64,000 bases of DNA from a virus (IMGVR_UViG_3300010397_000045:1-64000); one strand, 5' to 3'. Shown: positions 1 to 64,000, counted from the stretch's first letter. Numbers and translations are program-made. The notes: a model not told the origin generated them from the sequence alone.

Positions 1-259
1 CCGCTTTGCCTCCAGCCCGGGACCACGGGGCGCAGGGAGGGTTGCAATATACAAAATCCACGTAACCAGTATATTCGTTGATGGGCCAGGTTGATGGCTC
101 ACCCACATGCACCGGGATCTTCAAATTCTGCTCGACGGTAGCTACTCCGAATTTCCATTCTTCGAAGTGACACAACACATCGAAATGCCGGCGCACGCCC
201 AGTGAAAATCCACCCGCGTATATGTGGGCGCCGAGCGCCGTCGGTTTCTTCTTGCTCAT
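1..259 (-). CDS. Divergent C5-cytosine DNA methyltransferase-like protein, N-terminal part (runs off the window edge; absent from the ORF track)
   Basis: Manual translation from ATG 259: MSKKKPTALGAHIYAGGFSLGV...VDFVYCNPPCAPWSRAG; motif I-like (YAGGF) and motif IV-like (NPPCxxWS). Confidence 0.7.
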   Translation of the reverse strand, partial: MSKKKPTALGAHIYAGGFSLGVRRHFDVLCHFEEWKFGVATVEQNLKIPVHVGEPSTWPINEYTGYVDFVYCNPPCAPWSRAGGKA

Positions 260-260
260 A

Positions 261-500
261 TCATTCTTCCCACGCTTCAAGCGCTTCGTCCGCAGCGCCC
301 TCGGGATCGTTCTCAAAACCCGGGTTGATCCCTTCCTCATGGATCACCTCTAATTCAGCCTCGGCGGCCTCACGCGCCTTCTTTACCGTCCAGTTAGTAT
401 CTGATGACACGGGTCCACCCACATTACCTACCTGGGTCAGGCGCTCCACGATCCGCTCTTTAAAACGGATCTCCCACTCGTCACCTTGTAACTCGCTCAT
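261..500 (-). CDS. Hypothetical acidic protein
   Basis: 79-aa ORF tightly packed in the minus-strand operon. Confidence 0.6.
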   Translation of the reverse strand: MSELQGDEWEIRFKERIVERLTQVGNVGGPVSSDTNWTVKKAREAAEAELEVIHEEGINPGFENDPEGAADEALEAWEE

Positions 501-506
501 AACAGA

Positions 507-2057
507 TCACTCCTGTCTCAGTGCATCACACAGTTTCTTCTGGCTGCGGTCTTTGCGCGCCAGCACACCTGCCACACGCTCGTCACGGGTATTGCGGGCA
601 ATCAGGTGATACACCAACACCTTGTGTTTCTGCCCTAACCGGTGCACCCGCTTTATCAGCTGGATATAGTGGGTGAGCTTCCAGGTGAGTGAGTGCCAGC
701 ATACGTGGTGGCAGATCTCCTGGAGGTTCAGCCCTTCCATCATCGATGACTGGACGAGCAACGCTGAGTGGCGGCCTTCGTTGAACTCATCCATGTGCCG
801 CATGGCAAGTTGGTTGTTTACGGTGCCGTCGACAAAAGGTGTGTGCTTGCCCAACACCTTCAACAGCCGGTCGCGATCGTGGTGGAACTCGTACGCCACC
901 AGGAGCGGCTTGCCGTTCAGCTCCTCGAGCAGGGACAGCACGGCCTCTGCCTTCTCGTAATGCAGGTGCCACGGATCTTCCGCGGCGCGCTTGAGCCCAC
1001 CGTTGGCCAGCTGACGCAGCTTCAAACCCAGCACGCCTGCATTGGAGGCGTCGACCAACAGCTCCTCGTCGGCTACGTTGCGGGCCAGCGCTATGAAGTT
1101 ACCTTCCAACTCGTCATACACCTGGCGCGCATCGGGCGGCAGGTCGATGTAACGGGGAATCGTGGTCCACGGTTCGAGACCCAGGTCCTTGTCAGAGAAC
1201 CGTAAGCACACATCCTTGATCTTCTTCTCTATCAATACGTCACACTTCGGTTTCGGTACATACACGAAGAAGGTTGGTTTGGGCCGCTTCAACTGCCGGC
1301 CATCTTCCAGAGTTATGATGGGGTTCCACGGATTGCCTTCTGGATCGAGTGTCAGGAAGAACTGCTGACGGAAGTGTGTTATGAACTTTCCCAACCTCTG
1401 ACCAAGATCGAGCAAGTACATTTGCCCGAACAGATCCATATACCCCTCCGCTGCCGGCGTACCTGTAAGAATCGTGCGGCGGCCGAAGCATTGTAGGATA
1501 GACTCAATGTACCGGCTGCGATCGCTCGTCTTGGACTTGAAATGGTGAGACTCATCCACGACAAGCCAGACATTCGCATGGCGTTTACGCAGTAGCTCAA
1601 TCTCAGCTCTAAGGAACTCGATAGACTGGTACGAATTGTTAATGACATAAACATCGTGCGCCTCCCGCACAGACTCCCGGTTTTCGTGCAGGTTGGCTAC
1701 CTTGAACTCGAAACCCCACTTGACGACCTCTGCGGGCCACACTTGGTAGCATGGTTTGAGTGGCGCTACGACGACGAGCGCGTCCACATAACCGCGTTTA
1801 CGCAACAACCAGAAAGCCAACAACACGCACAGAGTCTTCCCTAGGCCGGGGTCCAAGAACAGGGCAGCGTAGGGATGCTCGAGCAACCATCTGACACCCT
1901 TCTCCTGGTACCCCTTTAGTGGAATTTTATCAATCGCAGAGACGTTGGAATGCTTCTGCGACGATGTCCGGGTCGTGCGTGACGATAACAGTCTGCCCGT
2001 ACTTACGCAAGAGTTTGTGGACTTCGAGTTGCCCTGGCGTGGGCTTTTGCTTTTCAT
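507..2057 (-). CDS. SNF2-family (DExH) helicase; start uncertain
   Basis: YQ motif, Walker A DPGLGKT, DESH, TGTP, EGLNLQ, RVHRLGQ. Confidence 0.93.
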   Translation of the reverse strand: MKSKSPRQGNSKSTNSCVSTGRLLSSRTTRTSSQKHSNVSAIDKIPLKGYQEKGVRWLLEHPYAALFLDPGLGKTLCVLLAFWLLRKRGYVDALVVVAPLKPCYQVWPAEVVKWGFEFKVANLHENRESVREAHDVYVINNSYQSIEFLRAEIELLRKRHANVWLVVDESHHFKSKTSDRSRYIESILQCFGRRTILTGTPAAEGYMDLFGQMYLLDLGQRLGKFITHFRQQFFLTLDPEGNPWNPIITLEDGRQLKRPKPTFFVYVPKPKCDVLIEKKIKDVCLRFSDKDLGLEPWTTIPRYIDLPPDARQVYDELEGNFIALARNVADEELLVDASNAGVLGLKLRQLANGGLKRAAEDPWHLHYEKAEAVLSLLEELNGKPLLVAYEFHHDRDRLLKVLGKHTPFVDGTVNNQLAMRHMDEFNEGRHSALLVQSSMMEGLNLQEICHHVCWHSLTWKLTHYIQLIKRVHRLGQKHKVLVYHLIARNTRDERVAGVLARKDRSQKKLCDALRQE

Positions 2058-2325
2058 CGCGTTTATACTCTACCCAAAGGACTTTTGATACACCCGGTTT
2101 CATGTACATTTTGTCAGGATAACTATTGTAGCCCCAACCGTTTTGCTTTTTGCCGATGCCTCCCAACGCCTTCACGCGGCGATCGCCCGCACGCTCTACA
2201 GATCTCTCGCGCTTTTTCGGAACTGTTCCGGGTCTTTCCGCAGCACTTCCGGACTTTGTATATTTCAACATGCTTCCAACTCCGGCGTTTGCGTATCGCA
2301 TCAACCGCATGGTACGTGACACCAT
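1930..2325 (-). CDS. VRR-NUC domain nuclease (true start probably downstream, near 2271)
   Basis: PD...VEYKR...PTPGQ signature, next to the SNF2 helicase. Confidence 0.8.
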   Translation of the reverse strand: MVSRTMRLMRYANAGVGSMLKYTKSGSAAERPGTVPKKRERSVERAGDRRVKALGGIGKKQNGWGYNSYPDKMYMKPGVSKVLWVEYKRDEKQKPTPGQLEVHKLLRKYGQTVIVTHDPDIVAEAFQRLCD

Positions 2326-2776
2326 ATTCGCGAGCCAACAGTGCGGTGGGTTTATCCGACAACAATATAGTGATTACCTGCATGTGATTCAACCTAGATT
2401 TGTGATGGGCGGAACCATGCACTGGATTTATGGGGCCGGTCAACAAACCCTTGCGTCGCGCATCCTGAGTGTTATTCAACGGAGTACCAAGAAAGAGGTG
2501 CGTAAACTCACAACAAATCTTATTGTCACAACTGTGACAGACCTGCATACCTTCTGGAACCAGCCCGTAGTTGTATTCCCACACGATACAGTGTGCCCCC
2601 TTTGAAGTTCTCTTACCATCTATTGTAATCCTAACCCATCCGTACCCAGATCCAGAATTGTCACGAGAACCCGTAAACTCCAAGCACCCATTTTTAGCAC
2701 GTCTACAACGTCCCATCACACGTATTATCGCCGGTGTGTTGTTAGGAAACCGTACTACGCTTTTGCTGCTTTGCAT
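2123..2776 (-). CDS. HNH homing endonuclease
   Basis: GYG...AHCIVW...VCHSCDNKICCEFTHLFLGTPLNNTQD (HNH_3-type) with C-terminal HTH (LLAREYGVTYHAVDAIR). Confidence 0.88.
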   Translation of the reverse strand: MQSSKSVVRFPNNTPAIIRVMGRCRRAKNGCLEFTGSRDNSGSGYGWVRITIDGKRTSKGAHCIVWEYNYGLVPEGMQVCHSCDNKICCEFTHLFLGTPLNNTQDARRKGLLTGPINPVHGSAHHKSRLNHMQVITILLSDKPTALLAREYGVTYHAVDAIRKRRSWKHVEIYKVRKCCGKTRNSSEKAREICRACGRSPREGVGRHRQKAKRLGLQ

Positions 2777-3459
2777 GGCCCACCTCGTTTTGAACTGTAG
2801 AAGCAACGGCTACACTTGAACTCAGTAGGCGTAGGAGCGAGCCTGCTGTCGCTGATGACTTTAGCCGCTTCGCCCTCCCAGTATTTCCTGAGCTTTGTTT
2901 TGAGCTTGTTGAACGGCGCCTCGTAGACATGTATTACCCTCGGAAGTTCCTCATGTGACACGTACCACAGCGCGGTCTCGATCGTCCGCGGCAACTGGTG
3001 GGCCGTGAGCAGCTCGGTGAGCACATACAGCTGCAGCTGCTCCTCATCCTTCTCAGGCCGTAGCTTGCCGGTCTTGTAATCGGTAAGCCTGATGGTGTTG
3101 GGAGCCGGAGAGTGGCGCAAGTCGATTTTCATACGCCAGCGCACCTGGGGGTCGAAGTACCCACACTGCTGCCACTTGATATCGAACGCGTATTGCGACT
3201 CGCAGCGCCGCTCCGGGTCCTTGCGGATCTTCGTGAGTTCAGGCCGCAGCGCACCCATTGACGTCGGGTACTTGGGGGGCACCCTGCCTGGGTGGCCCAC
3301 GTAGACCTCGAGCGCCTTGTGCACCCGGTTGCCTTCGTCCATGGCAGGTGTCGAAGGTTGCTTGAGCCCCATGATAGCAGAAAAGCGCAGTTGCGCCGGG
3401 CACCACCTCCAAGTTGATATGCGGGAGTAACTCACGGCCGTGATCTTCTTGTCTGACAT
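2755..3459 (-). CDS. PD-(D/E)XK Cas4/RecB-like exonuclease
   Basis: SYSRI..W..CP, GNRVH, KID...DYKTGK, QL.LY, C-terminal CSRC...C cysteine cluster. Confidence 0.88.
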   Translation of the reverse strand: MSDKKITAVSYSRISTWRWCPAQLRFSAIMGLKQPSTPAMDEGNRVHKALEVYVGHPGRVPPKYPTSMGALRPELTKIRKDPERRCESQYAFDIKWQQCGYFDPQVRWRMKIDLRHSPAPNTIRLTDYKTGKLRPEKDEEQLQLYVLTELLTAHQLPRTIETALWYVSHEELPRVIHVYEAPFNKLKTKLRKYWEGEAAKVISDSRLAPTPTEFKCSRCFYSSKRGGPCKAAKA

Positions 3460-3505
3460 GTTAAATTTACCTTCTGTGGATCTGTCGAATCAACCCACAG
3501 ATACC

Positions 3506-4329
3506 CTATTTGCGCCGCCGCTTCTTTGGTTTTCCAAATATCTTCTTTTCAAACTCTTCCATGTTCACAACACCGCGCAAGGCTTCCTCGGCTCTGCGCA
3601 GGCGCACGTCCGCGAGCTGAGCCCGCAGATCTGTCAGGTGTTCCTTGAGATTGTTGCGTGCCAGCGATGTCATGAGCAACGCCGATTCGCACCAGTCGAG
3701 CTGTGTGACATCTGCGCTGCTCATCGTTTGGCTTCTTTCGGAACGTGCTGTTCAAAGATGACTCCTGTGTTGGTCTCTCCATTCCACAAGGCCGCCGTGC
3801 CGCCACGTGGAGGCTCAGTGAATTGGTAGGAGTTCTCAGGCACACCGATGGTTGCATGAGGTCCTGAAAGTCCAGCCGCGCGGCAGACCCGACACCACTC
3901 ATTATAATCGGCGTATCGTTTCATTCACCTCTCCTCATCCGGTGCACCGTCACCCGCAGGGCCAGGATCTCGGCTATTCATCCGGCGCAGCATCCGTCCA
4001 CCGGCGGTGTTGCGGCCAGCACTCTGGGCTTCCCAGGCTATGTAGCAGATGTCCGTGCAGATCCTTGGCCATGTTGACAAACCGGGTGATCTCTTCCTCG
4101 GTAGGTTCTACACGCATATCGCTCATGTCTTTTCACCCCATTCAACCCAGACGCCCTGTGCGAAGCTGGCGACCGGGTTACGACCGTTGCAGACCCCACC
4201 ATCCCACTCAAGATACACGGTCAGGCAACCGTCGCCCTCCACATGGCAGGTGTACCACTTGTTAGCCCCGTCAGTCCGGAAGTATCGCACCTCTTGATCT
4301 TTCAACACAACGCGGATGGCGTTACTCAT
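3506..4329 (-). other. Cluster of short hypothetical genes (3506-3724, 3721-3924, 4123-4329)
   Basis: Small ORFs, some with ATGA-type stop/start overlaps, in the early operon. Confidence 0.55.
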
Positions 4330-6212
4330 ACGTTCACCTTCACCGTCTTAGCCCAACTGCGCCCCGTGGAACCGTCGGACAACATAGGTACTTTGAACTT
4401 AACGTCTGCCATGCACTCGTTGAGGCACTCGTGGGCTGTCATGTGGTTCACGAACTGGGCGAGTGTCAACAGCTCATCATGCACCTGCAGGATCAACGGG
4501 AACTCATCGTCGTAGCCGGCCTCGTAGTAATTCAACATCGCTTTTTTGGTACAGTCGGCCGCGGACCCTTGCACGTACGTGTTGAGCATCTTGTAACCGA
4601 AGTCCATCACGCGGTTGAACTTCTTTACGAACTTCGGCGGCTCGCAGTAGTAGCGCCGGCCACCCCATGTGAAGAGTGGCTCGCCCGACTTCGCGAGCGC
4701 ATCCAACTCTTCCTTGAGCGTCTTCAGCCCCGGCAGCGCCGCCGCATGGGCCCGAAGTAGGATACGCGCCTGTTTCAAGGGCAACCCCAACTTCAAGGCG
4801 AGCTTGGTGATACCCATGCCGTAGATCACGCCGAAGTTGATATCCTTAGTCTGGCGGCGCTCGACTATGATGTGCACCAGTTCCTCGATCAGTTCCTTGA
4901 CGGCTACGTGCGCGTCGATCTTGGGGTTGTCCAAGTACTTGGCGAGGAACGGACCGTTCTCACGATCGGCCAGGATGCGCAACTCCTGCTGGGAGTAGTC
5001 GCGCTTGATGATGCACAACCGACCCGCCTTGAACCTGACGCCGTTCAACTCAACGCCCGGCACAATGTAATCACGTACCACCGGCATGTTGGGGTCGTCC
5101 ACTTTGCGCGGCACATTCTGCAGGTTTGGGGTCATCGACAGGCGCCCCGTCTCGGTACCGACCTGCTTCTTGCTGCTGCCGTGGTAGTCCTGCCGTACCT
5201 GGTTGTAGCGGGCGTAAAACCGGCCGCCGTTCTCACGGCCCTGAATCAGCCACGGCCGCATGAACGTCGATAGGAAGGTCTGTAGCTGGCTACGGCGTTC
5301 GAGCAGACCTATCAGCACCGGGTCGGCCTCGACCTCTCTCAAGCTGTCTATGGAGGTCGAACGCTGGCCCGTAGGGTGCGCCTGCGACGGATCGGTCATA
5401 ATCCACTCTTTTACGGCGCCGACCCGCTCGAGCGCATCTGCCAGGGAGTCTCCCGACCAGGTAAAATCATCCCACTGGGACTTCGGGACCTTCAACCGCT
5501 TCTTGAGTGCCGCCTCCATCTTGTTGAGAGTCTTCTCATACACCGGAATGTCCTTCTCCAACCGGCGCGTCGCCACCGGCACCCCGCGGCGCTCCATACG
5601 AATCATGACCCGTGTCAGGTTGCGCTCGCGATCGTAGGCTCCGACAAGTCTGGGCTCACCCAACACGGTCTTGACATACCGGCGGAACAGACCCGCGGTG
5701 CGCGTGATGTCGCCCTTGGCATAGCGGCCAACGAGGTCGCCGGGTGCACGGGCAATGTAGGCGCCCCATCGCGTCTTTGCCTGGCGGGCCTCGGGCACAT
5801 TCTTGACAATCCAATCACGCAGCTCGTCGCGTTCGGTCGGCGCCTCACCTAAGAGTTTCTCGGCCAACGGCTTCAACGAGAACGTGCTCGAACGGGGGTC
5901 ATCCAAGAACGCCAGGATGAGTGTATCGTGGTGTTCGGTAGGCCACGGCACACCGACGTGTGTCTCCATCACATCTAAGTCGAACCCGGCGTGGTGCCAA
6001 CAGAACACATACCCCTCACGCACCAGCGACTGATAATGGTGTTTGGCATCGGCCATAGATGAGTTGTTGTACGTCGGGTGACCCCATGCGTGGTAGAATG
6101 GCTTGTGCCCGGGTGCCATGATGGCAAGCCCTACGGGCTTAGGCGGATATCGCGGCCGCCCCTCGATGGCCTCGGTCTCGAAGTCGGCAAACGCGACGCG
6201 TTTGAGTTCCAT
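4326..6212 (-). CDS. polA: Family A DNA polymerase with 3'-5' exonuclease domain
   Basis: ExoI DFET, HHAGFD, TGRLS...PNLQN, motif A DYSQQELR, motif B RRQTKDINFGVIYG, motif C QVHDEL. Confidence 0.96.
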   Translation of the reverse strand: MELKRVAFADFETEAIEGRPRYPPKPVGLAIMAPGHKPFYHAWGHPTYNNSSMADAKHHYQSLVREGYVFCWHHAGFDLDVMETHVGVPWPTEHHDTLILAFLDDPRSSTFSLKPLAEKLLGEAPTERDELRDWIVKNVPEARQAKTRWGAYIARAPGDLVGRYAKGDITRTAGLFRRYVKTVLGEPRLVGAYDRERNLTRVMIRMERRGVPVATRRLEKDIPVYEKTLNKMEAALKKRLKVPKSQWDDFTWSGDSLADALERVGAVKEWIMTDPSQAHPTGQRSTSIDSLREVEADPVLIGLLERRSQLQTFLSTFMRPWLIQGRENGGRFYARYNQVRQDYHGSSKKQVGTETGRLSMTPNLQNVPRKVDDPNMPVVRDYIVPGVELNGVRFKAGRLCIIKRDYSQQELRILADRENGPFLAKYLDNPKIDAHVAVKELIEELVHIIVERRQTKDINFGVIYGMGITKLALKLGLPLKQARILLRAHAAALPGLKTLKEELDALAKSGEPLFTWGGRRYYCEPPKFVKKFNRVMDFGYKMLNTYVQGSAADCTKKAMLNYYEAGYDDEFPLILQVHDELLTLAQFVNHMTAHECLNECMADVKFKVPMLSDGSTGRSWAKTVKVNV

Positions 6213-6637
6213 TACTTGACATCCGTGTGTGGGTGCTGACAGTCATCAGTGATGTTGCCGTGCGCGCAGCGTGTACCCATCTGCGTGGCCAATCCCAACC
6301 TAGCCTTGGCGTTGTGCTTATCGCGTATGTCGTTCTCATGTAGGTGGATACGCTCGAGTTCCGCCGTTGCGCAATGATCCAGGTTAAGGTAGTACGCGCT
6401 GCACAACGCGCTCAAGGTCGTGCAGACGCCACCGACTTCCTGCTCCATGACACCGATGGGACGCGCATAGGCGTATCTCACCATCTGCAATGCTTCGATC
6501 TGCGTCATACCGGCAGCCTGGACCAGCTCAGCCGCTTCCTCCATGAATCTACGGCAGCGTTCGCCTTTGTTGCGCGCCACGTCCTCACCCATCACCCGCT
6601 CGACCCACAACTTGACTTTGACCTGAAAATCTGACAT
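6212..6637 (-). CDS. MazG-like nucleotide pyrophosphohydrolase
   Basis: EEAAELVQA...QEVGGV helical motif; start re-assigned to MSDFQ at 6637; abuts the polA start. Confidence 0.6.
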   Translation of the reverse strand: MSDFQVKVKLWVERVMGEDVARNKGERCRRFMEEAAELVQAAGMTQIEALQMVRYAYARPIGVMEQEVGGVCTTLSALCSAYYLNLDHCATAELERIHLHENDIRDKHNAKARLGLATQMGTRCAHGNITDDCQHPHTDVK

Positions 6638-6639
6638 GT

Positions 6640-6798
6640 TCACGGTTTCTTCTCCTCTTGCTTTGAGCACAACGGACACGATTTCCAATCCCACACGAGT
6701 GGGCCTAACGTCAATGACGGCGGAGAGGTCTGCGGCGACGCCAAGACCTGCACCATGCCCAACCCCTTGCACATCCTGCACGATCGCGACTCGGTCAT
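6640..6798 (-). CDS. Small zinc-finger-like protein
   Basis: CRMCKG...CPLC in a 52-aa ORF overlapping its upstream neighbour by ATGA. Confidence 0.45.
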   Translation of the reverse strand: MTESRSCRMCKGLGMVQVLASPQTSPPSLTLGPLVWDWKSCPLCSKQEEKKP

Positions 6799-8026
6799 GA
6801 CACCAACTCCATCTCGTCCTCGCACTCTTTCTGAAAATCGATGCCTAGGTCCTTCCTGGCGCCGATGGGCTCGTGCTGCTGATAGTCGTCGCGCCGCGGG
6901 CGCAGGCAGCAGACGCAGAACACCCACGGCCCCGAAGGAGGTGGTGGCTGCCCCTGGACGTCCACCGCATACACATCTCCACAGGGCGTCATATGACTCA
7001 AACGTTTTTCAGATCCGATGATGACAGCGACATGCTCGCCGCGCGGCATCTCATTAAAGCCGACATTTCTCGCCCACACCGGATCTCCCGGGTTGTACCT
7101 CATAACAGATCCTCCTACAACGGTACGTATCGGCGTGCTCCACACGCACAGTGCTCGATACGGTAAGACCATATGACACGTCCATATTTAACGATGGTGC
7201 TGCGGGCAACCCAACCGTGTCGCAAGCAGAAAAGTCCTTGACGACGCGTATCCACGAGCGGGATACAAATCACAATCACAGTCGATCTATTCAGTTCAGC
7301 CACTTTGGTACCAACACCGGTAGCTCATCAACAGGTTTCAATGTTGCATCCTGAGGATCAAGCGGTCGCAGCTCGGCCGTGATCTTATGGCCGAACGCGG
7401 CCTCGCGGGAGCGTATCTCCAGTATCGCCCGGTCGCAGTACCAGCGGGTGGCCTCGCGGCAGACCTCGAGTGTGGGATACGGATCGGAGCTGTTGATGAT
7501 GTCGCGAAACGACCCTCCCGGCGCGAGATGCACCAGCCGCCAGCCGTCGAGATAGTGGACGTAGTGCACACGCACCAGCAGCTCGTGCTCCACAGCCTCG
7601 AGCCCGTTGAAATCCATCATGACGGCCGCGGCAACCGCGCTGCGATCTTGATGGCATCCGCCAGGATCGCGATGGTGTTTTTGTCGTCCGTGTTCTGCAT
7701 GAGGTTCACCTGGCCATCCTGCTCGCTATACCACACCACCGCAACTGCGAGTGGCTCGGCGCCAAGATGCTTCTTCAGCACCTCTGTGATACCCTCAGCC
7801 AGCGCCTGACTGTTTACGTTGCTCATTTCAACCACTCCAAGAGTGCATCGGCTGCACCCACCGCAACTAACGACAAATCCCACAGCGAACCAGAACGGTT
7901 TGGGTTCGCCATGATGCCTTGCATCTGCATGGATGCCATCAGCTCGCGCTTGGTGAGACCTCCTTCGGCGACGATCACATCACCGACCTTGCGTAGGGTT
8001 GTAAAAGCAGATTCGTTCCCATTCAT
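6795..8026 (-). other. Cluster of short hypothetical genes (6795-7103, 7291-7620, 7617-7826, 7823-8026)
   Basis: Chain of overlapping start/stop codons; 7823-8026 has the common phage motif GLTKRELMA...MQGIMANP. Confidence 0.55.
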
Positions 8027-8613
8027 ACTACCACCTTTGTATTGAACCGGCGCAGCCGGGTATCGTTCGGTAAATACAAGGGGTGCTTGGGTTGACCCGA
8101 AGCAGTTACCCCCAGCGAATATAGTTTCGCCGACCCCATCCAACCTACGACTGTCTGGTTTTGTCCCAGGTAGGACCCGTGATTACCCCAGGCGCAGACC
8201 ACCAGACCGGTATCTAGCGTCATAGTTGCGTTCTCGACTGCCGTCATGTTGTCAACGCCTACCGCTTCGTCCAGGTTCAACCTGAAAAGCTCCTCCGGTA
8301 TGGTAGCTCGGTAGGCAAACAAATTCACTACCTCGAGCCGCTCATATTTCCATCGCCGGGCAAATTCAACGCAGCGCTTGATGGTGGCATCATCGTGTGA
8401 ACCATCCGCCGTGGAGGGGTTCAGCATGACAAATACGCACGACTTGGGATGTCCGAGTGGATTTCCACTGCGATCTAATACCAACGATCTACCGCTGCTT
8501 ACCCAATGCCAGTTTTTCGGATCGTGCGTGCCACGCCACTCGCGCCACAACCGATAGCGGTAGCGGCCGCATTTGGATATGTCGGCGCCGGCGTCTGTGT
8601 ATGTGGGTTTCAT
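8023..8613 (-). CDS. DUF1643 domain protein
   Basis: CGRYRYRLWR...VMLNPSTAD...DDATIKRC...NLFAYRAT...AWG...PKHPLY. Confidence 0.88.
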   Translation of the reverse strand: MKPTYTDAGADISKCGRYRYRLWREWRGTHDPKNWHWVSSGRSLVLDRSGNPLGHPKSCVFVMLNPSTADGSHDDATIKRCVEFARRWKYERLEVVNLFAYRATIPEELFRLNLDEAVGVDNMTAVENATMTLDTGLVVCAWGNHGSYLGQNQTVVGWMGSAKLYSLGVTASGQPKHPLYLPNDTRLRRFNTKVVV

Positions 8614-8628
8614 TACTGCTGCCCAACA

Positions 8629-9363
8629 TCAGTAACGGTATGACACTTCACCGTTCAAACCAAACACCGTTATCGGGCTGATAATGTTGGTTTTCTTATA
8701 CTCCTCATACCTTCGTATGATCTCTGCCTGCGGCATATTCCGATCCAGCTGGTAACAGCAGTCGATGAATGTCGCCGGTATGTTGTATATATTTACGTAC
8801 GATTCTTCTAACACCGGTCTCTTTTGAACCGGTCTCTTTTGAATAGTCGGTTCATTCACGTAACGTAGTCGTTCCCACGGATCGACGCCCGAGGTAGCCG
8901 GAGCCTCTTTGAAAACTTCAGCCACCGCGCGTGCCTGCTCGAGCATTTCCTTGCGGGCCTTCTCCTTCTCACAGATCGCCTGTTGACGCGACTCCTCGCG
9001 CTCGGCGATCTCATCCAACGTCAGCTGGCGCTCAGGCATCTCCCGACGCTGCAAGCTCTTGAGCCATCCTTCTGTCTGCCGCTTGGAATCCATGCCGATA
9101 TCAACAACTTCAGGCGGTGGGGTCTGCTCAGGCGTCCTAGTTGCAAGTGCGCTGATGCCACTTTTATGTATCTTGGCAGCGATGACACGCAGTTGATCCT
9201 TCTCGCAGGTGGACAGCTCCTGCCACCTCTTCTGCAACAAGTCCAAAGCCATCTTGGCAAAGCCGCTCATCGACGGCCCGTCACCACCTTTCCAGTGAAA
9301 ACACAACCCGCACGGTGGGCGCCCACAGAAATCATCCCGCCTAGGCTCGTTTGGAATCCACAC
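8629..9363 (-). CDS. Hypothetical protein
   Basis: 244-aa ORF in operon; N-terminal Cys cluster. Confidence 0.55.
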   Translation of the reverse strand: MWIPNEPRRDDFCGRPPCGLCFHWKGGDGPSMSGFAKMALDLLQKRWQELSTCEKDQLRVIAAKIHKSGISALATRTPEQTPPPEVVDIGMDSKRQTEGWLKSLQRREMPERQLTLDEIAEREESRQQAICEKEKARKEMLEQARAVAEVFKEAPATSGVDPWERLRYVNEPTIQKRPVQKRPVLEESYVNIYNIPATFIDCCYQLDRNMPQAEIIRRYEEYKKTNIISPITVFGLNGEVSYRY

Positions 9364-9366
9364 GAC

Positions 9367-9690
9367 CTAACCCTCCATCGATTCGTCAAACAGCCATCCA
9401 AGCCCATCGGTCTTGAGGATGATCGACAGGTTGGTCCCACCCTTCATACCCAACAGTACGCGCTTCAACTCCGCCGCGCGAGCGTCGACGTCGAGGCGGC
9501 CCAATCGCTGGTTGAGACGGGTGACGATGTTAGGCCGCGGGTTGCCCGACTGCAGCTCGTTCAACATCAGTGCCGCCACCTGCCGCCGCGTAAGTCCTGG
9601 CAGAAGCTTGTTGAGCGTGGGCCAGCTCGAGGCGGCTTCAAACAAATCGACATCGGTCAGGAGCGCAGCACCCCCAGGTTGCTTCTTCAC
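9367..9690 (-). CDS. Hypothetical protein
   Basis: 107-aa ORF overlapping its upstream gene by 4 nt. Confidence 0.6.
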   Translation of the reverse strand: MKKQPGGAALLTDVDLFEAASSWPTLNKLLPGLTRRQVAALMLNELQSGNPRPNIVTRLNQRLGRLDVDARAAELKRVLLGMKGGTNLSIILKTDGLGWLFDESMEG

Positions 9691-10574
9691 GCCGCCCTTC
9701 CCCGCGCCGCCTTGCGCTCCTTCTTGAGGTCCTTGACCGAGGCACGCCGGGCGCCGGTCACGGGGCGCTTAGGCGCCGGCTTCTCACCCGGTGCCATGAT
9801 GGTCGGCGGCGCAAGTAGCATTTTGCCTTCTTTCACCTCGCGCATCTTGCGGCCCAGCAGGGTTGATTCCAACCAACCCTCGGACCCGACCTTGACCCCC
9901 TTGGTCGGCGTCAGCCACTCGGGCCGCACGCGGGTGATGAGCCCGCCGAACTTGGGCGTCGCGTACTGGGCGCCCTCGCCCTTGCGGGATGCCTCGGTGT
10001 GCAACTCCGTGCAGACGAGGTAGATGGGTGCGCCGTGGACGCCCGCCACCGCCTTGACGTATAGCGAGAAGGGTCTCAAACCGGCCGGTGAGAACTCGAA
10101 GGAGCCCAACTGCGGATCATCGGATTTGTCATCGGCTAACAGCAACGCAGCGCGGCGGCGGCCCTGACAGGCCCGCGACCAGGCCGACGCGTTGGGGTTG
10201 GTCGAGGTGCCGGGGCGGTTCTGCGGACACGTGGCGCAGGGTCCATCGTGCTGCTTTTTGGGCGCCGTCTCGTGCGGTGCCAGCTCCGTGTCCCGCTCGG
10301 CAAGCGCGAAACACACGGGGGATGACTTGTCATCTGGATCGTATGCGTCCTCGTAATACGCCTGTGTGAATGACGTCGCCAGGATGACGACGCGCAGGGG
10401 TTTTGGTAACTTCTCATCGTTCAACATGAACTCACCGGCCTTCAGGCGAATGATGTTCTGCGTGCCATAGACCGGCTCCGCGGCGACGAGCGCCTTGGCG
10501 GACTCCGCCATGGCGGGGAGCATCTGGCGCTCCAGCTCATCGACGCTGATGGGTAAAGTATTCTTCTTAGCCAT
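9687..10574 (-). CDS. Conserved replication-module protein, possible ssDNA-binding/annealing protein
   Basis: AYYEDAYDPD...PVCFA...CATCPQN...RAC...RR pattern recalled from phage polA-linked modules. Confidence 0.55.
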   Translation of the reverse strand: MAKKNTLPISVDELERQMLPAMAESAKALVAAEPVYGTQNIIRLKAGEFMLNDEKLPKPLRVVILATSFTQAYYEDAYDPDDKSSPVCFALAERDTELAPHETAPKKQHDGPCATCPQNRPGTSTNPNASAWSRACQGRRRAALLLADDKSDDPQLGSFEFSPAGLRPFSLYVKAVAGVHGAPIYLVCTELHTEASRKGEGAQYATPKFGGLITRVRPEWLTPTKGVKVGSEGWLESTLLGRKMREVKEGKMLLAPPTIMAPGEKPAPKRPVTGARRASVKDLKKERKAARGRAA

Positions 10575-10820
10575 GTTAACTCCTAGTTGGTTTCCAGGTC
10601 ATTACCTGGACATGCTCATCATTGAAAGTTGGATCTATCGCACTCTCTGAATCTTCCCCACAAGCCTCCATGAGCTCACGCAGCTCTTGACACTGTTTTA
10701 GATATGCAGTCATGCTTTCGTCTGTGCGCCGCTGCGCCTCCACTACCTCACGCCGTGTAACACGCAAGCCAGTGCGGTGTAGCCCCAAATGATCGCGCAA
10801 CACCCGTTTTACGTAGTCGC

Positions 10821-11324
10821 TCATTTGAGCCCCATCGCCCGCAGTTGCTCTCTCACAGATTCGCTGATAGCATCGATCTCCTCGCGCTTCCAGCAATCCT
10901 TGTCGGCACACGGTGGGCCGTCGTGATCGTCGTCGCATTTGACGGCAGGTTTATCCCAGTCGGCTACATGAGCTTGGATGCTGCGCTCCACGTTCGGCCG
11001 CAAGATCTCCATCAACATGGAGCCGGCAGGCATCCCATTCATTTGCCTGGTAAAATCCGTGAGCATCTTCTCAGGATCGCGCGTCTCGGCGTAGTGGCTC
11101 AACACGACAAGGGCCAACAACTCGTTCTGCTGGAGCTGTAATACGTGGGGTGTGAGCGCCTGACAGACCCAGTACATGACAGATGTCATGTTCTTCTCGA
11201 ACATGTCCTCACGCCCGCGTTTGCGTGCCTCGACCAGTATTCCAAGCAACACCATAACGCGTCCCATCAACGGGCCATCAGCCCTGTCAACCTTGCCCGC
11301 GAACATTTCCTCTAATGTACTCAT
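10821..11324 (-). CDS. Hypothetical protein
   Basis: 167-aa ORF with a GAGG RBS, immediately downstream of the ncRNA. Confidence 0.6.
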   Translation of the reverse strand: MSTLEEMFAGKVDRADGPLMGRVMVLLGILVEARKRGREDMFEKNMTSVMYWVCQALTPHVLQLQQNELLALVVLSHYAETRDPEKMLTDFTRQMNGMPAGSMLMEILRPNVERSIQAHVADWDKPAVKCDDDHDGPPCADKDCWKREEIDAISESVREQLRAMGLK

Positions 11325-11445
11325 GACTGCAGACCTCTCGTGTTGTATTTAAAGAAGGAGCCCGCCCAACGCAGGAAGCCAGCGCTAAATCCGTGGCACA
11401 GAATTCCAACAGCTTATCTGGGTTTCCCCCGTTTTTAACAGGGAC

Positions 11446-11535
11446 AACCTTGCTCACTTTCACCTTGCAGCCTTGCGTCAATTGAACCTTGCGCACTTTC
11501 ACCTTTGAGCCTTGAGCCTCTTAAGTTGGACTTGC
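11446..11535 (-). repeat. Periodic (C)AAG(G) repeat tract including two copies of AAGGTGAAAGTGMGCAAGGTT
   Basis: About 10 AAG units, mostly 6-9 nt apart, directly 3' of the tRNA-like CCA. Confidence 0.8.
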
Positions 11536-11537
11536 CA

Positions 11538-11624
11538 TGGTTGCTTGTGGAGGATTCGAACCTCCGAGCCTTGTTAAGGCAACACCCTTTCGGGCGCCGT
11601 GTCTACCAACTTCACCAACAAGCG
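11538..11624 (-). tRNA. tRNA-Leu-shaped element lacking an anticodon loop (GAAA tetraloop)
   Basis: CGCUUGU-UG-GUGAAGUUGGUAGACAC-G-GCGCCC[GAAA]GGGUGU-U-GCCUU[AAC]AAGGC-UC-GGAGG[UUCGAAU]CCUCC-ACAAGCA-A-CCA: intact D, variable and T arms and encoded CCA. Confidence 0.85.
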
Positions 11625-11701
11625 TTTGACGACCGCATAACGCCGCGGTCAGCGTTCTGTCTACTTGGATTCTACTCTGCGTGTCGGGCATCGTAAAAAC
11701 T

Positions 11702-12250
11702 CTACTTCAACGTAATCGGCTGGTCTAGCCGACCCTCCAACAAATCCGTCGTCGCATTCACGATCTCCAAGTGCCCATCTATGATCGATGGCTCGCGGCG
11801 ATACAGGTCCAACCGGCGGTCGCGCTCCTCCGGGTCCCAGTGCCGTACGATCTTCACCATCAGCGGATCGGCCCCAGGCGCCAGCTGCACCTGGCCCTCG
11901 CGCCGGTTACCATCACCGATGTCGCCCCACAGCCTCAACGCTAGCGGGGCCAGGTCCTTGCGGCGGTGAATCCACCCGGCAATCGTGTGAGTCACCTGCT
12001 TGCCATCCAGCTCTATCGTGACGTTGGTCAACAAGTTGGTTCGCTGAATCGCCAGGCGCAGATGCAGGATGCGCTTCAGCGTATCCTCATGGCTTTGAGT
12101 CCACTCCCGGATTTTCTGCTTCATGTCTTCGTACTTCGGCGTGTCGGTTGACAGGTTGGCGCAGTTGGCGGCAACCTTGGTCCGCAGGTCCGCCGCCTTT
12201 TCGGCCAGGTCCCGCAACTCTCTCATCGCCTGTATGATCTTCACCTTCAT
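11702..12250 (-). CDS. DIP1984/DUF6847-like coiled-coil protein
   Basis: KIIQAMRELRDL...LRLAIQRTNLLT...TIAGWIHRRKDL...IVNATTDL resembles the family pattern (MKL.EAL..R.DL / I..TN..T / T...AI..RD / N..T.L); GAGGAG RBS. Confidence 0.7.
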   Translation of the reverse strand: MKVKIIQAMRELRDLAEKAADLRTKVAANCANLSTDTPKYEDMKQKIREWTQSHEDTLKRILHLRLAIQRTNLLTNVTIELDGKQVTHTIAGWIHRRKDLAPLALRLWGDIGDGNRREGQVQLAPGADPLMVKIVRHWDPEERDRRLDLYRREPSIIDGHLEIVNATTDLLEGRLDQPITLK

Positions 12251-12371
12251 TCTCCTCGGGTTCGAATTGCCGCGGGTTAACCGCGCTTATCAGTATCACC
12301 GCAAACACCAGGATGAGCATCGCCAGTCCAATCACTGGCAGGATGTCAGCCAGTTGTTTCATACCGTGGCG

Positions 12372-12454
12372 GGGTGCGGCCCGGACGGGCTGGACGGAAG
12401 TGGGTCTGCGTAAACTCCCGGTCCGGCTGGCCGAGTACGCTCGGGGCCGCACCC
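12372..12454 (-). other. Intergenic multi-stem structured element
   Basis: 11-bp perfect closing stem GGGTGCGGCCC/GGGCCGCACCC enclosing CGAG-cgta-CTCG and CGGGAGT/ACTTCCG stems. Confidence 0.5.
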
Positions 12455-12465
12455 TACCTTTGAAA

Positions 12466-12687
12466 TCATGTTGGTATCTCCACCAGATATGCCACACCTG
12501 CGAATGGGTCAGACGTACCGACAGGTACCACGGACCACGTACGGCAATACATAGTACCTCGGATGAGCGACCGCCTCGCACCGTATAACTCGACGAGTCT
12601 GTGACCGGGGTACTTCGTCTGGCACACCTGGTCTGGAGGGTTGTCGTACAGTATCGCGTCCGGGTGGCACAACTCGAGCGTTCTCAT
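12466..12687 (-). CDS. Hypothetical protein
   Basis: 73-aa ORF with ATGA overlap to the Rieske gene. Confidence 0.5.
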   Translation of the reverse strand: MRTLELCHPDAILYDNPPDQVCQTKYPGHRLVELYGARRSLIRGTMYCRTWSVVPVGTSDPFAGVAYLVEIPT

Positions 12688-13298
12688 AACAGCCGCGTTC
12701 TATCGCCAGCAGCAACACGATCATCGCGATCGCTGCGAGTCTGTACATCCACATCGAGAACCCTCCCGGTTGCCTTGTCGAACCTCAATCCATGTGCAGG
12801 GCAGACCAACACGCCGCCAACTTCTTCGTACATCGCCTCCACGGGCGTACCCTTGTGTGGGCAGCGCCCGTTCATAATCGCCTGGCCACAATACCGATCG
12901 CGCAAGCGCACCTGCCACGGCACGATCGCAGGTCTGAGACAGACCATTAGCCGCGGGATGAGCGTGAGATATGGCAGGATATCGGCATCCATGCAGATGC
13001 TCGAGGTCTCGAGCCTGTTCGGACTGCCCAACCGGCGCAACTCACTGCGGTATAAGTCCTCCGGCACGAACTGCCAGTTGATGTGCGCGTGATGGCCTTT
13101 GAAGGCACCCGATGACGTGTTGAAGCTGTTGGGTATGAAACCCTCATCCACCTGGAACTCGTGCAACAACGGCAGCCAACCGTTAAAACCCTGGTAGTCC
13201 CTTAGGATATACGAGCCGCCCGACGGCGTCTGCTTGTCGAGCACCACGTTGAGCTGTAGGCACAACACGTTGTACTGCTTCCCCACTTCGTAACTCAT
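12684..13298 (-). CDS. Protein with C-terminal Rieske [2Fe-2S]-type domain
   Basis: RCPHKG...LVCPAHGLRFDKATG (CxH...CxxH); AAGGAG RBS. Confidence 0.75.
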   Translation of the reverse strand: MSYEVGKQYNVLCLQLNVVLDKQTPSGGSYILRDYQGFNGWLPLLHEFQVDEGFIPNSFNTSSGAFKGHHAHINWQFVPEDLYRSELRRLGSPNRLETSSICMDADILPYLTLIPRLMVCLRPAIVPWQVRLRDRYCGQAIMNGRCPHKGTPVEAMYEEVGGVLVCPAHGLRFDKATGRVLDVDVQTRSDRDDRVAAGDRTRLL

Positions 13299-13368
13299 CG
13301 CCGCTCCTTACACCACCCACATGTGCAAGCGGGCCGTTTGAGTTGCCACCATAATTTGTCGGCGTTTT

Positions 13369-13773
13369 TCATCGCCGCTTCACCGCTAACAGCGCCAGGC
13401 TCACCTTGGCGAAGACTTCGGTGCCCGGCACGATGATCTTGGATTCCAGGCGCTCACGCCAGGCGTTGAGACCCACGCGCTTCTGCAACAGCTCGAAGGC
13501 TTTGCCTTTCACCATGTAGGCATAGAACTTGTCCCAGTCCGTGACGTTGGGAAAGGCATCCTTAATGGGGTGGTTGTGCACCTCGACCCTGGCAAGCTTG
13601 CCGCTGGCGCCCTCCAGCTTCTGCGCGCCGAACTGCTCGAGTAGGTATTGCTCCAGGCGTGAGTACTCGGCCTTGCACACCTTGGCGGCTGCGGTGTATT
13701 CGGAAGCCTCATCGTCGAGCTTCTTCATGGCGTCGATGATGCCGCCGAGCGTTTTCGGAATTGCCATTCCCAT
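13369..13773 (-). CDS. Conserved phage protein of the replication module
   Basis: N-terminal coiled coil plus PNVTDWDKFYAY...FELLQKRV...VPG motif. Confidence 0.7.
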   Translation of the reverse strand: MGMAIPKTLGGIIDAMKKLDDEASEYTAAAKVCKAEYSRLEQYLLEQFGAQKLEGASGKLARVEVHNHPIKDAFPNVTDWDKFYAYMVKGKAFELLQKRVGLNAWRERLESKIIVPGTEVFAKVSLALLAVKRR

Positions 13774-13825
13774 TTTGCCAGCTCCCAGATTAAACGAAAA
13801 TTTTGTTTGCCTTAGCCTGGCGAGC

Positions 13826-13855
13826 CTTATACGCCTAAAAGATCTGTGATGTAAA
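13826..13855 (-). promoter_or_regulatory. Sigma70-like promoter
   Basis: TTTACA-18 bp-TATAAG with an A-rich upstream tract in an AT-rich gap; upstream of the Rieske/DUF6847/ncRNA genes. Confidence 0.6.
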
Positions 13856-13858
13856 GGT

Positions 13859-14227
13859 TTATTTTTGTGTAGTTAGTGAACGCAGCTTTGTTGGAATGAA
13901 GCTATGCTTCCTCGCGATATCCAACAAGCGGTGATACTTCTCGCTGATCGTTCTGATAAACCTGTTGTACTCAACATGTTGGGCTATGACCGTGCAGCGG
14001 TTCAGATCGGCCATAAGCCTATAATTCTCGCACCTTTCGAGCGCCTCGTCGCGCTCACGGTAAGCCTGTTCGAGCAGGACCTTGAGCCCGCCGCAGTTCT
14101 CGCGCAGCTCGAGGAGCCTCCATTTATCGCCCGCCGGGTCGGCGTCCTGCTCGAGGTCCCGCACATAATCCTTCAGCGGCTGTGGCAGTGCATTTATCTG
14201 CTCAGCGAGCGGCTTCCAGGTGATCAT
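13859..14227 (-). CDS. Hypothetical protein
   Basis: INALPQPLKDYVRDLEQDADPAGD motif; ATGA overlap. Confidence 0.6.
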   Translation of the reverse strand: MITWKPLAEQINALPQPLKDYVRDLEQDADPAGDKWRLLELRENCGGLKVLLEQAYRERDEALERCENYRLMADLNRCTVIAQHVEYNRFIRTISEKYHRLLDIARKHSFIPTKLRSLTTQK

Positions 14228-14616
14228 TTTCCGAACTCTACCTTATTGGCTGCAGCCGACAGCAACCGCGCTTTCATCGCTACGGGTCCATGCTCCTTGC
14301 GCGCAGTCTCTACCTCGATATACTTGGCCAGCCAGTGCTGGGCCTTCTTGAGGTCCTCGAGTCCGTTTTTCGTCTTCCACCGCATCACGTAGTAGAGCAC
14401 CTCGGATTGGAAGACATCGAGGTCGTTCAGGATGCTGACGTCCCACGGCTCGATGCCCATCTTTTTGTAATGATCGCCGCCATGTTGGATGGCGTTGGCG
14501 TCCGCAAGGGTGCGCGGCTGGCCGACGGGCACCCTTTCCGCCGAGCAACCTGGCTTGTGGACGATCAATTGACCGTCGTCGATCGCCCACGCGCCGCAAT
14601 CTGTGCAGGTGTTCAT
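14224..14616 (-). CDS. DUF3310 (SaV-like) protein
   Basis: QHGGDHYKKMGIEPWD...YVMRWKTKNGLEDLKKAQHWL; start chosen at the ATG with a GAGGAG RBS. Confidence 0.85.
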   Translation of the reverse strand: MNTCTDCGAWAIDDGQLIVHKPGCSAERVPVGQPRTLADANAIQHGGDHYKKMGIEPWDVSILNDLDVFQSEVLYYVMRWKTKNGLEDLKKAQHWLAKYIEVETARKEHGPVAMKARLLSAAANKVEFGK

Positions 14617-14707
14617 GGAATCTCCTCGTACGTATATGGAATCTGGCCTGGCGTAGCAGTAGCCACCCAGGATCTCGACCCGTACCAACTCCGGGTCCGG
14701 GTCGTCG

Positions 14708-16798
14708 CTATCCCGCAGCAGGTTCACGAAACTTGTGCTCAGTGTGCCCATCGCTGCCCAACACGCAGCGTCTGAAGTCGTCGTCTATGAAGTCGCACCG
14801 CAGATGCTGTGGTGGGTCGCATTTACAACGCCCTTGGAAATGCTCGCAACCTTCCTGGAGCTTCTGTGGATGCTGGGTCGCGTAGAGCTTGGCGTCCCAT
14901 GCTTCCTGCCGGACCTGCCGTGGGTAGCTGCCGTGCGAGAGGGCGAAGAGTGGGTGCAGCTCTTTCTGCTCCCGGCGCCACAACAGCTCACGGGCCATGA
15001 TGAGAGTATCACCGAGCACGTCGGGGTATGTGCTTAGTGTGGATGGATCGTCCACATACCCGCGCAGGCGTTGCGTTGGGACGAACTCGACCGGCTTTTC
15101 GTCTGACATGTTTCACCCCTCCCTTATGAGAAGTCCGGCCTCGAGCCGCCTTACCCTTATCCGCAGCTCGGCGATCATCCGGGCCATCATCGCCTCGCGT
15201 GCTCCGGATGTTGATGATCTCCCGTACCGGGAGTAAAGCTCCAGGTCCATCGTTCTCACCTCTGCCTCGATCTCGTCGGCGCTTACTTCTCCTCCAACCG
15301 TATTCATCGTGATACTCCTTGGGCCCACCTATGGGACACCCGCAGGCGAGCCCGCGTTGGTTACGGTGCGGCTTTGCCGTCCAGTACTTCGGGCAACACA
15401 CCCAGCCGTTCAGCGGCATGATCTTAATAGCCATACACGCTCACCCGTTCTCCGATGACGCGCCGTGAACCGTGCAGGCCGAATCCCTCACGAGCTTTCC
15501 ATCTTCGCTGTAGTAACAGCCCCAACTGCACTGACCTGTCGGACGCCTAATGCGATCATCGGCGGCTTTGGGTTCCACCAAGTAGGCATCGCCGTTGCTG
15601 TTGTAGGCGACTTTCGGTTGCTCGCTGGCTTTCTGAGCGTTCTGTCTGTTGGCGAATGCATCAGATAGGGCGTTCCAGAAGCGCTCGCCCTTGCCTTCGA
15701 TGACATGGACGCTATGCCACCCGGGCTCTTTCGGTTCCAAGCAAGCGAGGACCTCGGCAAGTGCAGATTCGGCAGCGGCCAATCTGGTCTGTACGTTCAC
15801 GGGGATGGCTACGAACTGACTGGTGCAGTTTGGGCAGATCACCATGTCGTTGTTCGGCTCGCGTGGACCTAGGTTCGTCTCGGGAGCGGGCGATAAGTTC
15901 ATGAGTAGGTCGTACGCGGCGAGCAGATCATCAACGAGCGGATTTGCTGAAGGTATGGAAGCCGCGCGAAGGCGAAGCCGTTCCGCCAAGTCCTTCGCAT
16001 TTGAGGGAAGTTGCTCATTCATAAATCCACCGTCCCCAATGCCAGCGAGGCCCATATATTTCGCGCATCGTTAACGACAATTTCCATGATCGATGTCGCG
16101 GGACACTTACTACGTGAACATTCCGTACCGTCCCGTTGATCGGCTTGCCTCGCACGTTGATCAGCTTGCCTCGCACGCTGATAGCGCGCGCTTCCGATGT
16201 CCGAGCGACTGTCATAGGCGCCACCTCGATTTGAACCATAGAACAGTTACCACGGCGAAAATTCCCATGCTGATCCAACCGACAATTAGACCTTGATGAT
16301 ATGGAGTCATGACGACCACGAATGCTCGACTACCCGAGGTGCCCCGCTTGCGAACTTCATTTCTGCAACGACTTTCTCAGCATCGGCGCGAGTCGGGAAT
16401 TGCTCGGCATGGTTGGGATTGCTACACCAATCACCGGGACCGCAATAATACATGGGGGCGAACCGGGCTTCGATCAGCCACCAAGACCCATTTTCAGGTT
16501 GTGTAAATCTACCCATAGTTGTTGTTCTCCTGGCAGCATTCAAAATGTGTTTCAGACGTCATGAGTTCAACCTCACATTACGTGTTGGCCCGTCATAGTG
16601 AGCCCGGCGCACGGCCCTCAGCATCCGGCGCGCCTCGGAGCCCTCCATGTTGGTGAAGGTGGTTATGCGGCTGCCACCATGGGGCGCCGCTGCCATCACG
16701 AATGCGATGCCGTCCGCGAAGGTGTTGGAGGCGAGCTTTTCGACCGCGGTCGCGAACTCAACCCACTTCTTCTCATCTACCAGCAGTTCATTACCCAT
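14708..16798 (-). other. Cluster of small early hypothetical genes (14708-15109, 15113-15328, 15441-16022, 16307-16543, 16559-16798)
   Basis: Co-oriented short ORFs with no recognisable motifs. Confidence 0.5.
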
Positions 16799-16801
16799 TA
16801 T

Positions 16802-18805
16802 CTACTCCAGTGTGTTAGTTACAGTTGAGTCCATATGCGCGCTGCGCTCGGCATGGGATGCGCGCTCCCACTTATCGACATTGCGCATGGCGAACAGGAC
16901 GTCGATGACACCCCTCTTGCAGCGTGTTTTGGACAACTGTTTTATGTTGGGGTTACGCCGCAATGCGCGCGCCACTGCCACCAATGAAAACTCGCTTCTA
17001 GGGTTGTGCACCTGTAATAACGAGGTCAACTCTTTTACTGTCCACAGGTCGCGCTTCGACCCCATCACATAACCATCGAAGCCACCAACTAACTCACGCA
17101 CGGCGTAATCGATGAAAGAACCCGAGATGCCGATCATCCACGCTTTGGCGTCGGTCATGGGCGCAGCCCCGCGTGGGTCAAAGCCGTTCGTGTTGATATG
17201 TAACAGGTAGTCGAAGATCGCCGCGGCATTGGTTTTGTTCTTGAACCACGGATCGTAGTTCTGCGTATACCAGGCTTCAGGGTGTATCTGGTCCGATATC
17301 TCCCATACGAACCAGCGGCGGTCCTTGGCGTCGAGCGATAGCGCGTCGGGGTTGTTGGTAGTGAGGTAGATGTTGGCGCAGTCGCGCAGCTCGTATTCCA
17401 CCTGAAACTTCGCATTGATCGTTACATACTCCTGGGTGATGAGGTTGTTGAGGAACGCCACGTCCTCGCGCTTATCGCGCCCGGTTACCTCATCTCCCAG
17501 TATGAACTGCTTGTGCTTGGCCCACTCGTTGAACGAGTCGTGTATGTTCTGCGCTCTTATCCCCTTGAAGTTGTCCCCGTAGATGGGCCGCATCGTCTCG
17601 GCAAGGAGCGACTTGCCGACACCCTGCATGGTGGAGAACATCAACACACCGGTATAGAGCTTGACACCGGGATGTTGTAATGGGTAAGCTAGCCATTGGA
17701 GAAACCATTTGCGGTATCTACCATCTACATCAGCATGAAACACCTGGTCCAGAAGCTCCATGAAAGGGGTAACATCACCTTTTGCAGGTTTAACACCCCA
17801 ACCCTTCCATACGTTGAAAGATCCGTCTGGTGGTGTTTCGGGTTGGCCTGGTGCGTACACCAGTGATTTAGCCGTGCGTTTACCAGGCCACTTGGACCAT
17901 TCTATAAATGTGTTGACCTGCTTCTGTTTGCCGTCCATGTCATACTTAACCATCGTACGATCCCCATAAGCGATCGTGGCAAGTGTCTGGAGCTTCGAAT
18001 ACAACGTACGGCTGGGCAGGTGATACACAGCTACCTTGTCGGTTATAATACACAACTCTTTGTTCAGATTCTCCAAAGCCACCAGATCATCGAACGGAAC
18101 CGGTACCAGTTTATCAAAAGCCTCCCGGCCATTGGCGACCAGGTAGTCGTCGAGCCCGGCCTTCTCACCCGCCTTTAACGATGGCAGTCGTACGGCGAAT
18201 GGATGGCCACCATGATGACGTATTACACGTGCCAGTGCGTGCAGGGCATTATCAACATGGGGGTTGGGTACGGCATCATTGTCGAAACAGATCAGGATGC
18301 GGCGACCGTTCATGAAAGGCACCAGGCTATCAATCAACGTATGTTTCTGTCCTCGAGAGCCCCAACTCCATACACCGCCCAACCCTATACACGGCAGACG
18401 TAGAAACTTGACAGCAGCAGCAGCTTTCTTCTCTCCTTCTGTAATGATGAGGTCAACCTTGGGGTCTGCTTTGACGTCGGCCCAAGTCCATTTACCGGCA
18501 CACAGTGTTGGTGGTGGGAAATAAGCGTGCACCCCTGTGCCCTTGGGTTGGGTGTACTTCCACAATTTACCGGTGCCTTTGTCAACAACCTCATCCGTGA
18601 ATTTGTAGCGTGAAAAACAATTGACTTTACCCGTAAGGTCGAAATAGGGGATCTCGTACCCGGCAGCCTCCTGTTTTACGAGTTTCTTCATGGATGTCGG
18701 GGTCACCGGTCGTACACACATGTGCTTGGCATCCTTGGAATCCAGACCGGACCTGCTTAGATCCTTTAACATGGACTCGTAGACGGCCTGCTCGACGACG
18801 GTCAT
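16802..18805 (-). CDS. Primase-helicase (DUF3854 TOPRIM-like domain plus SF3/DUF5906 NTPase)
   Basis: ITEGEKKA, GLGGVW, ICFDND, GLDD; Walker A QGVGKS, GDE, TTN, DRRW. Confidence 0.9.
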   Translation of the reverse strand: MTVVEQAVYESMLKDLSRSGLDSKDAKHMCVRPVTPTSMKKLVKQEAAGYEIPYFDLTGKVNCFSRYKFTDEVVDKGTGKLWKYTQPKGTGVHAYFPPPTLCAGKWTWADVKADPKVDLIITEGEKKAAAAVKFLRLPCIGLGGVWSWGSRGQKHTLIDSLVPFMNGRRILICFDNDAVPNPHVDNALHALARVIRHHGGHPFAVRLPSLKAGEKAGLDDYLVANGREAFDKLVPVPFDDLVALENLNKELCIITDKVAVYHLPSRTLYSKLQTLATIAYGDRTMVKYDMDGKQKQVNTFIEWSKWPGKRTAKSLVYAPGQPETPPDGSFNVWKGWGVKPAKGDVTPFMELLDQVFHADVDGRYRKWFLQWLAYPLQHPGVKLYTGVLMFSTMQGVGKSLLAETMRPIYGDNFKGIRAQNIHDSFNEWAKHKQFILGDEVTGRDKREDVAFLNNLITQEYVTINAKFQVEYELRDCANIYLTTNNPDALSLDAKDRRWFVWEISDQIHPEAWYTQNYDPWFKNKTNAAAIFDYLLHINTNGFDPRGAAPMTDAKAWMIGISGSFIDYAVRELVGGFDGYVMGSKRDLWTVKELTSLLQVHNPRSEFSLVAVARALRRNPNIKQLSKTRCKRGVIDVLFAMRNVDKWERASHAERSAHMDSTVTNTLE

Positions 18806-19062
18806 TGATAAACCCTCGTCTCATCCTGAGATGCGTTCACAAGAGCTTCACGTATGTCGTCTATTGTTATAGGCGCTTCTGATGCTATCATGCATACCAA
18901 CCCTACAGGAAGCAGCGCCAGGACCATCTGATGTGTGGCGGTGCATTTCTGTTCTTCGACCCATTCACTGATGCATGGGGGACAGTCTTGCGGATCTATA
19001 CGCTCGACACATCGCAGGAGTTCCTGCGGCGTCATTTGCTCGAATACGGTCATGTCAGACAC
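18802..19062 (-). CDS. Hypothetical protein, first gene of the early arm
   Basis: 86-aa ORF overlapping the primase start. Confidence 0.5.
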   Translation of the reverse strand: MSDMTVFEQMTPQELLRCVERIDPQDCPPCISEWVEEQKCTATHQMVLALLPVGLVCMIASEAPITIDDIREALVNASQDETRVYQ

Positions 19063-19187
19063 CCTCGCCGTATGTTGTAGTAGGCGACGCGAGGGCCTGT
19101 TGCTGTTTCAAGAGGTAGGGCTTCCAGATGGTGAGGGACACCACCTGGTACCAGGAAACCCAACGCGAAGCCCTCGCGCCAGTCCGA

Positions 19188-19216
19188 ACCCTAGCAAAAA
19201 ATCTAAGTGAAGTAAA
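19188..19216 (-). promoter_or_regulatory. Putative early promoter
   Basis: TTTACT-17 bp-TAGGGT; spacer resembles that of the 13826-13855 promoter. Confidence 0.45.
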
Positions 19217-19570
19217 TAGTTAGAGTGTTTTCGTCATCGACTTAAAACAAAAGTTTAACTTTAATAAAATAGTTTAAGCTGTGTTGCGTGTGTCGAATTC
19301 GGCCTCCCCTTACTTATATAGGCTACTAAACTTTATTTTCTTATCTTTAACTCTCCTATTAGTCCTAGAAAAAGGAACCACAACACACAAACGATAGATT
19401 AGATCTATAAATATCGGCGTTTGCTCTGTGTGTTCATTTTTTAAAAACGCCTAAAAAGAACCCACAACACACCCCCTAAAACGCTGTTTCGTGCGGTAAA
19501 TACCGGTATTTCGCCCCCGAAAAACTCGTCCCACAACATCGTTGATAACTCAACTATTAGTTTAAGTTTT
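19200..19570. promoter_or_regulatory. AT-rich divergent control region, candidate origin with CCACAACA repeats
   Basis: Sharp drop in GC; CCACAACA at 19378, 19462 and 19531; strand switch close to the primase-helicase gene. Confidence 0.55.
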
Positions 19571-19597
19571 GCAAAGCAGCCCGATGCGTGCTAGAGT
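19569..19597 (+). promoter_or_regulatory. Sigma70-like promoter for the plus-strand arm
   Basis: TTGCAA-17 bp-TAGAGT with TGn extended -10. Confidence 0.6.
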
Positions 19598-19619
19598 GGC
19601 TCCCGCAGATACCCCCGTT

Positions 19620-19652
19620 ACGGGCGGCCTCGAGAGGGGTTGCCCGTTTTTT
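19620..19652 (+). terminator. Intrinsic terminator/attenuator
   Basis: ACGGGCGGCCTC-gaga-GGGGTTGCCCGT followed by TTTTT. Confidence 0.7.
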
Positions 19653-19665
19653 CGATGGAGTTGAA

Positions 19666-20112
19666 ATGGGTAGGGGCAATCCGGTCACGGCAACGTTGGA
19701 TGCGTTGTCAGGTTTCAAAGTTCGTGGGAGTCTACCAGCGGACCTAATACCAACTGACAGAATAATTCAACGTTGGTATGTGTCAGTTACAGGGTTTCTG
19801 CCATCGGAGCGTTGGGATGAAGCGCGCAAAGCAAAGCTATCACCACTCAATGATACGCTGTCTATCATTGTTGATCAGATAATAGCCAGGGCTCCCGAAC
19901 GCAGGAATGAAATTATCTGGGCCTGGTACGGAACGCCTGCCCCAACGCGCATCATTGCCGAGGAACTCGGGGTATCGTCCTCGATGTTGAAGCTCGAGCT
20001 TCACAGTACTTTGCAGTATATGTTGCTGAAATTCAAGACAAATGGGCACCCGGAGCTGCTGCGGCTCCTCCTGGTGCATGCGCGGGAGGCTTTACAGGAG
20101 CCTGGCCGTTAG
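19666..20112 (+). CDS. Late transcription regulator (antiterminator Q/sigma region 4-like HTH)
   Basis: IIQRW...IVDQIIA...WAWY...RIIAEELGVS HTH; GGAG RBS before ATG 19666; first gene of the late arm. Confidence 0.6.
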   Translation: MGRGNPVTATLDALSGFKVRGSLPADLIPTDRIIQRWYVSVTGFLPSERWDEARKAKLSPLNDTLSIIVDQIIARAPERRNEIIWAWYGTPAPTRIIAEELGVSSSMLKLELHSTLQYMLLKFKTNGHPELLRLLLVHAREALQEPGR

Positions 20113-20190
20113 GGTATAAACCTGCGGCAAGATGCCCCATCCGTGCGTGTTGGGGAATGAAGCAACACATTTCACGAGTGGAATCATTAC

Positions 20191-20646
20191 GTGCCGAGAG
20201 CCAACACCAACGCAACACCACCTGTTAGTATGCGGGTTCCATTGACCTATCGACAGTCGGAGGCGGCGCGAAGGGCGATCAAAGCGGGAGCATTGATTCG
20301 ACGACTTCAATCGTTCGCGCTCAACGAAATGGTCATGGCAACCAACGGCAACGGGCGAGGCCGTGGTAAGTTGGTTCCTGTTGACATGAGCGCTGAGCAG
20401 GTTCGCGCGGCGTTTGGTTTGCTCGCGAAAGTTTTGCCCGACGTCAACCGTGTTGAATTGGCTGGCGGCGAGGACATCGGCAAGAACGCTGCCGCGATCG
20501 ATGCCACGCAGCGCATTGTTGATATGTTTGACAACACGATGTCCCCCGTGCAGGCATCAATGGAATATCAACGGCTGATGCACGAAGCCGCGCCGCTCGA
20601 GCAAGCAAAGCTCCCGGCGCCGCCGCTCGAGGGAGAGTTGGTTTGA
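20191..20646 (+). CDS. terS: Probable terminase small subunit
   Basis: IKAGALIRRLQSFAL...MSAEQVRAAFGLLAKVLPD motif; upstream of TerL. Confidence 0.6.
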   Translation: MPRANTNATPPVSMRVPLTYRQSEAARRAIKAGALIRRLQSFALNEMVMATNGNGRGRGKLVPVDMSAEQVRAAFGLLAKVLPDVNRVELAGGEDIGKNAAAIDATQRIVDMFDNTMSPVQASMEYQRLMHEAAPLEQAKLPAPPLEGELV

Positions 20647-21122
20647 ACGTCGACAAAGTGTTGTATTGGCTGTTGTTGATCCTAGCCGCCGTTTACATTG
20701 GTATGATTATTTGAACGCCGTGAAGCCCCGCTACCGCTTCATTGCGAGATATAACATGTGGCTGCTTGCGCTGAGCGCTACTGATGAGTGATCGGTGCCC
20801 GCGTTGTGGCGATTGGGTTATGGCGAAAGACCAGCGCGATCACTCATGCCGAACGGCGGAGGGAAAGAGCGTATTCACGAGCCAGCCGCTGGGTCCGGGG
20901 TACGTTTCGCCGGACGACTACGATGAATGGATCAAGCGATATATGCGAGGAGAGGCGAATGGCGAAACGAGGGGTTGAACTAGCACGTTGGATTGATTTG
21001 CACACCGGCGGCTCGGGGTTACACGGTGACGTGCTCGAAGCCTCTTGGGCCGTGGCGCGTGAGTTCCGAGTTCCCGGGCCTGGCGGACGTCATACCCCTT
21101 TGCCTATGTGGCTTAGACCTGG

Positions 21123-22862
21123 ATGAACGCCGCGGTACGCTTCCACACTGTTGAATCGACCAAAACCCACATCAAGGGCCAGGCGCGCACCGTCTATCTT
21201 CCCTTCGAGTTTGATTGGAAGAAGCCTGATTACAACGCGGTGTTCGAATGGCGGGTGCGCAAGCTGCTGCAGTTGCGCAAGGACCCCAAGCGCTTCACGG
21301 CGCTGCGCAACTGGTATGGCAACAACCCGGCACAGTTCATTGTTGATTGGGGTTGTACCTACGATCCACGCAACATAGAGCGTGGGTTGCCGGCGCTGTT
21401 ACCCTTCATCCTGTTCCCCAAACAGATCGAGTGGATCGACTGGGCGCTCGAGCGCTGGCGTGCGTCCGAGCCTGGACTCACGGAGAAGTCGCGTGACTGT
21501 GGCGTGAGCTGGTTGTTTATGGCGATGTCGTGCCATCTGTGCATTTATATTCCAGGCATGGCGATCGGTGTTGGAAGTGCCAAGGCTGATAAGGTGGATC
21601 GTTCAGATGATCCCGACTCGCTGTTCTTCAAGGCGCGGTTCTTCATGGATAACCTGCCACCTGAATTGCGTGGTGGGTACGATCCCAACAAGCACACCTC
21701 GTACATGCGAATGCGTTGGCCCAACACTAACGCCACGCTCACGGGTGAGGCGGGAGACAACATCGGGCGCGGCGGCCGCAAGTCGATCTATGGCATTGAT
21801 GAGGCAGCACACCTCGAGCACCCTGCGCTCGTCGAGTCGTCGCTGTTGTCTACAGCTAACTGTCGGCTTGACTTCTCGAGCGTCGCCGGCATGGCCAACC
21901 CCTTCGCGCAGAAGCGGCATTTAGGTAAGGTCAAGTTCTTCACCTTCCACTGGCGCGACGACCCGCGCAAGGACCAGGCGTGGTACGACAAGCTCGCAGC
22001 TTCCTCTGACTCCGTGGCCCTTGCTCAGGATGTTGACATCAACTATATGGCCTCCACAGCCGGCGCAGTCTTGCCTGCCGAGTGGGTCAACGCTGCCGTG
22101 GGTGCGGCCGAGCGGTTGGGTTACACACCTTCTGGAGTTAAGCGCGCAGGGCTTGATATCGCTGACCAAGGTCCGGCACTGAATGCGCTTGCTACCCGCC
22201 ATGGCTCGAGCCTGACACATCTGCGCCAATGGCCTGGCAGGCAGTCTGACATTTATCAGACTGCAGTCAACACGTTCAACTACTGCGATGATGATGGCGT
22301 CGCGCAGTTCTTCTACGATGCCGACGGTGTTGGTGCTGGCATGCGTGGTGATGCGCGTGTCATTAACGAGTCGCGCAGGTCCACGGGCGCGATCAACATC
22401 GAGGATTGCCCCTTCCATGGAGGCGCGGGTGTCGACGATCCCGAGGGTAAGATCACGGCAGGTGCCACGAGCGATCGCGGCGAGAGGACTAACAAGGAGT
22501 TCTTCCTCAACCTCAAGGCGCAGAGTTGGTGGACTATACGTAGGCGGTTGGGTAACACATTCAGGGCGGTTACAGGTTATGTATCAGGCAAAGGATCAGT
22601 GGACTTGGAACGTGGACAATACCGGTCGTTTGATGACCTGCTCGTTGTCGACCTGGATGACTGCCTATTCATATCTCCTGACCTTGATCTGTTACCTCAG
22701 CTATTGATGGAGTTGGTGCAACCGACCTACTCGCGCAACACCAACGGCAAGATCGTGATAGACAAGGCACCTGATGGCTCGGCATCTCCCAACCTGGCGG
22801 ACGCCGTTATGATCGCGTTCAACCCGTTGTTGGCGGTGTTGGATACATGGGGTAAGTTGTGA
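21123..22862 (+). CDS. terL: Terminase large subunit
   Basis: KSRDCGVSW Walker A, GRGGR..IYGIDEAA Walker B, GLDIADQG nuclease motif, SPNLADA. Confidence 0.95.
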   Translation: MNAAVRFHTVESTKTHIKGQARTVYLPFEFDWKKPDYNAVFEWRVRKLLQLRKDPKRFTALRNWYGNNPAQFIVDWGCTYDPRNIERGLPALLPFILFPKQIEWIDWALERWRASEPGLTEKSRDCGVSWLFMAMSCHLCIYIPGMAIGVGSAKADKVDRSDDPDSLFFKARFFMDNLPPELRGGYDPNKHTSYMRMRWPNTNATLTGEAGDNIGRGGRKSIYGIDEAAHLEHPALVESSLLSTANCRLDFSSVAGMANPFAQKRHLGKVKFFTFHWRDDPRKDQAWYDKLAASSDSVALAQDVDINYMASTAGAVLPAEWVNAAVGAAERLGYTPSGVKRAGLDIADQGPALNALATRHGSSLTHLRQWPGRQSDIYQTAVNTFNYCDDDGVAQFFYDADGVGAGMRGDARVINESRRSTGAINIEDCPFHGGAGVDDPEGKITAGATSDRGERTNKEFFLNLKAQSWWTIRRRLGNTFRAVTGYVSGKGSVDLERGQYRSFDDLLVVDLDDCLFISPDLDLLPQLLMELVQPTYSRNTNGKIVIDKAPDGSASPNLADAVMIAFNPLLAVLDTWGKL

Positions 22863-22959
22863 GTTGCTTTATTGTTGGTTTCGTAGGTGCTTTCACTGGT
22901 GTTGTTCTTGGGTTCATAACACCGTATATCTGGAGTAAGGTGAAAAGTGTGGTGAAGTT

Positions 22960-24875
22960 ATGATCAGTCGAAAGAGTTCGCGCAGACCGAGAGGTCCGAT
23001 AGTCGTGTTGCCTGATGGTTTCACGGCCCGCGGTTTGACGGAGCCGCAGATGGATGAGTTCTTTGCCACGGTCGACGCCATGCGCCGACGACGTACTGAG
23101 CGCGCAATAACGAGGTATCATCATGATCAGGGGTGTGCGACGTCACATGGAAGGCCCTAAGTACACGGTTACACATACCGAGTTGCGTGGGCTTACGGAG
23201 AGGCAGATGGAAGAGTTCAGAGACGCGATAGAGCGGGCGCGCAGGCGTAAACTGCTCGAGCTGTTTGAGACCGTTGTGGTGACTTGGGTATGAACAGGCC
23301 ACGTGGTTGGGACCATAGATATCGTATGCCGCCCGAGTCAGATTCAGTGATCTATGTCAATAGTTTTGGTTACGCCTCGTTCAAGCGGCCGTCGTTCATC
23401 GATCCCGTGAAGTACGCCTGGAACCACATGCACCCTGACATCGTGATGCCCAAACACCTGGGCGGCATCGAGGCCGGGATGCCCGGCATGCCACGGCCCA
23501 ACAAGAAGGTTGCCGATTACCAGAGGTATTCAACACTATGAACATTCTTCCCCTGGCGTTGCAGATCGCGGCGTTGGTTTGCTTCGCTATCTCCTTCTTC
23601 AATGCCCTGCCGAGGTACAACTGGATGGTGGGCGGCTTCTTCTGCCTGCTGTTATCATGGATGGTTGGTCCCGGCGCGCACATCCCGCTGCACACCGTGG
23701 GACCGTGATTGTGACAGACGAACAAATCAGATACATGGTAAACCGCTTTCTGGGTTGGCGGCTGCCGGATAATTTCAGCCCCGATGCTGGGATCAGCTTC
23801 AAGGCTTTGTTTAACGAACACACGTCGCACCCCATGGTGCATCGGCCTATCGGAACCAACCTCTTTGATGCCACGCAGGCGGAAGCCATGGTTCGCCACA
23901 TGGTGGAGGGAATGCCGTGACTACCAACACGCTGCTGCGCGTCGAGCCCGGCAAGCTGCCGCAGGCGGTTGATGGCCAGGCGCTCGACTCCAACTCACTG
24001 CATGACTGGCTTGCGCTGCCTGTGCAACACTTCATCGACCGGCATCCTGAGAAGTCCAGGCAACAGTTGATCAATGAGGTGACCGAGGTCGTGGCTGAGT
24101 TGATTGGCTCCTCGACATCCGAGTGGCGCGATGCCTTGCGCATGACCGACAGGGCTAAGCGGCACCTCGAGGAGCAGGTTGGTCGCAAGTGGCGGACGTT
24201 TGTGCAGCTGAGGGCCAACGGCGGTTTGTAGAGTTGTAACCAACAAAGGGGTTCTGTGATGGGTACATTCAGGGTCGATGTTCAGGCAGTTGGTGGCCAC
24301 GGTTGCCAGCGCGATGTGAAGGACGGCGAGGTGGTGCAAGGTTGTGGTAAACCTAACTGCCCTGATTGCATAGTGCGCGAATTCGTCGGCAAGCTCAAAG
24401 CCATCAGCGTGTTCAGCTACGGCGTGGAATGTCACGCGAAACTCATACATTGGCCTGGTCAGCCCAACGAGGTGGTGGACGATCTGCTCACTGGTATCCG
24501 CAAGGGGAATTTCTGACGTGGTAGCCAAGAAGCCCATAAACGTCGAGTTGGAGCTGATGCGCAAGGAGCGGGACGATGCGTTGAAGGAGCGCGATGAGGC
24601 GTTGGTAATTCTGAGTCTGATTTTTCCAGATACGTACCTATCGCCGTCTGAGAGTGTCGAGTTGAAGTTGCGTACCTATCGCAACATGGTGAAGGGCAAA
24701 GCACGTGTTTAGTCTGCACGAGCCTTGTGACGCGGCCGTGCGCCGCCGCGAAGCGCTCGACCGCCGCGAGCACGATGAGGCGTTGGCCTACATGCGTACC
24801 GAGGAGTTCCAGCGGTTGATACGCCCACTCGTGTTGGAAGCCATGCGCGGCGTTGCGAGGAGGCGCGGACCATGA
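22960..24875 (+). other. Accessory small genes between terL and portal (22960-23160, 23147-23293, 23290-23541, ~23709-23920, 23917-24231, 24256-24516, 24518-24712, 24705-24875)
   Basis: Overlapping short ORFs; MVNRFLGWRLP...PIGTNL motif is a recurrent phage family. Confidence 0.55.
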
Positions 24876-26806
24876 GCGAGGACCTGGGACCGTTGACCCG
24901 CCCGCAAGACGTCAAGCCCCGCGTGCGTTTACAACCTGACGGCTCGATGTTGCAGATGCGGGGTGGCAAGCTCTTTACCAACGACTCGTTTGAGAACTTC
25001 CTCACCCGCACCGGGATCAACCAGGGGAATGTGTCGTCGGGCGGCACCTACGGATTCAACCCCATCACCCGGCTGCACACGCGCCTCGAGTGGGCGTACC
25101 GCGGTAGTTGGATCGTCGGCACCATCGTCGATTGCATCGCCGAAGATATGACCCGCGACGGTGTTGAGTTTAAGTCGGATGCGACCCCAGAGGATGTGGC
25201 CGACTTTGAGCAGACCCAGATCGAGGACCTCCAGGTGTGGACGTGCATGTGCGAGGTTGCCAAATGGGCACGCCTCTACGGTGGCGCCCTTGCCTTCATC
25301 ATGATCGACGGGCAAAAGCCCGATAGCCCGCTCGACCCTGACACTGTTGGCAAAGATCAATTTAAAGGCATATTCCCCCTCGACCGCTGGGCCGTGCAGC
25401 CCAGCCTCCAGGAACTCGTGACCGATGCCGGACCGGACTTGGGGAATCCCAAGTACTATGAGGTGATATCTGACATCGGCAACGGCTTACCTGCCATGAA
25501 GATACATTACACCCGTGTGGTCCGCATGGAGGGCGTCAGGTTGCCGTACTGGCAGCGCATCACTGAGAATGGTTGGGGAATGTCGGTTGTCGAGCGGCTG
25601 TTCGATCGCCTGGTTGCGTTCGACTCTGCCACCCAGGGAGCCGCGCAGTTGGTATACAAGGCGCACCTGCGGACTTACAAGGTCAAGGACCTGCGCAAAA
25701 TCATAGCAGCCGGCGGCGCGGCGCTCGACGGTCTGCTCAAGCAGATGGACTTCATACGTAAGTACCAATCGTCTGAGGGTATGACCCTCATGGATGTGGA
25801 AGATGAATTCGAAGTACACCCGTACTCGTTCGAGGGGCTCGATGACATACTGCTGCAGTTCGGCCAACAACTCTCCGGCGCCTGTCAGATACCATTGGTT
25901 CGACTCTTCGGTCAGTCTCCAGCTGGTCTCAACTCAACAGGTGAGTCTGATCTACGTACCTACTACGACGGCGTCAAGCGCCAACAGGTGAGTTTGTTGG
26001 CCCGCGGCGTCCGCCGCATATACCACTGCGCTTGGCGCTCGGAGCATGGCTCTGATCCTCCCAACGGGTGGAAAGTGCCGTTCAAGTCACTGTACCAGAT
26101 GGACGAGGGCGAGCGCGCAGAGGTTGCATCCAAGACCACCGACTCGATCATGAAGCCATATGAGGCGGGGTTGGTGCCGGAGTCTGTCACGTTGAAGGAC
26201 CTCAAGGAGTCGTCGCGCGTCACGGGCATACACACCAGTATCACTGATGAGATGATCGCGAAGGCCGAGAAGGAGGACAAGGGTGAGGTTCCAGAGCCGG
26301 AGTTGGAACCTGATAGCGGCGGCCCCGGTGATGTAATGAATGGCGAAGGCGGACCTAACGTCGGACCCGACTCAGACCCCAAGGACGGGGTGCACCCAAC
26401 CGACACAAGCATATCGCTCGACGCTGCCGGGTGGGAGGAAGGTAAGCATCCGCGCGATAACGGCGGTGAGTTTGCATCTGGCGGCGGTGGGGGAGGAGCC
26501 GGGGAAGAAAGCAAACCCAAAAGCAACAAATCGAATCCCAAGCTTCCTCGATTTCGACCCGACGGTGGAACGATCGTAGATACTCCACCTAAAGGCAGTT
26601 CGGCCGAAAAGAAAGGTTTGAAGGTGGGTCACGATGTGTCAGGTAACTACCATGACGTAGACCGCAAATTCATGAAAGTGACCGGTAAGGTAATCGGGTT
26701 CGTACACAACAAGCGCGGGTCGCGACACGGCGACGTCGCGATCTACGACGAGAAGGGTGGGACGCTCTACTTCGTAGATAGCAAGAATGTTTACAGGCAA
26801 CGTTGA
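24872..26806 (+). CDS. Portal protein (DUF1073) with C-terminal extension
   Basis: AYRGSWI...VD.IAEDMTR, WARLYGG, QIPLVRLFGQSPAGLNSTGESDLRTYYD. Confidence 0.92.
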   Translation: MSEDLGPLTRPQDVKPRVRLQPDGSMLQMRGGKLFTNDSFENFLTRTGINQGNVSSGGTYGFNPITRLHTRLEWAYRGSWIVGTIVDCIAEDMTRDGVEFKSDATPEDVADFEQTQIEDLQVWTCMCEVAKWARLYGGALAFIMIDGQKPDSPLDPDTVGKDQFKGIFPLDRWAVQPSLQELVTDAGPDLGNPKYYEVISDIGNGLPAMKIHYTRVVRMEGVRLPYWQRITENGWGMSVVERLFDRLVAFDSATQGAAQLVYKAHLRTYKVKDLRKIIAAGGAALDGLLKQMDFIRKYQSSEGMTLMDVEDEFEVHPYSFEGLDDILLQFGQQLSGACQIPLVRLFGQSPAGLNSTGESDLRTYYDGVKRQQVSLLARGVRRIYHCAWRSEHGSDPPNGWKVPFKSLYQMDEGERAEVASKTTDSIMKPYEAGLVPESVTLKDLKESSRVTGIHTSITDEMIAKAEKEDKGEVPEPELEPDSGGPGDVMNGEGGPNVGPDSDPKDGVHPTDTSISLDAAGWEEGKHPRDNGGEFASGGGGGGAGEESKPKSNKSNPKLPRFRPDGGTIVDTPPKGSSAEKKGLKVGHDVSGNYHDVDRKFMKVTGKVIGFVHNKRGSRHGDVAIYDEKGGTLYFVDSKNVYRQR

Positions 26807-27494
26807 TGCCGCCTCGAGGGTTGTCCGGCCGCGCCTGCAGGCGACCCAGGCCGAAAAGCGGTATGGCCGGGCACTTGAGGCGCTCGCATCCAATGTTGGG
26901 AAGCTCGCCGAGCAGGTTGATCCCGATGACCTCCCGCGTATGATGCAGGCATACGCAGACGCATTGCGGCCGTGGGCGACCCGGGTCGCGACCAAGATGG
27001 TGGCCGAGGTCGATGCGCGCAACGTGGCCGCGCTGTCGAAGCTGGACGTGTCCTCACGTCTGCGCCGTGACCTGCGCGACGTCGATGTTGACTTTGCAGG
27101 TTTACAACTCATTGAGCGCCAGGTTGAGTTCATACTCGACATTCCGCGCAGGGCGGCCGAGCGCGCGAGTGAGGATTACGACCCGGTGGCGGCCGCGCGT
27201 TCGAGTGCCCGGCGGGTTGCGCGGCTCGCGGTATCTGAAGCCTCCACCGTGCTTACCAAGGCGCGTGCAACCTCGGTTGGCTCGACACACTACGTATGGC
27301 GCACAGCCCGCGACTCGAAGGTGCGCGAATCCCATCGACGCATGGAAGGTGCGGTGTGTGAGTGGGCCAACCCGCCGGCGGTGCCAGGCGAAGGCAACCA
27401 CCATGCGGGTGAGATATGGGGTTGCCGCTGCAGAGCGGAGCCTATCATTAATGACCCGTACGCACCCGCGGTGCGCGGCAAACGAAGGAGGTAA
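26787..27494 (+). CDS. MuF/SPP1 gp7-like minor head protein
   Basis: YVWRTARDSKVRESH...HAGEIWGCRCRAEP. Confidence 0.88.
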   Translation: MFTGNVDAASRVVRPRLQATQAEKRYGRALEALASNVGKLAEQVDPDDLPRMMQAYADALRPWATRVATKMVAEVDARNVAALSKLDVSSRLRRDLRDVDVDFAGLQLIERQVEFILDIPRRAAERASEDYDPVAAARSSARRVARLAVSEASTVLTKARATSVGSTHYVWRTARDSKVRESHRRMEGAVCEWANPPAVPGEGNHHAGEIWGCRCRAEPIINDPYAPAVRGKRRR

Positions 27495-27499
27495 AATCA

Positions 27500-28048
27500 A
27501 TGGCTGATACACCTATATCGCCTGGTACAGGCTCTTTGGCAATTGCGACGTTGGCCGCAGTCGCATTGCTGCGGACCGTCACGGCGATAACACCCACGGT
27601 TGGTGCTGTAACGGCTGCCGGCGTTGCCCCGACGGTATCAAAACCAACAGTTACGGCGATGGTTCCGACCGTGGGTGCGATCGCCGTGGCAGGCGTGGCC
27701 TCTACGGTGGCGCAGTCGATCGGGCCCGTGGTCAGTGTTGGGGTGCCGTTCGAGTCGGCGACCATCACGTGGCCCTCGATGCCGAACGGGTTGGCTGGCT
27801 CGATCCACCCACCCATGCGGTACCGCACCGCTTCGTTCCAGGTGTTTGGCGTCTTTGGCGCCGGCGGTTCCATAAAGTTGCAGGGCTCTAACGACGGCGC
27901 CAACTGGGCGGACCTGACACCAACGGCACTCACGGGTGCCGGGTGGTTTGCTGCTTTGGGTGCGAGTGAGAGGCCCAAATACATCCGGCCCAACTGTACG
28001 GCCGGCGATGCCACGACCGCTCTCACGGTCGTTGGTTGGTTTTCATAA
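27500..28048 (+). CDS. Putative virion protein with PTVGA repeats and a LQGSNDG beta-domain
   Basis: TPTVGAVTAAGVAP repeats; FGAGGSIKLQGSNDGANW. Confidence 0.65.
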   Translation: MADTPISPGTGSLAIATLAAVALLRTVTAITPTVGAVTAAGVAPTVSKPTVTAMVPTVGAIAVAGVASTVAQSIGPVVSVGVPFESATITWPSMPNGLAGSIHPPMRYRTASFQVFGVFGAGGSIKLQGSNDGANWADLTPTALTGAGWFAALGASERPKYIRPNCTAGDATTALTVVGWFS

Positions 28049-28062
28049 AGGATTAGGAGGCC

Positions 28063-28395
28063 ATGCGATTAGATATCTACATACACATCGTTAACGACGA
28101 TGCGACACAACATTCGATACTTGAAAAGGTGACCCAAATGGCTGTTGATATGACCAAACTTGTGGCTGCCGTCGCAGCCGAGAAGACCGTCCTCGATTCG
28201 GCGATCGCTTTCATCAATGGTGTTCCGGCGCTGGTGGCCGCGACTGTCAAGCAGGCGCTCCTCGACGAGGGCGTTGCAGATGCCGCGGCACAGGCTGCCG
28301 CAGACCAGGCTCAGGCTGACATCGAGGCAGAGACCGCCTCCGTGCAGGCTGCTCTGACAGCCACCCCGACACCTCCGGTGACGCCAACACCGTGA
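28063..28395 (+). CDS. Ala-rich coiled-coil hypothetical protein
   Basis: AGGAGG RBS; Pro/Thr-rich tail. Confidence 0.65.
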   Translation: MRLDIYIHIVNDDATQHSILEKVTQMAVDMTKLVAAVAAEKTVLDSAIAFINGVPALVAATVKQALLDEGVADAAAQAAADQAQADIEAETASVQAALTATPTPPVTPTP

Positions 28396-28721
28396 GTTTC
28401 TTTTTGTTCGTAAAAAGGGTGCTGGACTTGGCCGGCACCCGCAACATACCAAGCGCTTGCGACGAACCGGCATTTGGCGGTATTGGACGCGTGGCGCACG
28501 ACATCCGAGGAGAATGCAACATGTTTTCAGGCGACGCAGGATTCTTGTCAGATCCACCCGTGCTCACCGTCAAGGAGAACCGCACGCACTGCGAGGCGTG
28601 CGGTGCGAAGCTCGAGCCCAACGTCATGCACAAATGCGCAGGCAACGAGGAGTGGAAACCCCAAACCATCACCTCTCAGGATGTCGGTAGTATCGATGAT
28701 GTACTGGGGGTGGCGAAATGA
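28392..28721 (+). CDS. Hypothetical protein with a Cys motif
   Basis: GTGA and ATGA overlaps with both neighbours; CEAC...HKC. Confidence 0.5.
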   Translation: MSFFLFVKRVLDLAGTRNIPSACDEPAFGGIGRVAHDIRGECNMFSGDAGFLSDPPVLTVKENRTHCEACGAKLEPNVMHKCAGNEEWKPQTITSQDVGSIDDVLGVAK

Positions 28722-30691
28722 ACGCCGCCATCGAGCGTGACGAATTGGAGCGGCGATATCAGGGACGGCGTCAGCCGCAAGACGCCTCGTGCCACCTGAT
28801 CTGGCAAGAGGGTGCGGCCGAGCTGTGGGTTGGCAACAAGGAGGCTTCGCAGACGTTTACCGGCAACGTGTTGTGTGTGCTTGAATACCCGCACTGTTGG
28901 CGTGCGGATGGTACGACGCACATACACATCATGTACGATAACATGGCGCTGCGCTCACAGTTGGATGCGGCTGCCGAATTCATAACCCAGCACATGAAGG
29001 TCGGGTCCAGGCTCCTCGTACACTGCGCGGCTGGCATGGAGCGCTCGCCGCTCACGGTTGCCTGGTGGTTGGTGAAGACCGGACGTTGCCCGGACCTCGA
29101 TGCGGCATACGTCACGTTGCGCGCGGCGCGTCCCATCGTCGCCGATCGGCGGAATTGGATCGAGCCTGACATACAGCCTAAGGAACTCGAGGAGCTGACC
29201 GAGCAGGGCAAGTACGAGTTGATGTGGAAGTACCCACAGTATCGTCGCGTGGCTCCAGGCGCGCAGGTGGCTGAGCAGTTCCTCAGGCTCGCTCAACCGC
29301 GAACCGGCAGCACCGTGATTGACTTCGGTGCCGGCACGGGCCAGGGCGCGATGTGCATGGCGCTCGCGGCGGACCTCCTCTACCGCCAGCCGGTCAAGGT
29401 GCACATGTTGGACTTCGCACGCAACTGTCTCGACGACGAGGTGCGCGATGCAGTCGCAGCGCAGCCGTTGCTCGAGTTCACCCAACATGACCTGACGAAG
29501 CCTGCGCCCCTCTCGGCGCCTTATGGATTCTGCACGGACGTCATGGAGCACATCCCACCGGACCAGGTGGACCTGGTGTTGCAGAACATACTGGCTGCGG
29601 CCCAGCATGTGTTCTTCCAGATCAGTTGCACCGACGACTCGTGCGGAACGTTGATAGGCGAGAAGTTACACCTGTCCGTGCACCCGCCGGCCTGGTGGAA
29701 GGAGAAGTTGGAGAAGTTTCAGTGCGTCTTCCACTACTGGCACGCGGCTGATGATGGGTCAACATGCATCGCGTACGTATCGGCCTGGGCCGACGGCCAG
29801 GAGGTTGTCGACAAAGGTGAACTTAACACCGAGGAGGAGACCATCCGCGCCAACGTGCGGGCCAACCTCTTAGCCGGGTGGAAGCAGGTACGGCCATACG
29901 AGCCACAGCATACCGAGGTGATGATCCTGGGTGGAGGTCCATCGCTCAACGGACAGCTTGACACCATCCGGCGCATGTCGGCTGAGGGTGTCAAGATCGT
30001 GACCCTGAACGGCGCGTACAACTGGGCGCTCGAGCACGGGTTGCAGGTGGGTTCGCAGGTCGTCGTCGATGCGCGCCCGTTCAACGCTCGCTTCACGAAG
30101 CCGGTGGACCCGAAAACCAACTACCTGATTGGATCGCAATGCGACCCCAGTGTGCTCGAGGGTTTGCCGAAGGAGCGCACGTTCCTGTGGCATACGACCG
30201 CGGAAGCGATCCGTGACATTCTAGTGGAGCTGTCACCCGACGATGCGCAGGGCCGGCCAACCTGGTTCGGCATCCCTGGCGGTACCACGGTGTTGCTGCG
30301 TGCGATCCCGCTCCTCAAAATGTTGGGTTATCGGAAGTTCCACCTGTTCGGGTGTGACTCGTGCGTGGTGCACAAGGATACGTGCTCGGATGACAACTCT
30401 GATTTCTGGAATCATCACGCCTACCAACAGGTTGAGAACGACGGTGTGCCACTCTACCCCGCTGTGGTTGGCGGGCGCACATTTCGCTGCACCGCCTGGC
30501 AGATCGCCCAGGCACAAGAGTTCATTTCACTTATCAAGCATATGGGCGATATGTTCGAGCTGGAGGTGTACGGTGACGGCCTGTTGCGTTGGATACTGCA
30601 GCACGGCGCGGACATGTGCGACGAGATGGATGCCCATCGAACTGATGAGGCTCTTGGGATCGAAACTCCCGGCGCCCCGTGGGGAATGTGA
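28718..30691 (+). CDS. Fusion: dual-specificity phosphatase + SAM methyltransferase + DUF115/Maf-like domain
   Basis: HCAAGMERS (CX5R); VIDFGAGTG and FCTDVMEH; ILGGGPSL...TLN...DAR...LFGCDS. Confidence 0.8.
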   Translation: MNAAIERDELERRYQGRRQPQDASCHLIWQEGAAELWVGNKEASQTFTGNVLCVLEYPHCWRADGTTHIHIMYDNMALRSQLDAAAEFITQHMKVGSRLLVHCAAGMERSPLTVAWWLVKTGRCPDLDAAYVTLRAARPIVADRRNWIEPDIQPKELEELTEQGKYELMWKYPQYRRVAPGAQVAEQFLRLAQPRTGSTVIDFGAGTGQGAMCMALAADLLYRQPVKVHMLDFARNCLDDEVRDAVAAQPLLEFTQHDLTKPAPLSAPYGFCTDVMEHIPPDQVDLVLQNILAAAQHVFFQISCTDDSCGTLIGEKLHLSVHPPAWWKEKLEKFQCVFHYWHAADDGSTCIAYVSAWADGQEVVDKGELNTEEETIRANVRANLLAGWKQVRPYEPQHTEVMILGGGPSLNGQLDTIRRMSAEGVKIVTLNGAYNWALEHGLQVGSQVVVDARPFNARFTKPVDPKTNYLIGSQCDPSVLEGLPKERTFLWHTTAEAIRDILVELSPDDAQGRPTWFGIPGGTTVLLRAIPLLKMLGYRKFHLFGCDSCVVHKDTCSDDNSDFWNHHAYQQVENDGVPLYPAVVGGRTFRCTAWQIAQAQEFISLIKHMGDMFELEVYGDGLLRWILQHGADMCDEMDAHRTDEALGIETPGAPWGM

Positions 30692-30876
30692 TGAGTAACA
30701 AGGGATCGTCTCAGCAACCTGCCCGCGCGTCCGAACGGTTGTTCGGGCACGCGGCTTTCGAGACACGTGATTTTGCACTTGCGCGCAACCGGCGGCGCAA
30801 GGCTAACAAGGCTGCGAAGGCGGCCAAGCGTAAGAACCGCCGGTAGTTTCAATTCAAACACTCGAGGTAATTCAAC

Positions 30877-31356
30877 ATGGCAGCTGGTGCATGGAAAATT
30901 TACACCCGCGCAAAGCGGTATCTTGGGGCCGGTTCCGGCACCATCACGCTCGGCGCGGGTGTGTTCAAGATGGCCCTACACAGGACGTCGGCGTCAGCCA
31001 ACATCCTGAAGGTATCGAACGGTGGCATCTCCACGTGGGGATCGATCGGTTCGGAAATCTCGGCGACGGGCGGATATGCCGCCAACGGCAGGAACCTGCC
31101 GCCGGCCACGGGCAAGTGGACGGTGGGTGCCTCGACGAAGCAGATGAAGTTCACGTACACGACCGCGGGCCTGGTGTTCACGGCCAACGGCGCGAACCTG
31201 AACAACATCCGTTACGCCGTCATCCGCAACTCGACGGGCGCGGGCGCAGGCAAGGCCCTGTGCTTCTGCACACTGTCGACGGCAGCCTTCACCATCACCT
31301 CGCCCAATACGCTGACGATATCGCCGGCGGCCACGGGCGTGTTCACGATGGCGTGA
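30877..31356 (+). CDS. Virion structural protein
   Basis: FKMAL...EISATGGYAANG...IRYAVI pattern; GAGG RBS. Confidence 0.65.
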   Translation: MAAGAWKIYTRAKRYLGAGSGTITLGAGVFKMALHRTSASANILKVSNGGISTWGSIGSEISATGGYAANGRNLPPATGKWTVGASTKQMKFTYTTAGLVFTANGANLNNIRYAVIRNSTGAGAGKALCFCTLSTAAFTITSPNTLTISPAATGVFTMA

Positions 31357-31399
31357 GGTCCGTCGTTCGTGAGTACCAACTGCGCGCTGGGGTCTGACG

Positions 31400-33421
31400 G
31401 TGGGAACTAACATTGTCTTCACCCCAGCGCTGCAGGCGCCTATCGGACTCATGCCATCTACGGGCGCGGTTGCCTGCGTTGGCAACTCATCTGGAGGTGG
31501 GGCCTTTGCGGCTGTGCAACCGCCGCAGGGTGCCTTGTTGTTTGTGACCGCCGCGCCGTCGATGGCGTTGGGCGTAGGCACGCAGGCGGGTGCCGTTGGG
31601 TTGGCGGGTCAGCAGGCTGCGGTCACGCAGCGTGCGGCAACATTGCGTAACCCCGCAGTCGGAGGCGTGGGCCTAGCTGGGCAGGCGCCTGTCGTTGCAG
31701 TGACTACAAGTCAGTTGAGTGCCAACCTGATTTACTCGGATAACGTCAAGGGGCCTAACTGGCAGGGCGACGCGTCGTTCGGTACTGGGAGTGCCGTCAA
31801 CTATCAGGATACGACCCACCCACAGAGTGGCCATACGTACTCCATAGCGGTGCCGGCCAACACAGTCTGGCAGCCGCAGAGTACCAATTGGGACGGCTCC
31901 CTGGGGGGTGGGTTCGGCGCTGACATCTCGCCTTATGTTGGGTTGCAATTCGATCTTTGGACGGCGAACCCGACCCACCAGTTCGACATGCAGGCGCACT
32001 ACGATGGCATCGTGGTGTCGGGTGGTCAGCCGGTCGTGGCGCCGACATACCTGGATAACATCACGGAGGTCGTTGGTACCCTCGCCGGCAGTGGGTGGAA
32101 CACTAAGTTGTTCATACCGAGCGTTGTGTTGGGTCAGCTCGGCAATGTGGTCGGGTATCAGTTCTACATACGCGACAACAATGTCGGTACGGTGTACCTT
32201 GACAACGTTCAGTGGGTGGCCGGCCCCTTTAGTTGGATCTACTCGGGAGGACAGGCGCGGACCTGGAACGGGAGTTCCTACACGCGCGACCCCTCCACCC
32301 CATTCAATGGTTGGTCCGATGCCAGCAGCAATGCGTCGACTAACTACGCGCAGGACCCCAGTGGTCTATCGGTCAAGTGTGGACCTACGGGCTTGCAGAA
32401 TCCGAGCGGTACGGTTGCTCCGGTGATAACGGATCTGTGGGTGGCGTATCAGGGTCAGACCGCGCCGGGGCAGGCAACCATCGGAGGTACCAACAACAGT
32501 TCGTTGTTCGGCTCGGTGGATTCGATGACGCTGGCATGGACTTCGCAACCTGGGTCGTTCCCCATATCCGGTTACAACATCTACCGCAGTGAGGATCTGT
32601 TTGTAACCCGTGTCAAGCTCAACTCCAGTCTGATTCCGGCTGGTACGACGAATTACCAGGACAACACGGCCGTCAACTGCGTCGCCACCTTCTGCGGCGG
32701 TTCGACCAACCCACAATCGGGTGCCCCGGCGCTGTGGTGGCCTGCGCGTAACTACCGTTACAAAGTTGAGGCGGTGGATTCGCAGGGTACGGTAGGTCCG
32801 CTCAGCGCCACGCAGAAGATGTACGTTTACAACTTCAACTCCGGCGGTCAGAACAACCCTACGATCAATGGGAATCCCGCCGGTGGCATGAAGTGGGGTG
32901 GAGACCTCGGTGGTGGCTTCGAGCTGTCGTACAACGACACTGGACCTAACGAGACAGGTCGCGCGATCCTGGTAGGTGACAACGCGGGCTACTGGTTGCC
33001 TACTTCGGGTTATATCTATCCGCAGTGGGCGAAACAGGTGGGAGGCACCGATTACTTTTACATCGATATCAACTTCGCGATCGTTGGCGGCCTGACGTTG
33101 CATGCTGAGTTGAATCCCAACGATCATAAGATCGATTTGTTGGCCTCGGCGCACGCGGCCCCAGGCAACGCCCCGGGTAACCCGTCGTTGGATCTGACGG
33201 CGTACTGCTACGCGGTCAACGGCGTGGTCGATTCCCGTTGGCCCAACATGCCGATGTCCGCCATCCCCACCGGCGTCTACTGTACGTTTAAGGTGCCGCG
33301 CACGCACTACATGACCGATGCGGGTACGTTGCAAAACTGTGTGTACAAATGGTTGATCAACAAGTGGGGTGGATCGATTGGCAACGGAACTCGGTTCGAC
33401 AAGATCTTCTACGGACCTTAG
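31400..33421 (+). CDS. Fibre/adhesin-like protein: repeats, carbohydrate-binding-like domain and FN3
   Basis: N-terminal GxxxLxGxAP repeats; LAW...GYNIYRS...YRYKVEAVD FN3 signature. Confidence 0.6.
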   Translation: MGTNIVFTPALQAPIGLMPSTGAVACVGNSSGGGAFAAVQPPQGALLFVTAAPSMALGVGTQAGAVGLAGQQAAVTQRAATLRNPAVGGVGLAGQAPVVAVTTSQLSANLIYSDNVKGPNWQGDASFGTGSAVNYQDTTHPQSGHTYSIAVPANTVWQPQSTNWDGSLGGGFGADISPYVGLQFDLWTANPTHQFDMQAHYDGIVVSGGQPVVAPTYLDNITEVVGTLAGSGWNTKLFIPSVVLGQLGNVVGYQFYIRDNNVGTVYLDNVQWVAGPFSWIYSGGQARTWNGSSYTRDPSTPFNGWSDASSNASTNYAQDPSGLSVKCGPTGLQNPSGTVAPVITDLWVAYQGQTAPGQATIGGTNNSSLFGSVDSMTLAWTSQPGSFPISGYNIYRSEDLFVTRVKLNSSLIPAGTTNYQDNTAVNCVATFCGGSTNPQSGAPALWWPARNYRYKVEAVDSQGTVGPLSATQKMYVYNFNSGGQNNPTINGNPAGGMKWGGDLGGGFELSYNDTGPNETGRAILVGDNAGYWLPTSGYIYPQWAKQVGGTDYFYIDINFAIVGGLTLHAELNPNDHKIDLLASAHAAPGNAPGNPSLDLTAYCYAVNGVVDSRWPNMPMSAIPTGVYCTFKVPRTHYMTDAGTLQNCVYKWLINKWGGSIGNGTRFDKIFYGP

Positions 33422-34822
33422 ATGGCTATCACTGCGCCCTGCCCCGTCGCCAAAGTAACTGTCACCGCTGCAGGTGGTATGTGGCGTTGCAACCATGCCG
33501 GGTTCAACACGACGTTGTATGGATACTTCACGTTCTCGGCATTGCCAACGCAGGCGGGTTACAAGTATCTGGTGCAGTTCTACAACACGAGCGGCGCCGC
33601 GGTAGGCGTGGCGGTCGATCCGTCCTCTTACACGCACCACGACCACGGCATCGGGTCGGCCAATTGGACAGTATACTCCATACCATTGTCGGCGTTCGGC
33701 AGCATCGGGACGGTAGGCGGCGTTAGCATCAAAGACAACAGCGGCGCCGCATCTAACACGTTCTACCTGTCGGCTGTTGGGTTCTGGGGCAGCCCGGCCA
33801 GCGGCTTCAGGTTCGCACCTGGGCACTATGCGCATAGCCGGTTTGGTTATCACTTCGACACGCAGACCGTCTTCGACGGCATCATCAGTGATCTGCAGAC
33901 ATTGCCCGTGCCGTTCCGTGGTGTGTCCATCAACGCCTACTACGGTAATTTCGATAGGGGTACGAGCAGTGCCGACTTCAGTCAGGGTATAACCAACGTC
34001 CGTACCGTGTTGGACGCGGCCCTGGCGGCTGGCAAGTTCGTGGGGTTACATTTCAGTGAGCAGAACTTCACCAGCTCGGCGTTCCCCAATTCACCGACCT
34101 ATCCGACGTGGTGGAACTCCGGGTGGTGCAAGACTGGCAGCGTTCCGCAGATCTACGCCGATCTGACGCAGACGGCCGTAGTCAACACCATCACGGCGCA
34201 GATCCAGGCTTATGGCGCAGCGTTCAAGGATCACCCGGCGCTCGCGTGGTTCAGCCCGTTTGACGACTCGTCGATTAGCACGACCAACTTTGATGGGACC
34301 ACGTACTACGCGAACCGGGTGTCACTGTTCCAAGTGGCAAGAAACGCCTTCCCTCGGACGATGATACGAGGCTACTGGAGTTTCACCAATCAGGCAGCCG
34401 CGCAGTACCAGGCGTTGATTCAAAGTTGCTTCAACTTGGGGGGCTTCCTGTTGGCGTCTCCCGACCCGCCGCTCGTCGGGCCTCTTCAGTCTAACATCAA
34501 TCGGGACATTACCGGGTACCGCGTCTACAGGGGTGACATAGGCACGGTTGATTTCAGGCCCAACTATCGCGTGGCTGCTGAGGTCCAGGACATCGGGCTG
34601 AGTGTGTCGCAGAATAACCTCTCCACACCTTCGAATATATTCACGTACCTGACGTCGACCAGCCAGATCAACCCATCGTTCATGATCTGGCAACAGGAGA
34701 GTGACGGCAACGCGCAGACCAGCTGGTCGGCTATCAAGACCTACGTGGCAGGTCTCGGTGGTCCCAATTATGGTATCCGGGTAACCTCGCCTAACGACGG
34801 GTTTGCATATCAACTCCTATGA
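33422..34822 (+). CDS. Putative glycoside hydrolase-like protein with an N-terminal binding module
   Basis: FAPGHY...FRGVS...YGAAFKDHPAL pattern suggests a TIM-barrel GH. Confidence 0.45.
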   Translation: MAITAPCPVAKVTVTAAGGMWRCNHAGFNTTLYGYFTFSALPTQAGYKYLVQFYNTSGAAVGVAVDPSSYTHHDHGIGSANWTVYSIPLSAFGSIGTVGGVSIKDNSGAASNTFYLSAVGFWGSPASGFRFAPGHYAHSRFGYHFDTQTVFDGIISDLQTLPVPFRGVSINAYYGNFDRGTSSADFSQGITNVRTVLDAALAAGKFVGLHFSEQNFTSSAFPNSPTYPTWWNSGWCKTGSVPQIYADLTQTAVVNTITAQIQAYGAAFKDHPALAWFSPFDDSSISTTNFDGTTYYANRVSLFQVARNAFPRTMIRGYWSFTNQAAAQYQALIQSCFNLGGFLLASPDPPLVGPLQSNINRDITGYRVYRGDIGTVDFRPNYRVAAEVQDIGLSVSQNNLSTPSNIFTYLTSTSQINPSFMIWQQESDGNAQTSWSAIKTYVAGLGGPNYGIRVTSPNDGFAYQLL

Positions 34823-35562
34823 CGTTCGCACTCAGATCAAAAACTGGATTAGTACCTAACGGGCCGTCGTCGTTCCCGGCGGGCGTGACGCCGGGTGACC
34901 TGTTGGTTGGGTTTACGGCGACTGATGGCAACGGTCAGACGTTTACCACGCCCAACCCAGGCGGTACGCAACCGTGGGTCAGGCTGGGTACGGCTGTCAA
35001 TGCGACCTCCGTGTGTGTCATTGCGCGTTTCTACCAGGCAGGTGACACGGTGCCGCCGTTCGTGTGGTCCGGTGGCAATGTCGAGGCTGACATTGCGGCG
35101 TTCTCGGGCGGCACGTACACCGACCTGGCGACCATCGTCGATCAGTATTCGGACCGCGCTTCTACGAGCACCACGCTGATAGTGTTGAATGGTGGATCAT
35201 TAGCGCCCACGAAAGACAACGGCTTGGCTATCATGGGTGGCCGGATACGCAAGACCAGCGTGTCTGACGCTGCGACGTTCAGCGCCATGCCGACTGGTTT
35301 TACCAAGCTCTCGAGTGCAAATCCAAACGGCAACAATCAGGCGACGGTCTGGATGTATTCCATCCAGGGCGCCAAGGCTACGATCGCACTCCAGCAGACT
35401 GTTGCGATGAACGTGCCAGAGAGTGCGGGCCAGAACACCCAGGGGTTGGGGATGGTGCTGTTCGTCGGTACGGCCGTACCTTCTGGGGCTGTCGCGCTGG
35501 CTGGAGGCAACCCGAACGTCATACGTGCGCTCAATTCCGTACTCACACCGGTGACTGCCTAA
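34819..35562 (+). CDS. Putative virion beta-sandwich protein
   Basis: PAGVTPGDLLV motif; C-terminal repeat unit. Confidence 0.55.
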   Translation: MTFALRSKTGLVPNGPSSFPAGVTPGDLLVGFTATDGNGQTFTTPNPGGTQPWVRLGTAVNATSVCVIARFYQAGDTVPPFVWSGGNVEADIAAFSGGTYTDLATIVDQYSDRASTSTTLIVLNGGSLAPTKDNGLAIMGGRIRKTSVSDAATFSAMPTGFTKLSSANPNGNNQATVWMYSIQGAKATIALQQTVAMNVPESAGQNTQGLGMVLFVGTAVPSGAVALAGGNPNVIRALNSVLTPVTA

Positions 35563-38259
35563 ATGCCAGGCTCAATACGCCAGAAAGTCACGCTGGACCC
35601 GACGCCGTCCGACATGGATATGATGTTCGGCACGCCTGAGGCCATGTGGGCGGCATTCCCACTGGCTACGTTGCCGGGTAGCACCATCCTGGCGATGACG
35701 CAGATCGCCAACCTGTCCAGTAACACCATCACGGCTTTTTCCGATACCGTCAATGGCTCCTGGCCATCGGCGTTGCGACGCCTGAGTAATCCGTCCTTCG
35801 GCAGTGACAACGCCTTGTGGTGTCTGCAGAACGCAGCGTCTATCCCTGCCGGGGCGTTCGGCCGGGCGACTTCGGCTGGCACCAAGACCACACTGACGGA
35901 CAACAATAACACGTGGACTACCAACCAATGGGCGGGCGCTTTCTTCCGCAGCGTCAACCAGGCGTTCGAGACGACCGTGCTGTCCAACACGGCGCACACG
36001 CTCACGTTGAGTTCGTCACTGCCTGCGGCGGTTGCCAACGGTGAGACGTATGTCGTAGGTGGGTGGTTGAAGGCGACAGCCAGTGGCTTCGATGACTTCA
36101 ACGCGTTCACTATAGTCGAGGTGCAGGGAGTGGCGGCATCGTCACTCATCGACCACAACGCCGCGGTCACTACTACGTCCACTCCTGGCACTAACGATAT
36201 CTCGACGGGCTCCATAGCGGGAGGCTCGGCGCCGGCGACCATCGTGTGCTTCGGTGTCAACGATGTTGATAATCACACGACGTACGTGCCATTGGCGGAC
36301 ACGACGGCGACGGATGACGGTACGGCCTGGTCGTGGAGCCTCGGCCAGCCGATCATGCGCATTCAGCATTACAACAAGACCAACCCAGGTACGTTCACGG
36401 GTCACTTCAGCTCGCAGGCCACGGGTGGAGACCATTACCAGTCGTTCATAGTCGGTCTACGGGACGCGACCAACGCCCCGACGGCAGGCAGTATCGCGCT
36501 GACCGGTCTCGGGCCGGTCATGAATATTGGCATTAAGGTCTCCACGGCATCCTTGGGGTTGACTGGAGTTGCATCGGCCGTATTGCCTGGTGTTGCCCCA
36601 CAGATGTTGCAGGGTGTGCTGCAGCTTGTTGGATTGGCACCGCAACTCGCTCTCGGCATCATACTGACAGGCGGTGGAAACCTGGGGTTGACAGGCAACG
36701 CTCCGGTTCTGTCCACCGGCAATACGACTCTGATACCCGGTACCGGAAGCGCGCAGATCACAGGCGCCGCCCCTGGACTGCTCCCCAAGGTTATACCGAC
36801 CGCAGGCGCGCTCGGGTTGGTGGGAGCGGCTCCGCAGTTGGGCCTGAACATCGTCATGGGTGGTGTCACCACAGGGGCATTGAGCCTGGCGTCGAGCGGC
36901 CCCAGCATCGGTCCCGGGATCGTACCTCCGGCCGGGACCATCGTATTGACGGCCGTCGGGTTGCGTGCGCCTAACATAGCCCCTTCTGCCGGTAGCCTGA
37001 CACTGACCGGACTGGCTCCGACACCCAACCAGGGCTCACCCATAGCGGTGCCGGCTGCGGTTGCGATTTCCATGCAGGGGGTGGCGCCCAACCTGACTTT
37101 GAGCGTGCCAGCTCCGCCTACCGCCAACCTGGTGCTGGGTGGGTACGCTCCGCAGTTGTTCTTCCAGTATTTCCTGACGCCGGGCACAGGTGCCCTATCT
37201 GTGGTTGGCAACCTTCTTGGGGGGCAGGTCACCAACGTCCAGTTGGGTACGACGCCGGGCCAGGTGCTCATCTCTGGTGCGGCGCCTGCACTGGGTATAA
37301 GGCTCAACACGGCGGCCGGCGCGTTGGTTGTCGCGGGTCAGGCACCCGTGATTGTTGCCGGTACAGTGTTGGTACCGAGTACGGCGGCGTTGCAATTCTC
37401 GGGGGCGGCTCCCGCGTTTGCCGGCGGGCTCGGGTTGGCACCGAGCGCCGGAAGCCTGTCACTCGCCGGCACGGCGCCGGTGGTGACGCGGACGAACGTC
37501 ATACCCGCGGGCTCTGTGGCCATCGCGGGGCAGGCACCGAAGTTGGGTCTGACGATAGCCCCGTCGGTTGGCAACCTGGCATTCGCGGGTGCGGCGGGTA
37601 CGGTCAACGGCCAGACCATCATCGTACCATCCGTAGGCGCGTTGTCGTTCTCCGGCTCTGTTCCGACGCAGAATTACTTCAGGACGCCTTCGCCGGGTGC
37701 GGTGGCCCTCGCGACGGCACCCCCGGTACTCAATCTCGGCATGACTCCAGCCGTCGGGTCGTTGGCTGTGTTGGGTGGCGCGGCATCTGTGTCACAGGCA
37801 GGTTTGCCACTTCCGCAGACTGGCGTGATCGCCGTGACGGGCGCGGCGCCTCGGATGGACCTACGTATTGCGGTGCCGGCGGGTGGGCTCGCGCTGTCGA
37901 GCGCCCTACCTTTGGTCAACTCGCTTACGACGTTGACACCTGCGGCGGGGTCAATTACTTTTGCGTCTGTTGGTTCAGGTGTTTTACACGTGGGTGTCAT
38001 CGTCCCACCATCTGGCCGGGTCGGGTTCTCGAGCGATCCGTCGCAGATGTCGCGGCAGGGGTTCGCGGCACCAGGTACGGTCAGGATCAGCATCAACGGC
38101 GGCGTCCCGATCGTATACCAGACTACCAACGGATTCATCATCCCGGGCACCGCAAGCCTGAGCATGGTTGGTCAGCCGGCTATCAACTCGCTGTACACCA
38201 TGGACGATCCGCTGATAGTCATCTTGCCGGGTCCCGTGGACTACATAGTCATACTGTAA
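35563..38259 (+). CDS. Large repeat-rich fibre-like virion protein
   Basis: ~300-aa N-terminal domain followed by many PxxGxLxLxGxAP repeats. Confidence 0.7.
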   Translation: MPGSIRQKVTLDPTPSDMDMMFGTPEAMWAAFPLATLPGSTILAMTQIANLSSNTITAFSDTVNGSWPSALRRLSNPSFGSDNALWCLQNAASIPAGAFGRATSAGTKTTLTDNNNTWTTNQWAGAFFRSVNQAFETTVLSNTAHTLTLSSSLPAAVANGETYVVGGWLKATASGFDDFNAFTIVEVQGVAASSLIDHNAAVTTTSTPGTNDISTGSIAGGSAPATIVCFGVNDVDNHTTYVPLADTTATDDGTAWSWSLGQPIMRIQHYNKTNPGTFTGHFSSQATGGDHYQSFIVGLRDATNAPTAGSIALTGLGPVMNIGIKVSTASLGLTGVASAVLPGVAPQMLQGVLQLVGLAPQLALGIILTGGGNLGLTGNAPVLSTGNTTLIPGTGSAQITGAAPGLLPKVIPTAGALGLVGAAPQLGLNIVMGGVTTGALSLASSGPSIGPGIVPPAGTIVLTAVGLRAPNIAPSAGSLTLTGLAPTPNQGSPIAVPAAVAISMQGVAPNLTLSVPAPPTANLVLGGYAPQLFFQYFLTPGTGALSVVGNLLGGQVTNVQLGTTPGQVLISGAAPALGIRLNTAAGALVVAGQAPVIVAGTVLVPSTAALQFSGAAPAFAGGLGLAPSAGSLSLAGTAPVVTRTNVIPAGSVAIAGQAPKLGLTIAPSVGNLAFAGAAGTVNGQTIIVPSVGALSFSGSVPTQNYFRTPSPGAVALATAPPVLNLGMTPAVGSLAVLGGAASVSQAGLPLPQTGVIAVTGAAPRMDLRIAVPAGGLALSSALPLVNSLTTLTPAAGSITFASVGSGVLHVGVIVPPSGRVGFSSDPSQMSRQGFAAPGTVRISINGGVPIVYQTTNGFIIPGTASLSMVGQPAINSLYTMDDPLIVILPGPVDYIVIL

Positions 38260-38269
38260 GGGTGCATCG

Positions 38270-38590
38270 ATGCTTCAATTTCCAGACATAGACCCAGATG
38301 CGATCAGAGTCCTGGCGTTTGACGCCAGCAACCAGTTGCGGCCGGATGAAGTGTTGATGGGTGGGGTTACGATCCTGGCGTTGATATGCACGGCCGGGTT
38401 GGACCCGAACCCCAACGGCATGGTCATCGGCCCGACCTCATACGACCCTGCCGGGCGGCAGATGCTGGTTCCGGTGGCTCCCACCCTGCTTCGCAACGGT
38501 AACGATTACGAGATCGAGGTCGCATCTGCCACGAACCAACCCCCGAAGTTGATCGTGGGCCGCGCGCTACTGTCTGTCAGGATATCATAG
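38270..38590 (+). CDS. Small virion protein, possible fibre adaptor
   Basis: DPD....AFD N-terminal motif; follows the fibre gene. Confidence 0.5.
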   Translation: MLQFPDIDPDAIRVLAFDASNQLRPDEVLMGGVTILALICTAGLDPNPNGMVIGPTSYDPAGRQMLVPVAPTLLRNGNDYEIEVASATNQPPKLIVGRALLSVRIS

Positions 38591-38592
38591 CT

Positions 38593-40497
38593 ATGCCTAT
38601 CCACAAAACATCGGGTGGTTGGCAGTGGGGTAATAACGGTCACGTGTACCCCAACCGCGAGGGTGCCGAGAAGCAGGCGGCCGCGGCGCACGCGCATGGT
38701 TTTACCGGAGACGCCAACGCCGCAGGCGTCGCCCTGCGTTCGCCCCAAGGCCGTCTGCTGTTCCTCAAACGCAGCGACGCCGGCGATCACCCTGGTGAGT
38801 GGTGCTTTCCCGGTGGGAAGATCGAGGCGGGCGAGGATTCACTGGCTGCGGCGTTGCGTGAGACCCGTGAAGAGACGGGACACAACGTCAAAGAGACGAC
38901 GCCGGTTGAGTCACGCAACGGATTTGCGACGTTTGCGGAAGCGGTCGAGCAAGAGTTCGTCCCGGCCTTGAACGAGGAACACACGGCCTACGCCTGGGCG
39001 AACCCGTGGGACGCGCCAGAGCCGTTGCATCCGGGCGTCAAGGAGACTTTGAGCATGCTGTCGTCAAACCGCATACACGATGCTGACACGTTGGATTTTG
39101 CCGGGTACTACGCGCCCGAGAAGATCCGGGGCACGGAGAAGCGTCGCATAACCCCGGAAGGGTTTATGGTCATCGAGGGTAATCCGATCGCCCGCATAGG
39201 TGAGCAGGTCTACAACTCGCGCGAGATCAACAAGGATGTGTCCACCGATGACCCGAAATACATCAAGCCCAACGGCTCCGGCGTCATCGTAGTCGAGCGC
39301 CTCGAGGAAGAGGTGTTCCACCCGGAGACGCTCGCCTCCTTCGAAGGCAAGGATCTGACCATCGAACACCCTCCAGAGGGTGTTGATATCACCAACTGGA
39401 AAAATATGACCGTGGGGCATGTGCAGAACGTGCGCCGCGGGACTGGCATCGAAGACGACCTGGTGCTCGCCGACATCATAGTCAAAGATCCGATGGCGAT
39501 CGAGCACATCAACAAATACCTCCCGGAAATCTCGGCCGGTTACCGTGCCGATTACGAGCCGGTCGAGCCTGGGAGGGCTATTCAGCGCAACATTATCGGC
39601 AATCATGTGGCCGGGGTAAAAGCCGGGCGCGCAGGTGCCCGGGTTGCAATCCGTGACCATGCAATAGATACAGGAGACATAGATATGCCCACGCCAAACC
39701 GGACGTCAGTGTTGCGCGCAGTGCTCGCAGCAATTGGGGTCAAGACGGAAGACGTTGCCCGAGTCGAGTCGGCCGTGAGTGCGGTCGACACTATCGACGA
39801 GTCCAGCAACGAGAAGGAGACCGCGAAGAAGATGCACGAGATTTCGAATGACATGAAGGCCGTCAAGGACTGGATGGCTGCACGCGATGCCGAGCGCGAG
39901 GAGGAGAAGAAGATTGCGAAGGAGGCGCTCGACAAGAAGACGCGCGATGCTGAGAAGGAGGAGACCGAGAAGGCTGCGGCAGCCAAGGAGTTGGCTGAGA
40001 AAGAAGCTGTCGGTGACACCATCATCGAGGCCGAGGGCACCGGTAGCGCGGTCAACCTGGGCAAGACCTGGAAAGGGTCGATGACGGGCGACGCAGCCGC
40101 CGAGGAGCCGATCCTCTCGGCGATCAACGCCCGCGCGGAGATCCTGGCACCGGGAGCTCCTAAGCTCACGGCGGACTCTATCAAGGGCAATCAGGGGCGT
40201 GCTCTCGCGGCACATCTGCGTTACGTGTTGACGCAGCATGCCACCACTCCCACCGGCCGCGTCAATGTGCAGCAGTTTCTCGTTGGTGATTCGATTGAGA
40301 AATTGAGTGGCACCAAGCTGGTAGGTGTGTTCAACGGTGCCGCGGCGTTGGCCCGTGCCAAGAACAACCAGTTGTCGTTGGTGACGGCGCGTCGCGCGAC
40401 TTCTGATGGAGTTAGCAAGGCGCCACGTACCGCGGCCGAGATCAATGCTGCCAACCGTGAGTATTGGGCAAAACGTAACGGCGGGGCGTCTTCGTAA
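38593..40497 (+). CDS. Nudix hydrolase fused to DUF2213 prohead protease/scaffold
   Basis: Nudix box GGKIEAGEDSLAAALRETREETG; TPEGF..IAR.G...T.EHP...EISAGY...GNHVA...GRAG; charged coiled-coil scaffold. Confidence 0.88.
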   Translation: MPIHKTSGGWQWGNNGHVYPNREGAEKQAAAAHAHGFTGDANAAGVALRSPQGRLLFLKRSDAGDHPGEWCFPGGKIEAGEDSLAAALRETREETGHNVKETTPVESRNGFATFAEAVEQEFVPALNEEHTAYAWANPWDAPEPLHPGVKETLSMLSSNRIHDADTLDFAGYYAPEKIRGTEKRRITPEGFMVIEGNPIARIGEQVYNSREINKDVSTDDPKYIKPNGSGVIVVERLEEEVFHPETLASFEGKDLTIEHPPEGVDITNWKNMTVGHVQNVRRGTGIEDDLVLADIIVKDPMAIEHINKYLPEISAGYRADYEPVEPGRAIQRNIIGNHVAGVKAGRAGARVAIRDHAIDTGDIDMPTPNRTSVLRAVLAAIGVKTEDVARVESAVSAVDTIDESSNEKETAKKMHEISNDMKAVKDWMAARDAEREEEKKIAKEALDKKTRDAEKEETEKAAAAKELAEKEAVGDTIIEAEGTGSAVNLGKTWKGSMTGDAAAEEPILSAINARAEILAPGAPKLTADSIKGNQGRALAAHLRYVLTQHATTPTGRVNVQQFLVGDSIEKLSGTKLVGVFNGAAALARAKNNQLSLVTARRATSDGVSKAPRTAAEINAANREYWAKRNGGASS

Positions 40498-40530
40498 AAC
40501 CCTGGCCATTTCATAGAAAGAGGATACAAC

Positions 40531-41034
40531 ATGTCTGTTATCACATTTCGGATGCCTTTCGGTGTCCAGGGTGACATTACCCGCCCTTCACAGGCGCACG
40601 TCGAGTCACTGGTTTTGGGTGCAACGGCGTTCGCACAGTTCGGGCTCCCGGGTAAGGTCTCCGGCAACAAGTTCATCCCGGTGGCTGCCAACAACGATGT
40701 TATATACGGATTCCTGGCACGTCCGTTTCCAATTACTGGAGCGAGCGCGTCGGACCCGCTCGGAACTTCGGTTCCTCCCGCCACGGGCATTGCCAACGTT
40801 CTGAAGCGCGGTTACATATCGGCACTCGTGCAGCTGAACGCCGCGACCTGTGCGTTGGGGTCTGGTGTGTTCGTGCGGTATCAGAACCCGTCAGGCAGTC
40901 AGATTATCGCAGGTGTCGAAGGTGCGACCACCGGCAACAACTACCAGATCCTGACGGCGACCGCCGCCCAGAACACCTATTTCACTGGCCCGGCGGATGC
41001 CAACAACCTGGCTGAAGTCGCTTTTAACATCTGA
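40531..41034 (+). CDS. Capsid decoration/cement protein
   Basis: RMPFGVQGDITR...LKRGYI; lies between protease and capsid genes. Confidence 0.75.
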   Translation: MSVITFRMPFGVQGDITRPSQAHVESLVLGATAFAQFGLPGKVSGNKFIPVAANNDVIYGFLARPFPITGASASDPLGTSVPPATGIANVLKRGYISALVQLNAATCALGSGVFVRYQNPSGSQIIAGVEGATTGNNYQILTATAAQNTYFTGPADANNLAEVAFNI

Positions 41035-41069
41035 GGCTGGAGCCCAGAGTCAATTTGAGGTAAAACAAA

Positions 41070-42179
41070 ATGATCCATGTAGCGTCAGCCTCGCACAAGC
41101 GAGGAATCACGTTGCCTTTGACTGTAGTCAAAGACACCAACACCCCGTTGTTTCGGCGCCGGAGCGTCAGCGTGCCGGAGGCTGCGCGCATGCTGCGCAA
41201 CGTCGATACACGGGATTCGTTCACATTCGATGCCGCCACCGCGGATGCCGCCGGCGTGTTCCTGGTGGGAGAATTGGAGCGGCTCGACCAACGGTTGCAC
41301 ATGCCACTGGCATCGGTGACCTGGAGCCGGGACATCGATCTGCGCGAAGATGTTACCATCGCAGATGAGCGTTCCAGCTATACCAACAGCCAGTTCGGCC
41401 AGGTTCCGGGCGTGGCTGGTTCCAACAAGGCGTGGGTCGGCAAGGAAGCCAACGCCATCGTCAACGTGTCGCTCGACATCGGCAAGACAACCCAGCCGCT
41501 AGAGCTGTGGGCGACGACACTGTCGTGGACGATCCCCGAGCTGGCGTCCGCGCAGCAGGTCGGCCGCCCAGTGGACGACCAGAAGCATATGGCGATGCAG
41601 TTGAAGCATCAGATGGACTGCGACGAGCAGGTCTACGTGGGTGATGCTGCGTTGTCTATGCCCGGCCTCCTCAACCATACGCTGCTGACCAACGTCGGCA
41701 ACGCGGTCACGGGCAGCTGGGCAGGTGCGACGCCGGCGCAGATCCTGGCCGATGTCAACTCACTGCTCAACAGCGTGTGGGCTGCGGCGGCGTGGGCGGT
41801 GATTCCGAATCGCCTGCTTCTGTCTCCGACCGAGTATTCGATCATCGTGTCTACGTTGATCAGCTCAGCAGGTAACATCTCAATCAAGAAGTTCCTCGAG
41901 ATGAACAACCTGGCGTCGGCGAACGGTCAGCCGCTCGAGATCCAGCCTGTCAAATGGCTGCTCGGCACCAACAACTCCAACACCTTGGGCGTCGCCGCGA
42001 CCAACTCCATGTTTGCGTACGTGAAGGACCCGTTGCGGGTGCGGTGGCCGTATGTACCGCTGCAGCGAACCCCCCTCGAGTGGCGGTCTATATGGCAGAT
42101 GGTGACCTACTACGGACGTCTGGGTGTCATGGAGATGGTGTACCCAGAGGTGTGCGGACGTCGGTCTAATCTGGGTTGA
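41070..42179 (+). CDS. Major capsid protein (DUF2184 family)
   Basis: FLVGELERLD..L..PL..VTWSRDIDLREDV; EQVYVGD; YYGRLGVME.VYPE. Confidence 0.92.
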   Translation: MIHVASASHKRGITLPLTVVKDTNTPLFRRRSVSVPEAARMLRNVDTRDSFTFDAATADAAGVFLVGELERLDQRLHMPLASVTWSRDIDLREDVTIADERSSYTNSQFGQVPGVAGSNKAWVGKEANAIVNVSLDIGKTTQPLELWATTLSWTIPELASAQQVGRPVDDQKHMAMQLKHQMDCDEQVYVGDAALSMPGLLNHTLLTNVGNAVTGSWAGATPAQILADVNSLLNSVWAAAAWAVIPNRLLLSPTEYSIIVSTLISSAGNISIKKFLEMNNLASANGQPLEIQPVKWLLGTNNSNTLGVAATNSMFAYVKDPLRVRWPYVPLQRTPLEWRSIWQMVTYYGRLGVMEMVYPEVCGRRSNLG

Positions 42180-42241
42180 GGTTCTGTCACTCAGTACCCC
42201 CGGGTTTCCGGGCCGGGGGTTGATCTTCCGATAAAGGAGCA

Positions 42242-42790
42242 TTGCAAATGAAAGTAGTATTGTTGAGACCGTTCGTGTACTCGCACAGGCCGACCAGCGG
42301 CTCGCGGTTGACGACAGAGACGAAGTTCCTTCCCGACATGAACAAGCAGACCAAGGCGTGGGAGCCGACTGAGACCACCATTCCAGATGACATCTGGAGT
42401 GACCCGTGGGTTTCAGAGCAGTACGCGGATGGCGCCATCGAGCGCCTGGAGGTGACGAAGAACCGCATGCAGATGGCTCACGACAGACTTCAAGAAGAGC
42501 TAGAGGCCAACGCGAAGATCGTGCAGCAGGCAGAGGCGGCGTTCGCGCGGGCGCAGGGTGCGGCGAACGTGAAGCAGCAGCGCGAGAACACGGTTGCCGA
42601 CGAACTTAACACACCAGTCAACCAGTTGAAGAACCAACAGGGGGCTGACATCGGCGGCGCAGACAGGGCTGCGCTGGATCGGGAGTTGAACACACCCGTC
42701 AACGTTCTGCAACAGCGGCAGTCTGGGTCACTCGAGGAGCCCACGCAACCTGAGATCGACGAGCCCAAGAAAGGTCGCAAAGGTAAGTAA
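42242..42790 (+). CDS. Hypothetical head-associated protein
   Basis: Directly after the capsid gene; duplicated ELNTPVN motif. Confidence 0.6.
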   Translation: MQMKVVLLRPFVYSHRPTSGSRLTTETKFLPDMNKQTKAWEPTETTIPDDIWSDPWVSEQYADGAIERLEVTKNRMQMAHDRLQEELEANAKIVQQAEAAFARAQGAANVKQQRENTVADELNTPVNQLKNQQGADIGGADRAALDRELNTPVNVLQQRQSGSLEEPTQPEIDEPKKGRKGK

Positions 42791-42792
42791 CC

Positions 42793-43272
42793 ATGGCCGT
42801 CACCCCCCAGTCGTTCAGGCAGACGTTCCGGATGTTCAAGAATCCGGACGTTGCGCCGGACGACGCCATCGTGTACTACACCACCCTTGCCATGAACGCC
42901 CTGGCAGGCTCGACAATGGGTACCCGGTTCGATGCCATCTCGCTTGACAGGGCTGTGAGTCTGTACGTGGCACACAGCCTAACCCTCGATGCTCGTGATA
43001 TAGACGCCATCGGGGGCGGACAGAATCAGACTCCTACTGGGGCGGTACCGGGTGAGATCAAGGGGCCGGCAACCACCAAGACGGTCGACAAGGTGTCGGT
43101 GAGTTTCGACACCAAAGCCGTCAGTTGGGAAGATGAGGCATACTGGAATCAGACACGCTTTGGTGTCGAGCTTGTAAACATGATCAGGATGTTCGGAGCG
43201 GGTGGTATCCAACTGGGAACTCCGGGAGCTGGCGACGTTGATTCTGTTGGCTGGGGTGTGGGTTGGTGGTGA
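42793..43272 (+). CDS. Head-tail adaptor (DUF4054)
   Basis: FR..F..F, LYVAH.L, KTVDKVSVSFD, WNQTRFG. Confidence 0.85.
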   Translation: MAVTPQSFRQTFRMFKNPDVAPDDAIVYYTTLAMNALAGSTMGTRFDAISLDRAVSLYVAHSLTLDARDIDAIGGGQNQTPTGAVPGEIKGPATTKTVDKVSVSFDTKAVSWEDEAYWNQTRFGVELVNMIRMFGAGGIQLGTPGAGDVDSVGWGVGWW

Positions 43273-43276
43273 TACC

Positions 43277-43903
43277 GTGGCGATAGATATCATAAGGAAT
43301 GACCGGGTGCGTGGGATGTTGCAATCCATCTACGTGCTCACGGGCGAGCAGCTGGTCATCGGCATACCCGAGAACAACTCGCCTAGATCCGACAGTGGGT
43401 TGACCAATGCCGAGCTGGGTTATATCCACGAGCGCGGCGCGCCCGGTGCCAACATACCGGCGCGGCCGTTCCTGGTCCCAGGCGTGCGCAAGGCCGTGCC
43501 GTTCATGCTGCCACATTTGAAACGGGCGTGTAACTTCGCGTTGGATATGAATTACGTCAAGGCGCACAAGGCGCTCGAGCAAGCGGGCTCCGTGGCGGAG
43601 AGGTTCGTCAAGCGTGAGATCATGACTGGCAACTTCGCGCCGCTGCAGCCAAGTACGATCGCCAACCGGTTCCGCGGCCGCGGCGTGTCAGGTCCGTCGC
43701 GCGGTGAGAGACGATATCTGACGCTCATCGGGTTGGGGGCGTCCCCACAGTTGGCGCAGGACGCCGTCGGGATACACCCGCTCATCAACAGCCGCCAGCT
43801 GTATAACTCGATCGGTTATGCTGTGCGGCGGGTATTCCAGGATCGTTGGGTTGACAAGGTCGTGCGTGCTATCAATCAGGTCATTAACGTCAAGGGTAAG
43901 TAA
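43277..43903 (+). CDS. Neck/tail completion protein
   Basis: IGIP...TNAELGYIHERGAP..NIPARPFL...PLI....LYNSI. Confidence 0.8.
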   Translation: MAIDIIRNDRVRGMLQSIYVLTGEQLVIGIPENNSPRSDSGLTNAELGYIHERGAPGANIPARPFLVPGVRKAVPFMLPHLKRACNFALDMNYVKAHKALEQAGSVAERFVKREIMTGNFAPLQPSTIANRFRGRGVSGPSRGERRYLTLIGLGASPQLAQDAVGIHPLINSRQLYNSIGYAVRRVFQDRWVDKVVRAINQVINVKGK

Positions 43904-44275
43904 ATGCCACGCCTGGACGTATCCGATGTGTTGACCGACTCTAACTTCTGCGATGCGACGCTCAGGTGCGAGCGGTACAACATCAGCATCAACCCGCAGG
44001 GACGCTCGGTGACGGTTCAGACGCTGCTGGGGTTCGCAGGCGTGATTACCAGCGACTCAGGTGAAAGGTTGAATCGCGGCATCATAGGTGAGCACGCTAC
44101 CGACACCATCACAGTAATCACGCGTTTCAGGCTGCGCGATGCCGGGTCCGGGGCCACAGCCGACATCGTGCAATGGAACGGCAACCGGTACACGGTGGTG
44201 TCGGTCAACGACTACAGCACGTACGGCGTCGGGTTCACAGAAAACATATGCGAAATGGTACCACTGGCAGGATGA
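43904..44275 (+). CDS. Head closure protein
   Basis: MP.LDVSDVL.D..F...ADIVQWNG.RY.V..VNDYS.YG.GF. Confidence 0.75.
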   Translation: MPRLDVSDVLTDSNFCDATLRCERYNISINPQGRSVTVQTLLGFAGVITSDSGERLNRGIIGEHATDTITVITRFRLRDAGSGATADIVQWNGNRYTVVSVNDYSTYGVGFTENICEMVPLAG

Positions 44276-44282
44276 ATCAAAC

Positions 44283-45311
44283 ATGCTACTTCTAACGTCG
44301 ACCAGTGATCTTGTCCAGGTTATAACCGGATCTTCTGGCGCTATAGCTGTACACGAGAGTCATGTTGACAACAATGCTGGCACCATAACACCGGGACGCG
44401 CTAACACGGCGTCGATCACCACGAACACTACGACGACGGTGGTAGCCTCTCCTGGCGCGAGCGTACAGCGTAACGTCAAGACGTTATTCATTTTCAACAC
44501 GCATGCTAGTGTGTCGAATCTGATCACGGTCAAGCATACGGATGGGACCAACGCCGAGCAGCTTTGGAGTGGCACGCTGCTGGCCGGCGAATCAGTTGTC
44601 ATGGACGAGGCCGGGTGCTGGTGGAAGTACTCTGCCAATGGCCAGTTGCAGACTGTCGGCTTGCCGGTCACGACCAAGGGCGACGTCGTTGTGTTTGACA
44701 CCACACCGAACCGGTTGGGGGTGGGCTCTGATAGCCAAGTGTTGATGGCGGCGGCGTCGGCCACGTCTGGGTTGAAGTATGCCAATGTGGTGCAATCCAA
44801 CCGATCCACCAGCACGGTGAGTGCCGGATATGCCACTGATACTTACCTCGCAGGCTCGAGTATTACCATCCCAGCAGGTGGACCTCGTGTAGGCACGGTA
44901 TACCGCTGCAAATTTGACATGGTCAAGACGGCGGCGGGTACAGCCGCCTTTACGATCAACGTGCGTTATGGAACAGCCGGCACGACCTCGGACGCCTCTA
45001 TCCTATCCTTTGCTTTTACGGCCGGCACTGGTGTCGCCGACACAGGTGAGTTTGAGATTGAGTTGCACTTCCGCACAGTAGGCTCGGGTACGAGCGCCGT
45101 GGTGGTCGGGTTATGCAAGTGTGACCACCAGTTGGCTGCCACAGGGCTCACCGCCCAGGGCGCAGCCGGTTACGCGCAGATTACGACCGTGTCGAGCGGA
45201 TTTAACAGCACGCCGGCTGGATCGATCCTGGGGCTTTCGGTTAACGGCGGCGCCTCGTTCTCGGGCACCAACACAATCGTTCAGACTGAGACGTTTAACC
45301 TGGATATCTGA
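44283..45311 (+). CDS. Fibre-like virion protein
   Basis: MLLLTSTSD start; TTKGD...RLGVGSDSQVL fibre motif. Confidence 0.65.
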   Translation: MLLLTSTSDLVQVITGSSGAIAVHESHVDNNAGTITPGRANTASITTNTTTTVVASPGASVQRNVKTLFIFNTHASVSNLITVKHTDGTNAEQLWSGTLLAGESVVMDEAGCWWKYSANGQLQTVGLPVTTKGDVVVFDTTPNRLGVGSDSQVLMAAASATSGLKYANVVQSNRSTSTVSAGYATDTYLAGSSITIPAGGPRVGTVYRCKFDMVKTAAGTAAFTINVRYGTAGTTSDASILSFAFTAGTGVADTGEFEIELHFRTVGSGTSAVVVGLCKCDHQLAATGLTAQGAAGYAQITTVSSGFNSTPAGSILGLSVNGGASFSGTNTIVQTETFNLDI

Positions 45312-45316
45312 TTGAC

Positions 45317-46333
45317 ATGGCCGGCTCCAGACGACAACAGATGTTCAACGACCCGAACCCGTCTAACCTGGGTAACGTCGCGGGCATCCCGCCGTTCTTG
45401 GTTATGACGACGCTGACGCCTACGCTGGCCGGCAGTACGATCCTCGTGCATGCATGTGTTGCGAACCTCTCAGGTAACTTTGTTGACAAGGTTAAAGACA
45501 GCGTCAATGGGTTCTACACGCCGGCGCGACGCATCGACAATCCTACTAATGGACTCTCCAATGGATTGTGGTACAAGCAGAACGCCGCCGCCTTGGGGGT
45601 TGGTGATCACGGCAGCGTGACGAGCGGCACGTCCACGTCACTTACCGATACGAGCAAGAATTGGACAGGGGTCAACTTTACTGGCAAGACGGTGCTCGAA
45701 TACAGCTCTGGCAACTCATGGACGGTAACCTCCAACACGGCCACGGTTCTAAACTTCTCGGCTGGTGCCACGCCCGTGGCTGGGAATCTGTACGTGGTCG
45801 GTGATTACATCTCGGTCATCATGTCCAACTCGGACGACTACAATGCAGGACATGCCGAGGAATGGACCGGTGTCGCGGCGAACTCGGTCGTCGACCACAA
45901 CATGACCGCGACGGACATCCCCGTATCTGGCGGTGTGGTTGGACCGAACTGTGTGACGACCGGGTTGATCGTATTAGGACCCGATCCGTGCACGCTGATT
46001 GGTCATTGTACGAACGACGTGGATGGCGGCTCGACGCCGTTCGTGCCGACCATCGGGCAGGGACTCGGTTACAGTGATGATGGCACGATGTGGATCTTCG
46101 ACGTAGGCGCCCCCATCGCGCGTTTGCAGAGCGTGTACATACCCAACCCACTGGCTCTGCCGTCACTGACGCTCGACATGAAGTTTACCGCGCAGCACCC
46201 GGACAACTTCCAGGCGAATGTAATCGCTTTGCGGGACGCGCCGGTGGCTACCTCCCAGGTGGGACCCAGCAATCGCTGGCGGCGGCGCTGGAGCGGTGAG
46301 TCGATGGGGTTGAACATCAAGGAGTGGTGGTGA
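45317..46333 (+). CDS. Virion protein, paralog of the N-terminal domain of 35563-38259
   Basis: Shared TLxGSTIL, DxVNG, RRxxNP, LWxxQNAA, LTDxxxxWT, DHN, DDGTxW, GxPIxRxQ motifs. Confidence 0.65.
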   Translation: MAGSRRQQMFNDPNPSNLGNVAGIPPFLVMTTLTPTLAGSTILVHACVANLSGNFVDKVKDSVNGFYTPARRIDNPTNGLSNGLWYKQNAAALGVGDHGSVTSGTSTSLTDTSKNWTGVNFTGKTVLEYSSGNSWTVTSNTATVLNFSAGATPVAGNLYVVGDYISVIMSNSDDYNAGHAEEWTGVAANSVVDHNMTATDIPVSGGVVGPNCVTTGLIVLGPDPCTLIGHCTNDVDGGSTPFVPTIGQGLGYSDDGTMWIFDVGAPIARLQSVYIPNPLALPSLTLDMKFTAQHPDNFQANVIALRDAPVATSQVGPSNRWRRRWSGESMGLNIKEWW

Positions 46334-46334
46334 G

Positions 46335-47699
46335 ATGAGCGAAGACCTCATCATCCAGAAATGGTTCGACCTGGACGTGCTGCAGCCGACGGGTGGCAGC
46401 AACACGACCATAACGCCAGCTGTTGGGGCCATTGCTTTAGCCGGCGTGGGTTCTATTCTCAATCTGGGTGTTACACCCCTGGTCGGTGCCATCACGATTG
46501 CAGGCGTGGCGTCCGGAATCGTGCGTGGTACGGTCATCACTCCAACCGTCGGTGCCATCACACTGGCAGGGGTGGCGCCGGGTATCGTTCTAGGCTTTGT
46601 GCTCATACCCCCCGTAGGGTCTATTACACTTGGTGGGGTTGCTCCAGGCATTACGTTAGGTACGGTCATTACCCCCACTGTGGGGTCGATTACTCTGACC
46701 GGCGTGGCGCCGGGCATCGTTCGCGGCACCGCGCTGACGCCTACCATAGGCTCGATCACAATCAACGGAGTTGCCCCCGGCATCGCGCTGGGTACGGTGA
46801 TGACGCCCACCGTGGGAGCCATCACACTGACAGGCGTCGCGCCAACCGTCATACGTGGCACGGTGATAACACCCACCGTGGGAGCCGTCACATTGGCGGG
46901 CGTTGCGCCTGCGCTCATTCAGGGTACCGTCATAACCCCATCGGCGGGCGCGATAACGCTGGCGGGTGTCGCATCCACGATTGTGCGGGGCACCGTCATA
47001 ACTCCTTCGGTGGGTTCGGTAACTCTGGCGGGTGTTGCTGGTGTTATGAATATCGGGATCGCGCCACCAACGGGTGCGATCGTGTTGGGTGGGGTGGCTC
47101 CCAACGTCTTCAGTGGTTTGACTCCGGCGGTAGGTGCGATCACGCTGAACGGAGTTGCGGTTACACTCAAGCTGGGTGTTGCGCCGCTTCCAGGGTCGAT
47201 CACGCTAGGCGGGGTGGCGCCGGGCGTCATCCAGGGCACGGTGCTGCAACCGGGTGCAGGAGGGCTCACTCTCAGTGGGGTGGCACCCGGACTTGTCCGG
47301 GGAACCGTCATAGGGCCGCCCGCAGCCGTTCTGGGGCTCTCCGGGGCTGCCTTGCGGCTGGGTTTGGGGATAACGGCACCCGTAAGCCCTATGGCGCTTC
47401 TAGGGGGCTTCCCAAGCCTCGGATTAGGGCTTCAGGGCCTAACCGGCGTCCTTTCCTTGGCTGGGGCGGCCCCCGTCTTCGGACAGGTCCGCATCATACC
47501 TGGTACGGGCGCTCTGGGGCTCGCAGGGGCGGCTGGAGCAGTCGGTATATCCATCACACCTCCTACGGGCGTCCTCGCGATCGAGGGTGGCCGGGTGAAT
47601 CCGATCAATGGTTATTCATGGACGCGCTACCTGTTACCTGCGCAGGGGCGGGTTCTGCAAGTCGAGCACGGAAACTACCTGTTACCGGTTGAATCATGA
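46335..47699 (+). CDS. Tandem-repeat fibre-like protein
   Basis: Repeated VITPTVGAITLxGVAPxxxxGT units of about 22 aa. Confidence 0.75.
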   Translation: MSEDLIIQKWFDLDVLQPTGGSNTTITPAVGAIALAGVGSILNLGVTPLVGAITIAGVASGIVRGTVITPTVGAITLAGVAPGIVLGFVLIPPVGSITLGGVAPGITLGTVITPTVGSITLTGVAPGIVRGTALTPTIGSITINGVAPGIALGTVMTPTVGAITLTGVAPTVIRGTVITPTVGAVTLAGVAPALIQGTVITPSAGAITLAGVASTIVRGTVITPSVGSVTLAGVAGVMNIGIAPPTGAIVLGGVAPNVFSGLTPAVGAITLNGVAVTLKLGVAPLPGSITLGGVAPGVIQGTVLQPGAGGLTLSGVAPGLVRGTVIGPPAAVLGLSGAALRLGLGITAPVSPMALLGGFPSLGLGLQGLTGVLSLAGAAPVFGQVRIIPGTGALGLAGAAGAVGISITPPTGVLAIEGGRVNPINGYSWTRYLLPAQGRVLQVEHGNYLLPVES

Positions 47700-48286
47700 C
47701 AACAGCACCCTTCTACGTCCCCACGGCCCCCCTCGAGGATGATGAACTCGACACGGCGCTGCAGCAGATGGTCGTCGGCATCACCGGCATGGACCCAACG
47801 TTGGTGCGCCCGCGGTGGCAACCAACGGTACAGAAGCAGCCGGAGCCTACTGTCGATTGGTGCTCGATCGGTGTCACTACCTCCAAGCCCGATACTAACG
47901 CGTCCATACAGCATCTGTTCGGTGATGACATAACAGCACCGGCAGGTGACCTCGAGCAGGTGCACGAGGAGTTGGAGGTGGCTGTCAGCTTTCTGGGTCC
48001 GCACGCGAAGACGAACCTGGGTGTGCTACGTGACGGCCTTAAGATCATGCAGAACCTGGACCCGATCAAGTTGGTCGGGCTGTACTTCAAGGAGATAGGG
48101 CCGGCGCAGGTAGCGCCTGACTTTATAAATCAACAATGGATTCGACGTTGGGATACCACCATGGTATTCAGGCGCATGGTCGCCAGGGTGTATGGTATCA
48201 ACAATATCGAATCGGCGGAGATCGATCTGCAGGACGATTCCAGCCACGTCAACCGTGTCATAAAAGCTCCGCCATCTGGGCGATAA
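47696..48286 (+). CDS. Tail terminator/neck protein
   Basis: GITG....LVRPRWQP...QP....DWC; directly before the sheath gene. Confidence 0.75.
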   Translation: MTTAPFYVPTAPLEDDELDTALQQMVVGITGMDPTLVRPRWQPTVQKQPEPTVDWCSIGVTTSKPDTNASIQHLFGDDITAPAGDLEQVHEELEVAVSFLGPHAKTNLGVLRDGLKIMQNLDPIKLVGLYFKEIGPAQVAPDFINQQWIRRWDTTMVFRRMVARVYGINNIESAEIDLQDDSSHVNRVIKAPPSGR

Positions 48287-48304
48287 CTTTTGGAGTAATC
48301 AAAC

Positions 48305-49801
48305 ATGCCAGTGTCAGTCGGTCTTTCAGTCAACGACATCGTACAAGTCGATGTACAGATGACACCCCTGGCGTCGCCACTCAGGAACTTCGGTAGCGCG
48401 TTGATCCTGGGCGACTCGGATGTCATCGACGTGTTCACCCGCTATCGGTTGTATACGTCGCTCACGGCCATCGGTACCGACTTCGGCGTAACGGCGCCGG
48501 AGTACAAGGCGGCGCAACTGTTCTTCGGGCAGTCGCCGTCGCCCGCCCAGTGTTATGTTGGAGCCTGGGCTGCCAACAATACCAGCGGCCGGTTGATAGG
48601 AGCGGCGCTGACCGCGACCCAACAGCTAATGAGTAACTTCACCGCTATACTCAACGGCGGTGTTAACTTCACGGTAGATGGGGTGGCCAGGAACCTCAGC
48701 GGCCTCAACTTCTCGCTGCAGACCAACCTCAATGGGGTAGCTTCTGTCATACAGTCGGCGTTCTCGGGTTCCGCAACCGTAGTGTGGAACGCGGCGTACG
48801 GCCGCTTCGAGGTCCGGAGCAGCACCAACGGTACGTCCTCCGCCGTCTCGTTCGCCACGGCGGGCAGTGGTGTCGACATTTCGAGCCTGCTCAGACTCAC
48901 GTCCACGCAGGGCGGTTACACGGTAGCCGGCGTCTTGGCGGAAAGCATCTCGTCTGCCGTCAACACGTTCGTCGGTCTTACCAATGCCTGGTACGGGCTC
49001 GCACTGGGTGCTGCCACGCCGGTATCCAACAACGACATCATCAGCGTGGCTGGCATCATAGAAGCCACGGGTAGTTCCGGCAGTCGCATCTTCGGCGTCA
49101 CGACGCAGGAGCCGGCCGCGCTCCTGGCGAACTCGACCACGGATCTTGCCGCTTTGTTGAACGCCGGCAACTTCAGCCGTACGTTCTGCCAGTACTCCTC
49201 GAGCAGTCCGTACGTCGCAGCATCGGTCCTGGGCCGTGCGTTCTCGGTCAACTTCCAGGCATCCAATTCCACCATCACGCTCAAATTCAAACAAGAGCCC
49301 ATCGTGGCGGCGGAGATCCTCACCGAGACGCAGTACGCGGCGCTCGCCGGTAAGAACTGCAACGCGTTCACGGTGTTCAACAACAACACCTCCATCCTGC
49401 AGGAAGGCAAGATGGCCAACGGATTCTTTTTTGACGAGGTGCACGGAGCTGACTGGCTGCAGAACCAGATACAAACCGATGTGTACAACCTGTTGTATAC
49501 ATCGCCCACTAAGATTCCACAGACCGATGCCGGCATCAACCAAATCGCCGCCGTGGTGACGCAGGATTTGCAACTAGCGGTCAACAACGGTTACGTGGCC
49601 CCCGGTGTGTGGACGGGACCCAATATAGGGGCGCTGGTCAGCGGTCAGTTTCTCACGACTGGGTACTACGTATTCCAACCGCCCATCGCATTACAGTCGC
49701 AGGCCGACCGCCAAGCCCGCAAAGCACCCCCGATTCAGGCGGCCATCAAGCTCGCAGGCGCGGTGCATTTCGCCGACGTCATCGTATCAGTCAACAGGTA
49801 A
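48305..49801 (+). CDS. Contractile tail sheath (DUF3383)
   Basis: DFG..APEYKAA..FFGQSP, TLKFKQEP, DWLQN, KIPQTD.G, KLAGAVH. Confidence 0.93.
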   Translation: MPVSVGLSVNDIVQVDVQMTPLASPLRNFGSALILGDSDVIDVFTRYRLYTSLTAIGTDFGVTAPEYKAAQLFFGQSPSPAQCYVGAWAANNTSGRLIGAALTATQQLMSNFTAILNGGVNFTVDGVARNLSGLNFSLQTNLNGVASVIQSAFSGSATVVWNAAYGRFEVRSSTNGTSSAVSFATAGSGVDISSLLRLTSTQGGYTVAGVLAESISSAVNTFVGLTNAWYGLALGAATPVSNNDIISVAGIIEATGSSGSRIFGVTTQEPAALLANSTTDLAALLNAGNFSRTFCQYSSSSPYVAASVLGRAFSVNFQASNSTITLKFKQEPIVAAEILTETQYAALAGKNCNAFTVFNNNTSILQEGKMANGFFFDEVHGADWLQNQIQTDVYNLLYTSPTKIPQTDAGINQIAAVVTQDLQLAVNNGYVAPGVWTGPNIGALVSGQFLTTGYYVFQPPIALQSQADRQARKAPPIQAAIKLAGAVHFADVIVSVNR

Positions 49802-49807
49802 CAACAC

Positions 49808-50257
49808 ATGGCAACTTACGCATTCAACGATGTTGTGGCGGTCATAACAGGCCCCACGGGATCGGCAGACCTCGCTTACGGCGCGCAGGCAGCCGAGGAA
49901 GGTATCACATTCGAGCCGGTGGGAGACAAGAATACCATGACGGTGGGTGCGGACGGATCTGTCATGCATTCACTGCATGCAGATAAGTCTGGGCGGGTGA
50001 TCATACGCCTGCTCAAGACGAGCCCGACCAACGCGATCCTGCAGCGCATGTACGATATACAGACGACATCAGCGTCGCTGCACGGACAGAACACCATTCT
50101 GTGTCAACAGAAAGCAGCTGGTGATGTTACTACTGCCCGGCAGTGTGCGTTCAAGCGCAAGCCACCCATTAATTATCAGAAGGAGGGTGGGCTAATGGAA
50201 TGGGAACTGGACGCGGGCCTGCTTGACACGGTGTTGGGTACCTACCCAACGGCGTGA
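49808..50257 (+). CDS. Tail tube protein (DUF3277-like)
   Basis: AEEGIT...DKNTMTVGADG..MHSLHA.KSG...LLKTSPTN. Confidence 0.88.
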   Translation: MATYAFNDVVAVITGPTGSADLAYGAQAAEEGITFEPVGDKNTMTVGADGSVMHSLHADKSGRVIIRLLKTSPTNAILQRMYDIQTTSASLHGQNTILCQQKAAGDVTTARQCAFKRKPPINYQKEGGLMEWELDAGLLDTVLGTYPTA

Positions 50258-50463
50258 TCCTTATGACAATGATCGACGTAGACGCCGCCGGTTTGGAACT
50301 GTTGCGCAACCACGCCTTGCGGGTGGGAACCTTAGAGCTTTGGTCTGAGGTTGCGATTGAGTGGGCCAAGGCGGCTGAAGCCGAGATTGCAAAGTTACGA
50401 GCACAGATATCAACAATACAGGCTGATACTTCCGGGAGAGATTCAGATGGAATTCGAACATGA
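50254..50463 (+). CDS. Hypothetical small protein
   Basis: Short ORF bridging the tube and chaperone genes. Confidence 0.4.
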   Translation: MILMTMIDVDAAGLELLRNHALRVGTLELWSEVAIEWAKAAEAEIAKLRAQISTIQADTSGRDSDGIRT

Positions 50464-50932
50464 TGGATATAAGTTCAGCGTCGATAAGCTGAACGCTTTC
50501 GGCCAGCTGCACCTGGGACGCAAGTTGGCGCCGTTGGTGCCCACTCTGGCGCCGGTACTCTTCAGGTACATGAGTATGAAGAAGGGCGACATCTTGAGTG
50601 CAAAGATACTCGAGGTGGCTGAACTGGCCGAGCCTTTCTGTGAAGCGTTGGCTGCGATGAGGACTGAGGACGCCGAACTTGTGGTGACGACGGCGTTGTC
50701 TTCGGTCAAGGTGTTGACCGATGCGAAGACTAACACCTGGTTGCCGTTTATGGTACCTGGCACGCATCGCACCTCGATCATGGAGTTGGACGACTTGGGT
50801 AAGATGTTGCCGGTTGTCATCAAAGTCATTTCGTTCAATTTGGGAAATTTTATATCCGCACTCCTTACACGCCACGGGGAGGCCAATCAGGACTCAAGTG
50901 GCGATCGCTTCCAGGCGGGGAAGATTGGCTGA
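50447..50932 (+). CDS. Tail assembly chaperone
   Basis: KLNAFGQLHLGRKLAP...NLGNF; position before the tape measure gene. Confidence 0.8.
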   Translation: MEFEHDGYKFSVDKLNAFGQLHLGRKLAPLVPTLAPVLFRYMSMKKGDILSAKILEVAELAEPFCEALAAMRTEDAELVVTTALSSVKVLTDAKTNTWLPFMVPGTHRTSIMELDDLGKMLPVVIKVISFNLGNFISALLTRHGEANQDSSGDRFQAGKIG

Positions 50933-51096
50933 TGCTTCCGACTACGAGCAACCCTCCCATGTGTACGCTCAAGGAGTTGAAGGATGGCACCTACGATCTT
51001 GCGGACATCGCCATGATGAACGACTGGTTGCTGGTGTGTGCCGATAATCAGTTGATTGCGAAAGAGGCCGCGGAGGCTGAGAGAAATGGCCGCTGA
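50842..51096 (+). CDS. -1 frameshift extension of the tail assembly chaperone
   Basis: Slippery GGGAAATTTT at 50842-50851; -1 frame open to 51096, encoding GEDWLM...LKDGTYDLADIAMMND. Confidence 0.75.
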   Translation, partial: GKFYIRTPYTPRGGQSGLKWRSLPGGEDWLMLPTTSNPPMCTLKELKDGTYDLADIAMMNDWLLVCADNQLIAKEAAEAERNGR

Positions 51097-52639
51097 AACC
51101 ATACGGGAATTCCTGATCGCGCTCGGCTTCAAGGTCGATCAGCCGACCTTGAAGAAGTTCGAGGATGCCATCACAGGTGCGACTTTCAAAGCGGGTGTGT
51201 TGGCTCAGGCTTTCGTCGGCATGGCCAAGGCATTGGCTGAGAGTTTACAGAACGCCACCAAGGACCTGAGCAACCTCTACTACACTTCCGTGCGGGTGGG
51301 CTCATCAGCGACCAACCTGAAGGCACTCACCCAGGCGAGTCAAGATTTCGGTGTATCGGCTGAGGAGGCGCTAGGTAACATCGAGAGTTTGGCTCAGCTG
51401 CTGCGGACCAGCCCGGGTAAGGAGGCTTTCATTAACAGCCTCGGCGTTCAGACCCGGGACGCCAACGGTGCGCTGCGCGATACAGTCGCTATCGCCAATG
51501 ACCTGGGTAAGGTGTTAGCCCAGCGCCCGGATTACATGGCCCAGCAGTTAGCCGACGTCATTGGACTCACGTATAAGTTCAGGAAGGCCATCCAAGATCC
51601 CGGATGGCTCGCAGATCTCGAGAAGCACCAACGACTGTTGGAGCACAGCGGGTACGACAAGGCCGCGCGAGATGCCGCGCTCCTAGAGCAGCAGTTCCGC
51701 GAGCTGGGCGACCGCTGGGACACGCTCAAGATGAAGTTCGCTGTCAACGTGTTCGAGCCTGTCATCGAGGGTCTCGAGGAGTTCACGAATTGGCTGGACA
51801 AGAACACTCCCGGGATGATGGCCCAGTTCGAGAATTTGACCAACGCGATGGGGGCTTTCGCCAAGGCAGCCAAAGTGGCTTTGGACCCACTATTGAGTAA
51901 GTTGGAATCCATCAGTGAGGCTATTGAAAGAAAGATACCCCTCACGAAGTGGGTCAATAACCTCAACGATTGGATTGGTACCGGTCTCAAAGGTGACCTC
52001 GATTTCGTACTGGATAAGTTGGGTGTGCGCGATCAGTTCTACAAAGAGCTGAACAATACTCATCCACCCGATGGCACCCGCCGCGGCCCCAGCTCCTCCC
52101 GTGGGGTCCGCACACACAACCCTGGGAACCTCGAGTATGCCGGGCAGCCGGGCGCCGTGCGCGCAGGCGGAGGACCTGATGAGCAACGCTTCGCGGCTTT
52201 CCGTACCGACCGGGAGGGGCTCGGTGCGATGGCCAATCAGCTCGAATTGGATTTCCAGCGAGGCCGCAAGACGATCGAGGCACTGGTCGCCAAGTACGCA
52301 CCCCCTGAGGAAAACGACACGGTCGCATACATCGCGGATGTCGCGCGCCAGATGCACGTAGGTTCGCGCACCGCACTGAACTTGAAGGACCCGGCGGTGC
52401 TGGAGTCGATGATGAATGCGATGATAGCCCATGAGAATATGAACAACCCATATCGGCCCGGGCTCGTGCGCGACGCGGCCAACGCGGCCGTGCGGGGCGG
52501 TGCCAATAACGTGACGCTGAATTCCACCATCAATATAGATGGCTCCAAGGACGTGACTGCCACGAAACGCGCCGTCAATGAGGCATTGACCGAATCGTTC
52601 CGTAAAGCAACCCGTAACCTACAGCCGACAGCACAATGA
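51086..52639 (+). CDS. Tape measure protein with C-terminal lysozyme-like domain
   Basis: ETIREFLIALGF start; RTHNPGNL...FAAF...KYAPPEENDT.AY. Confidence 0.85.
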   Translation: MAAETIREFLIALGFKVDQPTLKKFEDAITGATFKAGVLAQAFVGMAKALAESLQNATKDLSNLYYTSVRVGSSATNLKALTQASQDFGVSAEEALGNIESLAQLLRTSPGKEAFINSLGVQTRDANGALRDTVAIANDLGKVLAQRPDYMAQQLADVIGLTYKFRKAIQDPGWLADLEKHQRLLEHSGYDKAARDAALLEQQFRELGDRWDTLKMKFAVNVFEPVIEGLEEFTNWLDKNTPGMMAQFENLTNAMGAFAKAAKVALDPLLSKLESISEAIERKIPLTKWVNNLNDWIGTGLKGDLDFVLDKLGVRDQFYKELNNTHPPDGTRRGPSSSRGVRTHNPGNLEYAGQPGAVRAGGGPDEQRFAAFRTDREGLGAMANQLELDFQRGRKTIEALVAKYAPPEENDTVAYIADVARQMHVGSRTALNLKDPAVLESMMNAMIAHENMNNPYRPGLVRDAANAAVRGGANNVTLNSTINIDGSKDVTATKRAVNEALTESFRKATRNLQPTAQ

Positions 52640-53367
52640 GCGCCAACCTAGCCGAGATCGCCCTCATCGGGCCACTGAACGAACTGCTTAACCTGCAAGT
52701 GGTAAACCAGATAGGTGGGGTGCAGATCGACACGACTATCGAAGAGTTTTATGAAGACGCTGTTGAGATCACGGAGCACCCGGTGCAGCGCGGTGCCCAG
52801 ATCGCGGACCACAGCTTCAAGCGTCCTATGGAGTTGATACTCACCTGCGGCTGGTCCAACTCGAGCCCGTCAGGATTTCTGGGGTCGTTCGGGTCCGCCG
52901 CATTGAGCGCGTTCTCACCGACACTCTCTGGGATCGTCGGCGTGGCGGCCGGCATCTCGAATTTGTTCAATCCGAGCGCCGGCACGAGCGGGTCATTCTC
53001 AGGCGGCGCCATGGCGGCTTCCGACTACGTGGCCGGCATCTACTCGCAGTTGCTGCAGATCCAGGAGGCTCGGCAGCCGATTGCCGTCACGTCCGGCTTG
53101 CGCATCTACAACAACATGTTGCTGACGTCGCTGCGTGTCAGGAGAGATGAGAAAACCCGGTTCGTCGTCATCGCCCAGGCGCATCTGCGGCAGATAATTC
53201 TGGTTGATACGCAGACCACCACCCTGCCATCGCAGAGTTCGCAGGCGAACCCAGCCAGTACGGCCGATACCGTGAATGCCGGGCCACAGCAGTTGCAGTT
53301 GCAACCAACCATATCACCACTCATCTCGATTCTGCCGCCGGTGCAGGGGATAACCGGAGGAGGTTGA
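52636..53367 (+). CDS. Baseplate/tube initiator (Dit-like)
   Basis: EITEHPVQRGA.IADH...GWSNS...RIYNNMLL. Confidence 0.75.
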   Translation: MSANLAEIALIGPLNELLNLQVVNQIGGVQIDTTIEEFYEDAVEITEHPVQRGAQIADHSFKRPMELILTCGWSNSSPSGFLGSFGSAALSAFSPTLSGIVGVAAGISNLFNPSAGTSGSFSGGAMAASDYVAGIYSQLLQIQEARQPIAVTSGLRIYNNMLLTSLRVRRDEKTRFVVIAQAHLRQIILVDTQTTTLPSQSSQANPASTADTVNAGPQQLQLQPTISPLISILPPVQGITGGG

Positions 53368-53368
53368 C

Positions 53369-53689
53369 GTGGCGAATCAGTACATCATACCGTTACAAGT
53401 TGGGGTACCACAGAAACTGTCTGTGCAGTTGAACGGCGTGACGTATCAATTCACGATCCTATACCGCAACGATTCTGTGATCCCGCAGTGGACGTTGGAT
53501 ATCGCGGACGTCGCCGGCAACCCCCTCATTCGGGGCATACCGTTGGTGACGGGCGCCGACCTGCTGGCGCAATACAAGCACATCATATCCGGTGGCCTGC
53601 TGGTGGTTCAGCCCGCGGATGGCACCAACCAGACGCCGACGTTCGACAACCTGGGTAAGGACACCCAGCTGTGCTGGGTTACCCCATGA
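53369..53689 (+). CDS. Baseplate protein
   Basis: WTLDIAD..GNPLI.GIPLVTGADLL.QY. Confidence 0.75.
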   Translation: MANQYIIPLQVGVPQKLSVQLNGVTYQFTILYRNDSVIPQWTLDIADVAGNPLIRGIPLVTGADLLAQYKHIISGGLLVVQPADGTNQTPTFDNLGKDTQLCWVTP

Positions 53690-54714
53690 GCCTGCAGTAT
53701 CTTCGCAACGTGTCTTTGATCGTAGGAACCGCAGGTGGTCAGGGGTTGCAACTGGGTAACCTGCGGATCGTGTTCGAGGTCAAGCGTGGCGACCTCGAGA
53801 CGCCCAACACCTGCGACGTGCGCGTGTACAACCTGTCAGACACCACGGCCAACCAGCTGCGCTCTGGGCAGAATGGCCTGCCCGAGTTCACGCAGTTGCA
53901 GTTGAGCACCTCTTATGGCGTGCAACCCCTGGCGCAGATCTTCTGGGGGTCCATCGTCCAGGTGCGCAGTGGGCGCGAAGACCAACGCAACTCGTATGTT
54001 GATATCACGGCAGCCGATGGGGATGAACCGTACAACTTTGCAGTCAGCGCGTTCTCGCTCAACTCAGGATCACAGGCTTTCACTCCTATACAGAGGATAC
54101 TCGCTGACATGGCGCGGTGGTCGTTCGGAGACCCCACGCAGACCAGCTCTAATGGTCAGGGGGTGTCGATGGGGTATGTACCGCCTGACGTGCAGAACAA
54201 CACCAACAGGTCGATTCGGGGGCGTGTGTACTTCGGTGACTGCCGCAGGGAGATGAGGCAGCTGGCCAAGAACCAGGACTGCCAATGGTCCATACAAGAC
54301 CACCAGCTCACGTTTATCCCTAACACGGGGTACATACCCGAGCCGCCCATACTGATCACCCCTGGTACCGGGCTGATAGGTACACCCGAGCAGACGCAGA
54401 GTGGGCTCAAGGTCCGGGTGCTGCTGAACCCATCTATCAAGATAGGCCGTACCATCAAGCTCGATTTCAGCAACATCAACCAGTTGCGTTACGGGCAGGA
54501 GGTTGGATCACCCGCAACCAACTTGCAACTGCAGGACAGCGTGACGAAGATGAACGCCCAGGGTCTGTACTATGTGATGCGTGCCGAACACACGGGCGAC
54601 TCACGCGGCGTTCCGTGGTACACCGACCTCACGTGCCTGGCCGTGGACGCCACGAACATACCTGCCAATGTGACAGCCAGCACGACCGTCTCCGGTGTTA
54701 TTAACAGGTACTGA
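53686..54714 (+). CDS. Baseplate hub
   Basis: TPNT..VRVYNLS..T, ADGD, WSIQD, GLIGTPEQT, H.GDSRG..WY. Confidence 0.8.
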   Translation: MSLQYLRNVSLIVGTAGGQGLQLGNLRIVFEVKRGDLETPNTCDVRVYNLSDTTANQLRSGQNGLPEFTQLQLSTSYGVQPLAQIFWGSIVQVRSGREDQRNSYVDITAADGDEPYNFAVSAFSLNSGSQAFTPIQRILADMARWSFGDPTQTSSNGQGVSMGYVPPDVQNNTNRSIRGRVYFGDCRREMRQLAKNQDCQWSIQDHQLTFIPNTGYIPEPPILITPGTGLIGTPEQTQSGLKVRVLLNPSIKIGRTIKLDFSNINQLRYGQEVGSPATNLQLQDSVTKMNAQGLYYVMRAEHTGDSRGVPWYTDLTCLAVDATNIPANVTASTTVSGVINRY

Positions 54715-54719
54715 GCAAC

Positions 54720-55448
54720 ATGGAACGCCGCGAACGGGTATTCGATCTGGAGGAAACGTTGATATCGGCGTTCGAGTCGCTGGTGTCGGGTGTGTGGACC
54801 GCGCTCCCGGGGGTGTTTCAGGCGTTCACGAACAACTACAACACCTGTGAGGTACAGTGTCCGATCAATGGCCGCGCCCGGCAACCGAACGGTATCTATA
54901 AGGCCATCCAGATGCCCAAGTTCGTGGACGTACAACTCTGCTGGATGGGTGGGGGCGGCGCCACCTGGACGTTTCCGCTCAAGCAGGGTGATGAGGGGTT
55001 GTTGGTGTTCTCGAGCAGGTGCATAGATCAATGGTGGAAATACGGATTTCAGCAGCCGACGGGGTTGGTTGATGCGGCCGGTAACCCCTACAACCCGGCG
55101 AACAACCCGCCTGAGTTCCGCATGCATAACCTCTCTGATGGATTCTTCATCCCCGGGGTGCGTAGTCTGCCACGGGCGTTCGCCAGCTTCGATGTCAGTA
55201 CGGCGCGCCTGCGGACTGATGATGACACATGCTACTTCGAATTCGACCCGGTAAACAAGCGGGTGAAGATCGTCGCCAGTGGTGGGATCACCATGAACAC
55301 CGTGACGATTGACAACTCAGGTAACCTGGTGTCGCCGGCCACGATAACGGGACAGACTGAAGTCGTGGCGAAGACCGGCGGCAGCGCGGTGCACCTGAGC
55401 AGCCACACGCACCCGGGTAACAACCAACCACCGACGCCAGGATCATGA
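54720..55448 (+). CDS. Baseplate spike (Gp138-like)
   Basis: WTALPG, GDEGLLVFSSRCID.WW, RMHNLSDG, C-terminal HTH (His-x-His) metal-binding motif. Confidence 0.85.
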   Translation: MERRERVFDLEETLISAFESLVSGVWTALPGVFQAFTNNYNTCEVQCPINGRARQPNGIYKAIQMPKFVDVQLCWMGGGGATWTFPLKQGDEGLLVFSSRCIDQWWKYGFQQPTGLVDAAGNPYNPANNPPEFRMHNLSDGFFIPGVRSLPRAFASFDVSTARLRTDDDTCYFEFDPVNKRVKIVASGGITMNTVTIDNSGNLVSPATITGQTEVVAKTGGSAVHLSSHTHPGNNQPPTPGS

Positions 55449-55825
55449 GATACAGACAACTCTCGCCTACGGGCGATTACACACTGGGCAAGTCTACGTG
55501 GCTTGTCAACTCACCCGCTACCGTGGAGCAGGCGATCAAGACGCGGCTCAAATTGTGGCTGGGAGAATGGTTTGTAGACCTCACCGACGGCACGCCGTAT
55601 CCGACCCAGGTGTTGGGTGAACGTTACGGTAAGTCACCGGATGCAGCCATCAAGGCGCGCATCCTGGGAACCCCCGGAGTCACGCAATTGATATCCTACA
55701 GTAGCAGTTTCAACGCGCCCTCGGACGGCGTGCGGAGAACGTTGACAGTGAACGCAACAGTGCAGAGCCTCTATAGCGTGACGCCGGTGTCGGTGTCACT
55801 ACCGCTGACGGTAGGTGTGCCGTGA
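55445..55825 (+). CDS. Baseplate wedge (gp25-like)
   Basis: QAIKTRLKLWLGEWF.D...GTPY. Confidence 0.8.
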   Translation: MRYRQLSPTGDYTLGKSTWLVNSPATVEQAIKTRLKLWLGEWFVDLTDGTPYPTQVLGERYGKSPDAAIKARILGTPGVTQLISYSSSFNAPSDGVRRTLTVNATVQSLYSVTPVSVSLPLTVGVP

Positions 55826-56994
55826 CGTCTCCAGTCGCCGCTACCATCGATGCGACGGGTATCTCGGCGCCGTCATACGCGCAGATTCTGGCGTACTACA
55901 TCGGACAGTTTCAACTCATTAACGGTGCAGACTCTTACCTGGGCAACGACAGCCAGGACGGTCAACTGCTAGGTATCTTCGCCCAGGGCATCAGCGATTG
56001 TAACTCCGCCATCATCGCGGCGTACAACTCGTTTTCGCCCACTACAGCCCTCGATGCCGCCCTATCGTCCAACGTCAAACTGAATGGGTTGGCACGCATC
56101 CTGGGGTCGTTCTCGAGCGCTGCGTTGACCGTCGTAGGTCAAGCCAACACAGTCATCACCAACGGCCAGGCGCAGGATCAGAATGGCAACCTGTGGGCCA
56201 TACCGTCTCCGACGACGATTCCCGTAGGTGGGTCCATCGTGGTGGTAGGCGTGTGCACCACCCTCGGTGCCATCGCTGCGCCGGCAAACACGATCAACAT
56301 TATCGGTACTCCTACACTGGGTTGGCAGACCGTCAACAATGCCGCTCCTGCCACACCTGGTAACCCAGTAGAGAACAACGCGCAGCTGCGCATACGCCAG
56401 GCAAGCTCGGTTGCGCTGCCGTCCGTCACGGTTTTCTCCGGGATCGTAGCAGCCATCAGGCAGGTGCCTGGCGTCACCAGGATCACCCCCTACGAGAACA
56501 ACACCAACTCTACGGACGGAAACGGCATACCCAAGACCACGTTGTGCTTCGTGATAGAAGGCGGTGCGCAGTCGGCCATCATCAACGCGATCGCCTCCAA
56601 GATGCCGCCCGGCACGGCCACGTTTGGCAACGTGTCTGGATCATACACGGATAGTTCGGGTGTCACCCGTCTGATCAACTATCAGACGCCTTCACCCGTT
56701 TCCAGCTTCGCCGCCACCATCGGGGTGCACACCCTCAACGGTTGGGCCGATAGTACGATCGTGCTCATACAGGCGGCGGTTTCGAGTTACCTCACGACGC
56801 TACCAATAGGCGGTGTTGTCAACATAGCGGCCATCACGGCCATCGCTCAGCTGTTGGGCACGTTGCAGGCGCCGACGTTCCTGGTTAAAACCGTGCAGGT
56901 ATCCAAGAACGGGGGTGGTCTGCAGAGTACCGATTTCACGCTCGGGTTCAGTGAATCCGCCAACCCGGGAACCCACACGGTTAACAAGGTATGA
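55822..56994 (+). CDS. Baseplate J-like protein
   Basis: DSQDGQL...YNSFSP.TA....LSSNVKLNG; YENNT..TD.NGIP. Confidence 0.88.
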   Translation: MTSPVAATIDATGISAPSYAQILAYYIGQFQLINGADSYLGNDSQDGQLLGIFAQGISDCNSAIIAAYNSFSPTTALDAALSSNVKLNGLARILGSFSSAALTVVGQANTVITNGQAQDQNGNLWAIPSPTTIPVGGSIVVVGVCTTLGAIAAPANTINIIGTPTLGWQTVNNAAPATPGNPVENNAQLRIRQASSVALPSVTVFSGIVAAIRQVPGVTRITPYENNTNSTDGNGIPKTTLCFVIEGGAQSAIINAIASKMPPGTATFGNVSGSYTDSSGVTRLINYQTPSPVSSFAATIGVHTLNGWADSTIVLIQAAVSSYLTTLPIGGVVNIAAITAIAQLLGTLQAPTFLVKTVQVSKNGGGLQSTDFTLGFSESANPGTHTVNKV

Positions 56995-58058
56995 CCGACT
57001 ACACGACGCTCATCACGAGCGAGCACAACCAACAACCGGGCTTCGTCGCGACGGTTGACCTGCTGGCCAATGGCGTCGGGAGTATCACCGCGCTTGCGCA
57101 GCTGTTGCCAGCGCTGTTCGATTTCGACAACGCCACCAACGCTCAGCTGGATGTCGATGGGCAGTGGATCGGACTTGCACGCACGGTGGGTGGCGTATTC
57201 CTTATCAACTTCTTTGGTTTTGCCGACGATGGTACTGCGCTGGGTTTTGGCGAGCTGGGTAATCCAAGCGTGGGCGGTCGCTTCGTAGAGCTGGGTGAGG
57301 ACATCTCGAGCACGGCGACGTTGCACGACCCGGAGTACAGGACCGTGCTGCGGGCCAAGATCCTGCAGAACAGTTGGGATGGTGGGCTCGCGAAGTTCGA
57401 GGCCGCCTTGGCGGAAGTCCTGGGGGGTGCGACCTGCACCGTGATCGATCCCGGCAACAACGTGGTCATGTTTAAACCTAACTCGGCGCTCGACCTGGTG
57501 TTGCAGCAGTTGTTGACTGGGTATGACCTCATACCCCGCGCTGCCGGTATCCGCTATCAGTTCGTGTTCGTGCAGACCTCCTATGCCTGGACGTTCGCAG
57601 GCACCGCGACCTCGCCAGTGCTCCAGACCGTGCAGAAGAACTCCGGTAGTAACGCCTGGGACTCGGCCGCCTGGGTGGCAAGCCCGGCGCAACACATCTG
57701 GTTGCAATGGACCGTGCCCACGACCTCTGGCGCCATGATGGGCGGTCTGGCGGCTAACCCATCCGGCTCACCCAACTACCCAACACTCAACTTTGGCCTG
57801 GAGACCACCAATGGAGGCATCCAGGTGTGGGAGGCGGGCGTGCAACAGAACGGCCCGTTCCCGGGCGGCAACTGGGGCAGTTACTTGGCGGGCGACGCTT
57901 TCGCCGTCTATTGGGATGGCAAGTCTGGGGTGTACCTGCATAACGGCGTGCCATTCAAGGTGACGACGCCGGCTGTATCTCCGGGCTCACTGGCCCCGAT
58001 GTTCTCGATATTCTCGGTAGGCGATCAGGCCAACAACATCTACATCTCCGCGAGTTAA
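56991..58058 (+). CDS. Baseplate wedge (DUF2612) with extra C-terminal domain
   Basis: ITSEH, FDFD.A...QLD..G.WIG..R, YR..LRAKI..N.WDG. Confidence 0.8.
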   Translation: MTDYTTLITSEHNQQPGFVATVDLLANGVGSITALAQLLPALFDFDNATNAQLDVDGQWIGLARTVGGVFLINFFGFADDGTALGFGELGNPSVGGRFVELGEDISSTATLHDPEYRTVLRAKILQNSWDGGLAKFEAALAEVLGGATCTVIDPGNNVVMFKPNSALDLVLQQLLTGYDLIPRAAGIRYQFVFVQTSYAWTFAGTATSPVLQTVQKNSGSNAWDSAAWVASPAQHIWLQWTVPTTSGAMMGGLAANPSGSPNYPTLNFGLETTNGGIQVWEAGVQQNGPFPGGNWGSYLAGDAFAVYWDGKSGVYLHNGVPFKVTTPAVSPGSLAPMFSIFSVGDQANNIYISAS

Positions 58059-58064
58059 ACACAC

Positions 58065-59222
58065 ATGACGTATACGAAACCAACTGTACGTAGGGCGTGG
58101 GGAGAGACGGCCACTGGTGCCGATCTGACCGACCCAGGCGACATCTACGCGTCAGCCGGGTGGCCCCTCGGTCAGAAACCACCACGCCAATATTTCAACT
58201 GGGTGCTGAATTACACATTTGCGGCCGTGCGGTACTTCTGTCAGACTGGTGTGCCTGCGTGGGATGCCGCGGAGACGTATCCGATCAACGCCGTGGTCGT
58301 GACCTCCAACGGTTATCTGATGCGGTCGTTGCAAGATAATAACATCAACCACGTTCCTGATTCTGGCGCCTCGATCGGAGTTTGGTGGAACCCACCTAAG
58401 ACGGTTACGCCCCTGGCAGCTAACGCGAATGATTTTACGATACCTAACACCGCCTGGGTTCACTCCAATTTCCTGGCAGTCGGTTCGGCGTTCTCGGCCA
58501 TCAGCGGTTCCATCCAGAACGCCCAGGTGCCGTCCAGCGCCGTGACGCAATGGCAAGGCGCCCTGTCGATTGCGGGTAGCCAGATCACCGGTTCGGTGGC
58601 GTTGGCTGTCAAGGTCTCGATGGGCAACGGCAACTACTCCGCTCTCAATTTTGACAGCCAGAGCGGACAACCCAGCCGGGTGTTCGGCAGTAATAGCGGG
58701 AATAACGACACCATACATGGGTGGGACCCTAATAATTTCTCGGTGGCAAATTCGCAACAGTTGGCCGGGTTTAACCCGTCGATCAGCACGGGTGGAAACA
58801 CCATCGCCTTGCGTGATTCCAACGGATACCTGTTCGCTCAGTATTTCAATCAGCCCAGCCCCAACAACGAGAACTCGTCCATCAGCCAGGTGATGACGAC
58901 CCAGGGAAGTGATAATTTTATACGTAAGAGCAGCCTGGTACAACTACGGGCATCCATGGGGGTGTTCACCCTCTCGGATTTCCCCAGCGGCAACGGCTGG
59001 TTCAAACTCCCGAACGGCAAGATAGTTCAATGGGGTATAGCGTCGATCAGCGGCACGACCTTCGTGGGGTTCCCCATAGCTTTCCCCAGCGCGTGCCAGA
59101 GTTTCGTGATGTCCCCTATCGGGAGTAGCAACCAGTTCTTCATGAGCGGTGGTCCCGGTACTACGGGGGTCACGGTGACGAATGGTACAGCATCCATATG
59201 TTGGGTCGCAACCGGGGTTTAA
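58065..59222 (+). CDS. Tail fibre
   Basis: GW....PPRQYFNW...GVPAWD..ETY N-terminus; GWFKLPNGKIVQWG C-terminus. Confidence 0.85.
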   Translation: MTYTKPTVRRAWGETATGADLTDPGDIYASAGWPLGQKPPRQYFNWVLNYTFAAVRYFCQTGVPAWDAAETYPINAVVVTSNGYLMRSLQDNNINHVPDSGASIGVWWNPPKTVTPLAANANDFTIPNTAWVHSNFLAVGSAFSAISGSIQNAQVPSSAVTQWQGALSIAGSQITGSVALAVKVSMGNGNYSALNFDSQSGQPSRVFGSNSGNNDTIHGWDPNNFSVANSQQLAGFNPSISTGGNTIALRDSNGYLFAQYFNQPSPNNENSSISQVMTTQGSDNFIRKSSLVQLRASMGVFTLSDFPSGNGWFKLPNGKIVQWGIASISGTTFVGFPIAFPSACQSFVMSPIGSSNQFFMSGGPGTTGVTVTNGTASICWVATGV

Positions 59223-59226
59223 AATC

Positions 59227-59643
59227 ATGACCAAATATTACTACAGCCCGACGACTGGCGCGTTCTATACGCCGGAGGTGCACGGCCTGGTGGATCGGAT
59301 GCCCGGGGACATAACCGAGATAACCGAGGCAGAGTGGCAAAAGCTGTTGGCCGCGCAATCTTCCGGCAAACAGATCGTCGCCGGAACCCACGGCAAACCG
59401 ATCGCGGTCAAGTACCGGCACACTGATGAGGAGTTGGCCGCAGAGTTGCGTCGAGTCCGCAACCTGGCGCTGGCCGAGACGGACGGCTTGGTGGCGCGGC
59501 ACCGCGACGAGCTTGACATGGGGTTGGCTACGTCGATCGAAACCGAGAACTATCGCAGGCTCGTCAAGTGGCGCCAGGCTCTGCGCGACATAACCAAACA
59601 TCCGAAGTTCCCACAGGTCCGACTTCCCGAGAGACCTGTTTGA
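59227..59643 (+). CDS. Tail fibre assembly chaperone
   Basis: YYSPTTGAFY...R..RN..LAETD...WRQALRDIT..P.FP. Confidence 0.85.
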   Translation: MTKYYYSPTTGAFYTPEVHGLVDRMPGDITEITEAEWQKLLAAQSSGKQIVAGTHGKPIAVKYRHTDEELAAELRRVRNLALAETDGLVARHRDELDMGLATSIETENYRRLVKWRQALRDITKHPKFPQVRLPERPV

Positions 59644-59716
59644 GTAGGGGGTCCTCACGACGCGCTGTGTTGGTAAAGAATAAACCACCGCAGTCGCGAT
59701 GTTTTCCCCGGAAGTT

Positions 59717-59747
59717 GGCGGGGTCGGCTTTCGGCCCCGTCCTTTTT
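59717..59747 (+). terminator. Intrinsic terminator after the tail genes
   Basis: GGCGGGGTCG/CGGCCCCGTC stem followed by CTTTTT. Confidence 0.7.
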
Positions 59748-59773
59748 AATCTAACTGAAAGGAGAAACATGCG

Positions 59774-60163
59774 ATGTTTCGCACAGTCGTGGAAATGGTA
59801 ATGGGCACACTATCACCCGAACAGAGGACACTAATCATGCGCTCAGCGTGGGTTTCTATAGTCTCATTTCACATGGTGTGGGTCTGCGGCTGGGTCGGGT
59901 TCACCGGGCTGGAGGCTCCGTTCGCCCGAGCTGTGGACCTGAAACAGAATAATGATCAGCTCACTAGCATAGCTTCACAGTTACAAGATGACCGCATCGA
60001 ACGCCTGGAGTTGGCCATACAGACCGTCCGTGGGCAGCAGTGCCGCACAGCGACGGACTCACCCGCCAGACAGAATTACACCGACCGCCTCAACGACCTG
60101 TACGTCAAGTACTGGAAGATTGCCAAACGGGAACCTCATGTTCCAAGGTGTGATGAAACATGA
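59774..60163 (+). CDS. Membrane protein of the lysis region
   Basis: One predicted TM segment followed by a coiled coil. Confidence 0.55.
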   Translation: MFRTVVEMVMGTLSPEQRTLIMRSAWVSIVSFHMVWVCGWVGFTGLEAPFARAVDLKQNNDQLTSIASQLQDDRIERLELAIQTVRGQQCRTATDSPARQNYTDRLNDLYVKYWKIAKREPHVPRCDET

Positions 60164-60435
60164 ATATAGGAGACCTCGCCCAGATACTCACCCCCATAGG
60201 CGTGCTTGTGACGGCGTGGGTGTCTTGGGACAACAAGCGCATCCTACGGAAGCAGAACCAGGAACAAGCGCGTCAGTCAGAGAATATCCAGAAGATCGAG
60301 ATTGCGACCAACTCCATGAAAGATCAACTGGTAGCAGCAACAGCCGTGGCCGCAGAGCTGGTGGGGCGCGCCAAAGGTGTCACGGAAGGCATCAAGCAGG
60401 AACAGGATAACCCAACCGTAGGTAGGCAACCATGA
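60160..60435 (+). CDS. Holin/antiholin-like protein
   Basis: N-terminal hydrophobic segment; directly before the endolysin. Confidence 0.5.
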   Translation: MNIGDLAQILTPIGVLVTAWVSWDNKRILRKQNQEQARQSENIQKIEIATNSMKDQLVAATAVAAELVGRAKGVTEGIKQEQDNPTVGRQP

Positions 60436-60878
60436 AACTGAGCCCACTGGCACTGGCCATCCTCGAGTTCGCCGAAGAGTTGAAACTCGTGGCGTACCAG
60501 GATCAACACGGCGTATGGACGTGCGGTTACGGACATACCGGCCCGGACGTAGTACAGGGAACCACCTGCACGATGGACGGTGCTGCTGCGTGGCTCGCGC
60601 ACGACGTGGCGCACGCCGAGGATGCAGTCACTCATACCGTCAAGGTTCCCCTGTCGCAGCGGCAGTTCGATGCGTTCGTGTTGCTGACGTATAACATCGG
60701 GGCGGCCGCCTTCGCCGGTTCCTCCCTGCTACGCCTGTTCCACGGCGGCAACACGAGTGCCGCGGCGAACGAGTTCCTGGTATGGAACCACGTACAGGGC
60801 GCACCCAACACGGGGTTGACCCGGCGGCGTCGTCTGGAAAGATCTTTGTTCCTGGATAACTCGGAGTTCCTACCATGA
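60432..60878 (+). CDS. Endolysin, GH24 lysozyme
   Basis: E-x8-D-x5-T triad (EELKLVAYQDQHGVWTCGYGH), QFDA, GL.RRR..E..LF. Confidence 0.93.
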   Translation: MKLSPLALAILEFAEELKLVAYQDQHGVWTCGYGHTGPDVVQGTTCTMDGAAAWLAHDVAHAEDAVTHTVKVPLSQRQFDAFVLLTYNIGAAAFAGSSLLRLFHGGNTSAAANEFLVWNHVQGAPNTGLTRRRRLERSLFLDNSEFLP

Positions 60879-61180
60879 AGAGTCTGTGGATATGGTTCAA
60901 AAACAAGTTCGGTCGGGTGGTGACTGCGCTCGGCGGTGTCCTGATGACCCTGGATGCGGTGAGCCTGGACCCGATGCGCCCGTTTCTGAATGAGTACTTT
61001 GGTGAGAAAAAGGCGACCCGGGTCGTGGTGGTGACGGCGGCTTTCTTCTTCCTGCTCTCGTATATCCGCCACCAGATCGTCGCCAACCGGCACCCGGAAG
61101 ATACTGCCGTACTGCCACCGCCGGCTCCCGGAACTGTCAGTAGCTCGGACGTAGCTTATGGGAAGCGTGATCCGGTATGA
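60875..61180 (+). CDS. Holin-like protein with two TM segments
   Basis: Two hydrophobic helices; inside the lysis cassette. Confidence 0.55.
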   Translation: MKSLWIWFKNKFGRVVTALGGVLMTLDAVSLDPMRPFLNEYFGEKKATRVVVVTAAFFFLLSYIRHQIVANRHPEDTAVLPPPAPGTVSSSDVAYGKRDPV

Positions 61181-61190
61181 ACAACATAAC

Positions 61191-61631
61191 ATGGCGATAT
61201 CAAGCGTGATTAACAAACTCGAGATATACGGCATCGCGTTGGTCGTGGCCATACTCTGTGCCTGCGCTGCATACATCAAGGGGCGCTTCGATGAGAAGGC
61301 GGCCATCGTGCGGAAAACCAACGCTGACAACACCGTGGCCATGCAGCGGTGGGTTGAGACCGCGCAACAGCGCTCCCAGGCGGACGACCTCGCACGCCAG
61401 CGCACGCAGGACTTCATCAATACTGTGACCCAAGGAATCGATCATGTCAACGCGAAGTTCGCGAGGCTCCCCACCGTCGTGGTGGATGCGCGCGGTTGTG
61501 AGCGCCTTACCACTGCTGCCCGGATGCGTTGGAACGCCGTCGAGCTTCTGTCCGCCGGACAAGCTGACGCACCCGCCGGAAGCGCGGCTCCTGACGCCGT
61601 GCCGGCAGGCAGTGTGCCTGCTACCCGATAG
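61191..61631 (+). CDS. i-spanin (Rz-like)
   Basis: N-terminal TM, coiled coil, C-terminal Cys; overlapped by a lipoprotein gene. Confidence 0.7.
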   Translation: MAISSVINKLEIYGIALVVAILCACAAYIKGRFDEKAAIVRKTNADNTVAMQRWVETAQQRSQADDLARQRTQDFINTVTQGIDHVNAKFARLPTVVVDARGCERLTTAARMRWNAVELLSAGQADAPAGSAAPDAVPAGSVPATR

Positions 61632-61776
61632 CTTCGACGGATCGTCACTCACGGACCAGGCCAGCCAGGTCGAAGCCTGCCATGAGGAACGCGTGAAGGC
61701 ATACCTGGCCTGCGCCGCCAAGGACAGGGAGCTGGTCGAGTGGGTTCAACACAGAGTAGAGGAGCAGGTCAAATGA
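61486..61776 (+). CDS. o-spanin (Rz1-like lipoprotein)
   Basis: MRAVVSALPLLPGC lipobox in the +1 frame overlapping the i-spanin; Pro/Cys-rich. Confidence 0.65.
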   Translation: MRAVVSALPLLPGCVGTPSSFCPPDKLTHPPEARLLTPCRQAVCLLPDSFDGSSLTDQASQVEACHEERVKAYLACAAKDRELVEWVQHRVEEQVK

Positions 61777-62213
61777 ACGTGTTAGGTTGGATATGGTTCG
61801 CGATCGTGCAGCTCGTAGCGCTCGCGTTCACCGTGGTCGGATGGCTCCTGCTGATACCCTTCGCCTGGAGCCGCGCATGGGTGGTGAGACGATCGCGCGT
61901 GGCAGACTTCGACGGGCGCCAGGTAACCGCCTGGCGTGGCGGCTGGCTTACGTGGCCGTGGGGTAACGAGGAGGACGGTGTAACCGGCGCCGATTTCTAC
62001 CGGGAGCGGTTCAAGGACGAGCGCCGGTGTGCCTACCTGTGGAGCGCCTGGAGGAACCCCGCCAACAACCTCCGGTTTGTATTTCGTTGGCGGGGTGGGC
62101 CGTTCAAACGATGGGAGTGGACCTGGACCCTGCGCGGGGCTTCGCATCCGTTGTACTTCCAGCTCGGGTGGTACCCGAACGGTTACCCGGTACTATCCGG
62201 TGGCAAGCGTTGA
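61773..62213 (+). CDS. Trp-rich membrane protein
   Basis: N-terminal TM; WGNEEDG...WSAWRNPANNL. Confidence 0.65.
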   Translation: MNVLGWIWFAIVQLVALAFTVVGWLLLIPFAWSRAWVVRRSRVADFDGRQVTAWRGGWLTWPWGNEEDGVTGADFYRERFKDERRCAYLWSAWRNPANNLRFVFRWRGGPFKRWEWTWTLRGASHPLYFQLGWYPNGYPVLSGGKR

Positions 62214-62350
62214 CTACCCAGATCCAGGCGCGCTCGCACCAGGTGTTGTTTGTGATAACCTGTTCACGCACACCACAGCACACACAACGCCCCTGCCAGT
62301 ATCCAACATCACAGTCACAATTGGGTTGGGTATACATAACACATCTCCCT

Positions 62351-62635
62351 TTAACAGATCGAGTTGACAAGCTTGGCCCGCACGGCCTCAGGTGGCATAC
62401 CCCGCGCGAGGTCGTTCTGCACTGTCGCAACAGCGTTCTCGAGTTGGGCAGCCCGCCTAGCCAGTGATATGTTAGCCCGTACCAGTTGTGCGCAGCGCTT
62501 GTCGACGCACGTGATGTCAGCTTGATATTGTGCCCCTAAGATTTCCACCATTTTACGCATCCGCCGGTAGTGGAGATACGTTATGAGGAAGCAGAACAGG
62601 AACGCTGTGATAAAACCAGCTGTGAAAGTATTCAT
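62351..62635 (-). CDS. Hypothetical membrane-anchored coiled-coil protein
   Basis: ATGA overlap with the thyX stop; N-terminal TM. Confidence 0.55.
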   Translation of the reverse strand: MNTFTAGFITAFLFCFLITYLHYRRMRKMVEILGAQYQADITCVDKRCAQLVRANISLARRAAQLENAVATVQNDLARGMPPEAVRAKLVNSIC

Positions 62636-63435
62636 ATGCGTCTGCTCCTGAATTCCAGCCACTCTTTGAACAGCTCCCGCTCGTGTTGGAACAACCCGTA
62701 GGTGCGGGGGAAATGCTCCTCTACCAACACCCCCACCGCACGCGCGCACTCGCGTGTCTCGTGCATCACCCCTTCCTCGTCTCGTAGCGTGAGGAATGCC
62801 AACCAGTTGCGAAGGTTGGCCGAGGCGCGCATCCTCGAGTAGTGGCCTACCGGCATCCCCATGCGGGCCAGCTCTTTGGGGATTCCCAACTTCAATCCCA
62901 GTTGGTAGAACTCCTCGTCGTGCTCGTACTTGTGCATGAGGGCATCGTGCCATGCCACAATCTGCTCGTCTGTCGGCGGCGTCTGGTTCTTGACCAACCC
63001 CTGCAACTGCTTGTTGTGCGTCGCGGCGGCCTCGTGCGAGCGGCGCCGGATGAGTTCAAAGTCCGGCAGGTAGTATTCCTCGGGCAGTGGCGCATAGCGG
63101 GCTGACATCTCGTTGTAGCTCTGCGTGCGGTGCCGATGCCACTCACGGAACACCGCAATTGGCGCCTGGACCTCGACGATCATGCCGGCGAACTCAAAAG
63201 GGCCCGCGTGCTTCGGGTGACTGTTGAACAGGGTTTTCAATAACAGCTCATCCAGGGTCCACCCACGGAACGAGCCCTGCGTCGATTGACGTGCGGCCTC
63301 GATGATCCCGCATTCGTAATCAGCTTTAGAAAAGGTGGCGGGATCGCTGACCCATTCCGAGATACCGGCCTTACCGGTACCCCACGACTCAATGAACTTG
63401 ACGTAACCTTTCCCATCCAGAAGTTGGATATTCAT
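62632..63435 (-). CDS. thyX: Flavin-dependent thymidylate synthase
   Basis: H.GPFE, REWHRHRTQSYNEMSARY (RHRx7S), KELAR, NLRNW..FL.LR. Confidence 0.93.
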   Translation of the reverse strand: MNIQLLDGKGYVKFIESWGTGKAGISEWVSDPATFSKADYECGIIEAARQSTQGSFRGWTLDELLLKTLFNSHPKHAGPFEFAGMIVEVQAPIAVFREWHRHRTQSYNEMSARYAPLPEEYYLPDFELIRRRSHEAAATHNKQLQGLVKNQTPPTDEQIVAWHDALMHKYEHDEEFYQLGLKLGIPKELARMGMPVGHYSRMRASANLRNWLAFLTLRDEEGVMHETRECARAVGVLVEEHFPRTYGLFQHERELFKEWLEFRSRRI

Positions 63436-63959
63436 TTTTCATACTCCCATAAATCAACATGTTTACTACGACATTCGAACCATATGATCCCACTTATCTG
63501 ATGTACTCCCATCTGCTTGGTAGTTATGACAACCCGCTGTTGACATTCCACCAAGGTGTCATAAACGAAGTCTTCGTTTTCCACGCACAGGTTAGGCGTG
63601 CATGTGAACATGGCGTAGATCCTGTGCTCACCCGGGGCGGCCGCAAAAACCTCCAATGTAAGAAGGGCCAGCAGGATCGCAGAACACAATACCAACCAGC
63701 CTCGCGGTGACACCCGAAGCTTTTTAAGCTGTAGCTTAGCCGCACCCCGTCCTACCCCAGCCTTCGTGACCGCAAACGGCTCGCCGGTAGCCCAGTGGCT
63801 CTCCAATCGGGCCTTCCGTAAAGCCTTCCAGGCGCGCCTGGTCGCCAACCCTTCTGCGACCTGCCAGAGGGCTACCGCAAGGATGATTAGAACGACGATC
63901 AGGAGCAATCCCGCCTGCGACCAGCTGAGGTGCTCTTGCCACCCCCATAAGGCGCTCAT
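63432..63959 (-). CDS. Hypothetical membrane protein
   Basis: Two hydrophobic segments; ATGA overlap with thyX. Confidence 0.5.
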   Translation of the reverse strand: MSALWGWQEHLSWSQAGLLLIVVLIILAVALWQVAEGLATRRAWKALRKARLESHWATGEPFAVTKAGVGRGAAKLQLKKLRVSPRGWLVLCSAILLALLTLEVFAAAPGEHRIYAMFTCTPNLCVENEDFVYDTLVECQQRVVITTKQMGVHQISGIIWFECRSKHVDLWEYEK

Positions 63960-64000
63960 GATTCGTCCACCAGCATGGTACGAGCCACATCTATGACCAT

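What the first reader, a model, noticed from the sequence alone, without database searches (positions are those of the whole stretch)
11538..11624. tRNA-Leu-shaped RNA with a GAAA tetraloop in place of the anticodon and a C1:A72 mismatch
Seen: D arm (GGUGAAGUUGGUAGACAC), long variable arm, perfect T arm, A73 and CCA are all intact, but the anticodon arm is GCGCCC-GAAA-GGGUGU, a 6-bp stem capped by a GNRA loop. That looks like a clean replacement rather than random decay. Knowledge: bacterial LeuRS largely ignores the anticodon and reads A73 plus elbow structure. C1:A72 is an initiator-tRNA feature that weakens EF-Tu binding and peptidyl-tRNA hydrolase action. Inference: the RNA could be leucylated yet cannot decode. 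It could donate Leu non-ribosomally, act as a decoy against anticodon nucleases (PrrC, RloC, PARIS-type), or guide RNase P/Z cuts that mature the larger RNA.
Basis: partly seen in the sequence, partly recalled or inferred. Interest (0 to 1): 0.8.

Follow-up and report, generated by a model that had tools for sequence, protein, structure and literature searches.

The report
Anticodon-less tRNA module heading phage RNA
A soil phage carries a leucine-tRNA look-alike whose codon-reading loop is sealed shut; it has been kept by selection as the front part of a widespread, undescribed phage non-coding RNA, so it is a shape signal and not a decoder.

Summary
Window 11538-11624 (minus strand) is a type-II, tRNA-Leu-like cloverleaf with a 6-7 bp stem and a GAAA tetraloop in place of the anticodon loop, plus C1:A72, A73 and CCA.

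It is neither an assembly slip nor decay. The sister phage (L010) has the same design with a GCAA tetraloop and 5 compensatory double changes.

The element is the 5' module of a conserved unit: promoter-like motif, leader hairpin, tRNA-shaped module, about 160-nt "AAGG-repeat" structured RNA, terminator hairpin. The unit lies beside a DUF6847-like gene. The downstream RNA occurs in 123 of 138 distinct related loci and is absent from Rfam.

In 51 of 122 loci a tRNA-shaped module precedes it: 28 have a canonical anticodon loop and 23 are deviant or sealed. At least 7 other loci carry a circularly permuted, YrlA-like tRNA mimic there.

The tRNA shape is therefore selected, not decoding. The most likely role is an RNase P / 3'-end processing handle, or a permanent tRNA-mimic domain, for the larger RNA. 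No RNA data exist. Leucylation is untested and a decoy role is unlikely.

The parts
11538..11624 (-). tRNA-Leu-derived, anticodon-less tRNA-shaped module (87 nt incl. CCA). The GAAA tetraloop is at 11591-11588 and its stem strands at 11597-11592 and 11587-11582.
   Evidence: Homologue with a GCAA loop in L010.
11669..11697 (-). Sigma-70-like promoter TTTACG-17-TAGAAT. Its -10 and the bases before it (11688-11669) form a motif conserved upstream of the unit in relatives.
   Evidence: Motif present in 71 of 109 loci upstream of the element against 13 of 109 in the control region. Sequences.
11631..11650 (-). Leader hairpin (6-bp stem, 8-nt loop) between the promoter-like site and the tRNA-shaped module.
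   Evidence: Read; folded. Leader hairpins are also seen in relatives.
11362..11522 (-). Conserved 'AAGG-repeat' structured RNA element. The 5' half holds 8-9 (C/U/A)AAGG repeats. The 3' half holds helices and an invariant GGCUUCC, which starts the terminal hairpin.
   Evidence: nhmmer/HMM (window hit 11519-11362, 95 bits). Covariation and G:U excess. No Rfam family.
11351..11375 (-). Terminator-like hairpin plus U-rich tail that ends the non-coding unit.
   Evidence: Homologous hairpin and U-run in relatives.
11702..12250 (-). DUF6847-like gene (182 aa), the protein partner genetically linked to the RNA unit.
   Evidence: element next to the gene in 123 of 138 distinct loci. Fold.

Best explanation
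The element is a real RNA module that phages have kept by selection. It derives from a tRNA-Leu gene and has lost the ability to decode, because its anticodon loop is closed by a GNRA tetraloop.

It is the first structured part of a small non-coding transcription unit, laid out as: promoter-like motif, about 37-nt leader with a hairpin, tRNA-shaped module, about 160-nt AAGG-repeat RNA, terminator hairpin. The unit is genetically linked to a DUF6847-like protein gene in a large family of uncultured phages.

What is selected is the tRNA shape (acceptor/T-arm stack and D/T elbow), not the anticodon.

The most likely mechanism is inferred, not shown. Host tRNA-maturation enzymes would recognise the shape. 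RNase P would remove the leader at C1. 3'-end processing just after the acceptor end would separate the module from the downstream RNA and define that RNA's 5' end. This is 'tRNA punctuation'.

Sealing the loop keeps a charged or uncharged look-alike out of translation while preserving the processing signal.
For: Shown:
1. The cloverleaf with a GAAA loop is real.
2. The sister locus L010 has the same Leu-type body with a 6-bp stem and a GCAA loop. There are 5 double compensatory changes (3 in the acceptor stem, 2 in the T stem), none breaks a pair, and the elements are 70% identical. Window and L010 are sisters on the neighbour-protein tree (SH-aLRT 96, path length 0.96).
3. The whole intergenic region is conserved between the two.
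4. A 163-position HMM of the downstream element hits 123 of 138 distinct related loci. It lies downstream of the gene in 109 and upstream in 14.
5. One helix of the element covaries: 7 of 7 pairs in 54% of sequences against 13% in the control. Its non-Watson-Crick cells are G:U 55 against A:C 20 on this strand, which points to an RNA read in the same direction as the tRNA module. The element ends in a conserved hairpin plus U-run.
6. A tRNA-shaped hit of at least 25 bits ends within 110 nt upstream of the element in 51 of 122 loci, usually 2-43 nt away. This holds even where the element lies upstream of the gene, so the tRNA travels with the RNA and not with the gene.
7. Of those 51 modules, 28 have canonical loops and 23 do not: 15 have A34, no U33 or no R37; 3 have loops that are not 7 nt; 5 are not called by ARAGORN.
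8. The stems of tRNA-shaped hits in these loci (62 aligned hits; a minority are other tRNA genes elsewhere in the same loci) stay 93.6% paired against 55.8% in shuffles.
9. Near-identical bodies carry different 'anticodons' (L035/L074 and L021/L023).
10. A canonical tRNA-Leu(UAA) sits in the same slot in L041.
11. A promoter-like motif lies upstream.

Inferred: that RNase P and 3'-processing enzymes cut here.
Against: There are no RNA data. No listed run holding the stretch is on record as RNA, so transcription, ends and cleavage are all unobserved.

At least 7 relatives carry a circularly permuted tRNA look-alike with a closed acceptor end in the same place. That form cannot be excised by RNase P or RNase Z, so in those phages the shape must act within the RNA.

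The window's encoded CCA would, from general knowledge, disfavour RNase Z cleavage.

71 of 122 loci have no full tRNA-shaped hit, so the downstream RNA can do without one. Of those 71, 24 still have a T-arm-like hairpin.

Only one close homologue of the sealed Leu-type module was found (L010). The fold energy is not exceptional (z -1.76).
Confidence: 0.45

Rival explanations
1. Permanent tRNA-mimic domain. The module is not clipped off. After RNase P trimming at most, it stays as the 5' domain of a composite RNA of about 270 nt. There its tRNA elbow recruits or occupies a tRNA-binding factor (RNase P, a modification enzyme, the CCA-adding enzyme, the ribosome, or the DUF6847-like protein). This is what is proposed for the tRNA-like domain of bacterial YrlA Y RNAs.
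For: At least 7 loci (strict parser; three more by eye) have a circularly permuted cloverleaf with the acceptor stem closed by a loop and the 'anticodon stem' open toward the element. It ends 8-29 nt before the element, and all its stems covary.

All 7 permuted loci submitted give sub-threshold Rfam YrlA hits (26.7-43.7 bits, E from 1.4e-6 to 0.11).

Two independent ways of removing the anticodon while keeping the body argue that the body works in cis.

The encoded CCA (window) is a known anti-determinant for RNase Z; this is recalled, not tested.
Against: The linker between module and element varies from 2 to 99 nt, which is odd for one folded unit.

28 of 51 modules look like ordinary, presumably excised, tRNAs.

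The YrlA hits are far below the gathering score of 69, and the same model gives sub-threshold hits in 13 of 14 control genomes.

No TROVE/Rsr gene is found in the phage or in 5 related records.
Confidence: 0.3
2. Neutral relic. A phage tRNA-Leu gene was hit by a small deletion and is drifting toward loss. It has no function of its own.
For: The slot holds many imperfect tRNAs (23 of 51 deviant). 1:72 is unpaired in 19 of 61. The module type changes often on the tree (49 changes). 71 of 122 loci lack a full module.
Against: The sealed design is shared by two sister phages whose neighbouring protein is only 57% identical. They differ by 5 compensatory double changes and both have GNRA loops (GAAA and GCAA). 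Drift would break stems and would not twice give a perfect tetraloop. UUCG-capped versions occur independently in L006 and L126.
Confidence: 0.08
3. Leucine carrier outside translation. LeuRS charges it (A73, type-II body, no need for an anticodon). The Leu is then used non-ribosomally, for example by a leucyl/phenylalanyl-tRNA protein transferase or for cell-wall or lipid modification. Alternatively, it titrates LeuRS.
For: A73 and the CCA are encoded, and the D arm is identical to real tRNA-Leu genes. From general knowledge, bacterial LeuRS does not read the anticodon.
Against: No aminoacyl-transferase gene was seen among the 20 neighbouring ORFs scanned.

The same slot is filled by look-alikes of many other identities and by permuted forms with no 3' end at all, so the slot's function does not depend on leucine.

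L010 lacks the encoded CCA and has a normal C1-G72.
Confidence: 0.07
4. The conserved downstream element is a DNA signal, and the tRNA-like gene merely drives transcription through it. The AAGG repeats would be iterons of the phage origin of replication, lying beside a Gp157-like gene in the replication module.
For: The unit lies between the primase and DNA polymerase genes. The repeats have an iteron-like look. The neighbour protein resembles Siphovirus Gp157 by predicted structure (TM 0.63). Origins near such genes in dairy phages are recalled from the literature, not checked.
Against: G:U exceeds A:C (55 against 20) in a covarying helix on the tRNA strand. The unit has a terminator hairpin with a U-run and a promoter-like motif in the same orientation. 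The repeat spacing of about 7-9 nt does not match a DNA helical repeat.
Confidence: 0.05
5. Decoy or shield against anticodon nucleases (PrrC, RloC, PARIS-type), or simply an assembly error.
For: Phages are known to answer tRNA-cutting defences with their own tRNAs (recalled). The loop lies between short C and G runs, where an indel could arise.
Against: A decoy must present the loop the nuclease reads, and here the loop is absent.

Against an assembly error: an identical second assembly and an independent homologue with the same 4-nt loop.
Confidence: 0.03

Closest known systems
t-elements and the tRNA-punctuation principle (plant and animal mitochondria; tRNA-like structure upstream of 5S rRNA in haloarchaea). 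Paper PMC1920247 was seen only as a search listing.
   Same: A tRNA-shaped, non-decoding structure sits directly beside another RNA, where RNase P/Z cuts would create that RNA's end.
   Different: Here it is in a phage and in front of a specific conserved small RNA. The slot alternates between real tRNAs, sealed look-alikes and permuted look-alikes. Cleavage has not been shown.
YrlA, the bacterial Y RNA-like RNA (Rfam RF02553), and its tRNA-like domain
   Same: Relatives of this unit carry a permuted tRNA mimic (T arm, closed acceptor stem, D arm, open 'anticodon' stem) that hits the YrlA model at 26.7-43.7 bits. It is a tRNA mimic fused to a second RNA module.
   Different: The window's module has normal tRNA topology and gives no YrlA hit. 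All hits are below the gathering score of 69. No Ro/TROVE gene is nearby. The attached module is an AAGG-repeat RNA, not a Ro-binding stem.
Viral tRNA-like handles that release a neighbouring RNA: the tRNA-miRNA units of murid gammaherpesvirus 68, and MALAT1-mascRNA. Recalled; no paper read.
   Same: A virus or cell uses a non-decoding tRNA look-alike as the recognition site for tRNA-end enzymes, in order to make another RNA.
   Different: Those examples are eukaryotic, with RNA polymerase III or nuclear processing. No bacterial-virus example turned up in the four searches run.
Stable small RNAs co-transcribed with tRNAs: the phage T4 tRNA cluster with its RNA C/D species, and the E. coli 3'ETS of the leuZ operon. 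Recalled; no paper read.
   Same: A small functional RNA shares a transcript with a tRNA (a tRNA-Leu in the E. coli case) and is freed by tRNA processing.
   Different: In those cases the tRNAs decode. Here the tRNA has lost its anticodon and appears to be kept only for its shape.
Canonical phage-encoded tRNA-Leu (Rfam RF00005)
   Same: Type-II cloverleaf, identical D arm, A73, CCA, 32.3 bits.
   Different: No 7-nt anticodon loop, a C1:A72 mismatch, and it is the only tRNA-like gene in the 73-kb genome.

Membership tests
tRNA (RF00005) | Cloverleaf scoring at or above the family's gathering score | tested here: met
   32.3 bits against 29. The hit was not listed by the default-filter whole-window scan.
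tRNA (RF00005) | 7-nt anticodon loop with U33, a 3-base anticodon and a purine at 37 | tested here: not met
   The loop is GAAA on a 6-7 bp stem. ARAGORN reports a 2-base 'anticodon'.
tRNA (RF00005) | Paired 1:72 in an elongator tRNA | tested here: not met
   C1 lies opposite A72.
tRNA-Leu (type II) | Long variable arm, A73 and a Leu-type D arm | tested here: met
   5-bp variable arm and A73. The 18-nt D arm is identical to three ARAGORN-called tRNA-Leu genes.
tRNA-Leu (type II) | Aminoacylation by LeuRS | not testable with these tools
   Needs an in vitro charging assay.
YrlA (RF02553) | Match to the family model at the gathering score | tested here: not met
   No hit in the phage genome even at E <= 10. 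Relatives' permuted modules reach 26.7-43.7 bits against 69.
YrlA (RF02553) | Encoded beside a Ro (TROVE-domain) gene | tested here: not met
   No TROVE match in the own genome or in 5 related records, of which only 1 is at least 90% complete.
t-element / tRNA punctuation signal | tRNA-like fold directly flanking the end of another functional RNA | tested here: met
   The conserved element starts 15 nt after the CCA. The same juxtaposition is seen in 51 of 122 loci.
t-element / tRNA punctuation signal | Cleavage by RNase P and/or RNase Z at its borders | not testable with these tools
   No RNA run holds the stretch. Needs end mapping or enzyme assays.
tmRNA | tRNA-like domain plus a tag reading frame | tested here: not met
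   ARAGORN finds no tmRNA in the window. No Rfam tmRNA hit at the locus.
tRNA pseudogene (neutral decay) | Stems accumulate uncompensated changes | tested here: not met
   Window against L010: 5 double changes, and all keep pairing.

The most novel reading that the evidence does not exclude
The tRNA look-alike, the AAGG-repeat RNA and the DUF6847/Gp157-like protein together form an undescribed phage ribonucleoprotein system.

In this reading, tRNA mimicry docks the RNA onto host tRNA-handling or translation machinery. The mimicry is reached in three interchangeable ways: a real tRNA, a tRNA with a sealed anticodon, or a permuted YrlA-like fold. The 8-9 single-stranded AAGG repeats would bind a multimeric protein or a CCUU-containing partner.

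That would make it a phage counterpart of Y-RNA or tmRNA-type chimeric RNAs.
Probability: 0.25. Interest if true: 0.85.

Novelty: new variant of a known kind. Interest (0 to 1): 0.72.

Why it matters
tRNA genes in phages are normally read as codon-usage or anti-defence tools. This case shows a phage lineage keeping a tRNA body after deliberately losing the anticodon, and keeping it at a fixed place in front of a conserved small RNA.

That small RNA is found in well over a hundred uncultured phage loci and is absent from Rfam. The same slot holds real tRNAs, sealed tRNAs and permuted Y-RNA-like mimics, which gives a natural series showing how a tRNA gene is turned into a pure shape signal.

It also flags a new RNA family and its linked protein, and a fraction of 'phage tRNAs' in annotation pipelines that probably do not decode. 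All of this can be tested with simple expression and end-mapping experiments.

Tried and rejected
- **Close relatives by DNA or single proteins.** None found. blastn against cultured phages gave no match. The 24-nt 3'-half pattern gave no match in IMG/VR. Single-protein locus searches with both neighbours and the DNA polymerase gave none.
- **Downstream ORF 10821-11324.** It is an orphan, with only 1 hit: a 99%-identical record listed without sources, apparently this phage's own copy.
- **Degenerate pattern for more sealed Leu-type modules.** It returned 5 stretches: 4 ordinary terminators and L010's own contig.
- **Neighbour protein in cultured phages.** tblastn found nothing, so no laboratory phage with this unit is known.
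- **RNAalifold on a MAFFT alignment of the downstream element.** It predicted only 2 pairs, because the two subfamilies are offset by 1-2 columns. Anchored pair counts were used instead.
- **Whole-intergenic fold.** Not better than shuffles (z -0.21).
- **Sequencing runs.** No RNA holder is listed. Contigs of X2-X4 do not cover the loop.
- **Protein structure.** A confident model (pLDDT 90.6) matched only one solved structure of unknown function, 3kdq. The ESM Atlas gave only hypothetical proteins, DUF6847 and Gp157-like clusters.
- **Earlier-findings look-ups.** Look-ups by place and by sequence returned nothing.
- **Careful tree.** It did not finish in time, so the quick IQ-TREE tree was used.
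- **Supplementary files of papers.** Not consulted.

Full report
**Observation**

The window is the first 64 kb of a 72,999-bp IMG/VR virus record rated 100% complete.

On the minus strand, 11624 to 11538 reads as a type-II tRNA:
- acceptor strands CGCUUGU and ACAAGCA, with C1 facing A72;
- an 18-nt D arm;
- a 6-bp stem (7 bp with a further G:U) closed by GAAA where the anticodon loop should be;
- a 5-bp variable arm;
- a perfect T arm;
- A73 and CCA.

ARAGORN reports it as tRNA-??? with a two-letter anticodon and finds nothing else in the window. Rfam's tRNA model gives 32.3 bits against a gathering score of 29 in a permissive scan and over the whole genome. The default-filter scan of the window listed nothing.

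The minimum-free-energy fold is the cloverleaf, but its energy is not remarkable (z -1.76).

The D arm is letter-identical to three unrelated phage genes that ARAGORN calls tRNA-Leu.

**Artefact?**

A Logan contig of run X1 (possibly the source sample) matches 11250-11800 with no difference at depth 8.6. Contigs from two other studies are identical where they overlap, but none of them covers the loop.

The decisive evidence is comparative, as described below.

**Genomic setting**

The left arm of the genome, on the minus strand, is a replication module: primase 16802-18805, DNA polymerase 4326-6212, exonuclease and helicase. The phage is far from cultured phages. Its DNA polymerase is at most 38% identical and its portal at most 55% identical to proteobacterial phages.

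The tRNA-like gene lies in a 377-bp gap. Upstream is a 182-aa gene (11702-12250; weak Pfam DUF6847 hit). Downstream is an orphan ORF.

A sigma-70-like promoter (TTTACG-17-TAGAAT, 11697-11669) precedes it, and a terminator-like hairpin (11375-11361) ends the gap.

**Relatives**

The upstream protein has 80 homologues in the large protein collection. An alignment of 36 of them retrieved 80 metagenome loci (best 80 of 351 confirmed) and 80 IMG/VR loci (best 80 of 99 confirmed). These collapse to 138 distinct loci.

ARAGORN finds a same-strand tRNA within 700 nt downstream of the homologue in 51 of 136 loci, and none on the opposite strand. The upstream control gives 8 of 134.

A covariance model built from 34 of these elements finds a hit of at least 25 bits starting 0-150 nt after the stop codon in 41 of 128 loci.

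**The sister locus**

L010 (the same contig as L085 and L169) has an 83-nt Leu-type element at the same place. It has a 6-bp stem with one bulge and a GCAA tetraloop.

Against the window it differs by 5 double changes that all keep pairing: 3 in the acceptor stem and 2 in the T stem. It has C1-G72 in place of C1:A72, and ACC-U in place of ACCA.

On a quick maximum-likelihood tree of the neighbour protein, window and L010 are sisters (SH-aLRT 96). The path length is 0.96 changes per site, and the proteins are 57% identical.

A sealed GNRA design that survives such divergence with compensated stems is under selection. It is neither an assembly error nor free decay.

L041, in another clade, has a canonical tRNA-Leu(UAA) in the same slot. 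This shows what the module derives from in kind.

**The larger RNA**

The sequence after the module is conserved between window and L010. By nhmmer it is also conserved in many loci, with or without a tRNA.

A 163-position HMM built from 34 sequences hits the window (11519-11362, 95 bits) and 123 of 138 distinct loci. The element lies downstream of the gene in 109 loci and upstream in 14.

Its layout is:
- a 5' half with 8-9 (C/U/A)AAGG repeats every 7-9 nt;
- a 3' half of helices;
- an invariant GGCUUCC that begins a terminal hairpin followed by a U-run.

One helix, located by anchors, forms 7 of 7 pairs in 54% of 117 sequences, against 13% when strands are paired across sequences. Pair types vary widely.

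When the helix is located by Watson-Crick pairs only, the non-canonical cells are G:U 55, A:C 20 and other 26. The sequences are related, so the p-value of 6e-5 is only indicative. This asymmetry fits an RNA transcribed in the same direction as the tRNA module.

No Rfam family matches. RNAalifold on the raw MAFFT alignment failed.

A promoter-like motif, which includes the window's -10, lies within 250 nt upstream of the element in 71 of 109 loci, against 13 of 109 in a downstream control.

**What sits in front of the RNA**

A tRNA-shaped hit of at least 25 bits ends within 110 nt upstream of the element in 51 of 122 loci, mostly 2-43 nt away. This includes loci where the element lies upstream of the gene.

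The anticodon loops of these 51 modules break down as follows:
- 28 are canonical (17, plus 11 that my over-strict filter flagged only because 32:38 and 33:37 could pair);
- 15 break the U33, R37 or A34 rules;
- 3 have loops that are not 7 nt;
- 5 are not called by ARAGORN.

Sealed or shortened loops occur repeatedly: GAAA (window), GCAA (L010), UUCG (L006, L126), UGUA (L118), and 6-nt loops (L098, L082, L062, L055).

Near-identical bodies carry different loops (L035 against L074; L021 against L023). Yet the four stems of 61 distinct aligned tRNA-shaped hits from these loci stay 93.6% paired (shuffles 55.8%). Pair 1:72 is the weakest, unpaired in 19 of 61.

Decoding is therefore often dispensable in this slot, while the fold is not.

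**Permuted look-alikes**

Of the 71 loci without a model hit, 24 have a T-arm-like hairpin within 120 nt upstream of the element (control 4).

Folding and a strict parser show circularly permuted cloverleaves. Their order is: 3' strand of the 'anticodon' stem, variable region, T arm, acceptor stem closed by a loop, D arm, 5' strand of the 'anticodon' stem.

The parser finds 19 such parses in 1.30 Mb (both strands). Of these, 7 end 8-29 nt before the element and 12 lie elsewhere. Three more (L145, L140, L137) are seen by eye.

All 7 permuted loci submitted to Rfam give sub-threshold YrlA hits (26.7-43.7 bits, gathering score 69). The YrlA model also gives weak hits in 13 of 14 control genomes, so this is a resemblance and not membership.

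No TROVE/Ro gene is found in the phage or in 5 related records.

**Mechanism**

*Shown:*
- a selected, non-decoding tRNA body;
- its fixed position at the head of a conserved, terminator-ended structured RNA;
- linkage of that RNA to a DUF6847-like gene.

*Inferred:* the shape is read by tRNA-maturation enzymes. I rank first the processing-handle model (RNase P at C1, 3' cut after the acceptor end, release of the AAGG-repeat RNA), at 0.45. It explains why real tRNAs and sealed ones are interchangeable and why the linker length is free.

I rank second (0.30) a permanent tRNA-mimic domain, as in YrlA. The permuted forms cannot be excised, and the window's encoded CCA would disfavour RNase Z (recalled knowledge).

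The two are not exclusive across the family.

The remaining readings rank as follows:
- **Leucine carrier:** not excluded for this one element, but it cannot be the slot's general function.
- **Anticodon-nuclease decoy:** makes little sense without a loop.
- **Neutral decay and assembly error:** contradicted by the sister locus.
- **DNA origin for the repeats:** disfavoured by the G:U excess and by the promoter and terminator.

**Protein partner**

The 182-aa protein models confidently (pLDDT 90.6). It matches only one solved structure, 3kdq, which has no known function. The ESM Atlas lists hypothetical proteins, DUF6847 and, by structure, a Siphovirus Gp157 cluster.

No cultured phage encodes a homologue.

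**Literature and earlier notes**

Four full-text searches found no paper on DUF6847, on anticodon-less phage tRNA look-alikes, or on tRNA-headed phage small RNAs. I saw listings and abstract starts only, read no paper, and consulted no supplements.

Earlier AI notes of this scan describe six other anticodon-less tRNA look-alikes in phages and an archaeal virus. One of them sits in front of a conserved structured RNA. These are leads, not evidence. None concerns this genome or this element.

**Verdict**

The element is a new variant of a known kind: a tRNA-shaped, non-decoding RNA module. It is embedded in an apparently undescribed and widespread phage RNA-protein cassette.

Noticed in passing
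window 11362-11522 (-); L005-L164: An undescribed, conserved structured RNA of about 160 nt. It has 8-9 AAGG repeats, then helices, an invariant GGCUUCC and a terminator hairpin. It is present in 123 of 138 distinct loci next to a DUF6847-like gene and has no Rfam match.
   Followed up: partly
L110, L150, L037, L107, L155, L134, L141 (also L145, L140, L137), just upstream of the element: Circularly permuted tRNA look-alikes with the acceptor stem closed by a loop and the 'anticodon' stem open. They have the same topology as the YrlA tRNA-like domain and give sub-threshold YrlA hits, but no Ro/TROVE gene was found.
   Followed up: partly
window 11669-11688 (-); upstream of the unit in 71 of 109 loci: A conserved promoter-like motif of the type CNACRCGCAGAG(A)TAAAA, which includes the predicted -10. 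It may be a phage-specific promoter for the RNA unit.
   Followed up: partly
window 11702-12250 (-): The DUF6847-like protein folds confidently into a helical bundle with a small sheet. Its only solved look-alike is 3kdq (function unknown). The Atlas structure search also lists a Siphovirus Gp157 cluster. No homologue exists in cultured phages.
   Followed up: partly
slot tRNAs in L019, L021, L023, L040, L074, L078, L102, L123, L149: Nine of 51 modules have A at position 34 of a 7-nt loop (AUU, ACA, ACU, AAC, AAU, AUG, AGG). This is very unusual for bacterial-type tRNAs. Either the loop is drifting or some A34-specific feature is at work.
   Followed up: no
L045:2521-2595, L138:2406-2478: Slot tRNAs with a UCA anticodon, which would read UGA. 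ARAGORN calls them tRNA-SeC. They may be suppressor tRNAs of phages that recode the stop codon.
   Followed up: no
L116:3594-5624, L152:2734-6061: In some relatives the gene is followed by a long array of up to 17 tRNA genes, in place of one module plus the element. L116 has no element hit.
   Followed up: no
window 11446-11475 and 11485-11514; also 11560-11573: The two 30-nt direct repeats (period 39) are part of the AAGG-repeat region. A 14-nt piece of them also resembles the variable-arm / T-stem junction of the tRNA module itself.
   Followed up: no
window 8023-8613 (-) and 12684-13298 (-): A DUF1643 protein (E 8e-35) and a protein with a Rieske [2Fe-2S] domain sit in the replication arm of the phage.
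   Followed up: no
window 11250-11800: Contigs 100% identical to this phage occur in soil metagenome runs from at least three other studies (X2-X4, laid), so the phage is widespread in soils.
   Followed up: partly
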